Part shown: positions 1 to 64,000 of the stretch, one piece after another
How positions within the stretch are numbered: position 1 is the first letter of the stretch
Layout of the letters: each line of letters opens with the position of its first letter
Assembly (NCBI GenBank): GCA_963663405.2
Contig: CAXXSM010000021.1
Coordinates: 76,519-140,518, forward strand
Length of the DNA: 64,000 bases
Origin: a bacterium
GTDB lineage: Bacteria; Hinthialibacterota; Hinthialibacteria; Hinthialibacterales; Hinthialibacteraceae
Reading direction: 5' to 3'
Made by a program: the position numbers and the translations under genes
Notes under the pieces: model-generated
What the model saw: the letters and a program-made list of their open reading frames with translations, nothing else
Databases searched by the model: none
Told to the model about the DNA's origin: nothing

Positions 1-1
1 C

Positions 2-1030
2 ATTACTGGCGCGGTTACGGAACGAGCGCTCTATGCGCTGGACAATATAAATGGGCATCTCCTAGTTTATAATCGTGAGACGGGCGCGTTTGAGCCGATT
101 TACAATCGATCGGACAACACACTCGCATCCTCTGATCGTGTTTTTGTACGAATTCCATCGCGGGGATTCGTCACCGCGCAAAATAGTGGACTGGGATATA
201 TTCATTGGATTGACGATGATGGCACAGTCACCAAATTGGCGGATGGATTCGATGGGATCACAGACCTGGCTTGGCTTGAGGGATGGGGCGTCTTCGCGCT
301 TTCTGAAAATGGCTGGGTTCGATCTCTAAATCTCTCCTTTTCCGATGAAACAGTTGATCAAACAGCCACGTCAACACCCACGCCCGATACTGGGACCATC
401 GAACCAACGGTGATACCCTCTCGAAATACACCTATTCCGGTAGAAGAGAGTCCAATTCCCATCGATAATCTAAACACTTCCACTCCTACACCAACAAATA
501 CATCGGCTCCAACACCGACATCGACCGCTACGCCGACACCGACATCAACTTCAACACCAACACTTACATCGACCCTAGTTCCGACATCAACATCCACGCA
601 GGTACCAACAGCAACGGAAACAGCGGCGCCTACATCTACACCAACGCCGGTTCCCACAACGACAGAGACACCGGCTCCAACATCTACGGCAACGCCGGTT
701 CCCACAGCGACAGAGACACCGGCTCCAACATCTACGGCAACACCGATTCCAACAGCGACAGAGACACCGGCTCCAACATCTACGGCAACACCGATTCCAA
801 CAGCGACAGAGACACCGGCTCCAACATCTACGGCAACACCGATTCCAACAGCGACAGAGACACCGGCTCCAACATCTACGGCAACGCCGGTTCCTACAGC
901 GACAGAAACGCTAACGCCGACATCTACACCAACGCCGATTCCAACAGCAACACCCACTCCAACATTTACAGCGACGCCTACTCCTACATCTTTAATTGAC
1001 ACACCCGTCCTTGATTGGCGCCTTCATTAA
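2..1030 (+). CDS. Secreted/surface protein, 5'-partial, with long Thr/Pro-rich C-terminal linker
   Basis: Frame is open from position 2 to TAA at 1030. TPTP-rich tail ends ...[10 protein letters not shown]. Confidence 0.8.
662..905 (+). repeat. Intragenic 48-bp tandem repeat, about 5 copies ([12 protein letters not shown][IV]PTA)
   Basis: Unit acagagacaccggctccaacatctacggcaac(a/g)ccg(a/g)ttccaacagcg read directly in the sequence. Confidence 0.9.
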
Positions 1031-1113
1031 TTTCATCGCGAAATCCGGCTACACAAACAAAAGAACTGTATCTTGATCTGCTCTCCTTACACTGTTGATA
1101 GTGTGTAAATAGC

Positions 1114-1383
1114 ATGTCGTCTCCCAAAGAGATTATCGCCTACATTTCTTCTCCCACGGGAATGGAAGGTTTTGAATATGATCTGCATAACTCCCCAATT
1201 AAATTGGCGGATCTGCCCTTCCCAAACGGTCAATACACCGCGCATTATTTCGATCTAAAATCGGGCCCGGCCGGTTCGAGAAAACGGACAATTCATGATG
1301 GAAGGGCGTCCTTTGGCGCGCCCATTTTTATTGATGATCTCGCGATTCATATCATTCACCCCTCCTACGATCAAACCCAATAA
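1114..1383 (+). CDS. Small hypothetical protein, possibly a C-terminal gene remnant
   Basis: 89-aa ORF with beta-sandwich-like composition and no clear RBS. Confidence 0.35.
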   Translation: MSSPKEIIAYISSPTGMEGFEYDLHNSPIKLADLPFPNGQYTAHYFDLKSGPAGSRKRTIHDGRASFGAPIFIDDLAIHIIHPSYDQTQ

Positions 1384-1536
1384 AACCTGCGTTAAACTTT
1401 TTTGCCTTCCCATTGCCTTCTTTGAAGCTTTCCTGCATTTTTCTGTGTCTTATACATTGAAAGGCAGAAAACGAAAGCGCGCTTTCCAAAACACAACAAA
1501 GAAAACAAACACAAAAATAAAAGAGGAGTTAGTACA

Positions 1537-2421
1537 ATGAATCGAGGATTGTTAGTCAAACGAGCCGTATGGGTAATGGGAATCGTGATGGTCCTTTCGT
1601 GCGTGGGGATGGCGTTGCCCGCCACCTCCCAGATTCTGACATTGGGAAACAACAATAGCGCTGCAAATGGAAACATACGTGTCATCGGCGCCGGTCAGAG
1701 CAACCAAGTTAGAACCGGTCTTATCGGAACCACGGATGACGATGAGGAACTCATTTCCATCGATGGCGTTGGTATTCCCGTCTCACTAATTGATGAATTG
1801 ATTGGCGAAGATGGGGATATTGACGAACTGCCGGAAGTCACTGAAAACAATCTCCGCCGTTGGTATCGCTGGTGCTGTCGTTGCTGCTGCTGGTGTTTAC
1901 CGTGCCGTTGTTTGAAACCCAGAATGATGGGCGTTCTGACCTCTGTCTCCGAGGATGAAGTCACACTGATCAATGGCTTGGTCACCGTCGATATCTCCGA
2001 AGCGAAAATCTACTTCCCCCCCTGGCGCCGCGCTCTAGAGGTGGATGAAACAGAGGAAGAGGTTGAACCCACCCTCCAAGTGGGTGACCGGGTGAAAATT
2101 TTTGGAACGACTTCAGAAGAAGGCGATTTTATAGCGAAATGGGTCGTGGTTGTTCCTCCTCTCGGAGAAGGGATAATCGCCGGCCGGTTGGAAGAATACT
2201 ATCCTGACGCGGGCGTCTTTGGCGCCGCGGGTCAAAAAATCATCTTCGACGATGAAACCATCATCGTGTACAGGATGAGACGCGTTCAGGCGGCGGATGT
2301 CGATTGGACACGGAGAATCTGCGTCCGCGCTCATGTCGAATCCCTCACTCCAGAAGATTCGGGTATACTGCGCGCGATCTTTATCGTAGTCAAATTCTTA
2401 CCCGATCCAGTAGAGCCGTAA
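1537..2421 (+). CDS. Secreted protein with DUF5666-like (OB-type) repeats and a Cys cluster
   Basis: GAGGAG RBS, signal peptide, LQVGDRVKIFG and FDDETII DUF5666-like segments, WCCRCCCWCLPCRC motif. Confidence 0.7.
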   Translation: MNRGLLVKRAVWVMGIVMVLSCVGMALPATSQILTLGNNNSAANGNIRVIGAGQSNQVRTGLIGTTDDDEELISIDGVGIPVSLIDELIGEDGDIDELPEVTENNLRRWYRWCCRCCCWCLPCRCLKPRMMGVLTSVSEDEVTLINGLVTVDISEAKIYFPPWRRALEVDETEEEVEPTLQVGDRVKIFGTTSEEGDFIAKWVVVVPPLGEGIIAGRLEEYYPDAGVFGAAGQKIIFDDETIIVYRMRRVQAADVDWTRRICVRAHVESLTPEDSGILRAIFIVVKFLPDPVEP

Positions 2422-2456
2422 ATAAACGAACCACTCCACACACTTTCATTTGTTCG

Positions 2457-2490
2457 CCGGGAAGCGTTCACACGCAACCCGGTTTTTTTT
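2457..2490 (+). terminator. Probable intrinsic terminator
   Basis: ccggg...gcg/cgc...cccgg hairpin followed by T8. Confidence 0.55.
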
Positions 2491-2523
2491 CATAAATCAA
2501 AAATTATCACAAAATCGATTGAC

Positions 2524-2561
2524 GTAACACTATTTACAAATTCGTGTTACATGTATATGAT
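2524..2561 (+). promoter_or_regulatory. NikR-like palindromic operator overlapping a sigma70 promoter
   Basis: GTAACAC-N13-GTGTTAC at 2524-2550 overlaps TTTACA-N17-TATGAT at 2533-2561. Confidence 0.65.
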
Positions 2562-2621
2562 AAAATCAACTCACCTGAAAGTCCGGTTGAGCGTAAACGA
2601 TTTATTGAAAGAGAGAAGACA

Positions 2622-3401
2622 ATGAAAAAAACGATCTTTTACGGTACTCTTATGGCAGCAGTATTTGCTTCCAGCGCATTCGCTCACTTTCCAATGTTAA
2701 CATGTGACACGATCTTTGGAGAGTCCAACCAACCCGTCCAAATCGTATTCGCTGTTGGGCATCCTTATGAACAGGAATACGAAAACGCGATGAAACCAGA
2801 GCGGGTAACAGCGATTCTTCCAAACGGAAATACGATGGATCTCACCGCTCAATTGCAAGAGAAAAAGATCCCTTACAAGGGAGAATCCGTTATTGCTTGG
2901 AATCTGGAATACAAACCGAGACGAAGAGGGGATACGATCATCGCGTTGGATACAAAACCACACATCGGTGAAAATAACACACTCTATCAGGAATACGTAA
3001 AATTAATCGTTCATACTGAAAGCGAAAGAGGCTGGCGCCAACGGACGGGGAAACCTCTTGAAATCGTTCCTCTCACCCGCCCCTATGGAATCGAAGAGGG
3101 CGAAGTCTTTACCGCGCAGTTGATGAAAGGAGACGCGCCGGTCGCGGATGAGACCGTCTATATTGAGCGGTTCCTCATGCAAGCCCCAGATCCCGATGAT
3201 CTCCCGCCCGAACCTCTCATCACAAAATCCGTCGTCACCGATCCCAACGGCGTTTTTTCCTGCACGCTGCTAAAGCCGGGTTGGTGGATCTGCGCGGCGG
3301 AAGTAGATGATTTGGGCAAAATCGAACGGGATGGAAAAACAATGACTCTCGAAGCGCTGACAGGCTTGTGGATTCACGTGGAAAAGAAGCAAAAACAGTA
3401 A
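2622..3401 (+). CDS. DUF4198 family periplasmic protein (Ni/Co uptake-associated)
   Basis: Signal peptide ending AFA-H (N-terminal His), GHPYE, LEIVPLTRPYG and TDPNGVF motifs. Confidence 0.85.
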   Translation: MKKTIFYGTLMAAVFASSAFAHFPMLTCDTIFGESNQPVQIVFAVGHPYEQEYENAMKPERVTAILPNGNTMDLTAQLQEKKIPYKGESVIAWNLEYKPRRRGDTIIALDTKPHIGENNTLYQEYVKLIVHTESERGWRQRTGKPLEIVPLTRPYGIEEGEVFTAQLMKGDAPVADETVYIERFLMQAPDPDDLPPEPLITKSVVTDPNGVFSCTLLKPGWWICAAEVDDLGKIERDGKTMTLEALTGLWIHVEKKQKQ

Positions 3402-3568
3402 TAATACAATCATCCTCTTCAATCCTTTCATTCTAACGTTCCAGCGTGTTGCCCTATTCCCATCATGTGGCTAAAATAATTCTTTTACTTTATGTATCCA
3501 TTATCCATAAGCCTGAAACGGCTTCACAGCCGCCTGCAAGACTATTCCCATGCGTCACGGAGATTGAA

Positions 3569-5095
3569 ATGAACGGCAAGTTTTACCTCACTACGGCGAT
3601 TTCGTATGTCAACGCGCGTCCTCACATTGGGCACGCCTATGAGTTTATCGCATCGGATGCGATCTGCCGTTTCCGCCGGATGCAGGGCAAAAAGGTCTTT
3701 TTTCTTTCCGGGGTGGACGAACACAGCGCCCAGGTCGAGAAATCCGCGAAGGATGAAGGCGCGCCGCTGCCCGAATACTGCGACCGTATGGCGGCTCTCT
3801 TCAAAGACCTGCACGAGCGCGTCGATTCCAGCCTGGATGGATTCATCCGCACCAGCGAACCACGCCACCATGACACAACGAAGGAAATGCTGCGCCGCTC
3901 GTATGAAAAAGGCGATATCTATAAAGGATCGTACAAAGGCTGGTATTGCTATTCCTGCGAAGCGTACTATCAAGAGAAGGAACTCACGGAAGGGAATTGC
4001 CCCGTCCACAACCGCCCGGCGCAATGGATCGAGGAAGAGAATTATTTCTTCAAATTAAGTTCGTATACAGAACAACTCAAACGCCATTACGAAGAATGCC
4101 CGTCCTTCGTCCAGCCGGACACATACCGGAACGAGATGCTTGCGCTGATGGATCGTGGTTTGCAGGACATCAGTATATCCCGGTCCACCACGTCGTGGGG
4201 AATCCCTCTGCCCTGGGACAGCGGCCATGTCGCCTATGTCTGGTTCGACGCGCTTTCGAACTACCTCACCGGCGTTGGTTTTTTGAAAGACGATGAGTTG
4301 TTCGACACATTCTGGCCCGCCGACGTTCATATAATCGGAAAAGACATCAATCGCTTCCACAGCGTGTTCTGGCCCGCCATGCTTCTTTCCACAGATCTTC
4401 CATTGCCCGAACAAGTGTTTGTGCATGGATTCATCTATCATCGCGGCGAAAAAATGTCTAAAACCATCGGCAACATTGTCGATCCGTATTCGCTATTAGA
4501 TCAGTATGGATGCGATCCCCTGCGTTATTTCCTCCTGCGGGAAATCGCGTTTGGTCAGGATGGCAACTATTCCGAAGAAACCCTGATCACCCGCTATAAC
4601 GCCGACTTGGCCAATGACCTGGGCAATCTATTTTCCCGCGTTTTGTCCATGATCAAGAAATATCGGGATAGCGTGGTTCCCTCCGCTGCGGGAACGGACG
4701 ATTCGCTCCGGGACGCTGCGCGGGCGGCAGTCTCCGCATACGAAGGGCATATGGAGAAATACACGCTTCATCTTGCCCTTATCAGTGTGTGGGAACTGAT
4801 CTCCCACGCCAACCGCTACGTCGACGAACAAGCCCCCTGGGCCTTGGTGAAGGACGAGAGTAAAGCGGAAATTCTCGATCGGGTTTTGCTCAATCTTGCG
4901 GAAATGCTGCGGACCACGGCGGTTTTGATCTATCCCTTTATGCCAGCGACAGCGGTGGAGATGTTAACACGTCTCGCCTGTCCAACCGAAACCGGTTATC
5001 CGCTGCTAACCGATCTTAAAAAAGCCGATCTTACCGCAGGCAAAACCGTCACACCCGGCGCGCCCCTCTTCCCACGGTTGGATCGAAACGGTTGA
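3569..5095 (+). CDS. metG: Methionine--tRNA ligase, short form without C-terminal tRNA-binding domain
   Basis: HIGH and KMSKT motifs, YVWFDAL, single Zn knuckle. Confidence 0.97.
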   Translation: MNGKFYLTTAISYVNARPHIGHAYEFIASDAICRFRRMQGKKVFFLSGVDEHSAQVEKSAKDEGAPLPEYCDRMAALFKDLHERVDSSLDGFIRTSEPRHHDTTKEMLRRSYEKGDIYKGSYKGWYCYSCEAYYQEKELTEGNCPVHNRPAQWIEEENYFFKLSSYTEQLKRHYEECPSFVQPDTYRNEMLALMDRGLQDISISRSTTSWGIPLPWDSGHVAYVWFDALSNYLTGVGFLKDDELFDTFWPADVHIIGKDINRFHSVFWPAMLLSTDLPLPEQVFVHGFIYHRGEKMSKTIGNIVDPYSLLDQYGCDPLRYFLLREIAFGQDGNYSEETLITRYNADLANDLGNLFSRVLSMIKKYRDSVVPSAAGTDDSLRDAARAAVSAYEGHMEKYTLHLALISVWELISHANRYVDEQAPWALVKDESKAEILDRVLLNLAEMLRTTAVLIYPFMPATAVEMLTRLACPTETGYPLLTDLKKADLTAGKTVTPGAPLFPRLDRNG

Positions 5096-5330
5096 TTTCA
5101 ATTCCCGGCGTTCTGTCAATTCATACATTCAATTCAAAAAAACAATAATTCTCTACTTCCCGCATTACGAACCAATCAAATCCTTTCGACAATTCTTTAC
5201 AACTTTTTTGCCAGGAAAAATTTATTAATGATATATTGTCTGCGTCATTATCTCTTCTTTGTATAATTTATGTTTAGGGCCGCACAGCCCTTGGTGGAAA
5301 ATAATCAATCAGTGTGTTTGGAGAAGGTTT

Positions 5331-7928
5331 ATGAGTCTCGACCAGTCTCATTTTCGTTATTTCCCATTCTATAGAACCCACTCATCAGGCAATAAACAAA
5401 ATACTTCCTGGACATCCCCTCATGTCCTCATTGGAATACTCATCATCCTTGTTGGATTACTGGCGCCACAAATCAGTCATGCGGAGAAGACGCTTCTTGG
5501 GATCGGCCCGGTTAAATCCGTCGCGTTCTCTCCCGATGGGCGATATGTGGCCACCGCTGGGGATATTGGTGTGATCGTGTGGGATATCAGCAGCGGCGCC
5601 GCGATCCTGATTCATTGGTACAAGGACCACACGGGCGCCGTTCGATCCGTCGCGTTTTCTCCTGACAGTACGAAATTGGTCACTGGCAGTGTGGATACGA
5701 CGGCGATTATCTGGGATCTCGAAGGGGGAGTGGATACCGTTTTTGAGGGACATTCCGCCTGGGTATTATCAGCTGTCTTTTCCCCCGATGGCGCAACGAT
5801 CCTAACTGCGGGACTTGATAACGCCGCCCGTGTCTATGATCCAGAGGCGGATGAACAGACGCTGGTCATTCGTGACCGGTTTACCGACTTTCTCACGGCG
5901 GTTTTTTCTCCCAATGCGAGTAGCATTTTAACCGGTGGACGGAACGGCCGGGTTGTTTTATGGGATCCGGCCAATGGATTGGAACTCCTCGCGTTTGAAG
6001 GTCATACAGGGGATGTCCCATCAGCCGCCTTCTCCCCCAATGGCAGATGGATCATTACGGGCAGCATGGATGGCACGGCGAAAATCTGGCAGGTTTCGGA
6101 TGGCTCCGAGCTGTTTTCTCTCACCGAACACAATGGTGGAGTGCCCGCCGTCGCGTTCTCTCCCGATAACGCTTATGTGTTGACAGGCGGGGAAGATGGA
6201 ACCGCCATTCTCTGGGACGTGGAAACGGGGGAATCGATCCGAGTTTTTGAAGGTCATTCTCAACCCATTCGATCTGTCGCATTTTCCCCGGATGGTTTGA
6301 AAGTACTAACTGGAAGTGATGATGAAACCGCCCGGCTTTGGGATATCTCCGATCTTTATCCAGCCCCGGAAGCCGAAGTGTCCATCGGTGGAGGCGCCTA
6401 TGGCGCCCAATCCGGCGCGTATGTTCCCATCGATATTCGAATCGATAATTTGCAAAGCACGCGGACGATCAGTTTTGAATTGGGCTTCGATTCCGAATTG
6501 TTAGAATATGCCGGTGAGGTTTCTATCGTAGAAACCATGTTGACATCCTGGGCGCTGGCGGACGCGTACGAAATCGCGCCGGGTACGGTCCGCGTATCGG
6601 CGGCGGCGCTTGGAGGAGCGGCGGTCAACGGAAGTGGCACATTAATGACGATTCTCTTTAAGGTCAAAGATGAGATCGCAGGCGGCCGGTACACTTCGAT
6701 TACCTTCAACCGATTGTTTGACAATTTGACCACAGTCACGCCGTTGGATATCGCTGTGCCAATCGGCTTGAAGGGAGATGTGGATGGGAGCGGTTATGTG
6801 ACGGCCGCGGATGTACAGATGACATTCGAGATTTCTCTCGGCCGGTTTCTTCCATCCGTCTATCAACAATGGGCGGGGGAATTTACGAGTGATGGAGTGA
6901 TCACCGCTCTTGATGTGCAGCGGGTTTTCCAAGCCTCACTTGGACGCGACACGGAGTACAGCGCGAAACGGATCGTATCCGGCCGCAGTGTGCTAACGCC
7001 GGTGCTCAAGATCGATGATGTGACGGCTCTGCCCGGTGAAGAGATCTCCATTCCTGTGACCATTGAACCAAATTCCCGTGTTGCGGCGTTTTTGATCGAT
7101 TTGCAATACGACATCTCTCGTCTTGTTTTCAATGGGATCGATAAAGAAGGCATGTTAACCGAAGAATTTGGATTCACGGAAGCGTATGAAAAATCGCCTG
7201 GCTCGATCCGGATTTCCGCCGCCGCTCTCGACGCCGCGCCGATTCGAAATGTTGGTACGCTGTTCAATCTAAAATTTACGGTGAATGAAGCCGCTTTCGG
7301 CGCCGCGTCCGTATGGATTCAGGCCCTTGCCGATGACTTGGCGGAAGCGTCGGCGATTGATGGTTTGGTCACAATCAAGGCCGGGGAAGATCTAGAACCA
7401 GACACTCCAGGAGATTCGTTCGATCCGTATATCATCTACCCATTTGATTCGGAAAGCGAGTACATCGAAATCCCCGGAGGCTGGACCCAAGCGCCGGCCG
7501 GTTCGGTCACACTCGGTGAGATCCCCTGGCAGATGTCTGATTACACCGACGGCTTCGGAGCCATCATTACAACCGGGCCGGGCGAGGTGGAAATATTGCA
7601 ATTCCCAGAAATCGATGCGGGGGATTCGATGGTTCTTATACAAATATCCATTTATTCAGACAGGGAAACCAGTGTCACTTTAGCGGCGATAGACGGCGCG
7701 ATGGACGGCTCCCACATCGCCAACACTCCCGCCTACACCGCCCTCAATCCAAACCAGTACACCCGCCTGTCGATTACATACGATCCCCCCGGAACGACGG
7801 TCATCCCCATCCTCCAAACCGCCAATCCAACGGGTATCGATACCGCCAAAACCTACATTGACAACCTGAAAATCTATCTCCTCCCCAAAACCGCGTTAAT
7901 TCCTGTGTCCCTTTTGTATGGTGAATAA
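5331..7928 (+). CDS. Secreted WD40 propeller protein with cohesin, dockerin and second cohesin domains
   Basis: About 7 GH...WD repeats, two cohesin-like segments (FDSELLEY; YDISRLVF), dockerin GDVDGSGYVTAAD...DGVITALD. Confidence 0.8.
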   Translation: MSLDQSHFRYFPFYRTHSSGNKQNTSWTSPHVLIGILIILVGLLAPQISHAEKTLLGIGPVKSVAFSPDGRYVATAGDIGVIVWDISSGAAILIHWYKDHTGAVRSVAFSPDSTKLVTGSVDTTAIIWDLEGGVDTVFEGHSAWVLSAVFSPDGATILTAGLDNAARVYDPEADEQTLVIRDRFTDFLTAVFSPNASSILTGGRNGRVVLWDPANGLELLAFEGHTGDVPSAAFSPNGRWIITGSMDGTAKIWQVSDGSELFSLTEHNGGVPAVAFSPDNAYVLTGGEDGTAILWDVETGESIRVFEGHSQPIRSVAFSPDGLKVLTGSDDETARLWDISDLYPAPEAEVSIGGGAYGAQSGAYVPIDIRIDNLQSTRTISFELGFDSELLEYAGEVSIVETMLTSWALADAYEIAPGTVRVSAAALGGAAVNGSGTLMTILFKVKDEIAGGRYTSITFNRLFDNLTTVTPLDIAVPIGLKGDVDGSGYVTAADVQMTFEISLGRFLPSVYQQWAGEFTSDGVITALDVQRVFQASLGRDTEYSAKRIVSGRSVLTPVLKIDDVTALPGEEISIPVTIEPNSRVAAFLIDLQYDISRLVFNGIDKEGMLTEEFGFTEAYEKSPGSIRISAAALDAAPIRNVGTLFNLKFTVNEAAFGAASVWIQALADDLAEASAIDGLVTIKAGEDLEPDTPGDSFDPYIIYPFDSESEYIEIPGGWTQAPAGSVTLGEIPWQMSDYTDGFGAIITTGPGEVEILQFPEIDAGDSMVLIQISIYSDRETSVTLAAIDGAMDGSHIANTPAYTALNPNQYTRLSITYDPPGTTVIPILQTANPTGIDTAKTYIDNLKIYLLPKTALIPVSLLYGE

Positions 7929-8007
7929 ACAAGGATGGAACGCCTTTCTTTATTCCCCCTATTCTTCATTCAGAGATAACCTTAAAATGCTGTAATATTT
8001 ACACAAA

Positions 8008-9159
8008 TTAACTATAAAATCTACACTCCTTCGCCGCCTCCCATAGCGCGACGATATTCTCCGCTGGGACATCCGCTTGGGTATTGTGCACTGTGTTAAA
8101 TACATATCCCCCGCCCGGTTTAAATGCGCTCATCAGTTCGTTCACCTGCCCGCGCACTTCTTCTGGCGAGCCATGTGAATAGACGCCCTGCGAGTCGATT
8201 CCACCGCCCCAAAATGTCAGCTGGTCTCCGTAGTTCTCTTTCAAAAATGTGGGAGTCATTCCATTGGCGCTGATTTGGATTGGATTGAGTATATCTATTC
8301 CATTATTAATTATGTCAGGCAAATATTCAACAACAGAACCGCAGGAATGATACCAAAGTTTCGCTTTGGTTTTCGAACGGATAAAATCATAGAGCGCTTT
8401 CTGACGCGGCTGTACGAGACGATGGTATATCCCCGGTGAAAAGAGAGGTCCCGCTTGCATCGCGATGTCATCGCCCACACAGACAACATGTAAGTATTCT
8501 CCCACCTCATCCAGAAACACATCATGAAAATCCAACCAGAACTGCAGCGTATGATCCAGCAATTTCTCCACATAGCGCGGCTCTTCCACCATGTCCATAT
8601 ACAAGTTTTCAAATCCGCGCATGTACCAGCAAATCTCAAACACCACCCCGGTAATCCACACTCACCAACGCATATCCTGTCTCGTCTGTAAGCCGTTTGG
8701 CATATTCTTTCAAACCTTGAAACGATGAAGGATCGCGTCCATCAGGCCAGTCATAATGGTCGATATCATCGTATTTCAAATCCGCAAGTGGATGTTCGAT
8801 AATATCCAAATACAGCCCTTCCCCCGGCCGCTTGCCCGGCATCGCCCAGACTACGCCAAATCCATCGCGAATTCCCCAATACCCAGGCTTCACTTCGCGC
8901 AACTCCGGCGCTGGAGAAAACATGCCAGGCCGGACATATCGCGTATCAATATCGAATATCTCCAACACCGCCTCACTTGGAGCAGCCAACTGCTGCACCA
9001 CATCCATAATCTGAATCTCTTCATCAAGCCCATAGTAATCCAAAACGTTCTGATACGCCGGCCCGGTGAATCCCCGTCTGATTCCCCCCCAAGTCCAAAG
9101 GCACCCGGTCCGGCTCGCAGTGATCCAGCGCAGTCAAAAGACGCTCTCTCTGAATTCAT
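8008..9159 (-). CDS. Uroporphyrinogen decarboxylase / MtaA-CmuA family protein, split by about 3 frameshifts
   Basis: Joined frames read MNS(R)ERLLTALDHCEPDRVPLDLGG...MRGFEN...GDD...YHSCG...GGGYVFNTVHN. Confidence 0.8.
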
Positions 9160-9356
9160 CAACAATTCTCCATCTATAAAAAATCTCAATCATCCACATA
9201 TTAGCGTAAAGGACATAAGATTGTAATATGATTTAAAACGAAACCCAGCCTACCCACATTCAAATCAACGAGTATGATCGATATCGAAACCTGCAGGCCG
9301 AAGGCCAAAGGAAAAAACCTTCCACCTTCAGTCTTCATCCTATTTACCTAATTTTG

Positions 9357-9394
9357 GTGGGTGGCCAGGGCAAGGGTTTTTCATCTGCCTTGGC
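9357..9394 (+). repeat. REP-like hairpin (GTGG class), copy 1
   Basis: gtgggtggccagggcaag...ctgccttggc, similar to 27802-27860 and 39226-39261 in the opposite orientation. Confidence 0.55.
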
Positions 9395-9514
9395 GCTACG
9401 TTCCGGAAAATTATGGCAATGGGAGAACAAAGCCTTCTCATTGGCGCCCAGACGATCAATATCACAACCTGCAGATAGTTGGGGCGTCCAACAATAAAAA
9501 AATATACAAACAGA

Positions 9515-10624
9515 TTAAAGTAAAAACACACCGCGCCGCCCCCCCAGCGGCGCGAAAATTTCAAAAGAAATATCCTTGTTCAATCGGTGAGAAAATACAG
9601 TTATTTTTTCCTCAGGCTTATCTTCTTCTTTCTCTTCCGGGGTATCTTTTTTCGTCCCGGAGTATTCCCGATCCACTTCTAAATCCATCCTTTCCAATTC
9701 GGAGGATGAATCTTTTCTCACGAATTCAGGGGGGCTGTTTGGGAATAGGTTCCATTAACCGTGACATTGAATTTCATCGAGGAAGAAGATGGAAAATCAG
9801 ATCCACTCACACTCGTCTGCATATCGATATCGATCTCCATATCCGATTCTTCATGAAGGGAAAGAAATATGCCCTTTATCGATCGCAAACCGAATATCCC
9901 CTTTTCCAGCCGTCGCATATTTCTTGAAGACAAAATCAAGAGAAACGGCGCCTAGTTTTTGACTGGTTGTATTCGGCTCAAACGAGATATCGCTCTCATC
10001 GAGATACGTTTCTGTTTCGATCACCGCGATCTTCTCTCCCTCTTCTTCGATCACATCTTTTAACGTATAGGTCGAACTGAGAATCAATTCTTTCGATGCG
10101 CCCGTCATCGGAATTACCCGGTCCGCGTTCCATCTCGCCCCAATCTCGACCGGCTCTTCGGGAAACGTCAGCCAGGGATTTTGCTCTGCGGGAGAACGTC
10201 CCACATTGGCCATATTGGATTTCGCGCCGGGCAGCGTCGGTTCTTTCAACACCTTCCCGCTGCTGTTAATTGTAAGCAGCAAGCGCGTCGAATTACGGAT
10301 ACCGAGGAGGCTCCGTAGATTCTGCTCTTCCCCTTGGTTGATCATGGTCATCTTCGGAATTCCGATCTGGATCGTCGCGGCGCCGTCATTATCAATCTCC
10401 ACCGTTTTAAACGACATCACAATATCCATGCTCACATCAATGGGGATATCCATCGAACCGGTTTTGGTCACTCCCATATTATGGTTCCGCATGGTTAGAT
10501 AATAGGTGTCATCCAACACGAAAATATTCTTTAAAAGATACGATTCAGCCGAATTCGCAACCGGAATAACGGCCAGTAACGTCAATAAACCAAATCCAAG
10601 CGTACAAAAAGAAAAACGTTTCAT
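9515..10624 (-). CDS. Secreted hypothetical protein with charged C-terminal tail, 2 apparent frameshifts
   Basis: Signal peptide after AGGAG RBS; three consecutive ORF pieces (9851-10624, 9718-9939, 9515-9721). Confidence 0.6.
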
Positions 10625-10750
10625 GAAAAACTCCTTTCGCGGCGCCGCGCGGTGAATGAACTCTCAATATAACGTCTATACAGATTAAAGAGTATCATAA
10701 TTATCCCCCATCCAGCCACAACATCTAAATCTGACGGTATAAAACTCCAG

Positions 10751-12034
10751 TTATTTCTCCCAAGGAATAAATTCCTCTTTGCCCCCAAGGTATGGACGAA
10801 GAACTTCGGGAATCACGATCGATCCATCCTCCCGCTGATTATTTTCCAAAATGGAGATCATCAAACGCGGTGTCGCCAATCCCGATCCGTTGAGCGTATG
10901 CACGTAACGCGGTTTCCCCCCACCGTCTTTCGGACGGTACCGGATATTCCCCCGCCGCGCCTGGTAGTCTTCGCAATTGCTGCACGAAGAGACTTCGTAA
11001 TACGAGTCCTGTCCCGGCAGCCAGACTTCGATATCGAAGGTTTTCGCCGACTGATTCCCGATATCCCCCGTCACCAGCAACGTCGTCTGGTAATGTAGAC
11101 CCAATTCCTCTAACACATGTTCGGCGTCTTTGACGAGTTTATCCAATTCGTCGTACGAGGTTTCCGGCGTGGTGTATTTATACATCTCCACCTTATTAAA
11201 TTGATGGATTCGCACCAGCCCACGTTCTTCCGCCCCATATGTCCCCGCCTCTCGCCGGAAACAGGGCGTGAGCGAGGTGTAATAGAGGGGCAGATCGTCC
11301 TCATCGATGATCTCGTTGCGGTAGAGGCTCGTCAACGGCACTTCGCTGGTGGGCAGGAGATAGAATGGATCGTCTTTGCATTTATACAACTGGTCTTCAA
11401 ACTTGGGCAGGTTGCCTGACGCGAAGGTTGTCTCCCGATTCAACAATAACGGTGGAATCACGCTGACGAACCCCCGCGCGCGGTGATGTTCACGCATGAA
11501 CGTCAACAGCGCCCATTCCAGTTCCGCCCCCCAGCCGATATAGAGCGGGAACTGCGCCCCGGCGATTTTCGCCGCGCGTTCCAGATCGAACAGCCCGTTC
11601 ATCTTGCCCAATTCCAGGTGGTTTCTCGGTTCGAAGTCAAATTCCCGCTTCGTTCCGTGGGTTCGCACGACCTGATTGTTCCGCTTGTCCATATCGGTCG
11701 GGACCGATTCGTGAGGGATGTTGGGCAGTTCAGAGACTTTAAAGTTGAGCGTATCGACGACCGTCTTGAGTTGCGATGTTTTCTCTTTAGCCTCTTTGGA
11801 GAGGGATTGCATCTCCTTCATCAGATCCCCGGCGTCTTCTTTCGCTTTGCGTCGTTTCGCGATTTCCTGGTTGACCGTATTTTGCCGCGCTTTCATCGCG
11901 TCGGTCTCGGTCTGCAAGGCGCGCCGCTGGGTATCCAGTTCGACGATTTCATTCAACGAAATCCCCGGTTCCCGGCGCCGGAGTTGTTCCTCCACCCAAT
12001 CTTTCTTCTCACGAATGAGTTTAATATCCAGCAC
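10751..12034 (-). CDS. serS: Serine--tRNA ligase
   Basis: GTG start after AAGGAGG (VLDIKLIRE); LPTSEVPL, FRREAG, EVSSCSNC and HTLNGSGLA motifs. Confidence 0.97.
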   Translation of the reverse strand: MLDIKLIREKKDWVEEQLRRREPGISLNEIVELDTQRRALQTETDAMKARQNTVNQEIAKRRKAKEDAGDLMKEMQSLSKEAKEKTSQLKTVVDTLNFKVSELPNIPHESVPTDMDKRNNQVVRTHGTKREFDFEPRNHLELGKMNGLFDLERAAKIAGAQFPLYIGWGAELEWALLTFMREHHRARGFVSVIPPLLLNRETTFASGNLPKFEDQLYKCKDDPFYLLPTSEVPLTSLYRNEIIDEDDLPLYYTSLTPCFRREAGTYGAEERGLVRIHQFNKVEMYKYTTPETSYDELDKLVKDAEHVLEELGLHYQTTLLVTGDIGNQSAKTFDIEVWLPGQDSYYEVSSCSNCEDYQARRGNIRYRPKDGGGKPRYVHTLNGSGLATPRLMISILENNQREDGSIVIPEVLRPYLGGKEEFIPWEK

Positions 12035-12210
12035 GTAGACGATCCTCCTTCTATCGAATAACCAAAAATGTTCTATCGAGATCAAAAAAAACGCAAAGCG
12101 CCCTTTAACCAAGCGCAGACGCCAAGCCTTTAGTATAGTATAGAAACAACCAGACAAAAATGGAGAGCGGGAACGATCCCAATCAAATAGACTTTGGAGA
12201 AACCACGCCA

Positions 12211-12257
12211 AATAAAAAACCCAGCGCGGAATGGCTGGGGGGCGATTCCGCGCTGGG
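12211..12257 (-). terminator. Repeated 38-bp hairpin, copy 1, with U-tract (terminator)
   Basis: CCCAGCGCGGAAT-N12-ATTCCGCGCTGGG followed on the minus strand by TTTTTTATT. Confidence 0.75.
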
Positions 12258-12289
12258 AGTTGTGGCTCCTTTCTCTTTTTAGTGAATTG

Positions 12290-13327
12290 TTATTCGTATA
12301 AGGACGCGTCCTTTGTGGAGGCTTGGATGTCGCTGATGTCCCAGAGGTGGACATTGTCACCATGTAAGATCATCAGATATTTTCCATTCTTTGAGAAAGA
12401 GTGTTGATGTGAACCTCCTGGAGGAAACGTTCTTACAATTGTCCATGAATCAAATTGAACAAGAGCCATTTCAAAATTTATTACTAAAAGCAAGTACTTA
12501 CCGTTTGGTGAAAATGTTCCACCAATACAAATATTGTCATCGTTTACATTAAAAACGCGCTTTCGTTCTTTATCATCCGCGTTCCAGACTTCAAACACAG
12601 TCACGCGTGTTGATGAATCTGGCCAATCTACACGCATACTAATTATATTCTTTTCATCTGGTGCAACGATCACACCTCTTTCAAAGAAAGACAATAACTC
12701 TCCGCTAAAAGCATCATATATGTAACCATTTTGATTGGAATTTACATATATTCTTCGATTGTCTTGCAAAAAAACAGCGGAATTTAAAAGGAAATCATCT
12801 GATATTATATTGGCAATTGTATTCGTTTTGATATCCAATATAAAAATTGAATTTTCCTTATTGTCATGCAATATCATTCCGATAAGAAGAGAGTTACCAT
12901 TAGGAGAGAAACTGATGGTAGAAGATTCTGAATTAAAATCAATATTTGTCGCTTCTAATTTGAATGTATTGACAATCGAACCGTCTTTAACATCCCAGAC
13001 TGTGACAACCGCCCTATTATCACAAGCGGCGACAAGGCGGCTATCTTCAGAAAATCGGATTCCAACAATAACCATGAGTGGATCATTGTCGGTGGGTAAA
13101 GACCGTACAATTTCACCTGTCGAAGTGTCATACAAATTGACGTTCCCTTTGGAGGATAATACTATTAACGAACCATCGGGCGCCAAATCAGCGCGGCAAA
13201 ACTTTGTATCAGCTTGGATATTTAACAAAGGTTCTTCCTGCGCCTGCGCTAAACTTACAAATATGCATATGCCAATACTAAGTATGATAGTTTTTTGAAT
13301 TTTGTGATAATGTCTTTTCGTTTTCAT
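12290..13327 (-). CDS. Secreted WD40 beta-propeller protein, paralog A
   Basis: Signal peptide, FSPNG/WD repeats; near-duplicate of 14618-15649. Confidence 0.85.
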   Translation of the reverse strand: MKTKRHYHKIQKTIILSIGICIFVSLAQAQEEPLLNIQADTKFCRADLAPDGSLIVLSSKGNVNLYDTSTGEIVRSLPTDNDPLMVIVGIRFSEDSRLVAACDNRAVVTVWDVKDGSIVNTFKLEATNIDFNSESSTISFSPNGNSLLIGMILHDNKENSIFILDIKTNTIANIISDDFLLNSAVFLQDNRRIYVNSNQNGYIYDAFSGELLSFFERGVIVAPDEKNIISMRVDWPDSSTRVTVFEVWNADDKERKRVFNVNDDNICIGGTFSPNGKYLLLVINFEMALVQFDSWTIVRTFPPGGSHQHSFSKNGKYLMILHGDNVHLWDISDIQASTKDASLYE

Positions 13328-13382
13328 GATAGACCGTTTGAGTATGTTAATCTGTAGTTCAAATATATTCGTTGTTTTGAGA

Positions 13383-13420
13383 CCCAGCGCGGAATGGCTG
13401 GGGGGCGATTCCGCGCTGGG
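13383..13420. repeat. Repeated 38-bp hairpin, copy 2
   Basis: Identical to 12220-12257, without U-tract. Confidence 0.9.
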
Positions 13421-13432
13421 GGGAGGTGGTTC

Positions 13433-14512
13433 TTACTGATACACTTGAGAATCGGGGACTGAGGTGACTAGATCGCTGATATCCCAGATGTGGATCGTGT
13501 TCCCGTTGACGGTCAGGAAGCGTTTTCCATCGGGGAAGAACTTGACGATGTAATCCGCAGTGGTTGGCGAATTTTTCTCACTCGCGCGTTCGATTGAGTA
13601 CGAGCGCAGAGAATCCCCTGTGTCCGCATTGTAGATTACACGCTCGGACATTGTGTTCTTTTCTTCGTTTATAACACCAGGGATAAGCACTGTTTTACCA
13701 TCAGGGGATAACGCCACCGTCTCTGTTTTACCTGCTGTATGCGGTAAGGTATGTATGATTTCCCCGGTTTCAAAATCCCATAAGCGAACATTCCATCCAC
13801 CAACAGTAATTATCTTCTTCCAATCGCTTGAAGGTGATGATGCATCACCAAAAAAAACTATACCTGTCAATTCATCATCTTCTAAATCTAATATTGATGT
13901 ACCACCACCTTCAACAATCAACACTTCTCTTCCATTTGGTAAAAACGTCAGAGAAGTTATCCAACTACGTTCCTTATATCTTCGTATTTCTTCTCCCGTC
14001 TTGACATCCCACATTTGCAGATAGCCGTTGACATCGCCTGTTAGCACTCTCTGACTATCAGGGGAAAAGGCAATACCGAGTATCCCGGCTACAAGTGTTT
14101 TTCCCCGGCTGGGATCGCTGACCGTCCCACTTTCCAGGGTATGAATTAACGCCCCTGTCTCTACATCCCATAATTTCGCCTCAAACGCATCCGAGCCAGT
14201 CATGACATATTTTCCATCCGGAGAGAAGGCAGAACTGTAGATTAAACCTCGTTTTCCTTCTAGAAAAACAAGTTCTCTTCCCGTTTTCGCATCAAAGATG
14301 TGAGCATTAGAAAAATCAGCCCCTAAAATTTTCTCTCCATCGGGAGAGATGGATACTGTGCTAAGCGTGTACGGGTTTTCAGCTTCGAGATTTACAATAG
14401 GAATTGATAGAATCGGCTGTTCTTGTCCCGATACAGGCAAAGACAAGAAAATCATTGCGAAAAGTGGAATTGCACAATACGTTTGGTTGAGATTAGACAT
14501 TTTCTTATTCAC
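13433..14512 (-). CDS. Secreted WD40 beta-propeller protein, paralog B (divergent)
   Basis: Signal peptide and AFSPDG...WD repeats. True start is probably ATG at 14523 (MKTK) with a 1-bp deletion. Confidence 0.85.
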   Translation of the reverse strand: MNKKMSNLNQTYCAIPLFAMIFLSLPVSGQEQPILSIPIVNLEAENPYTLSTVSISPDGEKILGADFSNAHIFDAKTGRELVFLEGKRGLIYSSAFSPDGKYVMTGSDAFEAKLWDVETGALIHTLESGTVSDPSRGKTLVAGILGIAFSPDSQRVLTGDVNGYLQMWDVKTGEEIRRYKERSWITSLTFLPNGREVLIVEGGGTSILDLEDDELTGIVFFGDASSPSSDWKKIITVGGWNVRLWDFETGEIIHTLPHTAGKTETVALSPDGKTVLIPGVINEEKNTMSERVIYNADTGDSLRSYSIERASEKNSPTTADYIVKFFPDGKRFLTVNGNTIHIWDISDLVTSVPDSQVYQ

Positions 14513-14548
14513 TTTGTTTTCATGATTGATCTTTTTCTTATTTCAAGT

Positions 14549-14586
14549 CCCAGCGCGGAACGGCTGGGGGGCGATTCCGCGCTGGG
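14549..14586. repeat. Repeated 38-bp hairpin, copy 3
   Basis: One mismatch to copies 1 and 2, without U-tract. Confidence 0.9.
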
Positions 14587-14617
14587 GGGGTGGTTCCTTT
14601 CTCTTTTTAGTGAATTG

Positions 14618-15649
14618 TTATTCGTATAAGGACGCATCCTTTGTTGAGGCTTCAATATCGCTGATATCCCACAGTTTAACGTTATCACCTAGAAAGATCA
14701 TCAGATATTTTCCATCCTTTGAGAAAGAGTGTTGATGTGAACCACCTGGAGGAAACGTTCTTACAATTGTCCATGAATCAAATTGAACAAGAGCCATTTC
14801 AAAATTTATTACCAAAAGCAAGTACTTACCGTTTGGTGAAAATGTTCCACCAAGAAAAATATTATCATAGTTTACATCAAAAACGCGCGTTCGTTCTTTA
14901 TCATCCACGTTCCAGACTTCAAACTCAGTCAAACCTGTCTCTGCATCTAGCCAACGCATACTAATAACAGTTTTTTCATCTGGCGTAATGATCACACCTC
15001 TTTCAAAGAAAGACAATAACTCTCCGCTAAAAGCATCATATATGTAACCATTTTGCCTTGAATTAACATAAATTCTTCGATTGTCTTGCAAAAAAACAGC
15101 GGAATTTAAAAGGAAATTATCTGATAATTTATTGGCGATTGTATCCGTTTTGATATCCAATATAAAAATAGAATTTTCCTTATTATCATGCAATACAATT
15201 CCGACAAGAAGAGAGTTACCATTTGGAGAGAAACTGATGGAAGCATATTCTGAATTAACATCAATATTTGGCGCTTCTAATTTGAATGTATTGACAATCG
15301 AACCGTCTTTAACATCCCATACTGTGACAACCGCCCTATTATCACAAGCGGCGACAAGGCGGCTATCTTCGGAAAATCGGATTCCAACAATGTCCATGAG
15401 TGGATCATTATCGATGGGTAAAGACCGTACAATTTCACCCGTCGAAGTGTCATACAAATTAATGTTCCCTTTGGAGGACAATACAATTAACGAACCATCA
15501 GGCGCCAAATCAGCGCGGCAGAACTTTGAGTCAGCTTGGATATTTAACAAAGGTTCTTCCTGCGCCTGCGCGAAACATCCGCATATACAACAGACGATAC
15601 TGAGTATGATAGTTTTTTGGATTTTGTGATTAAATCTTTTTGTTTTCAT
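14618..15649 (-). CDS. Secreted WD40 beta-propeller protein, paralog C
   Basis: AAAGGAG RBS; near-duplicate of paralog A. Confidence 0.85.
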   Translation of the reverse strand: MKTKRFNHKIQKTIILSIVCCICGCFAQAQEEPLLNIQADSKFCRADLAPDGSLIVLSSKGNINLYDTSTGEIVRSLPIDNDPLMDIVGIRFSEDSRLVAACDNRAVVTVWDVKDGSIVNTFKLEAPNIDVNSEYASISFSPNGNSLLVGIVLHDNKENSIFILDIKTDTIANKLSDNFLLNSAVFLQDNRRIYVNSRQNGYIYDAFSGELLSFFERGVIITPDEKTVISMRWLDAETGLTEFEVWNVDDKERTRVFDVNYDNIFLGGTFSPNGKYLLLVINFEMALVQFDSWTIVRTFPPGGSHQHSFSKDGKYLMIFLGDNVKLWDISDIEASTKDASLYE

Positions 15650-15683
15650 GATTGGTGTCTCCTTTAACTAATGTTTCTAATTG

Positions 15684-18554
15684 TTAATTAAAACGAATGA
15701 TCATTGGGTTTACATTAACATTGGGGATAATGTATATAGTTTTTCCCTTGTTTGAATCATAGTTACCAGGTACTTGCGTTTGATAATCTAATGTAACAGG
15801 TGACGAAGAAAAATTAAATTGATAAATATTGGCATTTAGATAGGATGTATTACCGGGCGCATAGAAATTACGATTTTCCGAATTTGGAAATACCTCATAT
15901 TCATCAGTGTGGCTATCAAATCGCCAAATTGCGCCCCATTTTTCACCATTCGCATTGATCCATCCGCATCGGATAGTACCATCTTCAAGATTCCAATAAC
16001 CTAAAACATCTTGCTCATATCTCTCATAGTTTTCTTCTTCTTCGAAACCAGCTGGGATCCAACAACTGTATCCTGCTAAATTAAGGCCGGGTTTACCAGA
16101 TCCACCTTTGAATAATAGTTCAGCCACCTTGCATATCTTACGCTCCACATCATCGCTTTGATACATACAAAGTGCTGGACACCATGAACTATATGGGTGA
16201 GAAAAATAGATGCTTGAATGCCAGGGTCTTCTCTCTATTTCCGTCAACATTGTCGCATCCATCAAAACACGGCGAAGATAGAATATCGCTTGACTGGTTT
16301 CAGTAAAATCCTCATTCTTTAGAAACGCATATTCTGTGATTGAAAAATCGGGGCGATATCCACCTCGATTACATGTATCAAAAATATCATCAATTCGTTG
16401 CAACCATGTTTTTCTACTACCATTAGTTTGGTGAAGATCTTCTGGAGGACAATACATACTACCATGTATAGAAATCACTTCTGGCAGCCGATGGAGAGAA
16501 CCACCTGATTCACTTCTTACTGTATCGATAAAGCCACAGTAAAACGCGCGATCATACTTGCCGATACCAGGCACATCACCATCTGGATAGGATAGTGTTT
16601 TGTGATCTGCATTGCTCCCCCCACTATGAATTTTCAAATAAGGCCATTCGGACTTAATGCGGTCTCTCGCTTCCAAGTAGTATAATGCGAAATTACCTCC
16701 AGCATTATACGCATTTGAAGGAGTACTAGTGTTACCCCAAAGTGATTCCCCAGCTTCTTCATTTCCCAATTCAACATCGGTGATTGTATTACTTATAGTT
16801 CCATCAATATAATCACTAACTCGATTCAGTCGATACATGACAAAACTTGCATATTCATCGGCGTCAGGTACATTATTACCTGTGTCATAACTGCCCTCTT
16901 CCAAGCAATGCATCCAACAAGTTGAAGCGCCAGCTACGAAACAAGGAACAACTTTTAATCCCTGATCATACGAACTATCGACGATTGTATCGATATAGCC
17001 TGAATAATAATCATGAGCAAAATAGCGGATACAATGCAAGTGATCTTTTTTCTGTCTCTCAAGATTCGTGTCAAGAGCAACACTAGTGAACGCGTTATGA
17101 GCGCCGAAGAGTGGTGAATCATATATCACCGTAAGACGGGGACGTTGTAAAACCGTTCCGTATTCGCAGGAACGAATTTGAAAGAATTTGTATAGAGGAA
17201 GATCGTCACTTGTGATGATAAAGCCACGATCCCTTACATACGATGTGCCAGAAGCAAGTTGGATAGTCATTGCATTTGTCACATCAAAATCGATATAAAT
17301 GTTATCTTGATTGGCAGGCAAAACAACAGGAGGTGTCATCGGCTCATCGAATGAACCACCTGCTGTACTCCAGCTGGTGCCACTAAGCCGATTATTGTAA
17401 GTTACATAGCTTTCATACCAATTTTCAGTCACGGAGAAAGCGCGAGCTTCCGCATCGGATGTCAGATTGCTATCGTTCATATACAATCGTAATGTAGCGG
17501 CATTAATGATAGTAGCCGAACTAATTACAATATTTACTATGAATCCAAAAATCAGCCGATCGTCATCGTTGTCGAATGTAAAAGATGTTGCCGATCCATA
17601 ATTTGTGGTTGGACTGTTCTCATTGAGTAAGGAATCTTCCGTATAATTGTTGCTAAAAAACGAATGGCTTGGATCGATCGCGATATCCCCATACGGCGCG
17701 TTCGCCAAATCTCCCAAATGAGCGGAGATTTCAGCGGTTCCGGGAGCGTTTTCGTTTAGCTTCCAATACTGCGCAGTGCGGATTTGGGGGGATTCATCGA
17801 TGGATTCGATCGGGTCTCCGTTTTCATCCAAGGGATACGCCTCCACCGGGCGAAGAGAGCAAACCACTTCACCATCCCGTACAAACCGCAACGTCTGGTT
17901 TGTATCAATCGGTTCAGCGTAAAGATCGCGCGATTGACCTTCCTGCCTCGCTTCGCTGGTGATGAAGACTTCGGGGATTTCGAACCGCGCCGTTAAGAAC
18001 GCGTCCTCTGCCAATACACCTGCGAACACTCCAGCGCGCAGCTGGTCCACATAGGATGCCCGCAGGATGACGTCCACTTTGAGGATATCATTTATGTAAC
18101 GGATTGAAAAATCGATGTTGGGGAAGACATCACTCCAACGGATCGTGTCTCCGATGACTTGATAGGCGCCCCAATTCGGCGATCCCAATCCCAGCGAACG
18201 AAACGCGTCCCCCCGTCCGATTCCGAGATCGGCGAGACGGTAGGTGAACGTGTCTCCTTTGTGGCTGGCCTGATAGGTTCCGTCATTACGGACTCGCAGC
18301 GACCAGATCCCCGTGGTGACCTCGTAGTCCCAATCCGGATCGTTGGAGGAGACCAGATCGGTCACAACCGGCGTCAAATCGCCTTCCTCATTGTAGTAAT
18401 ATTTTGGATAGCTGAGGAATTCGATCGAACAGGATGAGGTCTGTTCGGCGTTTTCGTAGAGCGGAATCGGCGTAAATGAATCCGTCTGCCCAAACGCGTA
18501 ACTAACTATTACAAACGTACAAACAATCGGTAGAAATCGAATTAATTTACTCAT
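15684..18554 (-). CDS. Large secreted protein with DNRLRE-like domain and clan GH-A-like glycoside hydrolase domain
   Basis: GGAGG RBS and signal peptide; DSLLNE..PTTNYG..ATLRLY..RPRLTVIY (DNRLRE-like); VELGNEE and FSITEY resemble GH-A acid/base and nucleophile motifs. Confidence 0.7.
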   Translation of the reverse strand: MSKLIRFLPIVCTFVIVSYAFGQTDSFTPIPLYENAEQTSSCSIEFLSYPKYYYNEEGDLTPVVTDLVSSNDPDWDYEVTTGIWSLRVRNDGTYQASHKGDTFTYRLADLGIGRGDAFRSLGLGSPNWGAYQVIGDTIRWSDVFPNIDFSIRYINDILKVDVILRASYVDQLRAGVFAGVLAEDAFLTARFEIPEVFITSEARQEGQSRDLYAEPIDTNQTLRFVRDGEVVCSLRPVEAYPLDENGDPIESIDESPQIRTAQYWKLNENAPGTAEISAHLGDLANAPYGDIAIDPSHSFFSNNYTEDSLLNENSPTTNYGSATSFTFDNDDDRLIFGFIVNIVISSATIINAATLRLYMNDSNLTSDAEARAFSVTENWYESYVTYNNRLSGTSWSTAGGSFDEPMTPPVVLPANQDNIYIDFDVTNAMTIQLASGTSYVRDRGFIITSDDLPLYKFFQIRSCEYGTVLQRPRLTVIYDSPLFGAHNAFTSVALDTNLERQKKDHLHCIRYFAHDYYSGYIDTIVDSSYDQGLKVVPCFVAGASTCWMHCLEEGSYDTGNNVPDADEYASFVMYRLNRVSDYIDGTISNTITDVELGNEEAGESLWGNTSTPSNAYNAGGNFALYYLEARDRIKSEWPYLKIHSGGSNADHKTLSYPDGDVPGIGKYDRAFYCGFIDTVRSESGGSLHRLPEVISIHGSMYCPPEDLHQTNGSRKTWLQRIDDIFDTCNRGGYRPDFSITEYAFLKNEDFTETSQAIFYLRRVLMDATMLTEIERRPWHSSIYFSHPYSSWCPALCMYQSDDVERKICKVAELLFKGGSGKPGLNLAGYSCWIPAGFEEEENYERYEQDVLGYWNLEDGTIRCGWINANGEKWGAIWRFDSHTDEYEVFPNSENRNFYAPGNTSYLNANIYQFNFSSSPVTLDYQTQVPGNYDSNKGKTIYIIPNVNVNPMIIRFN

Positions 18555-18651
18555 TAAATCCTCCATACTATTTTGTAAAAAAACGTTGATGAAATATCGT
18601 TATGAACTCTCATTCTTTCCAATAACCTAAAAATAGGTTCAAACGGACGGT

Positions 18652-18759
18652 TCAATCAAACGTTTCTTTACAAAAAGGAGGCGGACGGCTCAAGCATTTA
18701 AAAATAACTTGACAGATCCAGCCCAAAAAGACTAGAATGAACTCAGAAAAAGGTTCCAT
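18652..18759 (-). CDS. Unannotated 35-aa hydrophobic peptide (candidate type I toxin or leader peptide)
   Basis: MEPFSEFILVFLGWICQVIFKCLSRPPPFCKETFD, with AAAGGA 9 nt before the ATG. Confidence 0.45.
   Translation of the reverse strand: MEPFSEFILVFLGWICQVIFKCLSRPPPFCKETFD
18709..18738 (+). promoter_or_regulatory. Sigma70 promoter for a candidate antisense sRNA
   Basis: TTGACA-N18-TAGAAT. Confidence 0.55.
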
Positions 18760-18821
18760 TGCAGTGTGTCCTTTTTCGAACGGGCGCGTGACTTGGTTTA
18801 GCGGCTAGGCACGCGCCTTTT
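18744..18821 (+). ncRNA. Candidate ~78-nt antisense sRNA
   Basis: Follows the promoter; hairpin GAAAAAGG/CCTTTTTC, then terminator GGCGCGTG...CACGCGCC-TTTT; no plus-strand gene follows. Confidence 0.5.
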
Positions 18822-19024
18822 ATGTTGTTTTCATTCTTAAATCACATCATTCGATCCTTACTATAAACTTGTCTTCATTCTTTCAAAAATCACCCAAGCG
18901 TTAATGGATTCAATGCGATCAGCGTGGACTATAACTCTAGGTTCTTTTCAATCTATGATGTGAGAAAAACGCCTCTGGATTCCCCGCCGACTCGTCTTAC
19001 CTGCCGAGACATGAAAACACATTA

Positions 19025-19053
19025 ACAATAACGCGCACCCCAAATACTGTCAA
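19025..19053 (-). promoter_or_regulatory. Sigma70 promoter for the peptide/hydrolase/WD40 operon
   Basis: TTGACA-N17-TATTGT on the minus strand. Confidence 0.5.
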
Positions 19054-19231
19054 CAATTATTTTTGGAACTCTTAAATTTTAGTTGACAGTTATATACATA
19101 TAACATCAAAAATTAATAAGACAAAAATAACAACATGTGTAATGTCATATTTGCAATTTGCAAACATGCAAATAAATATCGATGGTAAAATTTGTTAATG
19201 TATTAGAATATTCGCTTGCAATTCTTATATA

Positions 19232-20416
19232 TTATGAGACAGAAGCGACCGCCCCGGCGTGTGTGTGAATCCGTTCAATCGCTGAACAGATCACATCGAG
19301 TTCTTCTTCCTTCATATCGGAATAGAGAGGGAGGCTTAAGGCGCGTTGTTGGAGGTGGATTGTATTGGTGAGGGTGTTTTCATTTGTGGGGGTGTATTGG
19401 CGGAAGGCGGTCATTTGATGTAAAACGGGGGAATAATAGACGCGGGTGTGAATCCCATCGTCCAGCAGCGCTTCCGCCAGCCTGCCGCGTGAGACGCCGA
19501 ACGCGGTTTCATCCACGGTGATGGAGAAATCTTTGTACGAGGACCGGCAGCCCTTCGTAATTGTTTGGAATCCGATCCCCGGCAAACGCGCGAGCCGTTC
19601 GCGGTAATACCCGGCGGCTTCGTTACGGCGCTGGATCGATGGTTCCAACATCGCGAACGATCGCAACGCCAAAATCGCATGAAACTCGCTCATCCGGGCG
19701 TTTATACCTGGAAAGAGACAATCGTAATTCCCTGGATTCCCATAATTACGTCCTTGGATGATATGCTCCGCGAGCGCGTCATCGTTCGTGGCCACGATTC
19801 CCCCTTCCCCCGCGATCAACGGCTTAGAGGGGGAAAGGCTGAATACCGCCGCGTTTCCTTCCCCCCCAACAGGCGTTCCATTGTGGAGCGAACCGAATCC
19901 ATGAGCGGCGTCGTAGAGCAGAGGGAGGTTATGTTTGTCCGCTAAACATTGCAACGCTTCCACGGGCGCTGGGTTGCCGAATTGATGCACGGCGAGAATC
20001 GCGGAGGTTTCCTTATGAATGGCCGCTTCCACGGAAGAGAGATCGAGGTTCATCGTTTCCCGGTCTACATCGGCAAAACGCAATCGCAGCCGGTTCCAGT
20101 CCAGGCAGGTTCCGGACGCGATGAAGGTGAAACTGGGAAGAATCACTTCCGAGCCTTCCGGGAGGCGCAGCGCCTGAACTGCGAGAAGAAGACCCGCCGT
20201 GCAGCTGGATACCGCAATGGCGTATTTCACATTCAAATGAGCGGCGATAACGGCGCCGAATTGTTCCGCATACGGGCCGGTCGTGAGCATCCCCGTTTCG
20301 AATATCTCCCGGAAGGGCTCAACCAAATCATTAAGTGGAGGCAGACAAGGCCGGACAAACGGTAAACTGGGAACGGCCAGTGGTTCGCCTCCTATAATTG
20401 CAGGTAAACTGGGCAT
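19232..20416 (-). CDS. DegT/DnrJ/EryC1/StrS PLP-dependent aminotransferase
   Basis: SSCTAGL, YDAAHG and FSLSPSK(PLP-Lys)PLIAGEGG motifs. Confidence 0.92.
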   Translation of the reverse strand: MPSLPAIIGGEPLAVPSLPFVRPCLPPLNDLVEPFREIFETGMLTTGPYAEQFGAVIAAHLNVKYAIAVSSCTAGLLLAVQALRLPEGSEVILPSFTFIASGTCLDWNRLRLRFADVDRETMNLDLSSVEAAIHKETSAILAVHQFGNPAPVEALQCLADKHNLPLLYDAAHGFGSLHNGTPVGGEGNAAVFSLSPSKPLIAGEGGIVATNDDALAEHIIQGRNYGNPGNYDCLFPGINARMSEFHAILALRSFAMLEPSIQRRNEAAGYYRERLARLPGIGFQTITKGCRSSYKDFSITVDETAFGVSRGRLAEALLDDGIHTRVYYSPVLHQMTAFRQYTPTNENTLTNTIHLQQRALSLPLYSDMKEEELDVICSAIERIHTHAGAVASVS

Positions 20417-20644
20417 GGAGAATTTCCTATACTAGGTGTATAATGTGTACTAGAGTTGTTCAAGGCCAATCTGCAAATTTATCTCACAGGCGAGTTCAAA
20501 GCCTTAAAAGAATTTGCAGATACCTAAAATTAAAAAATATTGATTTGTTATTGTTTCGTCTTCCCAATCCATTTTCTTTAATCAATTCAGAAAACGGATT
20601 TTTATTTCACACGATACCACGTATGTAACAACTGAATCTTATAG

Positions 20645-20945
20645 ATTATCACGATTGAGATCAGAACGAACTAATGAAAAAGAAACTCCGGTAACGGTAG
20701 GGTCACGCCTTATCGACCCACCGGGAGTGATCAATGAATACGGCGCCTCATAAAGACGCGACCCACCTACATGGTTATCATGATCGAGATCACAACTTGC
20801 AAATGAAAATGAGTCGCGGATCAGATAGTTATCCGGACCCATTTTCATATAAACCATCATGATTGAGATCACAACCAGCAAATGAAAATGAGTTGCGGGA
20901 GATATCTCGAACGAGGAAATCTCGGAAACTCATTTTCATATAAAA
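20645..20945. repeat. Tandem array of 3 conserved-head/variable-hairpin repeats, with an embedded GTAG-type REP pair
   Basis: Head ATCAYGATYGAGATCACAAC-N3-CAAATGAAAATGAGT at ~20647 (degenerate), 20777 and 20856; gtagg...cctac at 20697-20770. Confidence 0.8.
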
Positions 20946-21182
20946 GAAGAGAATATTGGTAAAAAATAAAGACTTTACACAAATTTGTCGATAGAATATA
21001 ATGGCATTTCAATTATGCCATGGTTTAATCGTGTCTGCAATATGAAACAAATGGATGACACGTATTGGATACGTTATATAAGAAAATTGACATTCCAACG
21101 AATTTCAAGAAGTTTGTTGTATTACCGTATCCACATCCTTGAAAGGCTTCGGGTACAGGGAAAGACCTTGTAAAGAGCAACG

Positions 21183-22055
21183 ATGCATAAGAAGACGAGT
21201 CCTAAATACAAAATTGATCAAGCCGAAGTGGAAAAACGGCTTCAAATGGGCAAGGCCGCCGATGAGCTGAGCAAGATGAAGCAGGAAATGGCGTCAGCGA
21301 ATCGAGCGATCACGATTACGTCGACAGAAGATGTCCCGTTGGAAAATCTCTCTACAGTTGGTATGGGAGATGAGGAAATTTACCTCAATCTCTGCCGGAG
21401 TCTTCAGGAATTTCTCGAAAAATTAGGCGAATACGCCTTTTCCCCAAGTGAAATGAGACGTTATTTTCCAAACTCGAAAATCAAGTATATAATCGGCATT
21501 CTCAAAGCCATTGGAATGGAGCTGGAAGCCCGGTATTTAATGGACGTATTCAAGGATCGCGTCAAACAACTCAATGGAGGCAAACTCCCCACGATCAAAG
21601 TCAGGCAGGGGCTTTTTGGGAAAACCACCGAACGCTTGATGAAACCCGAAGAAATCGCGATAAAATACACGTTGGATGAGGGCGGATCAAAGGAAACAAC
21701 CGGTGATATCAAATCCATAACTCCATCGGGCACAACGCAAAGTTTATTGGATTACTTGAATACACTCTTCCTTCAAAATGAGGATATCTTGGATCCACTG
21801 AAAAAAGGGCCGCGAAAAACCGCCGCCACATTTCTGCGCACCGTAAAATTGTTAAATCCCACGCCAAAAGATAACAATGAAAAATTATTTTTCGCTTGTC
21901 TACTCACACCAGACAGCATACAACCGAGATCCCGCAATGATAAAGAACGGCTGGTCAAGATGCAGGGGCTATTAAAGAAAGGATGTCTATGGCTCGATTC
22001 ACGAATCGCCGCGAAAAAACTGGTGAGAGAGCCCAACCCGGATACCGGCGCCTAG
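21183..22055 (+). CDS. Hypothetical protein
   Basis: 290-aa ORF with no recognised motif. Confidence 0.7.
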   Translation: MHKKTSPKYKIDQAEVEKRLQMGKAADELSKMKQEMASANRAITITSTEDVPLENLSTVGMGDEEIYLNLCRSLQEFLEKLGEYAFSPSEMRRYFPNSKIKYIIGILKAIGMELEARYLMDVFKDRVKQLNGGKLPTIKVRQGLFGKTTERLMKPEEIAIKYTLDEGGSKETTGDIKSITPSGTTQSLLDYLNTLFLQNEDILDPLKKGPRKTAATFLRTVKLLNPTPKDNNEKLFFACLLTPDSIQPRSRNDKERLVKMQGLLKKGCLWLDSRIAAKKLVREPNPDTGA

Positions 22056-22214
22056 CCCAGAGACGATTCCTCACCCATTCATCACAGATTTTTCTCCCCC
22101 TTACCCACGCTCTTTGCTACACTGCACTTGCAAAAACACGTAAAAAAAACGTAAATACCTACACAGTATGAATGCGGTCGATTCAATTTACGAACGAAAG
22201 AGGGGCGGTGACGT

Positions 22215-22837
22215 ATGGATTTAATCATCGACAACGAAAAAGTCGAAGTAACCGAACCGAAAGAAACCCTTCTTCGTAAGATAATCGAGCGGGTTTCCAA
22301 TGAATTAAAAAATCACAACCGCGTAATCAGTGAAATTTATCTGGACAATCGAGTCATGGGGGATGGGATGATCCCGAAGTGGCGAACCGGACGATTGAAG
22401 AATGTGAGAGCGTCCGGCTCGTGTCGGAAGAACCCCGCAAGCTCGCCCACAAAGTTCTCTACCAGATCGCCGAATATATGCCCCGCATTGAAAAAGCGTT
22501 AATTGAAACCTCCAGCCGGATTCAATCCCGGAAAGAACAAGAAGGGATGGAATTGCTTCATCAAGTCACCACAACCTGGTTGGAACTCTATCAAGGACTC
22601 CAAAGCGCGTTAACAGTGACGGGGATGGATATCGACTCTATTCAAGTGAATGATCAAACGTTTTCCGAAATCAATATCGAGATCCAGGATTTTCTCGATG
22701 AAATTCAAGAGATGGTGAAAGAACAGCGGTTTCTTGAACTCTCCGATCTGCTCGAATACGAAATCGCCCCCCGCGTCCCCCTGATTCACGAAGCGATTCT
22801 GCTCACAGTACGGGAATTGGAAAAACAGCTGCATTGA
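22215..22837 (+). CDS. Hypothetical helical protein, one frameshift near 22365
   Basis: GAGG RBS; two overlapping ORFs join at a G-run; ends LSDLLEYEIAP... Confidence 0.65.
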
Positions 22838-22908
22838 AAGAACCGGATCACTCCATCCTGTTTCAGCGAATACCAATCCAGCCCCCCGATCCTTCTAAAG
22901 GAAAGAAT

Positions 22909-23886
22909 TTAAAGCAAACCAAACAGTGAATTCAACGCCGCTTGCGTTCTTTCTAAAGCGGGCTCATTCTCCAGCGCGTTTAATTCCTGATTAAATGGTT
23001 CACAGGTCAACGGACCGTCGTATCCCATCGTTTGTAACGCATTGATGAATCCCTTCAAATCGATGACGCCTGTCTCGCATGGTAATGTGCGGCGATTATC
23101 CACCTGTTCATCGATCGGGATCCCTTTGGGGGCGTCGTTCACGTGCACATCAACAACGTCATCGTTCGTCAGTTCCGCCAATTCATCCAATGCGCCATGT
23201 GATGTATACCAATGCCAAGCGTCCAGCAGTAATCCCATGTTGCCCGTTCCGATCGCGTGACAGAGTTCCAGCATCTCTTTTTGGGTTGATACGAAGGGAT
23301 AGCGAAAACGGGCGCGGGTTGTGCGGGGTCCGACAAATTCGAGTCCCAACCGCATGCCTTCGTCATTCAGGATGTTCGCCGCAACTTTTAAACGTTGCCG
23401 GTGCTGTTCGAAATTTTCACTATAGGTGAGATCGTTTGTGCCGGGCATGATCCACGTGGAGACGCGGGTCACACCCACACTTCGCAGAATCTTGGCCTGT
23501 TTTACAAATTTCTTGATTCCACTCTTAAAATCTTCCTCGCTGCGCCGGAATTGGACCGGCAGGCCGGCCTGTCCCCATTGAATCCCTTTAGCCTTCATTT
23601 CCGCCGTGAAATCTTCACGTTCGCTGGGATCGGCTTTCTCCAATTCACCTAGGTTGGCGGTGATGCCTCCAAAACCATATTTCACCGCATACGCGAGCGT
23701 CTGCGGGAGATTCGCACTCACGCCGATCATCCCTGGATTCAGATTTTTATACATTTTCACCTTCTTCTCCGACGCGTCAACACGCCCCGCCGTTCCCAAC
23801 GCCAATCCGGTTCCCACAACCGAAGCCACTTTCATAAATCTTCTGCGGGTAGTCTCTATCTTTTTTGTTTCACGTTCACTCAACAT
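22909..23886 (-). CDS. Tat-exported sugar phosphate isomerase/epimerase (AP_endonuc_2 TIM barrel)
   Basis: TRRRFMK signal; LGLEFVGP, LLDAWHW, VHVNDAP and CEPF motifs. Confidence 0.85.
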   Translation of the reverse strand: MLSERETKKIETTRRRFMKVASVVGTGLALGTAGRVDASEKKVKMYKNLNPGMIGVSANLPQTLAYAVKYGFGGITANLGELEKADPSEREDFTAEMKAKGIQWGQAGLPVQFRRSEEDFKSGIKKFVKQAKILRSVGVTRVSTWIMPGTNDLTYSENFEQHRQRLKVAANILNDEGMRLGLEFVGPRTTRARFRYPFVSTQKEMLELCHAIGTGNMGLLLDAWHWYTSHGALDELAELTNDDVVDVHVNDAPKGIPIDEQVDNRRTLPCETGVIDLKGFINALQTMGYDGPLTCEPFNQELNALENEPALERTQAALNSLFGLL

Positions 23887-24144
23887 AATTCTGCTTCTCC
23901 TGATTTTTTTTATCAAATTCTGATTCCCCATCATACTCATCGTAGATGGTTCGATCTAGATGGATGTATATAATGTGAAAGTGGAAACGAATAATAGAGA
24001 ACTTCAATTACGAAAAAAAAGAAAAACTGTAAATTTATATAATTCTGCAGGTCTACGCGTCTATTGCAATGGAGGAATCGATTTCGTACAATGAATCGAT
24101 TTTGATGAATTCAATCCAACCCATCAAATGGAGAAAACTCGGCC

Positions 24145-25548
24145 ATGAACGCATTTAAGAATCTCTCTCTTCTCGTTGTTTGCCTTCTCATTTGCGCGTC
24201 CGTTTTTGGGGAGCCAACAAACGGTCCCTTGCAGGTTTGTCCAGATAACCCACGTTATTTCGCGGATCAAAGCGGTGAAGCGGTTCTTCTAACGGGATCG
24301 CATGTTTGGTACAACTTAGTGGATATGGGACCGGGCGATCCGCCTCCTGTGTTTGATTATGAAAAATATCTCGATTGGATGACCTCGCTCAATCATAATT
24401 TCATGCGCATGTGGACGTGGGAAATGGTGGCTTGGGACACGGAGGGAAACAATCCCAAAAACCGCAATGAGAACACATTCCATACGGTCCATCCGTCGCC
24501 CTGGAAACGCACCGGGCCGGGAATCGCATTGGACGGCAAACCACGCTTTGATCTAACGGCGTTTAATCCGGATTATTTCAAACGACTGCGCGAGCGAGTC
24601 ACCGCCGCGAGGGACCGTGGGATTTATGTCTCGATCATGCTTTTTGAAGGTTGGGCTATGCAGCGGATTGAAGGTGGATTTAAATATCATCCCTTCCATC
24701 CATCTAATAACAAAAATGGGATTAACGCCGACGCCAATGGTGATGGAAAAGGCCTCGAAGCATACGAACTTGTTATCCCCGCCGTCACCGCCATTCAGGA
24801 AGCCTTTGTCAAAAAGGTCATCGACACCGTCAACGATTTGGATAATGTACTGTACGAAATCTCAAATGAAAACCATCCTGAATCAACCGAATGGCAGTAT
24901 CACATGATTAATTTCATTCACAACTATGAGAAAGATAAACCCGCTCAACATCCAGTGGGAATGACCTTCCAATTCAAGGGTGGCGCAAATCAAACACTAT
25001 TCGACAGTCCGGCGGAATGGATCTCGCCAAACAATGAAGGCGGATACCGGGACAATCCACCCGATGGCAAAGGAAAGAAAGTGATCCTTACCGACACGGA
25101 TCATCTCTGGGGCATCGGCGGGAATATGGATTGGGTATGGAAGAGCGTCTGCCGGGGAATGAATCCAATCTTCATGGATCCCTATGACGGCATTGTGCTG
25201 GGCAAACCCTTCGATCCCCAATGGGAACCGATCCGAAACAGCATGGGATACGCGCTGCGATACGCAGAGAAAATGAACCTAACCGCCATGACGCCACACT
25301 ACGAGTTGGCGTCCAGCGAATACTGCCTGGCCAATCCAGGAAGCGAATATCTGATCTACCTTCCCACAGGAAACGAAGTCACAGTCGACCTAAGCGGCGC
25401 TGAAACAGCCTATACGGTCGAATGGTTTAGTCCCCTTAAAGCGCAGTTCCGCATCGAATCAGATATCAAAGGCGGCGCATCCAGGACTTTAAAATCACCA
25501 TTTGGTGAAGAGGTGGCGGTGTTGTATTTGAGCTGCGTGGAGAAATGA
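24145..25548 (+). CDS. Secreted DUF6298/DUF4038-like glycoside hydrolase-like protein with C-terminal collagen-binding-like domain
   Basis: Signal peptide; NPRYF, VLYEISNE and DTDHLWG; C-terminal LANPGSEYLIY..VEWFSP. Confidence 0.75.
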   Translation: MNAFKNLSLLVVCLLICASVFGEPTNGPLQVCPDNPRYFADQSGEAVLLTGSHVWYNLVDMGPGDPPPVFDYEKYLDWMTSLNHNFMRMWTWEMVAWDTEGNNPKNRNENTFHTVHPSPWKRTGPGIALDGKPRFDLTAFNPDYFKRLRERVTAARDRGIYVSIMLFEGWAMQRIEGGFKYHPFHPSNNKNGINADANGDGKGLEAYELVIPAVTAIQEAFVKKVIDTVNDLDNVLYEISNENHPESTEWQYHMINFIHNYEKDKPAQHPVGMTFQFKGGANQTLFDSPAEWISPNNEGGYRDNPPDGKGKKVILTDTDHLWGIGGNMDWVWKSVCRGMNPIFMDPYDGIVLGKPFDPQWEPIRNSMGYALRYAEKMNLTAMTPHYELASSEYCLANPGSEYLIYLPTGNEVTVDLSGAETAYTVEWFSPLKAQFRIESDIKGGASRTLKSPFGEEVAVLYLSCVEK

Positions 25549-25795
25549 AATTTCATAATAATGAAAAGTATAGAAACTAACATTTCTTTTTTTTAGACGA
25601 AAAAGTGCGAAGATATTTTCGTGAAATTGCGAGTAGTGTTAACGATCTAAAAAAACCAAAGTATGGGTAAATCCAGACAAAGATAAAGAAACGCCTATTC
25701 AATGGCTTGAGAGTGGAGCGGAGGCAGAGGACGCAAGAATGCTTGGCGCATAAGATTAATTTGATTCTCAATTCTGGATCATAATTGTATGCATG

Positions 25796-27613
25796 TTATT
25801 CCTTTTCTAATGCAAAATCCAAATGTATGTTTTGTAATGCCATTTTGATCTTCTCATAATAAGCGGGATCGAGCATATCTTCTCGATTCAGGGGGAGTAT
25901 CAGGTTTTTGTAGAGGGTTGGATCGTCGAAGAAGATGCTTTTGGTTTGGGATTTGCAGCCTTTTGCGCTTGCGCGGAGGCGGGCTGTGGCGGGGCATTGA
26001 ATTATGTAAGCGCCGTCTTTGATGGATTTGGTTTGAATTGTTTTTGGATTGATTTTGCGGTAATCGATGATGTCAATAACCGCGTTGAGTTTCTTGCCAG
26101 TTTGAGCGTCTGTGATTGCGCCCTGCGCAGTGGCTTGGACCGGTTTGGGTGGGGTGAAATCCGGGGGGTGGAAATAGAATGGACTTGATATGGCTGCTTG
26201 GCGGTCTCCCGATCCAAACGCTTTGACGATATACCACGCCTGTTCCGTTTCCCGGATGGGGAAACCGGTTTCGAATTCATAACTTTCCTTATTGCTGAAA
26301 TTATAGATATGGAATCGTTTGCCGTTCCGGATGATCTCGATCTGCTCCAAGCGGGGCCGTTCTCCGGCCCGGTTTGTGTAATCCACTTCCTGCGAGAATG
26401 CGGTTAACTCCAACATGCGTTTCTGCTTCGAGCATGGAAAGACACTGCCCGGTGGGGCGCCATCAATTGTGGCCATTAGAAGCGGGCCGCTGGTTCCGAT
26501 TGTATGTCCGTTTTGAATCGCGTGGATAATGTTTTCCGATGTAAGCCGTTTTTTGCCGAGATAGACGTAGGTGAGTTTATTCATCGGCCGGGCGTCATGC
26601 CGGTCGTAGCAGGTGTCGGTAAACGCGCAGACGCCGATCTGGTATCCCCAGTTCAAGTACATCGACCAGACGTTCATAGCGTTTTTATCATTTGGATTGT
26701 CCGTCATCCAATCGATTGAAGAGATCAGATCCGGCGCGGTGAGGAGATCGAAAGGCAGTTCGCGCGCGATGTTGGCAGGGCTTTCTTTTGTACCGCCGTA
26801 TTCCCGGACGGGATGTGTATAGATCGTGGTTCCACCTTGTTCAATTAAGGGGCGCAGAATTTCGAAATGCGCGAAGGCTTCATGTTGACCGGATGGATAG
26901 GAATATTCGTTTCGTCCCAATTCTTGATTCCAATCGAGAACGGGGCCCGCGAGACACGCCATGTGTCCCAGGTGATCTTTTGGGTATTCTTCGCCAACGA
27001 AAGCAAGATACTGTTCGTCTGACACACATTCACAGACTTTCCGGACATCATCTATCGTTGGATATTCACCGGGAACGCTGGAGTAATACCCGTTGAAACT
27101 CGACCAATCAGCGCCTTCGGCGCGGGCGATCGCAGCGGCGGTTTCCGCGTTGACGGCGAACTCTTTTTCACCGTGGCAGATGTGTTGGTGGGCGTCGCCG
27201 CCATACCAGCCGTACTGGGGCATATCGACTTCGCAGCGCAGCTGAACTTGGAGAGATTGCGTTTGTCCAGGTTGGAGAGTGAGTTTGCCATGATGCGAGC
27301 GGTATCGATACGGCCTAGAGATCACAAAGCGATAGCTTCCAGCCGTTACATTAAGGATCGTGTCTCCGGAAATCCAGATCCGGGGTTCGTGGCGGTAAGT
27401 GAATGGTTTACCAACAGCGTCCAATCCCCAGATTCCTTCACCCAATTCGTTCGTTAATGATACGCAACAGGGAAGTATCCGGCCCTGACGATCGGAAACG
27501 TGAATCTCAATCCGCCCTGCGTTCGAAACGGCTGAATCGATGAATGAGATTTCCTCGGCGAATGTGAATACTGGGAAGATGGCGAATAAAAGTATGAGTG
27601 CGTTTTTTGACAT
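25796..27613 (-). CDS. Secreted CehA/McbA family (PHP-like) metallohydrolase
   Basis: GWYGGDAHQH, GEEY, YTHP, TSGPLL and AISSPFY motifs. Confidence 0.8.
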   Translation of the reverse strand: MSKNALILLFAIFPVFTFAEEISFIDSAVSNAGRIEIHVSDRQGRILPCCVSLTNELGEGIWGLDAVGKPFTYRHEPRIWISGDTILNVTAGSYRFVISRPYRYRSHHGKLTLQPGQTQSLQVQLRCEVDMPQYGWYGGDAHQHICHGEKEFAVNAETAAAIARAEGADWSSFNGYYSSVPGEYPTIDDVRKVCECVSDEQYLAFVGEEYPKDHLGHMACLAGPVLDWNQELGRNEYSYPSGQHEAFAHFEILRPLIEQGGTTIYTHPVREYGGTKESPANIARELPFDLLTAPDLISSIDWMTDNPNDKNAMNVWSMYLNWGYQIGVCAFTDTCYDRHDARPMNKLTYVYLGKKRLTSENIIHAIQNGHTIGTSGPLLMATIDGAPPGSVFPCSKQKRMLELTAFSQEVDYTNRAGERPRLEQIEIIRNGKRFHIYNFSNKESYEFETGFPIRETEQAWYIVKAFGSGDRQAAISSPFYFHPPDFTPPKPVQATAQGAITDAQTGKKLNAVIDIIDYRKINPKTIQTKSIKDGAYIIQCPATARLRASAKGCKSQTKSIFFDDPTLYKNLILPLNREDMLDPAYYEKIKMALQNIHLDFALEKE

Positions 27614-27654
27614 TTAGTTTCACTTTGAAGGAGATGATTTATGTGTATTATTTT

Positions 27655-27782
27655 TGTCTGAATCAGGATAGACAAGATTCACAGGATATTCAGGATAATT
27701 TTATCAAGCATCCGATAATGGACTCAATTGACATCATTAATATCCTGATCATCCTTCAATCCTGGCGATCCTGATTCAGACA
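27655..27782. repeat. MITE-like palindromic element with 15-bp terminal inverted repeats
   Basis: TGTCTGAATCAGGAT...ATCCTGATTCAGACA with internal 9-bp-periodic CAGGAT/ATCCTG units. Confidence 0.7.
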
Positions 27783-27801
27783 GAAACTTATCCGCAACTA
27801 A

Positions 27802-27860
27802 GCCAGCGCAGAAAAAATAAACGCTCCGGCGCAAGCGCCGGTACTTGCCCTGGGTACCCA
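27802..27860 (-). repeat. REP-like hairpin, copy 2, with an inserted internal hairpin
   Basis: gccagcgcag...ccggcgcaagcgccgg...cttgccctgggtaccca. Confidence 0.55.
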
Positions 27861-27903
27861 AACAGTAGAACAACTGTTCTTGTACTATGTTTCAACCACT
27901 CTT

Positions 27904-30018
<2,115 letters not shown>

Positions 30019-30389
30019 TTAACGGATGGCGCGCAGTTCAACAAAAGCGGCCCTTGCCACCATCACCGAAATGGCCGGCCGAATCCAATACGACAATTGG
30101 GATGATAACTTGGGGGATGTGATTACGGCGTCTGCTATATTGATTATAAGAGTATTAGGAAGGCGTTGATTTAGAGCGCATGGCAGCCAGGTTTCCTGCG
30201 GCGAAAAAAAAAAAAGGAAAATCAGTTATAATTCATATGTAATTGAGTTCCATATCTGCCTTTAGGAATGAAAATTACGACGATTTGTGGATAAATCGGG
30301 AAGAGTTGTTTTGAGTCATGGAGACAGATTGACAAGATGATCTCAATTTGCGATCATCAATGAATTCAAAATTTAAGCGATAAAAAGCC

Positions 30390-31607
30390 ATGCCTAAAGT
30401 TAATCCAAATATATTGCGATGGGCGCGTGAGACGGCTGGACTTACACATGAAGAAGCCGCAAAAAAACTCGCTATTAAAGAGGCTCGTGGAGTATCTCCA
30501 TCCGATCGGCTTAAGGCTTTAGAAGATGGGAAAACAGTTCCTAATCGCTCCATGCTGGTAAAAATGGCTAAACAGTATCGGCGTCCCCTTCTGACCTTCT
30601 ACCTCAGTGATCCACCACAAACAGGAGATAGAGGTGAGGATTACCGTATGTTGCCAGAAACCATCGATCAATTCGGCGCGGCTATTGCCGATGTAGTAAT
30701 CCGCAGAATTCGCACGCGTCAATCTCTCGTTCGCAATGTGTTGATTGAAGAAGAAGAGGCTGAGCCTCTCCCTTATATTAATTCCCTTACAATTAAAAAC
30801 GGTGTCAAAACTGTTGTTCAGTCGATTCGTAAACATTTGCTTTTCGATCTGAATGAATACCGCAACCAAAAAGGGGCTGAAGCCGCTTTTTCTTACTTAC
30901 GGGGACAAACGGAAGAAGCCGGAATTTTCGTATTATTAATTAATAATCTTGGCAGCCACCATACGACAATCAGTGTTGACGCATTTCGTGGATTTGCTCT
31001 CGCTGACAATATCGCTCCTTTCATTGCTATTAATTCGAACGATTCTAAGGGCGCGTGGTGCTTTACTCTTGTCCATGAACTGGCTCATTTGTGGCTTGGC
31101 GCGACAGGTGTCAGCGGGGAAATGGCGGAAAAGAGCATTGAAAAATTTTGCAGTGATGTAGCAAGTGAGTTCCTGGTTCCAAAGGAAGAACTGAAAGAGC
31201 TTCAAGTCGATCAGAAAACGGATTTTGCAGAGGCTAAAGAAAGGATCAGTATTTTTGGGAGAAAACGTTACGTGAGCAGCACAATGATTGCGTACAAACT
31301 CTATCGTTCAAACTATTTTGATTACGCATATTTTAAGGAACTACAAGACGCATATAGAAAAGACTTTCTTGCTAATAAAGAACGAGAACGCGCCATGCGC
31401 CGTGACCAAGGACAAATAGGAGGGCCAAGTTCTTCTATTCTTCAACAATACAGAGCGGGTAAGGCGCTGGTTCGTCTCGTGGAACGGATGATGTATAGCG
31501 GCGCTTTGTGCACAACAAAGGCCGGATTGATTTTAGGAGTTAAAGCCAAAAGCGTTCAAGGAGTCATTGAAGCTGCCCGGCCCGGATATTTGGTTGTAAG
31601 GAGATAA
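30390..31607 (+). CDS. XRE HTH fused to ImmA/IrrE family metallopeptidase
   Basis: ILRWARETAGL HTH; FTLVHELAHLW (HExxH). Confidence 0.9.
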   Translation: MPKVNPNILRWARETAGLTHEEAAKKLAIKEARGVSPSDRLKALEDGKTVPNRSMLVKMAKQYRRPLLTFYLSDPPQTGDRGEDYRMLPETIDQFGAAIADVVIRRIRTRQSLVRNVLIEEEEAEPLPYINSLTIKNGVKTVVQSIRKHLLFDLNEYRNQKGAEAAFSYLRGQTEEAGIFVLLINNLGSHHTTISVDAFRGFALADNIAPFIAINSNDSKGAWCFTLVHELAHLWLGATGVSGEMAEKSIEKFCSDVASEFLVPKEELKELQVDQKTDFAEAKERISIFGRKRYVSSTMIAYKLYRSNYFDYAYFKELQDAYRKDFLANKERERAMRRDQGQIGGPSSSILQQYRAGKALVRLVERMMYSGALCTTKAGLILGVKAKSVQGVIEAARPGYLVVRR

Positions 31608-31609
31608 AG

Positions 31610-32107
31610 TTGCTCTATCTCCTAGACGCCAATGTGCTAATCGACGCTAACCGGGACTATTATCCAATCGGCCGTGTTGACGAATATTGGGCTTGGCTCG
31701 TACATCAAGGGGAACAAGACAGGGTTAAAATCCCCATAGAGATTTATGAAGAGATCAATGTAGGAGACGACGCTCTTGCCGAATGGGCAAAGCAGAGCAC
31801 AACCGTTAGAGCATTGCGCCTTGATGAAGAGGTGGATATTGAACTCGTACAAAGGGTTACCTATGAAGGCTACGCCCCCAACCTTACTGATATCGAGATA
31901 GAGGGAATTGGCCGCGATCCGTTTCTAATTGCTTATGCCTTGGTTGATCCGAATCATAGGTGTGTTGTCACAACCGAAGCCTCAAAACCAAAAGCAACAC
32001 GCCAGAATCGTAGAATTCCAGATGTATGCGCTGATTTAAATGTACAATCGATTAATGCTTTTCAGTTCGTAAGGCAACTCGATTTTCGCACGACTTGGGA
32101 TAGGTGA
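31610..32107 (+). CDS. DUF4411 family PIN-like protein
   Basis: YLLDANVLI, DPFLIAYA, VVTTE and IPDVC motifs. Confidence 0.88.
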   Translation: MLYLLDANVLIDANRDYYPIGRVDEYWAWLVHQGEQDRVKIPIEIYEEINVGDDALAEWAKQSTTVRALRLDEEVDIELVQRVTYEGYAPNLTDIEIEGIGRDPFLIAYALVDPNHRCVVTTEASKPKATRQNRRIPDVCADLNVQSINAFQFVRQLDFRTTWDR

Positions 32108-32256
32108 AAACGAAAAAACGAATATGCAAAGTGAATTCTATAATTGCTTTGTAGCTGAATTGTCGACGGTTTAGGGATTTGCTAGAGCGGGATGGATTGA
32201 ATGTGATTTCATTCATTATTTGAAGTCAAAAAGAATTTCATGTTATGTCCAGAACC

Positions 32257-33696
32257 TTAGAAATACTCGGGATCACCTTTGTACTGGCGGTCTCTCCTTA
32301 CATCATGAGATTCATATTGATAATGTACTCCTTTCACGATATGAACTTTGACCGATTCAAGATCGATACGCAGCGTCTCGTGTCGGAAATCATTGTCATG
32401 AGTATCATCCATGGCGTGAGCAAAATCAATAGCGGATGAAATGAAATTCTCCTGGTCTACTTCGTCTTTTTCATTGGCTGATCTCTCATAAGGAACACTT
32501 TCGAACACGTCGTAATCGATTTCCCATCCATCTTCGTACATGTTGCCCGTGCTCGCCTCGATTTTAGTTCCCTTCGGGATATCCATCTCTTTGACGCGCG
32601 CCGCCTTGTGAAAGAGCACGACATTTAGGACGTCTCCTTCAATTTGGACTGATGGATACAATATACCATCGAGAACAGGTTCGTTCTCAGTTGCCAAGAA
32701 ATCAGCAATCGCTTGTGTCGGAAGGTATTCGAAATCTTGGTCGTCCGGCATGATCGGTCTGATCATACGCTGGTAAAGGGAAAGCAGGAACGTTGCGTAT
32801 TCTAACCGAGTGGCTAATCCGGGATCAAATACACTTCCACCCTCAACCACTTTTCCCAGGGCTGTGAGATCAAGCAATCGAAGGGGACGGATGATATCGA
32901 AGCGAGCGACTGCGACATGGCTACCCACTGGCGGTCGAACTTCAGCAATCGCAACATCTGGATTGTTTGCTCCATAGAAAACTGATATGCCATGAGCATT
33001 CATTCTTCCAGCGCTCGCTAGGGGAGCTGGAGGGGGACCAATATGAAGGTCTGGACGGCAAAGCGCTTCCTTAAGCCTTTCTTCTGACTGGAAGATACGC
33101 GCCCGATAGATTGCGGTAATATTGGTCTCCGGTCCAGCATCAATAACCAGCGGCTTGCCATCGGTTGAAGACATTTTTTCAATTCCGCTGAAAATCGACA
33201 ATAGACATTCTTTCCGGATAAAGAAGCGTGATTCAGTCTTCAATGAACGTTCGAAGGAGCGCCACTGCTCTTGCCACGTGTAATCATCGGTCCTAATTTC
33301 CTCATAGTAGGATTCTGAATTGAATTCGGACTCATAACCATCTTTACGGGCACTATAATCGAAGTGCTCATCTTCCAGGATGGCTTGGATGTCTTGTGCT
33401 GCAGACTCCGGGATGTCTGCAGCATTCATGATTGCATACACTACCTGCTCGCCGTCACGTTCCCATCCGCCAAAGGGACTGGGTTCTTCTGGAGTCCTTC
33501 TGTAGTGTTGTTTGAAGGCTTTCTCCATAAGCTCAGCCATATACTTAATCGTGTACGACTTGGCTATACTTTCGCAGTAGGAGCATTGTTTACGTTGACC
33601 ATTCCTACGCACTTTGCCACTTAAGTATTTATCATTGATGCACTTATAGCAGATCCATTTCGCCTTCAATTCATCAATGCTGTCATTCTCATCCAT
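32257..33696 (-). CDS. RES domain protein with N-terminal CxxC...CxxC region
   Basis: YRAR, GRMNAHGISVFY, AEVRP, EYLPTQAIADFL and GILYPS motifs. Confidence 0.88.
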   Translation of the reverse strand: MDENDSIDELKAKWICYKCINDKYLSGKVRRNGQRKQCSYCESIAKSYTIKYMAELMEKAFKQHYRRTPEEPSPFGGWERDGEQVVYAIMNAADIPESAAQDIQAILEDEHFDYSARKDGYESEFNSESYYEEIRTDDYTWQEQWRSFERSLKTESRFFIRKECLLSIFSGIEKMSSTDGKPLVIDAGPETNITAIYRARIFQSEERLKEALCRPDLHIGPPPAPLASAGRMNAHGISVFYGANNPDVAIAEVRPPVGSHVAVARFDIIRPLRLLDLTALGKVVEGGSVFDPGLATRLEYATFLLSLYQRMIRPIMPDDQDFEYLPTQAIADFLATENEPVLDGILYPSVQIEGDVLNVVLFHKAARVKEMDIPKGTKIEASTGNMYEDGWEIDYDVFESVPYERSANEKDEVDQENFISSAIDFAHAMDDTHDNDFRHETLRIDLESVKVHIVKGVHYQYESHDVRRDRQYKGDPEYF

Positions 33697-33868
33697 TTAT
33701 CCATCTGCCCTATATCAATCAGAGAAGGTTATCAGCGAATATCTTACATTATTTTATAGCCGATTCTAAAAGTTAAAGCTAAATTTAAATATATAAACTT
33801 TTTCTCCTATTTGTTTTTCTTATAAATATGTTATGAGATAGTTGACTTTTGTTGATTGAGAAATTGCA

Positions 33869-34093
33869 TTAGATATTGAATAATTTGTTATAATGCGCCA
33901 TACACTTGATCCAAAAGATGCAATGAGGGTTCATATCCAACCACCCGCCTGTAAAACAGCCGAGAATTCCACACATCGCACATCTAAATCCTATATAGAA
34001 CCATCGAACAGCGCCTATATCTTCGTTGAGAGAACATCCAACACCAACATTTGCCAATATAGAAGCGGGCATTATACACTGCCTATATTCCAT
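33869..34093 (-). pseudogene. Truncated/frameshifted small Cys-containing gene remnant
   Basis: RWFYIGFRCAMCGILGCF continues in another frame as GYEPSLHLLDQV. Confidence 0.4.
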
Positions 34094-34108
34094 TAAGGTT
34101 TTCTGTGA

Positions 34109-35041
34109 TCACTTTGTCCAGTCTGGATCGTAGATATCTCCTGCTGGTGAAGCTAACCAGATAGCCTTACCGCCGTCTTTGTTGATTTGGAAGATCTCTA
34201 GATTGGCTGGTTTCGCTTGTGTGGCGATCGCGAGCGATTTGGAATCAGGTGACCAAGCGGGTCTGCTGATCTCATAATCAACTCGTCCATTTTCATTGCT
34301 GATTTGTCGTTGGTCAGAACCATCGGGATTCATCAAGAACACTTCCCAATATCCCGTCCGTGTAGACCAAAACGCTATCGCTTTGCCATCCGGTGACCAG
34401 GTTGGAAGCCAATCGTCTGCACGATCGTATGTCAGGCGCCGGCAGTGGGAACCATCTCTATTCATGACATGGATATTCCAATCCTCATCCTTCTGGCAAT
34501 GAAATACGATCTGTTCCCCGTCCGGAGACCAATGCGGATAGGTTTCTGTATAGGGGCTGTTAGTCACATTCTGAGGGGAACCCCCATCAATGGGAACAAC
34601 AAAAATCTCAAAATTAATAAGATCCCATTCATGATACGCGATAAACTTGCCGTCCGGCGACCATGCGGGCCCACCGGTATAAGAACGATGATTTGATAGT
34701 TGTTGGAGATTGGAACCATCGGCGTTCACAATGTAGATTTCAGAGATTTCTTTGATCTCTCTCGAAAAGGCGATATGCCGACCGTCCGGTGACCAACACG
34801 GCTCATAGTCATTTCCCCGATGATCCGTAAGCCGGCGAATATCGGTCCCATCGGCTTTCATCGAGTAGATGTTCTTTATCCCGTGACTGCTCGAATTGAA
34901 AACAATTCTATTTCGCGCTGACAAAATTCTTTTTTCGAGAGTTACACTTTTAATGGGTGGATACTGATAACTGCATCCAGTAACGAACATGAATAGACTT
35001 AGCAGTATGATGGCGGAGACAGGAATAATTTTCTGAAACAT
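34109..35041 (-). CDS. TolB-like PD40-repeat lipoprotein
   Basis: Lipobox VTGC, repeated PxWSPDG and GAGGAG RBS. Confidence 0.85.
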   Translation of the reverse strand: MFQKIIPVSAIILLSLFMFVTGCSYQYPPIKSVTLEKRILSARNRIVFNSSSHGIKNIYSMKADGTDIRRLTDHRGNDYEPCWSPDGRHIAFSREIKEISEIYIVNADGSNLQQLSNHRSYTGGPAWSPDGKFIAYHEWDLINFEIFVVPIDGGSPQNVTNSPYTETYPHWSPDGEQIVFHCQKDEDWNIHVMNRDGSHCRRLTYDRADDWLPTWSPDGKAIAFWSTRTGYWEVFLMNPDGSDQRQISNENGRVDYEISRPAWSPDSKSLAIATQAKPANLEIFQINKDGGKAIWLASPAGDIYDPDWTK

Positions 35042-35496
35042 TGAACGTGTCCTCCTCGATGCGCTTAAATTGTGGATGAATCATCATTCAAAAAAAGACT
35101 TGCTGGACTATTATTCACGGAACATAAGTTCACCGATCAAATTTCCTTTTGAGTGATGTATACGTACTATTCCATATCTATGTTATTAAATGGTTTTTTA
35201 ATTTATGATAAATTTTCTTGAAAATCAAGTAAAATCTGAAAGATATTCACGAAACAACAATAATTGTTCGAAATACTTTTTGGTGTTTAATCATTGAATT
35301 CAAGGAAAATGATAACGGTTAGTGAATGAATTACAAATTTTCTTTTGGGATGGATTGAACGGGATCTCTTAACAATTTTAGAGCAAACAGCAAGGTGGTC
35401 TCAATTTGCGACCACCTTGAAAAACGCAAGTTCTCCAAGGCTCTCCCTCTCGTTTTAGAGGACTATGCGTCCGAGTTCATGGGCTTATTGAAAATC

Positions 35497-36125
35497 CTAC
35501 ATGTCCCATTGGTTCAGGTCGACGACCATAGAGTATCGTTCGTTCACTCCGTATATTTCCTTAGTCGCCGAACAGGCTTCTTCTGATCTGAACACGGTGA
35601 ATCCGAGTTTCTCCCAGAAGGCTTGGCCGGACTTCTGCTCGTTGAGGAAGCCATTGGCGATACTGGGCAAGACAAGGTGTACTTCCATTCGGCTCCAGCC
35701 GTGAGTCTTCCCCCAGCGCAGCGAATGCAGCATGAGATTTGTGCCGATACCTTTTCTCCTAAATCTGTCGTTTCGGACAATCGAGATGCAATTGTGGATA
35801 AGTGTCTTGGGCGCGGCGTCTTCGTCTGTGCCCCACCCATAGAACGGATATCTCGGGCGATCTCGCGAGGGAAGAAGTTGTTGTATCCAAGAATCCTGCC
35901 TTTGCGCCAAGCCACAAAACCGCAGCAACCGAAGCGCTTGATCGTGTCACGATACAGCCCCTCGAGCAGATCCCGGTTACCAGGCGCGAACTTCCCGCAG
36001 CACTCGGCGAGACTGCCACAGCCGTGTTCCGGCTCAAGCGCAGCGGGATCGAGAGGATTACTTGCGGACATACATCGGTCCGGCAGCCATTCAGCGGGTG
36101 AGATTGCCCGGATTTCGTAGTCCAT
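35497..36125 (-). CDS. GNAT family N-acetyltransferase, one frameshift near 35850
   Basis: MDYEIRAIS...; FRRKGIGTNLM acetyl-CoA motif A and FWEKLGF. Confidence 0.7.
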
Positions 36126-36296
36126 TCCGCCGCTCCCAATATTAGAATTACACATACTCACCTTACACCCACATCCGCTCCAACCCGGCGGCGCGGCGGG
36201 CGTTGGCCAATTGACCGCGGCGCCTATACCAATGGCTGGAGGCGAATTGCAGACAGAGGCGGTGTTCACGCCGTCCCTTGCGCTAGCTTGTTATCC

Positions 36297-36692
36297 TTAT
36301 TTCTTATTGAACTCAATGAGTTCCACTGGGGCTCCGTTGTCGATGAACATTGCCACTCTTACGCCTTCAGAGGGGCTGCTAATGTCTCCAAGTAGTTCTT
36401 TGCCCTCTATCTCTTTATCAAGATCATCCACTTCAAATGCAATGTGGGGGATCGTTTTGATGAGCTCAGAAATTGGGCTGTCTTTTTCGAAACGCATCCA
36501 TTCGATTCCATATGGACTTGTTTCAAAGCCGGAAACATACATCCCGTAGTCTGCAATGTACTTTTCTCCGGGGCGAGGCGCATCGATAGGAATCCCCATA
36601 TGATGGTAACGCCAACCTTGTTTAGTGACAGCAGGCGCCTCATAGTCTAATCTTTTATTTGGATTGTCATAAGAATTTTGGTTTTCTAACAT
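36297..36692 (-). CDS. VOC/glyoxalase-like protein
   Basis: YHHMGIP, PHIAFEVDDL and GAPVELIEF motifs. Confidence 0.8.
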   Translation of the reverse strand: MLENQNSYDNPNKRLDYEAPAVTKQGWRYHHMGIPIDAPRPGEKYIADYGMYVSGFETSPYGIEWMRFEKDSPISELIKTIPHIAFEVDDLDKEIEGKELLGDISSPSEGVRVAMFIDNGAPVELIEFNKK

Positions 36693-36742
36693 GATTGTGA
36701 TTCCATAGGATGAGCAGTATATTTAATGTTTTCCAGTGTTCA

Positions 36743-37204
36743 TCAGGGCGTCTGGTTTTTCGCCATGTTGGCTGGCCTATGGTGTATGGCGATATATGAT
36801 TCGGCAATACATTCAAAGGTAGTATCGTGGAATGAAAGAATGAAATGCCGTTTCCCGGACATGAATCGCTCTTTGTTATGAAACGGGTGAACTGCATTGA
36901 TCTTTTCAAGCGATCTGATCCAAGAAGATCCAATTATTTCAAATGCGCCGTAAGGATGCAGACCTTTAGGATAAAGCGGATGCCCATGAAAAGCCTCATC
37001 ATTGGGTGGTCCAAAAAGATGCGCATAGGGTCGATTGAATCGAACTGTAGCCGTCTCATCTAGTTCTGAATGATCATCTTGAATATAATATTTCACGACT
37101 AGCGTCTGTTCGTCTGCCATTATCTCTGGGCACGGCGCGCCGGTACAGGATTGAGGAATGTCGTTCAATTCCTTAATTTCATCATTCTGATCAACTTGAT
37201 ACAT
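36743..37204 (-). CDS. Conserved hypothetical protein
   Basis: FGPPNDEAFHGHPLY and HFILSFHDTTFECIA motifs; AGAGG RBS. Confidence 0.75.
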   Translation of the reverse strand: MYQVDQNDEIKELNDIPQSCTGAPCPEIMADEQTLVVKYYIQDDHSELDETATVRFNRPYAHLFGPPNDEAFHGHPLYPKGLHPYGAFEIIGSSWIRSLEKINAVHPFHNKERFMSGKRHFILSFHDTTFECIAESYIAIHHRPANMAKNQTP

Positions 37205-37395
37205 CTCGCGCCTCTTTACTAGCGGATAAATTTTCCAACAGATTTCTGAAATTTATGCTACATTCCTTTATTGGTCAAGTCAAATGTAAACTTATAACGA
37301 TAAAAGGCAATTCCGCGTTATCCTCACAAACCAATCTACCTTCGTCTTCTCTGATAGGATTCTTGTTTGGATTAACAAGAAAACGTTGTGTATAT

Positions 37396-37438
37396 AATCC
37401 TGCATATCCTGTTAATCCTGTATATCCAGATTCAGACA
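37396..37438. repeat. Half copy of the ATCCTG-periodic element
   Basis: aatcctgcatatcctgttaatcctgtatatccagattcagaca matches the right end of 27655-27782. Confidence 0.65.
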
Positions 37439-37460
37439 ATGAATATTCAGAAACCCTAAA

Positions 37461-37494
37461 AAAGGAAAGCCGGAGGTAAACAAAGCCTCCGGCT
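37461..37494 (-). terminator. Intrinsic terminator
   Basis: AGCCGGAGG/CCTCCGGCT hairpin with a T-rich tail on the minus strand. Confidence 0.6.
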
Positions 37495-37528
37495 GGAAGG
37501 GGAATTATTGCATTGATGTTGGATTAAT

Positions 37529-38319
37529 TTACTGTCGCTGTCCTCTTTGGCCTTGCCCTTGCCCGCCTTGACCGCCACGGCCTTGGAAGCGCTGCCGCAT
37601 TTGTTCGCGCTCTTCATCCATTTTCGCTTGTTCTTCTTCGGCTTTGGCTTTCCAGGCTTCCTGCTGTTCGCTCGTTAGGACTTCGTTAGACTGCTCTTGG
37701 AATTTGGCTCCGAGCGTTTCCATTTTCTTTTGCATTTCTTCGAAGCCTTCCGGTGGTCCACCGGGGCCGCCTTGGCCACGGCCGGCTCCACGCGCGGGTT
37801 GAATTTCCTGCATGCCTGTTCCATACGCGAGAGCGATTTCCTGCAGTTTGGCGTGTGTTGTTCGTCTTTAAGATCAAGAAGCCGGAGCGTTCGGAGTTCG
37901 GCGGTGGAGCGAATGCCGAATGCGGAAAGGAACGGTTTAATCGCTTTGAGTTCTTTTTCACTCAGAATCTCTTTCAGCGCTTTGGCCTGTTCCTCGCTCT
38001 GTTCTTCGCGGACTTTCTGCATGGCTTCCCGGCGTTCTTCGCGGGACATATCCCGCATGCTTTCAAAACTTTCCCGCATGCTTTCGGCGAATTTTTCCTG
38101 CAGAGCCGATAGAGCCTTTTCGACTTTTTCCCCGCGTTCAGCGTTCAATACGAGAAGGTTACAGACTGTATCCGCCGCTGACTGCCGGCCGAACATACCG
38201 CCTGGACCTCCACCCGGTCCACCCCGCATGCCGCCCTGACGTCCCTGGGCGAACGAGGTAGTAATGCCGATCCCAAAAACAAGCGCTGTCACTGCCATAA
38301 TGGAAACTGCTTTTTTCAT
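37529..38319 (-). CDS. Secreted Gly/Arg/Glu-rich helical protein (Spy/CpxP-like), frameshifted
   Basis: AAAGGAG RBS, signal peptide and LTSEQ motif; ORF pieces 37675-38358 and 37529-37813. Confidence 0.65.
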
Positions 38320-38593
38320 GTTACATACTCCTTTTCTGTAAAAACAGATGGGATTCACTACGCGATCTAATCACTTATACGTTATTGTCGAGTACTTATT
38401 GAAAGGAGTTCCTTTTTTTTATCGCGACTCATGTTAAATGGGTAAAAAAGGGATTTTTTTACATAATATCTGCCATTTTCTCTGAAAAAGTCTACTTTTA
38501 GTCTATATAGAAGAAGAAAACCGATGGTGGGATGGTTGTAAGGGCTTGATAAAGTAAAACTTTCCTTTAATAGTAGTGATTATCACGCTGCGT

Positions 38594-38860
38594 TCAGGAG
38601 TGATTTTCTCTATTATGGGCTTCGTAGTAGGTTCGTAGAATCGCATTGATCCGGGTTTGATATCCGGGACCTTGATTTTTAAGCCATTCCAGAACATCTT
38701 CATCCAACCGGATGGTCAATTGCTTTTTTCCAGGCGGTATCACAACCCGCGCTTCTTTAAAGAACGCGTCATCAAGTTCCGGGATATCACTATAGTCGAT
38801 CTCCTCGTCGCTCATTGCGTCAATGCGTTCCAAGTCGCTCTTGATAGATTTTTTGCTCAT
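38594..38860 (-). CDS. brnA: BrnA family antitoxin
   Basis: IDYSDIPEL and TIRLDEDVLEWLK..GPGYQTRINAIL motifs. Confidence 0.9.
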   Translation of the reverse strand: MSKKSIKSDLERIDAMSDEEIDYSDIPELDDAFFKEARVVIPPGKKQLTIRLDEDVLEWLKNQGPGYQTRINAILRTYYEAHNRENHS

Positions 38861-39094
38861 GTTTGTTTGCCTTTCTCATTGAGATGATCCGTGTTTTTTC
38901 CCCGCGTTCTGTATGCGCAATAATCACCACACGGCCTTCCAGTATACCAGGGTTATATATCGGTATTCGCCGTAGTCATACCGTCTATCTTCAAATGTTA
39001 TGCATGGACCAGTAAACACAATCTCTGCATCCTCAAAACTTAGGCCATGCTTTAAAATATTTATCTGGTTCTTTTCTTCATCCCATTCGTACAT
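38820..39094 (-). CDS. brnT: BrnT family toxin, absent from ORF track, one frameshift near 38950
   Basis: Manual translation gives MYEWDEEKNQINILKHGLSFEDA...DYGEYRYITL/ILEGRVVIIAHTERGEKTRIISMRKAN. Confidence 0.85.
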
Positions 39095-39225
39095 GGCACG
39101 GACTTTCTATGTAACTACAAATGTACCTACATATGGTGAATTTGTCAACAAAAAAAGGAAAAAAAGAAATATGCTTTGCTGCTATTAACACTGTTATCTT
39201 GGCCGCATAACTTACTGGAGATAAA

Positions 39226-39261
39226 GCCAGGGCAGAAAAAAGCCTTGCCCTGGGTACCCAC
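39226..39261 (-). repeat. REP-like hairpin, copy 3
   Basis: Minus strand reads GTGG-GTACCCAGGGCAAGGC-TTTTTT-CTGCCCTGGC. Confidence 0.6.
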
Positions 39262-39276
39262 TCTGATTCTCTCCGA

Positions 39277-40839
39277 TCAGTCAATTGTCAAAACGACAAC
39301 TGATTTTGGCGGGAGGTTGGCGGTTAGGCGGCCTTCTTCGATTTTAGGGGATGAGAAGGGGGTGGGTTTGACGGTTTCCGGGTTGTCGAATGTGTTGTGG
39401 GCTGTGATCGTGTCCGCGGTCAAGACGCGGCCTGTTACGTTCTCCGCTTTGGAGCCGCGCAGTTCGCAGTCGAGGGGAATTCTATTGTCCGGATCGAAAT
39501 TGCAGATTGTGAGATGGATCTTTCCCTCTTCATCCTTCGAAGCGGAAACGTTAAGAGCGGGGATTTTATCGCCGCCGAATTCATAATCCGCGCATTTTAG
39601 TTCGATCGGAAGCAGTTCCGCGCCATGATGAACGGTGTACATTTCATAAACATGGTACGTAGGAGTCAGGAGCGTCTTCTCTTCTTTGGTCAGAACCATC
39701 GCTTGGAGGACGTTGATCGTTTGCGCGATGTTCGCCATTTTGACGCGGTCACAGTGTTGGTTCAATATATTGAGCGTCAAACCAGCTACCAGCGCGTCGC
39801 GCAAAGAATTCTGTTGGTAGAGGAATCCAGGATTTGTGCCCGGCTCCACTTCATGCCACGCGCCCCACTCATCGACGATCAACCCGACTCTCTTTTGGGG
39901 ATCGAATTGGTCCATGATCTCCGAATGGCCGGTGAGGATCTCATCCATATCGAGCGCTCTCTTGATCTGCGCAAACCAGTCCTCTTCCTCAAACTTGGTC
40001 GCTGAGCGGCTGTTTTTGCCTGTGCCACAATAATAATGAAGGCTTAGCCCGTTCATATTCCGTCCTGCTTCTTTCATCAGCGTTTCGGTCCATTCGTACC
40101 GTCTCCCGTAGGAGCCACAGGCGATTTTATAAATGCGGTTGCCGGAGAAATCGCGCAGGTAGGTTTGGTAACGGCGATAAAGATCGGCGTAATAGTCTGA
40201 TTTCATATTGCCGCCGCAGCCCCAACTTTCGTTCCCAACGCCCCAATATTTTACTTTCCAAGGCTTATCGCGCCCATTTGCGCGTCGGAGATCGGCCATG
40301 GGGCTTTCGCCGCCGAAAGTGACGTACTCAACCCACTGCTGCATTTCCAACACCGACCCGCTTCCCACGTTTCCGCAGATATAGGGCTCGCATCCCAGCT
40401 GTTCGCAGAGATCGAGAAACTCATGCGTTCCGAAATGGTTGTTCTCTGTAACTTTGCCCCAATGAGTGTTCACCATAGGGGGGCGTTGGTTTTTGGGGCC
40501 GATACCATCTTGCCAGTGATATTCATCGGCGAAACAACCGCCCGGCCAGCGTAAGACAGGAATCTTGATCTTTTTTAAGGCTTCGACGATATCGGTTCGA
40601 ATACCGCGAATGTTGGGGATGGAACTGTCTTCGCCGACCCAGATACCTCCATAGATGCACCCGCCCAGGTGTTCGGCGAAGTGACCGTAGATATTGCGGT
40701 CAATCGTCCCGGCGCTTTCATCGGTTTTAACGATCAATTGGTTCTGCGTGGCGCCGCTGGTATTTACGAACAACAGCGTGAGCGCTGATACAAAAAAGGC
40801 GGTTTTATAGAAGACCGCCGTCTTCCTTCTGCGATTCAT
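39277..40839 (-). CDS. Alpha-L-arabinofuranosidase, GH51, secreted
   Basis: [25 protein letters not shown] and DEWGAW motifs. Confidence 0.93.
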
Positions 40840-40952
40840 GTTCTTCTCCTCCATACGAATAAACATTAAGTTAAAATGAAGAACCATTCTCTCATAATTG
40901 TGGTTGTGCTTTAAAGGGTGATCGTCTGAGTTTGAGAAAATTTAAGTGGCTA

Positions 40953-42953
40953 TTAGGCTGGATCGGGGATCGGGAAGGCTCCTCCAAGGGTAGACGGCGG
41001 TGTGTCTTCCGTTTTGGAGGGAGTGGTTTCCGTGGATTCGGTTTCTTCTGGGAGAGGAGGCGCTTCCTGCGGAGTTCCGGCGCTATCCGAACCGGTGTCC
41101 GTTGATGTTTTCGAGCGTTTTGCTTCCGTCTCACTGATGATCGATTTGACTTCATCGGCGCTGAGCACTTCTTTTTTCAGAAGCGCATGAGCCAGCGCTT
41201 CGAGGACATCTTGATTCTCGGTCAGGATGTTTTTCGCTCGATGGAGACACTCATCAACAATCTGCCGGACTTCTTTGTCGATCTCGAAAGCGATTTCTTC
41301 GCTGTATTCACGGTCTTTGTACAGGTCGCGTCCAAGAAAGACCTGGTTTTCATTCAATCCAAATGTAAGAGGGCCGAGTTTTTCGCTCATGCCGAATTGG
41401 CAGACCATTTTGTGGGCGATATCGGTCACACGTTCCAAGTCATTCTGCGCGCCGGTTGTCACATCGCCGATGATGAGATCCTCGGCGACGCGGCCTCCAA
41501 GAAGAGAGGACATGCGGGCGAGAAGCTCGGCTTTACTCGTTAGATACCGGTCTTCGACTGGAAGATGCATCGTGTAACCCAACGCCCGGCCGCGGGGGAG
41601 GATCGAGACTTTATGAACTGGATCGATCTCATCGATATAATGACCCGCGATGGCGTGTCCGGCTTCGTGGAAGGCGACAATGCGTTTCTCTTTTTCGGTG
41701 ATTGTCCGGCTTTTTCGTTCCGGGCCCGCCGTAACCCGCTCGATGGCTTCTTCAAGGTCCTCCATGTCTACAGCGTCTTTGCTCCGTCGGGCGGCGAGGA
41801 GAGCGGCTTCATTGACCGCGTTGGACAAATCGGCGCCGGAGAATCCTGGAGTGCGCTGGGCGAGGACTTTCATATCGACCTCTTTGGCGACGACGACGTT
41901 TTGGGTATGCACCTCCATGATTTTCTTCCGCCCTACGAGATCGGGCAAGTCGATGACGATCTGCCGGTCAAAGCGGCCTGGACGCAATAAGGCGGGATCG
42001 AGCACATCGGGCCGGTTGGTGGCGGCGATCAGGATCACCTCTTCTTTTGTATTGAAACCGTCCATTTCGACGAGGAGCTGGTTCAATGTCTGTTCGCGTT
42101 CGTCGTGGCCTCCACCGACGCCGGCGAACCGCTGACGCCCCACCGCGTCGATTTCATCCATAAAAATAAGGCAGGGGGCGTGTTTTTTCCCCTGCTCAAA
42201 AAGATCGCGCACGCGGGACGCGCCCACACCGACGAACATTTCGACGAAATCCGAACCACTGATGCTGAAAAATGGGACATTCGCTTCTCCAGCAATGGCG
42301 CGGGCCATCAACGTTTTTCCCGTGCCCGGCGGTCCATGTAGGAGAACACCATGTGGAATTTTCCCGCCCAGTTTTTGAAATTTCCCGGGATCTTTCAGAA
42401 ATTCGACAATTTCTTGGAGTTCTTCTTTCGCTTCGTCACAGCCTGCGACTTCGTTGAATGTAACTTTGGGTTGGTTGTCGCTATTGAGCCGCGCCCGGCT
42501 TTTACCGAATGACATGGCTTTGCTGCCCCCGATCTGCATTTGACGCATGATGAAAATCCAGACGCCGATTAGCAAAATCACAGGGAGAAGCGTAGTAAAA
42601 ATGCCCATCATCCAGCCGCTGTTGGGACTGGATGAGTATTTAAAATCCTTGTGTTTTTCCCCATAGGTTTTGATGGCGTTGTTGATTTGCCTGTCCTGCG
42701 TTTCGGAGGCGGAGTCGTACGTGACTTCGTAAAGTTTCTTCTTATTCTCGCTATCTCCCAGAGCGATAAACTGCCCCGTGACTTTGGTGGGATAAATCAC
42801 GGCGGTAAGAAGTTTGTATTCCGCGTCGTTTTTAAGCACAGCGAAAAATTCTGACAATTCCCATTCGCGCGGCTGTTCCGTTTGGAACTGGCTGACCAAT
42901 AAAATGATGATGACCAGCAAAAGGCCGTAAAAGACTATCGTTCGGTTAAACAA
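40953..42953 (-). CDS. ftsH: ATP-dependent zinc metalloprotease FtsH
   Basis: Two TM segments, [12 protein letters not shown] and HEAGH; exact start uncertain. Confidence 0.96.
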
Positions 42954-43310
42954 GATCCGCGTTCCTCTTTAGTTTTTTTTCGATCGTTTATTGTTATCTT
43001 GAACCACGGCGATTGGTTATGGCTCTTCCCGCAATAAATCCCCATGATTCTAAATAGTATTTTAACTGTTAAAGGGCCTTTCTGTTACCACTTGGATTGA
43101 TAATACCATCTTAAATCTTTCGAATTCTCTGTCAAGCAAAGACCTGAAAGATATGACGATTCAATTCGTATCCCTGTTAATCGTTTAAAAATTGACGTCT
43201 CAGCCGTGTGGCGCAGCTCGTCTGTATTGTTTTACGGTTTCCAGGATGATTGTATTTCTTTTGTTGTTTCCCCTTGATTAATAATACCGAACCGCGTTTA
43301 ATCGCATTTA

Positions 43311-43346
43311 GTAATACATAATTATTTTTCGTGTTACTCTTAAAAT
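43311..43346 (+). promoter_or_regulatory. Second NikR-like operator, with adjacent -10 element
   Basis: GTAATAC-N13-GTGTTAC at 43311-43337; TAAAAT at 43341-43346. Confidence 0.6.
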
Positions 43347-43368
43347 CAAGAATAGGAGTTTATAAACG

Positions 43369-44175
43369 ATGAAGGTTTCGTCTATCTATTTCATTCTCGT
43401 TTCGGTTCTGTTCCTTGTCTCTTCGGCGAATGGGCAAGAGATTACGCCGATCGGCGATATTAACGCCGTCGATGAGGAAGGGAACGCTATTTTCGCAGGG
43501 CTTCAGACCATGGATCAATATACGATCGAAGGAATTGCGTTAAACGATCCAGGGATCTACTGGGGCGGAGAAGGGGAGAGGAGTGATTTTATTCTATACG
43601 TTCAGGATGATACGGGCGGCATTCAGGTTTACTCGGGGGGATGGTATGGTGGTGGAATTGAGAGTTATGCGGACACACCGGTCCAGCAGGGGGATCGTGT
43701 CCGCGTAACCGGATTGACAGGAAGTTATGGTGGCAAGACCAATGTGAATGAACGCCATAATCCCGATCAGAAGTTTGTGATTGAAAACCTTGGATACGTT
43801 GGCGATCCCGAACCGTTGATTATTGAAGATCTGACCGCCGCTTCGCAGTTTGATTCCACCCGGCAAACCGGAGGTGAATACTATCAAGGCCGTCTGGTAA
43901 AATTAATGAACGTGCAGATCGTCGATGGGGAATGGGGAAGCGGCGCGATGTTGACTGTTGCGGATTCAATGGGGGGAACATTCCCCGTTGAACTACGCGC
44001 TTCGACGGGTATCGGCGACTATCCCGCGCCGGAAGGAACCTTCGATGTTGTGGGCGTATTCAACCAAGAAGATGAGGAAGCGCCTTATATCGATAACTAT
44101 TTACTCTGGCCGCGCTCGATTGAAGACTTTGGTTTGGAGGCCAGTTCCGCTGATGATTGGGATCTGTACAAATAG
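43369..44175 (+). CDS. Secreted acidic OB-fold-like protein
   Basis: Signal peptide; LYVQDDTGGIQV, GDRVRVTG and GRLVKLMNV; ends SSADDWDLYK. Confidence 0.75.
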   Translation: MKVSSIYFILVSVLFLVSSANGQEITPIGDINAVDEEGNAIFAGLQTMDQYTIEGIALNDPGIYWGGEGERSDFILYVQDDTGGIQVYSGGWYGGGIESYADTPVQQGDRVRVTGLTGSYGGKTNVNERHNPDQKFVIENLGYVGDPEPLIIEDLTAASQFDSTRQTGGEYYQGRLVKLMNVQIVDGEWGSGAMLTVADSMGGTFPVELRASTGIGDYPAPEGTFDVVGVFNQEDEEAPYIDNYLLWPRSIEDFGLEASSADDWDLYK

Positions 44176-44821
44176 GGATTCGTTCACTCTGATTGAACTC
44201 TTAATCGTGGTGGCCATCATTGGGATTCTGGCGGCCATCGCGGTCCCTAATTTTCTCAACGCCCAGATCCGCAGCAAGATCGCGGCGGCGAAGGCGCAGA
44301 TCAGCGCTTGTTACACAGCGTTGGAATCCTACCGGCTGGATGAGAACGCGCTGCCGCCGACGCGGTATTTCTGCCTGGCGTTGGGAGCTGAGACGTACAA
44401 AAAATATTTTGAACTGCCGTATGAATTAACGACGCCAACCGCCTATCTGAGCGTGCGGCCGTTGGATCCGTTTTATTCTTTCCCAGGCGCGTCCAACGAG
44501 GCGCCCGGACAAACGATCAAATACCGGCGGCCCGGCTATGGATATTTCAACAACATGCCGACGCAGGAGGGAATCTGGATTCCCAAATCGTTCCCCATTG
44601 ACGATGGGGATTACATTTTTTACAACGACGCCTCGGAGGAACATCCCGCGTCGAAATCTCCCGTGGAATACGGCCTTTGGAGCGTCGGCCCTATTCCGAA
44701 AGAAGAGATCTCGATGAATATTTACGAACCGGTCCCCTCGCATACCTGGTACGCTTCGTCCAACGGTTTGGTCAGCACGGGGATCATCGTTCGATTAAGC
44801 ACGGGCCACTCGGCTCCCTGA
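44153..44821 (+). CDS. Prepilin-type N-terminal cleavage/methylation protein (pseudopilin-like)
   Basis: GGAGG RBS; RDS|FTLIELLIVVAIIGILAAIAVPNF; LTTPTAYL..DPF and WSVGP. Confidence 0.85.
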   Translation: MIGICTNRDSFTLIELLIVVAIIGILAAIAVPNFLNAQIRSKIAAAKAQISACYTALESYRLDENALPPTRYFCLALGAETYKKYFELPYELTTPTAYLSVRPLDPFYSFPGASNEAPGQTIKYRRPGYGYFNNMPTQEGIWIPKSFPIDDGDYIFYNDASEEHPASKSPVEYGLWSVGPIPKEEISMNIYEPVPSHTWYASSNGLVSTGIIVRLSTGHSAP

Positions 44822-44839
44822 TCTAGAAAGGATGCTACA

Positions 44840-45403
44840 ATGACTTTATATTCCCGTTTGTCTCTTTTGTCTCTAATTTTTATCATCGCGATAGTGCCTA
44901 TAACCATTATGGCTCACAAAGATCATTCTGATGGTCACGATCATTCTCATGATGGAACGATGACCTCTCACGTCGAATTCCGTCCATTAACCGAAGAGGA
45001 ACTCGAACGATTCCACGGGCATTTGGGGCCTTTCGTCGTATTAGGCGCCAAAATGGGGGAACACGCGGTGACGGTTCATGAGATCCCGCGTTATTTCGGT
45101 TTGACGGTCCTCGTGGAATGCCCGGATTCCCCGCCTTCTTCCTGCTTAATTGATGGATTGCAACCATCAACCGGCGCCACGATGGGGAAGAGAAACATCA
45201 AAATAACACCCGCTGAAGAAGTGAAGGTCACAATCATCAATGATGACAGCGGCAAGAAGGTCATCTACAAACTGAAAGCCTCCACGAAAGCCCTGTTCAA
45301 ACGCTGGGCGGACGAAAACACCATCACCATCACAGAACGCGGCCAGCGCGTGTTTAAGATGGAAGCGGAGGCGTTGTTTGATATTCAAGTAATAGAAGGA
45401 TAA
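44840..45403 (+). CDS. FmdE-family protein with signal peptide and His-rich N-terminus
   Basis: HKDHSDGHDHSHD, FHGHLGP and CLIDGLQ..TGATMGK motifs. Confidence 0.8.
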   Translation: MTLYSRLSLLSLIFIIAIVPITIMAHKDHSDGHDHSHDGTMTSHVEFRPLTEEELERFHGHLGPFVVLGAKMGEHAVTVHEIPRYFGLTVLVECPDSPPSSCLIDGLQPSTGATMGKRNIKITPAEEVKVTIINDDSGKKVIYKLKASTKALFKRWADENTITITERGQRVFKMEAEALFDIQVIEG

Positions 45404-45537
45404 AAACGACTTACTTTTGCAAAAATATTCTTCCATTTTTCTTTCCTTTATCAGATTAATTCCTTTCCTCTATAATGTGAACGTGGGAAAAATTGCTCAT
45501 TGATAAACGAATTCAATTGTAAGGGAGAGTTTTTTTG

Positions 45538-45951
45538 ATGAAATTCCATACAGAATATCTCTGGTTTCATGCCAAAAAGCGCAGGGAGTATTTTAACATC
45601 ACGCGGGATGTGGAAGAAATCGTGAGTAAGAGTGGAATCCGGGAAGGGATGGTCCTGGTTTCGGCGATGCACATCACCGCCGCCGTCTACGTCAATGACG
45701 CGGAATCCGGTCTCATCGAGGATATTGATGAATGGCTCGATAAACTGGCGCCGTTTGGGCCCGATTACCGGCATCACCGGACCGGCGAGGATAACGGGGA
45801 CGCGCATTTGAAGAATCTTCTTATGCACCATCAGATCATCGCGCCGATAACGGATGGAAAGCTGGATTTCGGACCCTGGCAGCAGATTTACTACGCCGAG
45901 TTCGATGGAAAACGGCGCAAGCGGGTGGTTGTGAAGGTGATGGGGGAGTGA
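45538..45951 (+). CDS. yjbQ: YjbQ (UPF0047) family protein
   Basis: [20 protein letters not shown] and [13 protein letters not shown] motifs. Confidence 0.9.
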
Positions 45952-45974
45952 TGGGAAGATAGATAAAAACAAGG

Positions 45975-46001
45975 AGGGCGGCTATGTAAGCCGCCCCTTT
46001 T
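45975..46001. terminator. Terminator between convergent yjbQ and ilvC
   Basis: GGGCGGC-TATGTAA-GCCGCCC followed by a T-run. Confidence 0.6.
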
Positions 46002-46023
46002 GATAATTCGAGTATCGTTTTTC

Positions 46024-47016
46024 TTACTTCTTGTTCAACCAAGGCATCAAACCGCGCAGTTCCTTGCCGACTTTTTCGACCTGGCTTTCCATGTCTTTTT
46101 TGCGCAGTGCGTTGAAGACAGGGCGGTTGGCTTGGTTTTCGAGAATCCATTCCCGGGCGAATTCGCCGTTCTGGATCTCTTCCAGGATGTATTTCATCTC
46201 TTCTTTTGTCTCATCGGTGATGAGACGCGGACCACGGGTCAGGTCGCCGTATTCGGCGGTGTCGGAGATGCTGTAGCGCATGCCCGAAAGTCCGTTTTCG
46301 TGAATCAAATCGACGATTAGTTTGATTTCATGAACGCATTCAAAATACGCCATTTCCGGCTGATAACCCGCTTCGACCAGGGTTTCAAAACTCGCCTTGA
46401 TCAACGCCGTGAGGCCGCCGCAGAGAACGACCTGCTCGCCGAAGAGATCCGTCTCGGTTTCTTCGAGGAACGTGGTTTCGATCACACCCGCGCGCCCCGC
46501 GCCGATGCCGCTCGCGTACGCCAGCGCGTTCTCTTTCGCTTTGCCGGTCGCGTCTTGGTGAACCGCGATCAGGGCGGGCACGCCACCGCCATCAACATAG
46601 ACACGGCGGACCAGATGCCCCGGTCCCTTTGGCGCGCACATGATGACGTCCACATCGGATGGAGGGATGATCTGACCGTAATGGATGTTGAATCCATGCG
46701 CGAACAACAGCGTTTTTCCTTCTCCCATTTCGCTTTCCAGTTCGCTGTTATAGACGATGGGCTGGAGCTGATCCGGAACAGTGATCGTCAGGATATCGCC
46801 CTGTTTGGCGGCTTCGTTGGCCGTCAGGACATCAAATCCATCGGCTTTGGCCTTTTCGTAATTCGGACCGGGCACTTCGGCCACGACGACTTTGATCCCA
46901 CTGTCTCTAAGGTTTTGTGAATGCGCATGCCCCTGGCTGCCGTAGCCGATGATCGCCACGGTTTTGTCTTTCAATAAATCCAGGTTGGCGTCCTTGTCAT
47001 AATACATTTTTACCAT
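46024..47016 (-). CDS. ilvC: Ketol-acid reductoisomerase
   Basis: [19 protein letters not shown] and [10 protein letters not shown] motifs. Confidence 0.97.
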
Positions 47017-47277
47017 ATTCGTTCTCCTTTACACACATATTATGGTTTATATGACTCATTAGAAAGTTGAGTATTGTTTGAGAATCTCTTATTCATTTTT
47101 TCCCCATTAACAATTGTGGGAAATCAGAGGGGTGTTGATTGTCAAACCATTTTGACTTGGTTTGGAATTCTACAAGGGCAAAGACGGCGATCATACGAAC
47201 ATTTACACAGGTATTTACCCTTGGTTCCCGGCCTGATTTATTTGTTAAGCGCTAACTCAAATAAGCGCAATTACTCG

Positions 47278-47793
47278 TTACACGACGGTTTTCAAAACAG
47301 TGGAATTCTCCGCCAAGCCGCGCGCCATCGCGACGCGTCCACCCCGCGCTACTTCAATGATACCGTAAGGATCCAATAACTCTAAGAGTCCTGACAGTTT
47401 TCCTTCGCTTCCAGTCGCTTCGACAATCATCGATTCGGGGCCGACATTGGCGATTTTCGCGCCGAACAGATTGGCGATTTGCGCGATTTCCGTCCGTTCT
47501 TTCTTTTTGGCTTTCACTTTGCAGAGCGCTAATTCACGGCTGACGATTTCGCGGTCTTCCATGGAAAAATCATGGACTTCATGAATGTCGATCAACTTTC
47601 CTAATTGTTTACGAACTTGATCCATGATTTTATCATCTCCCGTCGTCACGATCGTCATCCGGGATTGTTTCGGATTATTGGTTTCCGCGACGGATAGGCT
47701 CTCGATGTTGAATCCCCGCGCGGAAAACAATCCGGCCACCCGCGCCAGCACTCCAGAACGGTTTTCGACTAGTAAATAAAAGATATGTCTCAT
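47278..47793 (-). CDS. ilvN: Acetolactate synthase small subunit
   Basis: VENRSGVLARVAGLFSARGFNIESL ACT domain. Confidence 0.95.
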   Translation of the reverse strand: MRHIFYLLVENRSGVLARVAGLFSARGFNIESLSVAETNNPKQSRMTIVTTGDDKIMDQVRKQLGKLIDIHEVHDFSMEDREIVSRELALCKVKAKKKERTEIAQIANLFGAKIANVGPESMIVEATGSEGKLSGLLELLDPYGIIEVARGGRVAMARGLAENSTVLKTVV

Positions 47794-47812
47794 GATGGTT
47801 TCCTCGCTTTTT

Positions 47813-49624
47813 TTAGGCCATGCCTTCCAGGATATGACTCAGTGACGCGCCCGCCGGCACCATAGGATAAACATTCTCTTCCCGCGCGACCCAGACATCG
47901 AGAATCGACACTTTCGTTTGAGAAAGGCATTCCCGGATGGCGTCATCCAATTCACTTTTTTTCTTCACCCGGCGTCCCCAGGCGCCATAGGCCGCCGCCA
48001 GTTGTTCGAAGTCGGGTAGATATTCCGCATTCATCCAAGCGCCGGGATTGGTGTCTTTCCGTGCAACGCCGGGCGCGGGACGGCTCAGTTCGGTCGCGGA
48101 GTAATTCTTACCATAGAACAGGTCTTGCCACTGCCGCACCATGCCCAGCCAGCCATTGTTCATGATAATGATTTTGACCGGAAGGTTGTTATAGATGGCG
48201 GTCGCCAGTTCCTGAATATTCATCTGGATGGAACCATCCCCCGCTATGTCGATGACTTGGCGTTTTGGGAACGCCCGCTGGGCGCCCAGGGCTGCGGGGA
48301 ATCCATACCCCATCGTTCCAAGGCCGCCGGACGTAAGCCAGGAGCGGGGTTGGGTGAATGTACAGCGCTGCGCCGCCCACATCTGATGCTGCCCCACCTC
48401 ACTGGCGATGATCGCGTCATCATCCGAAAATTCGTCGATTTTATGGATTAAATATTGGGGTGTGATCAGTTCGGGATCATCAGACTCAGGGATGGTTAAA
48501 GGATATTGTTTTTTCCATCCCTCCACTTTTTCGAGCCATTCTTTTGTATCGCACCGTTTCACCAATTTATTTAGATCCTGGAGGATATGTTTCGCGTCTC
48601 CAATCAGGTCCACATCCACCAATACATTTTTACTAATGGAAGATGGATCGATATCCATGTGGATGATCTTGGCGTGAGGCGCGAATTCTTCGAGTTTCCC
48701 AGTGACCCGATCATCGAACCGCGATCCCACGGCGATCAGGCAATCGCAATCCTGGACAGCCTTATTCGCATAAACCGTTCCGTGCATACCCAGCATGAGA
48801 AGAGAAAGGGGATGCGTTTCCGGAAAGGCGCCGAGTCCCATCAAGGTTGTGGTGACGGGAATCTGGGCCTTGGTGGCGAAGGTGTATAGTTCCTTGCTCG
48901 CGTCCGCATTAATTACGCCGCCCCCGGCGTAGATCAAGGGCCGTTTGGAGGATTGGATGATCTTCCAGGCTTTTTTGATATTCTCTTCGGGCGCGTCCAT
49001 GATGATGGTATAGCCGGGGAGATCCGGTTCTGTTGGATACACGTAATTCTCAAGCGTAGTTTTTTGTATATCTTTCGGCAGATCGATCACCACTGGGCCG
49101 GGACGGCCGGTGCGAGCAAGATGGAACGCGTTTTTCATCAAGATGGGGAGTTCTTCGATTCCCTGTACTAAATAGTTATGTTTGGTCACGGGTCTGGTAA
49201 TGCCCACAACGTCGGCTTCCTGAAACGCGTCGTTGCCGATCAACGGGGTGGCGACTTGACCGGAAATCATGACCAGGGGGATTGAATCCATCATCGCATC
49301 GGCGAGTCCGGTGACCGTGTTGGTCGCGCCGGGGCCGGAGGTGACTAAACAGCAGCCGACCTTGCCCGTGGATCGGGCGTATCCTTCCGCCATGTGCATG
49401 GCGCCTTGTTCGTGGCGCGTCAGAATGAATTCGAATTTATCCGTCTGGTTGACTAGATCGAACACGTCGATAATCGCGCCGCCAGGGAAGCCGAAGATGA
49501 CCTCCACTCCTTCTTTCTCCAGCGCGTCGATCACAATTTGCGCGCCTGTCATGCTGACCGGTTTCGCGGACTGTGGGGATTTTTTTGTCCGTGTTTTTCG
49601 TTTGGTTGGGCTTTTCGCTGCCAT
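47813..49624 (-). CDS. ilvB: Acetolactate synthase large subunit
   Basis: FGFPGG, RHEQGA, TSGPGATN and GDGSIQMNIQEL motifs. Confidence 0.96.
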   Translation of the reverse strand: MAAKSPTKRKTRTKKSPQSAKPVSMTGAQIVIDALEKEGVEVIFGFPGGAIIDVFDLVNQTDKFEFILTRHEQGAMHMAEGYARSTGKVGCCLVTSGPGATNTVTGLADAMMDSIPLVMISGQVATPLIGNDAFQEADVVGITRPVTKHNYLVQGIEELPILMKNAFHLARTGRPGPVVIDLPKDIQKTTLENYVYPTEPDLPGYTIIMDAPEENIKKAWKIIQSSKRPLIYAGGGVINADASKELYTFATKAQIPVTTTLMGLGAFPETHPLSLLMLGMHGTVYANKAVQDCDCLIAVGSRFDDRVTGKLEEFAPHAKIIHMDIDPSSISKNVLVDVDLIGDAKHILQDLNKLVKRCDTKEWLEKVEGWKKQYPLTIPESDDPELITPQYLIHKIDEFSDDDAIIASEVGQHQMWAAQRCTFTQPRSWLTSGGLGTMGYGFPAALGAQRAFPKRQVIDIAGDGSIQMNIQELATAIYNNLPVKIIIMNNGWLGMVRQWQDLFYGKNYSATELSRPAPGVARKDTNPGAWMNAEYLPDFEQLAAAYGAWGRRVKKKSELDDAIRECLSQTKVSILDVWVAREENVYPMVPAGASLSHILEGMA

Positions 49625-49674
49625 TTTTGTTCCTCCATTTCTCTTCTCATACTCAGTTTTTTATAATTTAAATT

Positions 49675-50358
49675 TCATTCATTGCTTTTTGGTTGAAAAA
49701 TTAAGATTTCTTGTTTTTCAACGAGTGTCCGGTTTTCACGAATCAACCGCCAACCCGCCGATTTCATGGATTCTAGTACGTCTTTGTATAGGTATCGCTC
49801 GGATCTATCTTCATTCAATATTTTTTTCCAGATCACGATGATGGCGGAGCCGCCTGGTTTTAAAAGAGGTTTCATGTCTCTGTAATACTGCGCTGGATCA
49901 TCAAGGTGGTGGTGTACATTGCAAAAGAAGAGGAGATCCACACTTTGCGGCGCCAGCATGGGACGGTCCGGCGCCGCGTAGACGGTCACTATATTGTTGA
50001 GTCCCTCTTCTTTGGCTTTCTTCTGCGCGTATTCCAACAGCCCTTCGTTGATATCGCAGCAGTATACAATGCCGGATGGCCCAACATGTTTTGCGAAGGG
50101 GCGGGTAAAATAACCAGTGCCACCTCCAATATCAGCAATCCGGTCTCCCTCTTTCACACTCATGTAGGCGATGATGTCTTCGACTTTCTGCCATTCGGCC
50201 CGTTCGGGATCTTCGTATTCATGCGCGAGTATCTTGGCTTGGATTTCTTTTGGAAGGTCCTCGAAATCTTTGTTCCGACCTGTAGAAGTCAGCGCTGGAA
50301 TGATTAATAGGACTGCCAAACACCATAACAAACCTTTGTTTCGATACCGGCTATGCAT
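49675..50358 (-). CDS. Class I SAM-dependent methyltransferase with N-terminal signal-like segment
   Basis: IADIGGGTGYF, NVHHHL and LKPGG motifs. Confidence 0.85.
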   Translation of the reverse strand: MHSRYRNKGLLWCLAVLLIIPALTSTGRNKDFEDLPKEIQAKILAHEYEDPERAEWQKVEDIIAYMSVKEGDRIADIGGGTGYFTRPFAKHVGPSGIVYCCDINEGLLEYAQKKAKEEGLNNIVTVYAAPDRPMLAPQSVDLLFFCNVHHHLDDPAQYYRDMKPLLKPGGSAIIVIWKKILNEDRSERYLYKDVLESMKSAGWRLIRENRTLVEKQEILIFQPKSNE

Positions 50359-50503
50359 CGTTTATCCCTTTCTGGATATAGCTGGGATGTTCTTCTCCCG
50401 CCGATCTGAATTTTTGTAAATAGAGTTTTTAATAACTTCCGTTTCTGTTCTCTTTGTCGTTATGGGCTATAGATTTTCAGTTCAGAAAAAAAATATAGGC
50501 ATG

Positions 50504-50538
50504 AAAAAAGCCGTGAGCGGTTTGGGTTCGCCCACGGC
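50504..50538 (-). terminator. Attenuator terminator of the ilv leader
   Basis: GCCGTGGGCG-loop-CGCTCACGGC-TTTTTT on the minus strand. Confidence 0.85.
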
Positions 50539-50561
50539 CTTAAGGAGTTTCTTGCTGGGTG

Positions 50562-50657
50562 TTAGCCGCGTCTCCTTAAAGCAGCAGGCGTACGAACGCC
50601 GACGAGTACGACGACGTCAATAAGAACGGCCAGCTGAATCAAAGAAATACGGCTCAC
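50562..50657 (-). CDS. ilv operon leader peptide, 31 aa, not in ORF track
   Basis: GTG start after AAAGGA; MSRISLIQLAVLIDVVVLVGVRTPAALRRRG has 13 Ile/Leu/Val residues. Confidence 0.8.
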   Translation of the reverse strand: MSRISLIQLAVLIDVVVLVGVRTPAALRRRG

Positions 50658-50710
50658 GGTTTTTTCCTTTTATTAACTGCTATCGAACTGAAAATCTAAA
50701 TAATTCGAGT

Positions 50711-50739
50711 AGTTTATTCCTTGTGTGCCGCAATGTCAA
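50711..50739 (-). promoter_or_regulatory. Sigma70 promoter of the ilv leader
   Basis: TTGACA-N17-TAAACT. Confidence 0.7.
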
Positions 50740-50800
50740 GAGGGAACGGGTTAGTTTTTTGTGAGGGGAGAAAAAACATCTGAATCTTGTGCGCTGGGAT

Positions 50801-51736
50801 TTAGTTTTCCATCGCGTTCAATTTACGGATAGCGCGGTTCATCGCCCGTTTGACGTTGCCCAGCGCGGCGGGGCGCATCTGATCGGTCAACGGTTTCACT
50901 TCGATTGTAACGATCGGAGGTTCTTGGGGATCCAGGTAACCGGCTTCCCGCAGCGCTTTCAAATATCGCACGAGATCCAATTCGGAATTCTCGCCGTTAT
51001 CGATACCGAAGGGGGGATGATTGTCGCCATAATATGGATCTTCACTGTTCTTCATCACACAATTCCCAACATGCGCATGAAGGAGCAAAGGCGCCGCCGT
51101 GGAAATCGCGTGTTCCGGCGTCTCGTTCAAGAGGGGGAGATGAGAAAGATCCAGCATAAGACCGAACCGGGGATAATCCCGCCGGACTTTCGCCGCCATC
51201 TCCACCGCTTCAAGCGTGGGGCCGATCAGACAATTCTTCCCGAACGGTACCCGGTCAAAGGTTTCCACGACGACATTCATTTCTGGATTCAATTCATGGG
51301 CGCGGGCGCAGATTTTTCGAAGTGAATCGATGAACAGTTTAGTTTCTTCCTCCCGGTGTTCTTCGCCGGGATCGACGCCGGATATCGTCGCGAAACCAAC
51401 CACGTTCATTTCGACCGCTTCTTCGAGGCAGTCCATAATTTTATTCACGGCCGTTCTCCGTGTATCGGCGTCACGTGAATGCAGATTCAATCCGCCGCCA
51501 AGAACGATCGGCTGTGAACCGTAGGCCAGATCCATCCCCGCGATTTTGGCGCGAAACGCGGCTTCTTTACGTACGGATTCATCCTCGATGTGGGTGACTT
51601 CGATCACGTCCCAGAATTCATCCGCCACAAGTTCATCAATGCTTTCCAAAGTCGGTCCGCCTCCGGTCATGACCGAAGGATACGCCATGAAATGAACAAT
51701 CCCGACTCGCATCGCCTGACGCAGATCCAACACCAT
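50801..51736 (-). CDS. Sugar phosphate isomerase/epimerase family TIM-barrel protein
   Basis: VVETFD, LDLSHLPL, HAHVGN, DNHPPFG and IEVKP motifs. Confidence 0.85.
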   Translation of the reverse strand: MVLDLRQAMRVGIVHFMAYPSVMTGGGPTLESIDELVADEFWDVIEVTHIEDESVRKEAAFRAKIAGMDLAYGSQPIVLGGGLNLHSRDADTRRTAVNKIMDCLEEAVEMNVVGFATISGVDPGEEHREEETKLFIDSLRKICARAHELNPEMNVVVETFDRVPFGKNCLIGPTLEAVEMAAKVRRDYPRFGLMLDLSHLPLLNETPEHAISTAAPLLLHAHVGNCVMKNSEDPYYGDNHPPFGIDNGENSELDLVRYLKALREAGYLDPQEPPIVTIEVKPLTDQMRPAALGNVKRAMNRAIRKLNAMEN

Positions 51737-52120
51737 GAGAAGATACCTCCCATTATTATCCTTTTCATAAAGTTCACATTATATATAGGTTGTAAATCCT
51801 TTTTTGCAAGTGGAGGCGAAGGCGGGTGTCATTTGTTTTCCAGAAAAATCATTGTTTCGTTCGAGAAAATAAGAAATGAATCGCTGGATTTCCTTAGGCT
51901 TGCGCCGAAACGGACCGGATTCAGCTTGACAGCTGAAACTTTCGATAGAGAATGTCCAATAAGGCGCGGCCGGGATCGTTCCCTATCGAATCGATCGATA
52001 ATCTGCGGTTCGAACCCAAATCCGTGCAGGTGGTCTGTAGAATTCACGCGCTGGCAAGATGGCGTCCCCAGGACAAACCGTACGCCAGCGCTCGATCTAT
52101 ACGATAGAGATGCGATTCGA

Positions 52121-52195
52121 TTTGTTTGAAAATGAGTTTCATTGTTCCCTGCCACAACTCATTTTCATTTGCCGGTTGTGATCTCGATTATAATA
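52121..52195 (-). repeat. Dispersed fourth copy of the conserved-head/variable-hairpin repeat
   Basis: Minus strand reads ATAATCGAGATCACAACCGGCAAATGAAAATGAGT-N19-ACTCATTTTCA. Confidence 0.8.
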
Positions 52196-52250
52196 GTTTC
52201 AGTGTTCTGCGGATTGACCGATTCGTCATAATGAAGGCTAAGGACCGTTC

Positions 52251-53342
52251 ATGGATTCAAGTATATCTGCATTGTCGAGTGAATTCTCTTCCAGTTCGGA
52301 AATCACTCTCTCCTCCCTATATCAGCCGATCGAGGAGGCATTGACCCAGACGAAAGATCTCTACCGGGAGATGATTCTCAACTCGGCGGAGCGCAACTAT
52401 TTGCACAATCTCATCCGTGGCGATGGGGAGTCTTTTGAACCCGGTGTTTTTAATGTGGATGCAGCGGATGCGATCGCGGATCATCTGCTGCAAAGCCAAG
52501 GGAAATGGATCCGCGCCGCGCTGGCGCTTCACGCGGTCAATATCAATCAACCGCCGGATGAACCGGCGCGTCAATTGGCGGTAGCCGTCGAGTTGATCCA
52601 TTTGGCGACATTAGTGCATGACGATATCATTGATGAAGCGCCCATGCGGCGGGGTCAAACCTCGGTCTCTTTCGGCTGGGGGAACTCGGTCGCTGTTCTT
52701 TTTGGGGATTTTTTATTATCAAGAGCGTTCAAATTGCTATTGGCCTGTGAATCGGCGTCCGCTCAGACACTGATGATGCGGGCGACCGGGCAAGTGTGTA
52801 TGGGGGAAATCAAGCAGTTGCGGCCTGTCGATCGAAGCGAATACACCGAGGACGATTACCTGGAAACCATCGAAAACAAGACCGCCTCGTTAATGGCAGC
52901 CGCCACCGCCGCCGGGGGGTGTCTAGGAGAGTTGAGTGAGGAGTTGGTTGAGTATCTCCACGGGTACGGTCATGCGCTGGGTATGGTATTTCAAATCACG
53001 GATGATCTCTTGGATTACACCTCTTCAGTGAATGTGATGGGCAAAGAGAGGGGAGGGGATTTGCGGAATGGGAAAGTGACTCTGCCCCTGATTCATCTTT
53101 TAAAACATCGACCTGCTGCCCATTCGATAATAAACAATGATGAACCGGCGGAAGAAAAAACGCGTGTGCTGCTCACTATGATGAACGATATGGGTTCAAT
53201 TGAGTACGCGTACGACGCTGGCCGCCGGTACGGCGGGAAAGCCAAGGAGTATCTGCGCGCGATCGAGCGGGTGTTGGGCGCGTCAGCCAGCCTTCGTTCG
53301 CTCTACGATCTCGTCGATTTTGTTCTCGCCCGGAAACGATAA
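52251..53342 (+). CDS. Polyprenyl diphosphate synthase
   Basis: HDDIID..RRG (FARM), KTA and FQITDDLLD (SARM). Confidence 0.93.
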   Translation: MDSSISALSSEFSSSSEITLSSLYQPIEEALTQTKDLYREMILNSAERNYLHNLIRGDGESFEPGVFNVDAADAIADHLLQSQGKWIRAALALHAVNINQPPDEPARQLAVAVELIHLATLVHDDIIDEAPMRRGQTSVSFGWGNSVAVLFGDFLLSRAFKLLLACESASAQTLMMRATGQVCMGEIKQLRPVDRSEYTEDDYLETIENKTASLMAAATAAGGCLGELSEELVEYLHGYGHALGMVFQITDDLLDYTSSVNVMGKERGGDLRNGKVTLPLIHLLKHRPAAHSIINNDEPAEEKTRVLLTMMNDMGSIEYAYDAGRRYGGKAKEYLRAIERVLGASASLRSLYDLVDFVLARKR

Positions 53343-53459
53343 AATCCATTTGTTCTATTTGAAATTTTAAATGATTGAAGGTGGAAAACGGAAGGATCAA
53401 TCGGATGAAGATCCTCATTTCAGTATCCTTCTGCCTCAATAACTGAGTTGTTGCAAACA

Positions 53460-56400
53460 ATGAAAGTGACAAAAAACCAGTATCCTTCCATTTTGCGCCT
53501 CTTCGCGGTTGCGATGGTGTGTCTGACGTTGATCGGCGCGTTTTTCGCGGGACTGTTTCCCATCCGCAACGGCGATGATCCGTGGCGGCATCTCAAAACG
53601 GGTGAGTTTTTGTGGAACTGGTTCAGCCAGCATGGATTTACTTTCCCGGAATTCGATGTGTTTACCAGCGCCGGCGCTGGAACGCCTTGGATCAATCACG
53701 AATGGTTGTCGCAGATCCTTTTTTATGGCGCCTACCGGATGGGTGGTCTGCAGGGCGTGATTGTATTTAAATCACTGATTCTCACCGTGACAATCGGTCT
53801 TCTGATCGCGTATATGTACCGCAATGGAGTGGGATGGAAGACCGCGTGTCTCGGTTCGCTGATCGCTCTTCTGGCTTCGCAGGGATCAATCACTCTTCGC
53901 CCAGCCATATTCACGTATCTTTTTATTGTTATTTTTCTGCATATCATCCTTTCGCTGCAGTTGGATGAATATTTTAAAACCGCCTTCGTGGGGGCGATTT
54001 TCGCGGAGATCCTATGGGTGAATCTCCACGGCGGCGCGATCATCGGCATTCTGCTGATCTTCTTCTGGTGGTTGAGTGAATTGTGGTTTTGCCTGGTTAC
54101 CTGGTTGAAAGAGAATCCCACCGCTCCTTCCTTCCGCCGCTTGGGAACCGGCTCGATTGTTTTGGGGGCGGTTTTTCTGGCTTCGTTTATCAATCCATTT
54201 ACCTATCAGATTCACTGGCTCTCCTCAACCGTGATGAATGACTGGTGGCTGCTGCGCAACCTGGGAGATCTCCAACCGCCGAACATGCACTATACGAACG
54301 CCTTCGAATGCATCATCCTGGGGATCTTTATCCTGCCGATGATGCGCGCCGGTTCGATTTGGATTTACGAAGGGCTGGCGATTGTGTTTTTCGGACATTT
54401 GGCGCTCAATTTTGAATACTTTATACCCTTGTTCGCGTTGGTCGCCACGCCTCCCTTGATGGCGGCTCTTTCAGAAGAACGGAATGCGATGATTCCCTTC
54501 AAACTGGACCGGGGGATCCAGCCGGGATTTTGGGGAACGCTTTGTCATTGGGTGAAGATGGGGTTGAAATTTCACCTGGACATAATGGTTGTGTTCCTTG
54601 TGGTCGCCTATGTGTTTGGTATGAGACCGGGGAAAATCTGGCATTTGAATTACCAGGATTTTTCCTATTTCCGCTATAGCGGATATAAATCAAACATGAT
54701 TCCGGAAGAGGCCGCGGATTTTCTAGCCGAACAATTCAGCGGCCGTACTTTTTCTGGACCGATGTTCTGTGGCCCCACACTGAATCGTCACCGGTATGAT
54801 GATTTTTCAGGATATTTGACTTGGCGATTCTCACCGGAAACACTAAAACTTTTCACCGATGGCCGTTATGAATTGTGGGGGAGCCAATACGTGAAAGAGG
54901 AGAAGGGAGTCTTCGACGCGAGGACGATTCCATTGGGCGCCTATAACGCGAAAGGTCATTGGCTCGAATTCCGGGGCGAACGGGAACGGGAGGATATTCT
55001 CCCTTGGATCATTGAAGGCGCTTATCCAGAGTTGGAGAGATGGTACGCAAGCAAGAAGCCGTATTGGGAATACGTTCTCGACAAGTATGAGGCGGATTTG
55101 ATTTTCACATACGAAGGCTGCCCGATCGACCGGCTTTTACGGCAGGAATTCCGGGGGTGGTTTTCGATTTACGAAAAGAAGGGCGAGTATGTTATTTATC
55201 TGCGGGATACGCCCGGCAATATGGAGATCATCCGTGAATCCGCCTTAATCCATCGAGATCGGATTCCTGCCGTTGACAGCCCTGAAACACAACCGGATAA
55301 CGGGCGAACCAAAGAAGTTAGTACTGAGATTCTCTGGGATACATGGGGAATTCCTCATATCTTCGCGCGGAACAATGAAGAATTGTTCTATGCGTTTGGA
55401 TACGCGCAGATGCGGAGTCACGCGGATTTAATTCTCCGGCTGTATGGCCGGGCGCGCGGCCGGGCGGCGGAGTACTGGGGGGAGGACTATCTGAATAGCG
55501 ATAAATGGATTCGAATCACCGGCGTTCCTTCCCGCGCGCAGGATTGGTATAAAGCGCAGAAACCTGAATTCAAACGCTGCTTGGACGCGTTCGCGGCTGG
55601 AATCAACGCTTACGCGGCAGGCCATTTGGACCAAATCGATGACAGCGTGGAGATCGTGCTTCCCATTGAACCGACGGATATTCTGGCTCACATCCAGCAA
55701 GCGATCCATTTCACGTTTGTAACCAACGCGAATATTATATCCAATGTGGCACGGTCGAAAAACATGGAACCCGCCGGATCGAACACATGGGCGATTTCCC
55801 AAAGATTGTCGGCCAGTGGGCACGCGATGCTTCTGGCGAATCCTCATCTTCCCTGGTCCGATCTTTTTACTTGGTATGAATCTCATCTGATTTCTCCTGA
55901 TATCAACGCCTATGGCGCGGCGCTGGTGGGGACGCCGTTTTTAGGGATCGCTTTCAATGAGTATTTAGGCTGGTCGCATACCATCAACACGCATGACGGT
56001 GCCGATCTCTATGGGCTTGTTCTCGTAGGTAATGGGTATCGATGGGACGGCGGTACCCGCCCATTAGTGAATAAAGAGCATCTTTTGAAAGTCAAGCAAA
56101 AAGATGGAACGTTTCGTGAGGAGACCTTCACAGTACGCAGTTCCATTCATGGTCCCATCATCGCCATGAAAGACCGGCATGCGATCGCTTTGCGGGTTGT
56201 TGGTTTGGATCGCCCTCACCTGACGGAACAGTATTGGGCGATGGCGCGCGCCCAAAACCTCGATCAGTTCCAAACCGCGTTGAAAATGATGCAAATGCCA
56301 ATGTTTACCGTGATGTACGCCGACCGGGATGGGCGCATCATGCACTTGTTCGGTGGATTGACCCCCGTCCGGACAATCGGGGATTGGAATTGGGATGATG

Positions 56401-57314
56401 TGGCGCCAGGGAGTACTTCCGAAACCTTATGGACAAAATATCATTCCTACACGGAATTACCCCGCGCGATTGATCCACAGAGCGGCTGGCTGCAAAACGC
56501 GAACGACCCTCCCTGGACGACGACCTTTCCACTCGTTTTGAATCCGACCGATTTTCCATCTTATATGGCGCCTCGTGGGATGAGTCTGCGGGCGCAGCGG
56601 TCCGCGAAACTGTTGGATGAAGATCAATCGATTACGTTTCGAGAAGCGCTGGAATACAAACATTCGACCCGGATGGAATTGGCGGACCGGATTCTTGATG
56701 AATTGACCGCGGCGGCGCGGCAGAGCGATGACACGCTGGCGCAGGAGGCGGCGGATGTACTCGAAGCCTGGGACCGGACCGCCGATACGGACAGCCGGGG
56801 TGGCGTTCTGTTTAAAGCCTTCTATCACGAATGGCGGAAACAGGATCATTTATTCGCGGAATCCTGGATAGAAAGCAAACCTCGTGTGACACCCAGCGGT
56901 TTGGCGGACAAAGACAGCGCAGTGGAGGCGTTGATTGCCGCCGCGAAGGAAGTAAAACGCCGCTATGGAGCGCTGGATGTGCCCTGGGGAGAGGTTCACC
57001 GCCTGCGCCGGGATGACGTCGATCTACCTGCGAACGGGGGGAGCGGTTCATTGGGGATTTTCCGCGTGACAGGATACCGGGAAGCGGCCGATGGATGTTT
57101 CGTAGCGGCGAGTGGAGATTCCTACGTCGCGCTTACGGAATTCGACAATCCCGTCCGCGCAAAAGCGCTGACCGTCTATGGAAACGCCTCCCAACCCGGC
57201 TCACCTCATAGAATCGACCAGATGGAACTCTTCTCCAAGAAACAACTGCGCGATGTCTGGCTGACGCGGGAAGAGATCGAGGCGCATCTGGAAAAAAAGG
57301 AGATAATGTACTAA
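53460..57314 (+). CDS. Fusion of a polytopic membrane protein (GT-C-like) and a penicillin/cephalosporin acylase-family Ntn hydrolase
   Basis: N-half has many TMs with DPWRHL, NHEWL and WVNLHGG; C-half has WDTWGIPHI, GSNTWA, LANPHLPW and QNAND. Confidence 0.75.
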   Translation: MKVTKNQYPSILRLFAVAMVCLTLIGAFFAGLFPIRNGDDPWRHLKTGEFLWNWFSQHGFTFPEFDVFTSAGAGTPWINHEWLSQILFYGAYRMGGLQGVIVFKSLILTVTIGLLIAYMYRNGVGWKTACLGSLIALLASQGSITLRPAIFTYLFIVIFLHIILSLQLDEYFKTAFVGAIFAEILWVNLHGGAIIGILLIFFWWLSELWFCLVTWLKENPTAPSFRRLGTGSIVLGAVFLASFINPFTYQIHWLSSTVMNDWWLLRNLGDLQPPNMHYTNAFECIILGIFILPMMRAGSIWIYEGLAIVFFGHLALNFEYFIPLFALVATPPLMAALSEERNAMIPFKLDRGIQPGFWGTLCHWVKMGLKFHLDIMVVFLVVAYVFGMRPGKIWHLNYQDFSYFRYSGYKSNMIPEEAADFLAEQFSGRTFSGPMFCGPTLNRHRYDDFSGYLTWRFSPETLKLFTDGRYELWGSQYVKEEKGVFDARTIPLGAYNAKGHWLEFRGEREREDILPWIIEGAYPELERWYASKKPYWEYVLDKYEADLIFTYEGCPIDRLLRQEFRGWFSIYEKKGEYVIYLRDTPGNMEIIRESALIHRDRIPAVDSPETQPDNGRTKEVSTEILWDTWGIPHIFARNNEELFYAFGYAQMRSHADLILRLYGRARGRAAEYWGEDYLNSDKWIRITGVPSRAQDWYKAQKPEFKRCLDAFAAGINAYAAGHLDQIDDSVEIVLPIEPTDILAHIQQAIHFTFVTNANIISNVARSKNMEPAGSNTWAISQRLSASGHAMLLANPHLPWSDLFTWYESHLISPDINAYGAALVGTPFLGIAFNEYLGWSHTINTHDGADLYGLVLVGNGYRWDGGTRPLVNKEHLLKVKQKDGTFREETFTVRSSIHGPIIAMKDRHAIALRVVGLDRPHLTEQYWAMARAQNLDQFQTALKMMQMPMFTVMYADRDGRIMHLFGGLTPVRTIGDWNWDDVAPGSTSETLWTKYHSYTELPRAIDPQSGWLQNANDPPWTTTFPLVLNPTDFPSYMAPRGMSLRAQRSAKLLDEDQSITFREALEYKHSTRMELADRILDELTAAARQSDDTLAQEAADVLEAWDRTADTDSRGGVLFKAFYHEWRKQDHLFAESWIESKPRVTPSGLADKDSAVEALIAAAKEVKRRYGALDVPWGEVHRLRRDDVDLPANGGSGSLGIFRVTGYREAADGCFVAASGDSYVALTEFDNPVRAKALTVYGNASQPGSPHRIDQMELFSKKQLRDVWLTREEIEAHLEKKEIMY

Positions 57315-57371
57315 GGGGAGGGGAAAGTGGTTCTCTTTTCTAGAGGAACATATACCGAAATCCCTAATCTT

Positions 57372-57659
57372 TTATAAATTAAGCGCTTTCAATGCAGCTT
57401 CGGCGTCATAAGAAATAATACGCAGTAAAGCCTGGGCCGGACCTTGCGGAACTCGTTGCCCCTGCTCCCATTGCCTGAGTGTGGATAGAGGAATAGAAAA
57501 AGATTCGGAAAACTCTTTTTGTGTCATTTTCATTCGTTTGCGAATTTCAGCTACGTTTATAGTAGAATATTTCTTTACTCGAGCGCCTGTTTTCTCACCT
57601 TTTTTCCAGGCGAGGGCTTCTTCGGCTCCTTTTTTAATGGAATCAAAATATTCACTCAT
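57372..57659 (-). CDS. HigA-like XRE HTH antitoxin
   Basis: MTQKEFS...TLRQWEQG.RVPQGPA motif. Confidence 0.88.
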   Translation of the reverse strand: MSEYFDSIKKGAEEALAWKKGEKTGARVKKYSTINVAEIRKRMKMTQKEFSESFSIPLSTLRQWEQGQRVPQGPAQALLRIISYDAEAALKALNL

Positions 57660-58000
57660 CTTTTTTCACCTTTAAGGAGAGCGGCAATTTTTGCAAGCTC
57701 ATTTCTCTCAGCCTTTGTCAGGTTTTCTTTCTCTGATTTTTCAAAAATATCAACCAAATGTATCTGCCCATCATGTGCTATAAAGAGATGAATAACACGC
57801 AGACCACAGCTTTTTCCTTTTCCTTTTACCCCAGCATAGCGGAATTTACGAAAACCACCTGTCCCGCGCATTATTTCACCGATCTTTGGATTCGCTGCTA
57901 CTATATCGGCTATTTCTTCTATTTGATCTTGCGTCAGTAGATTTTCGGCTTTCTTCAAATAATATGAGTGCTCAACAACAGTAAACCATCTATTTTTCAT
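57656..58000 (-). CDS. RelE/HigB-family toxin
   Basis: GTGGFRKFRY..KGKSCGLRVI..KSEKENLT; overlaps the antitoxin start (toxin-first order). Confidence 0.88.
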   Translation of the reverse strand: MKNRWFTVVEHSYYLKKAENLLTQDQIEEIADIVAANPKIGEIMRGTGGFRKFRYAGVKGKGKSCGLRVIHLFIAHDGQIHLVDIFEKSEKENLTKAERNELAKIAALLKGEKR

Positions 58001-58593
58001 TATTAATTATACCTCAATGGAGTAGTTAAGCGCAAGAGAAATAATAATTCAATAAGGCGCAATTTTTGAGAATATGGATTGATGGGGGAACAAGTGGCGC
58101 CGTTCCACAAGCCGCAGAACTTGAATCTTTGATATTATCTGTAAACCCAACGTTATCGCTCCATCGAGTAGCGTCGACTATCAGATTTTAGGATCGTACA
58201 TCCATTCAGATGCCTTGAGCGATGCGATTTAAATCCTATGTCCTTTCCTCCTGTCTTCCTTGTCTCATTTCTCATTAAGAAATGAGACATATCCTCCTTG
58301 AAATCCTTTACACTTTTCAGTTAGAAGGTTTAATTGATGTATATAAATGTAATTAATTGTATTTAAATGTAAATATTATATTTAATGAGTATATTTTTAT
58401 GACTTAATTCAATTATGTTTATAAATTTCTCCATAAATTCTGAAATCCCTAAAAATAGAACCTGCTGAAATTATCCAATTCCTTCATTTCATTAAAGATA
58501 GGGAATATTATCCAATTCCTTTTCCATTCTTGGCTTATATATTGCTTTTATTTGTCATATATGTAAAACATTTGTTTTGTGTGATGTGTTTCT

Positions 58594-59031
58594 ATGAATC
58601 TGTTGATCCGAAGAGATTTCCTATCATCCATTGCGGCCTCCGCGGCGGTTATGAGTATGTCTCCGCAATCTATTCTTGCGGCTTCGTTTAGACGAGGAAG
58701 GAGTGTCACGTTGAACGAACTGAGCCTAACGCATTTTCAAGATAGTTTGAATACGAAGTTCCGTCTTCACTTGGAAGATTCATCTTTTTGTGAATTGGAT
58801 TTAGTTGAGGTGAAAGAACAGGAAGTGAAGTGTGGTTTTTCACAGGGATCAGAGGTATATGAGTGCTTTTCCCTCTTGTTCCAAGGTTCCAACGAACCGG
58901 TTTTGGAGCAGAACACATACACAATCGATCATGCGGATTTAGGAACGTTCATCCTCTTTCTCGTTCCGGTCATATCCATTAATGGGGGCGTTCAGTATGA
59001 GGCTGTTTTCACTCGTCCCTGCATTCATTAG
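58594..59031 (+). CDS. DUF6916-like protein with twin-arginine-like N-terminal extension
   Basis: IRRDFLSSIAASAAV; FSLLFQG, LEQNTY, FLVPV and YEAVF motifs. Confidence 0.75.
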   Translation: MNLLIRRDFLSSIAASAAVMSMSPQSILAASFRRGRSVTLNELSLTHFQDSLNTKFRLHLEDSSFCELDLVEVKEQEVKCGFSQGSEVYECFSLLFQGSNEPVLEQNTYTIDHADLGTFILFLVPVISINGGVQYEAVFTRPCIH

Positions 59032-59064
59032 TGAAATCATTTGAAATGAGAAAGGAAAAAGAAA

Positions 59065-59586
59065 ATGTCCGCAAATCCCTTTATTGGTCAAATCATCATG
59101 TTTGGCGGTAATTTCGCTCCTCGAGACTGGGCGCTTTGTAATGGGCAGCTGCTGTCGATCGCATCGAATACGGCCTTGTTTTCTATTCTTGGCACTACAT
59201 TCGGCGGTGACGGCCGAACTACGTTCGCTTTGCCGGATCTGCGCGGCCGGGTTCCGGTTCATTCAGGTAGTAGTACGGGGCCCGGATTATCCCCCAGGCC
59301 TCTCGGTCAAAAAGCGGGATCTGAAACGGTAACACTGACAGCCGATCAAATCCCTCCTCATTCGCATCAATTAAGAGCCAATTCAGGTCGGGCCGATTCC
59401 ACAGATCCTTCGAACGCCACAATCGCGAAGGCGAATGAGGATACCTATAACAGTGGTAATTCGGATGTCATGATGAAAGGGAATACAGCGAACACTGGAG
59501 GCGGTCAAGCGCATAACAACATGCAGCCTTATCAGTGTGTTAATTTCATCATCGCGCTGGTGGGAGTCTATCCCTCTCGGTCTTAA
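59065..59586 (+). CDS. Phage tail-collar domain protein (MdpB-like), copy 1
   Basis: FGGNFAPRDWALCNGQ, GGDGRTTFALPDLRGR and HNNMQPY motifs. Confidence 0.92.
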   Translation: MSANPFIGQIIMFGGNFAPRDWALCNGQLLSIASNTALFSILGTTFGGDGRTTFALPDLRGRVPVHSGSSTGPGLSPRPLGQKAGSETVTLTADQIPPHSHQLRANSGRADSTDPSNATIAKANEDTYNSGNSDVMMKGNTANTGGGQAHNNMQPYQCVNFIIALVGVYPSRS

Positions 59587-59641
59587 TTATTTAAGAAATA
59601 CAAATAACTGAAAATTTGGAAAATTTGAAAGGAATAGAAAA

Positions 59642-60151
59642 ATGGATCCTTTTATTGCTGAAATCGTAATGTTTGGTGGCAATTTCGCTCCTCGTGGCTG
59701 GGCGTTTTGCGATGGGCAGTTATTACCGATCGCTCAAAATACAGCGTTGTTTTCACTCATCGGAACCTTCTATGGAGGGGATGGCCGGACGACGTTCGCT
59801 CTGCCGGATTTGCGGGGCCGCGTTCCGGTTCATCCGGGGCATGGTCCTGGTTTGACTTCGAGAACTCTTGGTGAAAGAGGCGGGACAGAAACAGAAACAC
59901 TCACCGCCAATCAAATCCCTCCTCATTCGCATTTGTTACGGGCCAATTCCGGCCGGGCGGATTCCACAGATCCTTCGAACGCGACAATTGCGAAAGCGAA
60001 TGAGGACACTTATAACGAGAACAACACGGATGTGAATATGAAGGGTGACACAGCGAACGCGGGAGGCGGTCAGGCGCACAATAACATGCAACCTTACCTA
60101 TGCGTCAACTTCATCATTGCGTTGCAGGGAGTTTTCCCCTCTAGAAGTTAA
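59642..60151 (+). CDS. Phage tail-collar domain protein (MdpB-like), copy 2
   Basis: Same motifs as copy 1 with a near-identical central segment. Confidence 0.92.
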   Translation: MDPFIAEIVMFGGNFAPRGWAFCDGQLLPIAQNTALFSLIGTFYGGDGRTTFALPDLRGRVPVHPGHGPGLTSRTLGERGGTETETLTANQIPPHSHLLRANSGRADSTDPSNATIAKANEDTYNENNTDVNMKGDTANAGGGQAHNNMQPYLCVNFIIALQGVFPSRS

Positions 60152-60213
60152 CTCTTCACTGAAAGTCATTGAGAAAGATTTTGCTTTAAACCTATTAAGG
60201 AAGGTCAAGGACA

Positions 60214-62704
60214 ATGAAAAATAGTAATCGATTGAGACATATTTTGAGACATGTTTCGACTCAACTGGTTAGACAATTTAATAAAATCGGCGGATTCCTT
60301 TTGGCTTCGATTCTTTTATTCTCCGGAAGTCTTACTTGGGGAAACGAGATTCAGGTCAATTCGACGCTGACGGATGATCAGGAACATCCCGCTGTGGCGA
60401 TCGATGCGGATGGGAATTTCGTAGTCGTGTGGCATAGTAATAACAACAGTGGTCCCGATACAGATGAAAATGGTGTCTTTGGACGGCGGTATGATCGTTT
60501 GGGCAATCCATATGGTCCGGAATTCCTGGTGAATACCATCACGGCTGACGATCAGCAAAACGCGGAAGTGGCGATCAACCAATCCAACGGTGATTTTGTC
60601 GTTGTTTGGGAGAGCAAATCGGCTGGTACCAGCTATGATATTTACGCGCAGCGTTACAATTCCAGCGGAGTTCCGCAATTTTCGCCTCCCATTCTCGTTA
60701 ACTCAATCACGGCTGATTTTCAACGATATCCCGTCGTCGCGGTTGCCAATTCGGGTGATTTTGTCGTCGCCTGGCAAGGGGATTATTCCACAAATGGATA
60801 CGATATCTTTTTCCGCCGTTTTAACTCCGCGGGAATTCCTCTTTTAACAGGCGGCTCTACAAATGATGTGAACGTGACCAATGCGCCGGGAGAACAGCAG
60901 GATCCCCAGATCGCGATGAGCGCGAGTGGTGGTTTTGTTATTGTCTGGGAAGATACATCGGGTACGGATGATATCTATTTTAGACGTTTCAATCCTGTTG
61001 GAGTCCCATTGGGGCCTACCCCCATCTATCGTGAACGCAACGATTCCAAATAATCAACGTGATCCCCAGATCGCGATCAATACCAGTGGCGCGTTTGTTG
61101 TTGTTTGGGAAAGCGATGTCAGCGGTACTGGAGATTACAAACCGATTGCGCGCCGATTTAATTCTGGGGGTGTCGCCAATGGTGGAGAGATCGATGTTTT
61201 AGCTTCCACTGGTATCCTCGTTGGAAACAATCCCGTGATTATCTTGAATCCATCCGGCGGTGAATTTTTGGTGGCTTGGGAAAGTCCGGATTCGAGTAAC
61301 GATGGGATTTATTCCCGTATCTTTGATAGCAGCGGCTCTCCGGTGACTGGCGCTGTTCTCGTGAATGAAACGGAAACAAATGATCAAAGCAATCCTGCAT
61401 CCGCCATCGGCTCGAATGGTGATATTGTCCTTGCTTGGGATGGAGCGCAGACTGGTGACGTGGACGTCTACGCTTTTTCACAAGAGTTTTATGATTTTGG
61501 GGACGCCCCATATGATGGCGGCGCCTATCAATATCCAACGCTTTTAGCGAATAATGGAGCGCGTCACCTTCTCAATAGCGCCGCTGTGTATCTCGGCTTA
61601 AGTGTGGATTCAGAATCCGATGGAAATCCTTCTGTCGGCGCCGTTCTGGATGACGCATCGGTTGGAAACCTGGTTCTCGGCAGTCCTGTGGGCAATGATG
61701 ATGAAGATGGAGTAACGTTCACATCACCTCTCTATCTGGGACTTCCGGCGCCGGTTGATGTGATTGCGAGCGCAAATTGTATATTATTCGTATGGATTGA
61801 CTTCAACGCGGATGGCGATTGGAAGGATGCAGGAGAGAATCTGTATCCCGCAGGGATTGCCCTTACCACCGGAAGTAACGCGCTGAATCTGTCGATTCCA
61901 CCATCAGCTACAACTGGACCAACTTATGCGCGGTTCCGGTGCACAACACAAGCTGTTGTTTTATCGGATGAGGGATTGGCGCCGGATGGTGAGGTCGAAG
62001 ATTACCGGGTGGAAATCGTTCCCGTTCCAAAAGAATATATGGTGAACGGCGACGGCTCCGGCGGTGGAAGTGGAAAATATTGGCCCGGTGTCAGCGGGTA
62101 TTTTGACGCCCGGTTTCTACCGGCGTCGATAGCCGGTAATAGTGATACCTATCCGGCTTGGTGCGCGGATGAAGATACCTTCATCAAACTGGCTTATTGG
62201 TATAACGATGTGGATGCGTTTTCTTCGCTTGACTTCTCCAATAGCTGCGCGCCCTTAGTGAACGTCGGAAATCCCGCGAATCTGCCATTGGTCAATTATT
62301 TATTAGCTGTCTATCGTTCAAATACTGTTTTTGATAATATCTCCTATATTGACGCAGGTGGAAATCTGCAAATCGGTATCGCCACGAATAATGAGATCCA
62401 AGCGGTCATCTGGCGGTTGCTTTTCAATGGCGTCCCGTCACTGGGTGTATTGCCTCCATCTTCCGATCCAAATCTCGTTAGTGGAGGAGGGATTTATTGG
62501 AACGAAGGGATTGCTGACGCAATTTATGATTTCGTCATCACGACTGGTCCTATTGTTTCTATACCGTACAATATAGATCCGAATCTTCCTATCGTCGTCA
62601 TTATCGATACACGCGATCAAGTGAATTTACTGGAAATCCCCTATTGGTTATACCGAATTCTCGTCGATTGGGGAATTGTGACTGTATGTATAACTCCTCC
62701 TTAA
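60214..62704 (+). CDS. Large secreted adhesin-like protein with beta-repeats, GEVED domain and putative thioester domain; frameshift near 61025
   Basis: Signal peptide; repeated P.VA..G.FVVVW..IF.RRF; DFGDAP, WIDFN and GEVEDY; WCADED...IQAVIW. Confidence 0.7.
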
Positions 62705-62726
62705 ACCATATCCGTAATAGTTAACT

Positions 62727-62767
62727 ATCCGGGGGGAACTCGCCTCTTCCCCCCGGATTTTTTTTTT
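62727..62767 (+). terminator. Intrinsic terminator
   Basis: ATCCGGGGGGAA...TTCCCCCCGGAT followed by a long T-run. Confidence 0.8.
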
Positions 62768-62783
62768 GAATTATATTTTTGAA

Positions 62784-64000
62784 TTATTTAATCGTGGAAG
62801 CGTCATTCCCCAGTTTCATAATGTTGATCCAAAGAACGGTGATATCCGCGGGGAAAATGCCGGGGATGCGGGCGGCCTGGCCGATTGTAGCGGGTTGGAC
62901 GCGTTTGAATTTTTCCCGCGCTTCGTTTCGTAATCCCGTCATGCTGTCATAACTGATCTCCGGTGGGATAGATCGCCGATCCGCTTTTTTGTCTTCTTCG
63001 ATCTGTTTCCGTTGGCGTTCGATGTAACCGTGATATTTGGTTTCGATCTCCAACTGTTCAAGAACGCGGGGATGACTGTCTGCAATATTCACATCAAAAC
63101 GATTCAAGTATTCGGCTTTCATGTGGGTTCGGCGCAGGATATGCAGCAGAGGCGTGGGGTGAGAGATTTCACCGAGTTGGAGTTCGTTGAAGAGAGTCCG
63201 TATCGATTCACCAGGCGTGATGACGCGCCGCGTTAATTCCTCACGCAAGGTTTCGACCTCACGCTTCCATGCGATGATTTCTTCGTTCCATTCTTTGGGG
63301 ATCAAACCAAGTCGGTATCCATATTCCATCAGACGGAAATCCGCGTTGTCCTGCCGCAGGAGTAGGCGGTATTCAGCGGAGGACGTGAACAGGCGGTAGG
63401 GTTCTTCAACGCCTTTGGTGACGAGATCGTCGATCAACACACCGATATAGGCTTCCTCGCGCCCTAGTATGAACGGTTCTTCATCACGCAGTTTCAATGC
63501 GGCGTTGATTCCCGCCATCAATCCCTGCGCGGCGGCTTCTTCGTAGCCGGATGTGCCGTTGATCTGACCCGCCATGTATAGACCGCGTATGCGCTTGCTT
63601 TCCAGCCAGGGATACAGGTCTTGGGGATTGGAGAAGTAATACTCCACCGCGTAACCTGGTTTGACGATCCGGGCGTTTTCCAAGCCGGGGATGGTATGAA
63701 TGTATTCCCGCTGAACCTCTTTGGGAAGGCTTGTGGATATTCCGTTGGGATAGACTAAGTTGGAATGAATCCCTAAAGGTTCGAGAAACACCTGATGGGA
63801 GGTTTTATCTGGAAACCGGTGGATTTTATCTTCAATCGAGGGGCAGTACCGGGGGCCAACGCCGACGATTTTCCCCGTATATAAAGGTGATTGATCGAGA
63901 TTGCGGAAAATCGCCTCGCTCGTTCGTTCGTTCGTTCGTGTGATGTGACAGGCGATTTGATTTTCGACGTTTACTTCAGGATGGAACGAGAAGGGCAGGG
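62784..64000 (-). CDS. mnmG: tRNA uridine-5-carboxymethylaminomethyl synthesis enzyme MnmG, 5'-partial, with frameshifts
   Basis: GPRYCPSIEDK, NGISTSLP, AGQINGTSGYEEAAAQG and EYRLLLRQDNAD motifs. Confidence 0.95.
   Translation of the reverse strand, partial: LPFSFHPEVNVENQIACHITRTNERTSEAIFRNLDQSPLYTGKIVGVGPRYCPSIEDKIHRFPDKTSHQVFLEPLGIHSNLVYPNGISTSLPKEVQREYIHTIPGLENARIVKPGYAVEYYFSNPQDLYPWLESKRIRGLYMAGQINGTSGYEEAAAQGLMAGINAALKLRDEEPFILGREEAYIGVLIDDLVTKGVEEPYRLFTSSAEYRLLLRQDNADFRLMEYGYRLGLIPKEWNEEIIAWKREVETLREELTRRVITPGESIRTLFNELQLGEISHPTPLLHILRRTHMKAEYLNRFDVNIADSHPRVLEQLEIETKYHGYIERQRKQIEEDKKADRRSIPPEISYDSMTGLRNEAREKFKRVQPATIGQAARIPGIFPADITVLWINIMKLGNDASTIK

Follow-up and report, generated by a model that had tools for sequence, protein, structure and literature searches.

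What is a pilin-like gene doing between the genes for an acidic OB-fold protein and an exported FmdE protein, behind what appears to be a nickel-responsive operator? The three genes lie on one strand of a 64,000-bp stretch of a Hinthialibacteria genome (the window) and are called g1, g2 and g3 here. g1 (43369..44175, + strand) encodes a secreted 268-aa tandem OB-fold protein, recognized from an AF2 model, Foldseek and a borderline DUF5689 match. g2 (44153..44821, + strand) encodes a 222-aa prepilin-type (pseudopilin-like) protein with an N_methyl match and an FTLIELL motif, and g3 (44840..45403, + strand) encodes an exported 187-aa protein with an FmdE domain (Pfam PF02663). If g2 starts at the ATG at 44153, it overlaps g1 by 23 bp, and the gap between g2 and g3 is 18 bp; given that start, the tight coupling described in an earlier note on this DNA is borne out. 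Judging from sequence, we put at about 0.68 the probability that g1-g2-g3 is a single operon, repressed by nickel-loaded NikR and switched on when nickel is scarce, that encodes an extracytoplasmic nickel-acquisition device. Nickel, and perhaps further metals, may thus be taken up here by a route that has not been described.

Two operators in the window

The operator upstream of g1, GTAATAC-N13-GTGTTAC (43311..43337, not assigned to a strand), was defined by its sequence and by its conservation upstream of g1 orthologues. Its two half-sites are 20 bp apart, centre to centre, and it ends 31 bp before the g1 ATG (43369), at the distance given in the earlier note. It starts about 8 bp past the -10 element of a candidate sigma-70-type promoter (43274..43302, + strand) found by eye, which consists of TTGATT (43274-43279), a 17-nt spacer and TTTAAT (43297-43302). 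This promoter failed a consensus scan that accepts only -10 hexamers with A as their second base; TTGAC-type -35 hexamers occur at the same operator-relative position upstream of g1 orthologues.

A second operator, a perfect GTAACAC-N13-GTGTTAC, is located at 2524-2550 (no strand assigned). Together with a third, weaker half-site, TTATCAC, 20 bp further upstream (2504-2510; genome match C21:79022), it forms a feature spanning 2504..2550. The site overlaps a promoter-like TTTACA-17-TATGAT found by a promoter scan (2533-2561) and precedes a lone gene for a DUF4198 periplasmic protein (2622..3401, + strand; PF10670, 117.6 bits). We take NikK to be a member of this family (DUF4198/COG5266). At 13 of the 14 arm positions the two operators carry the same base, and both have the TTCGTGTTAC end, as had been noticed earlier. 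Compared with paired GTGTTAC/GTAACAC half-sites 13 to 14 bp apart, the expected form of a NikR operator, the 43311 site has one mismatch and the 2524 site is perfect.

The degenerate pattern GTRWYAC-N13-GTRWYAC matched twice in the window, against 0.00 matches expected from 100 shuffles. Genome-wide, this pair had two exact matches at N13, against 0 to 1 at each spacing of 10 to 12 and 14 to 17, and the 43311 and 2524 sites were the only ones in the whole 8,442,966-bp genome with at most one mismatch to GTAACAC-N13-GTGTTAC. There were 10 more N13 sites with two mismatches, a number comparable to those at N12 (5), N14 (9) and N15 (6).

Assignment to NikR and conservation of the operator

GTGTTAC/GTAACAC half-sites separated by N13, reversed orientation included, are the NikR signal predicted computationally for delta-proteobacteria (PMC545781). 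The genome encodes one nikR copy (contig C96; NikR_C, 108 bits; NF003381, 191.9 bits against a cut-off of 105) with an RcnA-like efflux-family gene beside it, and NikR_C was present in 33 of the 34 genomes of the class. We assigned the 43311 and 2524 sites to NikR because of the exact match to that predicted signal, the presence of one nikR and the occurrence of the motif before nickel genes in relatives. There, exact sites precede genes for CbiM/NikM-like (G002), DUF4198 (G010, G011) and NiSOD (G021) proteins; further exact sites stand before a pilin-like gene in G008 and, in G026, before a g1 homologue from another family. nikR itself adjoins the g1-g2-g3 cluster in G012 and lies within a g1-g2-cupin-nikR row in locus L125. 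In the genome under study, no convincing site was found upstream of the cbiM-nikL-cbiQ operon, sodN or the nikR operon, which is unusual for a NikR regulon. The cbiM locus has just a lone half-site upstream, and the sites with two mismatches at nikR and sodN have GC-rich spacers and were taken for chance. The scan of nickel genes for the motif, suggested in the earlier note, was positive in relatives and negative at the genome's own cbiM, sodN and nikR loci.

Conservation upstream of orthologues had been named as a check on the operator, and it was found: two GTRWYAC half-sites with N13 and at most two mismatches occurred within about 110 bp upstream of g1 in 13 of 15 complete orthologous clusters. 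Over the 168,753 bp scanned, all five exact sites and three of the four one-mismatch sites were upstream of g1. Half-sites were found in all kinds of orientation, including direct repeats (L043, L044), always with N13, and there were no exact hits at spacings of 10 to 12 or 14 to 18. The operator was not found in lineages that have FmdE only.

Among g1-like loci across phyla, 28 of 72 evaluable loci have a site with at most two mismatches no more than 250 bp upstream (3 exact, 12 one-mismatch and 13 two-mismatch), against 0 exact, 3 one-mismatch and 26 two-mismatch sites in the remaining 541,879 bp. The strict operator is absent from the other 44. A composite motif, GTAGCAC-N14-TATGCGC, which contains a NikR-like half-site, was present in 34 of 42 examined loci without the strict site. 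Since so many of the loci that lack the strict operator carry this motif, the cargo metal may differ from nickel in places.

Properties of the three gene products

The AF2 model of g1 (pLDDT, 93.2; pTM, 0.88) has a tandem OB (HIN-like) fold. Foldseek matched it to the HIN domains of p202, p204 and IFI16 and to RPA70, and the structural matches also include AspRS-N, YgiW and the tandem OB folds of telomere proteins; with VIA, the Z values were 10.7 (first OB domain) and 9.1 (second OB domain). The match to DUF5689 (PF18942) is weak (22.2 bits, below the cut-off of 28.6), yet several of the 86 g1 homologues listed carry a precomputed PF18942 hit, and the family is therefore considered borderline for DUF5689. 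One orthologue is named "predicted extracellular nuclease" by JGI. g1 has an SPI signal peptide, no lipobox and no His- or Cys-rich motif, its single His being the invariant H130. The protein is strongly acidic (net charge, -31; pI 4.05), as are all 59 family members analyzed (net charge, -11 to -42, median -21; pI 4.4). Its C-terminal tail, W-x-x-[YF], is kept in 15 of 16 orthologues (W-x-x-L in the L029 copy), is common to about 130 proteins of the genome and looks like a sorting tag.

The N terminus of g2 carries a hydrophobic helix and the prepilin motif FTLIELL, in which Glu occupies +5 (PF07963 [N_methyl], 31.7 bits, cut-off 21.2; TIGR02532, 25 bits, cut-off 16.3); the protein also has a lineage-specific globular domain. 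Gly is the residue expected at position -1 of the prepilin peptidase site. The g2 protein of the window has Ser there, and among 37 orthologues the residue is Ala in 22, Gly in 9 and Ser in 6; these residues are all small but not always Gly, so prepilin cleavage is possible rather than assured. The AF2 model (pLDDT, 70.3) shows a long N-terminal helix (residues 13 to 64) and beta-sheet strands, and Foldseek ranked type IV pilins and pseudopilins highest for it, though at E values of 0.07 or worse. g2 gave no full-length match to the model of GspG, the major pseudopilin of type II secretion: the TIGR01710 match covers residues 10 to 106 only, at 56.4 bits against 88.85, and PF08334 scored 19.8 bits, below 21. 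g2 lacks His- or Cys-rich motifs; of its two Cys residues, C74 is invariant. Conservation is highest for g2 among the three genes, with 50 to 81% identity to its orthologues; for residues 40 to 222, 36 homologues were found, all but two at 64 to 81% identity.

g1 and g2 were predicted to form a complex (ipSAE, 0.81; best control, 0.21); 116 of 157 solved complexes attain this mark, as do 2 of 215 mismatched pairs. The prediction runs agreed in at least 89% of contacts, with a partner pLDDT of at least 84. The predicted complex is stable and head-on, and it involves conserved loops of g1, not its tail. On the g2 side the predicted interface is poorly conserved across phyla (mean conservation, 0.22; remainder of the globular domain, 0.38), and C74 is its sole invariant residue.

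The FmdE domain of g3 spans residues 58 to 181 (PF02663, 71.8 bits; cut-off, 22.9). As the earlier note had read it, the protein starts with a hydrophobic signal peptide followed by HKDHSDGHDHSHD, and the mature N terminus is His rich. H59, H61, C102 and D105 are invariant in an alignment of 14 orthologues. Three of the four ligands of the FmdE metal site (His-x-His-x-Cys...Cys) are kept, the first Cys position being Gly63, and a weak sequence match to PDB entry 2gvi spans the HGH...C motif. In the crystal, the metal site of the family held a mixture of Zn and Ni, with more Zn than Ni, and according to the authors of the structures most FmdE genes adjoin metal transporters (PMC2954224).

Conservation of the gene cluster and its neighbors

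Synteny of the three genes, another check named in the earlier note, was observed at 15 of the 25 related FmdE loci. Every genome of the same family with the FmdE gene (14 in all) has g1-g2-g3, although one shows just part of the cluster, at the end of a contig. Outside the family, the cluster occurs in two genomes, which belong to two different families. FmdE orthologues without g1 and g2 adjoin Nramp-like ORFs in L035 and L046, as seen by eye.

The association of g1 with g2 extends further. At each of the 79 loci that could be evaluated, the gene immediately after the g1-like one encodes a g2-like pilin; by their record titles these loci belong to Hinthialibacteria, Planctomycetota, Armatimonadota, Verrucomicrobiota and Sumerlaeota. 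In the 59 loci outside Hinthialibacteria, the pair is followed by genes for ZnuA (ZnuA/ABC; 27 loci), FmdE (9), Cupin_2 (5), CbiM/CbiQ/ECF-S (4), NikR (1) or YHS (1), and at least 40 have metal-related neighbors. Eight of the 27 ZnuA-linked pairs have a NikR-type site with at most two mismatches; such sites are found in L092, L095, L097 and L101 (titles Verrucomicrobiota, Sumerlaeota and Phycisphaerae). Because the pair precedes ZnuABC-type, ECF-type or cupin genes in other phyla, g1-g2 would be a conserved front end and the third gene an exchangeable hand-over partner. Nucleoside transporter or hydrolase genes directly follow the pair in 4 of the 59 loci, namely, a concentrative nucleoside transporter gene in L099 and L115 and an IU-nucleoside hydrolase gene in L109 and L114, fused to FmdE in the latter. 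L105 has a hydrolase-like ORF inside the g2-like gene.

Related operons and envelope machinery in the rest of the genome

Two further one-mismatch sites, each after a TTGACA hexamer, precede other pilin-led operons of this genome. One operon has the order pilin, 297-aa protein and DUF4198; the other, on contig C149, has the order pilin, BNR-like, MotA/ExbB, DUF2149 and CobN. The genome contains about 136 pilin-like genes, nine secretin matches (eight above the cut-off) and two Peptidase_A24 (prepilin peptidase) matches, with no secretin or peptidase match beside the operon, and two to three matches to TonB-dependent receptors in its 8.4 Mb. Genes for NiSOD, NiFe-hydrogenase and CbiM indicate a need for nickel.

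The idea raised in the earlier note that a pilin stands in for a TonB-dependent receptor gained support from the 79 pairs, the mostly metal-uptake genes after them and the predicted g1-g2 complex, and further from the two additional pilin-led operons and the ratio of receptor to secretin matches.

Proposed mechanism and alternative explanations

The nickel-repressed metal-acquisition module proposed earlier is supported by the conserved operator, the synteny and the match to the NikR signal. We suggest that NikR, as a tetramer, occupies both GTRWYAC half-sites, which lie 20 bp from each other just past the -10 element, and blocks transcription; the match of the site and its conservation were observed, and the binding is inferred. 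When nickel drops, g1, g2 and g3 would be made. Their sequences suggest that g1 and g3 are exported by Sec signal peptides and that g2 inserts via its prepilin helix and may be a substrate of one of the genome's two prepilin peptidases. Acidic g1 is predicted to dock onto the globular head of its dedicated pilin, g2, and a secretin or type IV filament machine could then display the pair in, or draw it through, the outer membrane, where it would capture Ni(II) or a nickel complex. Elsewhere, such capture at the outer membrane is the job of a TonB-dependent receptor and its surface partner. The metal would pass to periplasmic g3, a putative metallochaperone with a His-x-His...Cys site and a His-rich N terminus, which may feed an inner-membrane importer, a candidate being CbiM-NikL-CbiQ (contig C76). 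More tentatively, and at clearly less than even odds, g1 and its private pilin may represent a previously unrecognized envelope module in which type IV filament/secretin machinery brings transition metals, nickel in this case, across the outer membrane in place of TonB-dependent receptors.

The metal module could be real and g2 serve for export only, as a dedicated pseudopilin or adaptor with which a type II secretion-like machine delivers g1 to the cell surface or the medium, with metal entering by ordinary routes. The GspG-like N terminus of g2 (the subthreshold TIGR01710 match), the numerous secretin and pilin-like genes and the tag-like tail of g1 all fit such a role. Classical secretion substrates, however, have no private, coevolving pseudopilin of the kind implied by the strict pairing, and the predicted complex uses the conserved loops of g1 rather than its tail. 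Moreover, of the 136 pilin-like genes, 13 adjoin tailed proteins where about 5 would be expected, a modest enrichment, and we consider this explanation rather unlikely. It is also unlikely, in our estimate, that the cargo is not nickel specific, such that g1-g2 is a general front end for divalent metals (Zn, Mn or Co) and the NikR-type site reflects the regulation of one lineage. In its favor, a ZnuA-family binding protein with an ABC ATPase is the commonest downstream partner, few of these ZnuA loci have the site, the composite motif occurs at most of the examined loci without the strict site, and Zn exceeded Ni at the metal site in the FmdE crystal. Nevertheless, this genome and its family have an operator of the NikR type, whose further targets are nickel genes; four ZnuA-linked pairs named above carry it as well, the composite motif retains a NikR-like half-site, and nikR lies in the gene row of L125.

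The fold of g1 raises the question of nucleic acid capture, in which a DNA-binding OB protein on a competence-like pilin would serve DNA or nucleoside scavenging or transformation, and the nickel link would be regulatory or incidental. Resemblance to HIN-200, RPA and telomere-protein folds suggests this, as do the DUF5689 hits, the nuclease name of one orthologue and the nucleoside-related genes and ORF in five loci; the nearest described relatives of g1, DdbD and RA0C_RS04920 of the DUF5689 family, have been linked to DNA uptake and are proposed to be DNA-binding partners of an outer membrane transporter. The uniform acidity of the g1 family is hard to square with binding of a polyanion, however. 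No nuclease gene was found among the ORFs examined after the pair, nucleoside genes occur in at most 5 of 59 loci against at least 40 with metal-related neighbors, and the operator is conserved, all of which makes the explanation improbable. We regard as very improbable that the operon protects against excess nickel by sequestration, with NikR acting as an activator. NikR activates some genes in H. pylori, and a His-rich g3 tail, a polyanionic g1 and the RcnA-like gene beside nikR would suit a sequestering role. Both operators nonetheless lie where repressors typically bind, at 43311 over or just after the -10/+1 region and at 2524 within the -35/-10 spacer; the coregulated genes of relatives are uptake components (nikM-like and DUF4198), and importers accompany the pair in other phyla.

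Nickel acquisition under NikR repression remains the preferred reading. Genomes of Planctomycetota, Verrucomicrobiota, Armatimonadota and related uncultured phyla have tens to hundreds of unexplained pilin-like genes each, and here one pilin is tied to metal acquisition by four independent lines: a nickel-repressor site, strict pairing, a predicted complex and importer neighbors. If correct, this reading would describe a new outer envelope route for the uptake of nickel and possibly zinc, extend the NikR regulon and give the FmdE family a role as exported metallochaperones. Filament-based metal uptake, if true, would be the first concrete function for part of the large pilin-like families of these phyla. 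Three small soluble proteins and a single repressor would be enough to test the question directly.

Comparison with known systems

The operators share their half-sites, N13 spacing and both orientations with the delta-proteobacterial NikR regulons (nikMNQO, nikK and nikL), as presented in the part of Rodionov et al. drawn on here (2004, Genome Biol 5:R90; PMC545781), and nikR is encoded in the genome here as well. In Table 4 of that paper, a lone D. vulgaris nikK gene lies behind a reversed NikR site, much like the lone DUF4198 gene of the window. Tandem OB-fold, pilin-like and exported FmdE proteins are absent from the NikR targets described in that part of PMC545781. The ECF nickel transporter here lacks the strict site, and the direct-repeat half-sites of L043 and L044 are a further difference.

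With the FmdE family (PF02663; 2GLZ, 2GVI and 3D00; Axelrod et al. 2010), g3 shares the core alpha+beta domain and the HGH...C residues, and the metal-transporter neighborhood of the family was already known. Unlike the described members, g3 is exported, has a His-rich mature N terminus and lacks the C-terminal zinc finger, and the third ligand, Cys in HGHxCP, is Gly in g3 (HGHLGP).

Bacteroides thetaiotaomicron (DdbC-DdbD) and Riemerella anatipestifer (RA0C_RS04915/04920) each combine a surface protein of the DUF5689 family with a TonB-dependent transporter, in systems for DNA utilization and natural transformation. g1 resembles DdbD and RA0C_RS04920 in its borderline DUF5689 match and HIN/RPA-like tandem OB architecture, and in that its gene lies beside, and its product is predicted to bind, an envelope component that would bring cargo inwards. 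That component is pilin-like and not a TonB-dependent barrel. Unlike these two proteins, g1 has an SPI signal peptide without a lipobox and is strongly acidic, and its context is one of metal importers and a NikR operator, not of nucleases.

The Hmu heme uptake operon of Porphyromonas and Bacteroides encodes HmuY, HmuR, the CobN-like HmuS and MotA/ExbB-like and DUF2149 proteins. The C149 operon likewise has MotA_ExbB, DUF2149 and CobN genes in a row, but pilin-like and secreted BNR-like genes take the place of the hemophore and TonB-dependent receptor, and a NikR-type site lies ahead of it.

A filament subunit that carries a cargo-binding partner is the supposed mode of DNA uptake. g2 has the prepilin motif with Glu5 and a modelled helix-plus-sheet fold resembling that of the pilins of type IV filament uptake machines (competence pseudopili and DNA-pulling type IV pili) and of GspG, and like the genomes with such machines, this one encodes prepilin peptidases and many secretins. 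In contrast to type IV filament and type II secretion pilins, g2 has Ala, Ser or Gly at -1, and its gene lies outside any assembly gene cluster, within a substrate-specific regulon whose context suggests a transition-metal cargo, paired one to one with a soluble OB-fold protein.

Operator sites in the window and in the genome

A GTAATAC-N13-GTGTTAC repeat occupies positions 43311-43337, 31 bp upstream of the g1 ATG; g1 is the first gene of the operon, encoding an OB-fold protein. This is where the earlier note had placed a putative nickel operator, and the second site to which it pointed, at 2524-2550, proved to be a perfect inverted repeat, GTAACAC-N13-GTGTTAC. As it had also claimed, the two sites are equal at 13 of 14 arm positions and share the TTCGTGTTAC end. 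The degenerate pattern matched twice in the window, where 0.00 matches were expected. A scan of the 8.44-Mb assembly (170 contigs, 82% complete) revealed no other site with one mismatch or none; the 10 two-mismatch sites found genome-wide were no more than at other spacings. The half-site pattern GTRWYAC gave two exact matches in the genome at N13 and none or one at each of seven other spacings. The genome-wide scans and the other-spacing controls ruled out a chance origin of the repeat. A promoter scan identified a promoter-like TTTACA-17-TATGAT overlapping the 2524 site; near the 43311 operator, a candidate promoter (TTGATT-17-TTTAAT) was read by eye and failed the consensus scan. The positions of the operators relative to promoters, in the window and in related loci, fit repression.

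The gene behind the 2524 site encodes a lone DUF4198 protein (117.6 bits; no NCBIfam family matched), the domain to which NikK presumably corresponds. Experimental work reportedly exists on a Geobacter NikR and its operator. The genome encodes a single copy of nikR, on contig C96 (191.9 bits against NCBIfam NF003381, cut-off 105), adjoined by an RcnA-like permease gene, and NikR_C was detected in 33 of 34 sampled genomes of the same class. A NikR signal computationally predicted for delta-proteobacteria reads GTGTTAC-[N13/14]-GTAACAC (Rodionov et al. 2004, PMC545781). That study also located the reversed form, GTAACAC-N13-GTGTTAC, ahead of nikMLKQO in Desulfotalea and ahead of a lone nikK in D. 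vulgaris, and it is this form that the window sites have. Judged from its sequence, the operator would be bound by NikR, and we infer that nickel acts through it to repress transcription. The His-rich RcnA-like Ni/Co permease gene is itself read in two overlapping frames of 436 aa and 214 aa (L065 7104-8982, minus strand; G000:C96), which suggests either a sequencing error or a frameshift where His codons are repeated.

Organization of the operon and features of its products

The three genes are coupled as the earlier note had described: g1 (43369-44175) overlaps g2, which encodes a pilin-like protein (44153-44821), by 23 bp, and an 18-bp gap separates g2 from the FmdE gene g3 (44840-45403), all on the plus strand. 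The g1 product has a signal peptide and two OB domains (model pLDDT 93.2), which matched the OB folds of RPA, HIN-200, telomere proteins, AspRS-N and YgiW; a match to DUF5689 was sub-threshold, and neither g1 nor g3 matched an NCBIfam family. Among the 86 homologues of g1, about 47 are close and are labelled Hinthialibacter or 'Omnitrophota', and one group of 330 to 345 aa carries a dockerin-like C-terminal extension. The family is strongly acidic in 59/59 aligned members (net charge, -11 to -42). Two further ORFs were noted in the window: one with long Thr/Pro-rich repeats (2-1030) and one for an 889-aa protein (5259-7928) that by eye resembles WD40 repeats followed by dockerin/cohesin-like segments.

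The g1 product ends in W-x-x-[YF] in 15/16 orthologues, the exception being the L029 copy (W-x-x-L). A census for a polar residue followed by W-x-x-[YF] and 0 to 2 residues returned about 130 of the ~7,226 ORF-level proteins in the genome, often with V-x-D/E before the tail (in the window, at 44161-44175). Its sequence suggests a C-terminal sorting signal specific to the lineage. A role as a pilin-docking element was rejected, as the predicted interface described below avoids the tail and a tail-bearing neighbour occurs at just 13 of 136 pilin-like genes, ~2.7 times expectation.

Of the three genes, g2 shows the strongest conservation. Its product has a prepilin motif with A, G or S at residue -1. 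Searches with the globular domain matched nothing beyond orthologues (36 matches, of which all except two have 64-81% identity). The structural model is pilin-like in shape (pLDDT 70.3), and pilins ranked first in Foldseek, weakly, with no match at E <=0.001. The g3 product has the FmdE domain and signal peptide attributed to it by the earlier note. Directly after the signal peptide, an Ala-His pair was seen by eye in 9/14 aligned orthologues, so that His would be the mature N-terminus if cleavage follows Ala. Residues H59, H61, C102 and D105 are invariant in the 14 orthologues. In a structural study of FmdE, a homologous site of His, His, Cys and Cys held mixed Zn/Ni, and FmdE genes were noted to lie mostly beside genes for metal transporters (Axelrod et al. 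2010, PMC2954224); the first Cys position of that site is Gly in g3.

Conservation of the cluster and operator in relatives

The FmdE gene is present in 26/34 sampled genomes of the class, and 25 of these loci were retrieved for comparison. Synteny was upheld: g1, g2 and g3 follow in order in 15/25 loci, with one further partial cluster at a contig end. The cluster occurs in all 14 same-family genomes with an FmdE gene and in a single genome from each of two further families. FmdE stands without g1 in 9/25 loci, in two of which an Nramp-like ORF adjoins it by eye.

The operator is conserved as well, a site with at most two mismatches lying within ~110 bp upstream of g1 in 13/15 complete clusters; the two exceptions are L039, whose site has three mismatches, and L047, which lacks a site. 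These loci were scanned with GTRWYAC-N13-GTRWYAC, allowing up to two mismatches. A single fixed half-site orientation had been rejected, because half-sites occur in every relative orientation (GTATTAC..GTAATAC, GTAATAC..GTATTAC, and direct GTAATAC..GTAACAC), always 13 bp apart, so that a strict oriented pattern was found in just 1/25 loci; the degenerate half-site was therefore adopted. The GTAnTAC half-site is itself nearly palindromic. In the 168,753 bp scanned, all five exact sites and three of four one-mismatch sites are upstream of g1, and spacings of 10 to 12 and 14 to 18 gave no exact match. In most loci the operator by eye follows or overlaps a TTGAC-type -35 element and a -10 element. 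In the relative G012, nikR is on the strand opposite to g3, ~200 bp downstream of it (G012:C2:73536-74690; L024 4537-5912). The gene yjbQ was discarded as a fourth operon member: it had no match in the 25 related loci, and a promoter-like site precedes it.

The g1-g2 pair in other phyla

A scan with the g1 alignment, taking one genome per species, yielded 80 loci with titles naming Hinthialibacteria, Planctomycetota (spanning Phycisphaerae, Sedimentisphaerales, Pirellulales and Planctomycetales), Armatimonadota, Verrucomicrobiota and Sumerlaeota. A pilin-like gene directly follows the g1-like gene in 79/79 evaluable loci: a full-length g2-like gene in 77 and a pilin-motif ORF in two more, the remaining locus being at a contig edge. 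Downstream of the pair, 109 ORFs were scanned in 59 loci that lie outside Hinthialibacteria; the most frequent product was a member of the ZnuA family, in most cases accompanied by an ABC ATPase (27/59 loci), followed by FmdE (9/59), Cupin_2 (5/59), CbiM, CbiQ or an ECF S-component (4/59), nucleoside hydrolase (3/59, two of them fused to FmdE), concentrative nucleoside transporter and OEP (2/59 each), and YHS and NikR (1/59 each). The fusions are of 528 aa, join an inosine-uridine nucleoside hydrolase to FmdE, and lie at 6046-7629 in both L109 and L114 (Phycisphaerae titles). The nikR gene (L125 4825-5277, Pirellulales title; NikR_C, 96.6 bits) belongs to the row g1-g2-cupin-nikR.

NikR-type sites with at most two mismatches were found within 250 bp upstream in 28/72 loci with usable upstream sequence, including loci titled Verrucomicrobiota, Sumerlaeota and Phycisphaerae; 11 of the 72 are Hinthialibacteria genomes also in the 25-locus FmdE comparison, so that the counts overlap. 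Of the 28 sites, 3 are exact, 12 have one mismatch and 13 have two; the other 541,879 bp of the loci contain 0, 3 and 26 in these classes. A composite motif that contains a NikR-like half-site, GTAGCAC-N14-TATGCGC after a TTGAC hexamer, was present in 34/42 examined loci lacking a NikR-type site, as counted in the same sequences from which it was defined post hoc, with 4 matches in 321 kb of background. It is often in tandem, within 200 bp upstream of g1-like genes (L098-L156, Planctomycetota titles).

Predicted g1-g2 complex

The g1 (residues 23-268) and g2 (36-222) products were co-folded with alignments built for this analysis. The predicted complex had an ipSAE of 0.81 against 0.21 for the best control, a mark reached by 116/157 solved complexes and 2/215 mismatched pairs. 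Contact agreement between runs was at least 89%, and partner pLDDT at least 84. The model supports binding of g1 to g2 without proving it. Predicted contacts fall on a conserved g1 loop (118-134, GGKTNxNERHN, with H130 invariant) and on g2 residues 74-79 and 132-140. A universally conserved interface patch was not supported, since across phyla the g2 interface residues have a mean conservation of 0.22 against 0.38 elsewhere and only C74 is invariant.

Further candidate members of the regulon

Elsewhere in the genome there are 30 one-mismatch GTRWYAC sites. Of the 11 inspected, picked by eye for AT-rich spacers, two lie directly after a TTGACA hexamer and directly before other prepilin-type genes. 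The first, GTAATAT-N13-GTAATAC, heads an operon on contig C112 (G000:C112:1966-6891; L063) that encodes a pilin-like protein, a 297-aa secreted protein with a W-tail and a second DUF4198 protein; its pilin-like gene is truncated to 111 codons, interrupted by an opposite-strand Transposase_29 insertion. The other, ATAATAC-N13-GTAACAC, heads an operon on contig C149 (G000:C149:74658-81239; L064 2659-9239) with the order pilin-like, BNR_4-like secreted protein with a W-tail, MotA_ExbB, DUF2149 and CobN. This CobN spans two overlapping ORFs (L064 5699-8194 and 8016-9239), suggesting a frameshift or an assembly error. Operons with a pilin-like gene stand behind three of the four best sites in a genome where ~136 of ~7,226 ORF-level genes are pilin-like.

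An exact-pattern scan of 20 relatives placed sites before a CbiM/NikM-like gene (G002), DUF4198 genes (G010 and G011), a Ni-superoxide dismutase (NiSOD) gene (G021), an orthologue of the C149 pilin (G008) and a g1 homologue of a further family (G026). A reversed-pattern control gave 0 to 3 matches per genome; some exact matches, with GC-rich spacers, are therefore chance. The G021 site is a perfect GTGTTAC-N13-GTAACAC ~165-225 bp upstream of NiSOD (L049 1501-1527; G021:C4:341266-341292). Repression by NikR at this site would mean that NiSOD expression falls as nickel rises, a counter-intuitive outcome; the site may serve activation or control another gene.

The genome needs nickel, as it has genes for NiSOD, NiFe-hydrogenase and CbiM. 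The sequences of its own cbiM-nikL-cbiQ, sodN and nikR loci all lack a convincing site, which counts against a textbook NikR regulon.

Proposed function and comparison with known systems

The best-supported reading is a NikR-repressed nickel-acquisition operon. What the computations show is the operator with its conservation and neighbouring genes, the folds, the strict pairing of g1 with g2 and the context of metal importers. In the proposed mechanism, a complex of g1 with g2, its private pilin, would form an outer capture or transfer device, exported g3 would hand over the metal in the periplasm, and the CbiM-NikL-CbiQ system would be the likely inner-membrane step. Such a route would require metal binding and the assigned cellular locations, and may use secretin or filament machinery; in the genome, prepilin peptidase matched 2 times and secretin 9 times, TonB-dependent receptors only 2-3 times.

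The main rival is that g1 binds DNA, as has been proposed for two described relatives of g1, the DUF5689 members DdbD and RA0C_RS04920, in their role as partners of a TonB-dependent transporter. The nucleoside genes in a few g1-g2 loci would suit this role, whereas the uniform acidity of the g1 family and the metal context of the loci argue against it. As other alternatives, g2 might serve solely to export g1, some lineages might carry a metal other than nickel, or the operon might detoxify nickel.

NikR operators, FmdE, and the pilin and OB folds are already known. Their combination, in which a pilin and an OB-fold protein form a strict pair that is controlled by a metal repressor and placed before metal importers, was not found in print; a limited literature search returned nothing tying pseudopilins to NikR or pilin-like proteins to nickel uptake, and nothing relevant on prepilins with ZnuA in Planctomycetes. 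In the Hinthialibacter genome paper the word 'nickel' never occurs, and the passages retrieved from it do not discuss these pilin-like genes. The CobN/ExbB/DUF2149 part of the C149 operon is like that of the Bacteroidota hmu haem operons; where hmu has a hemophore and receptor, C149 has a pilin pair.
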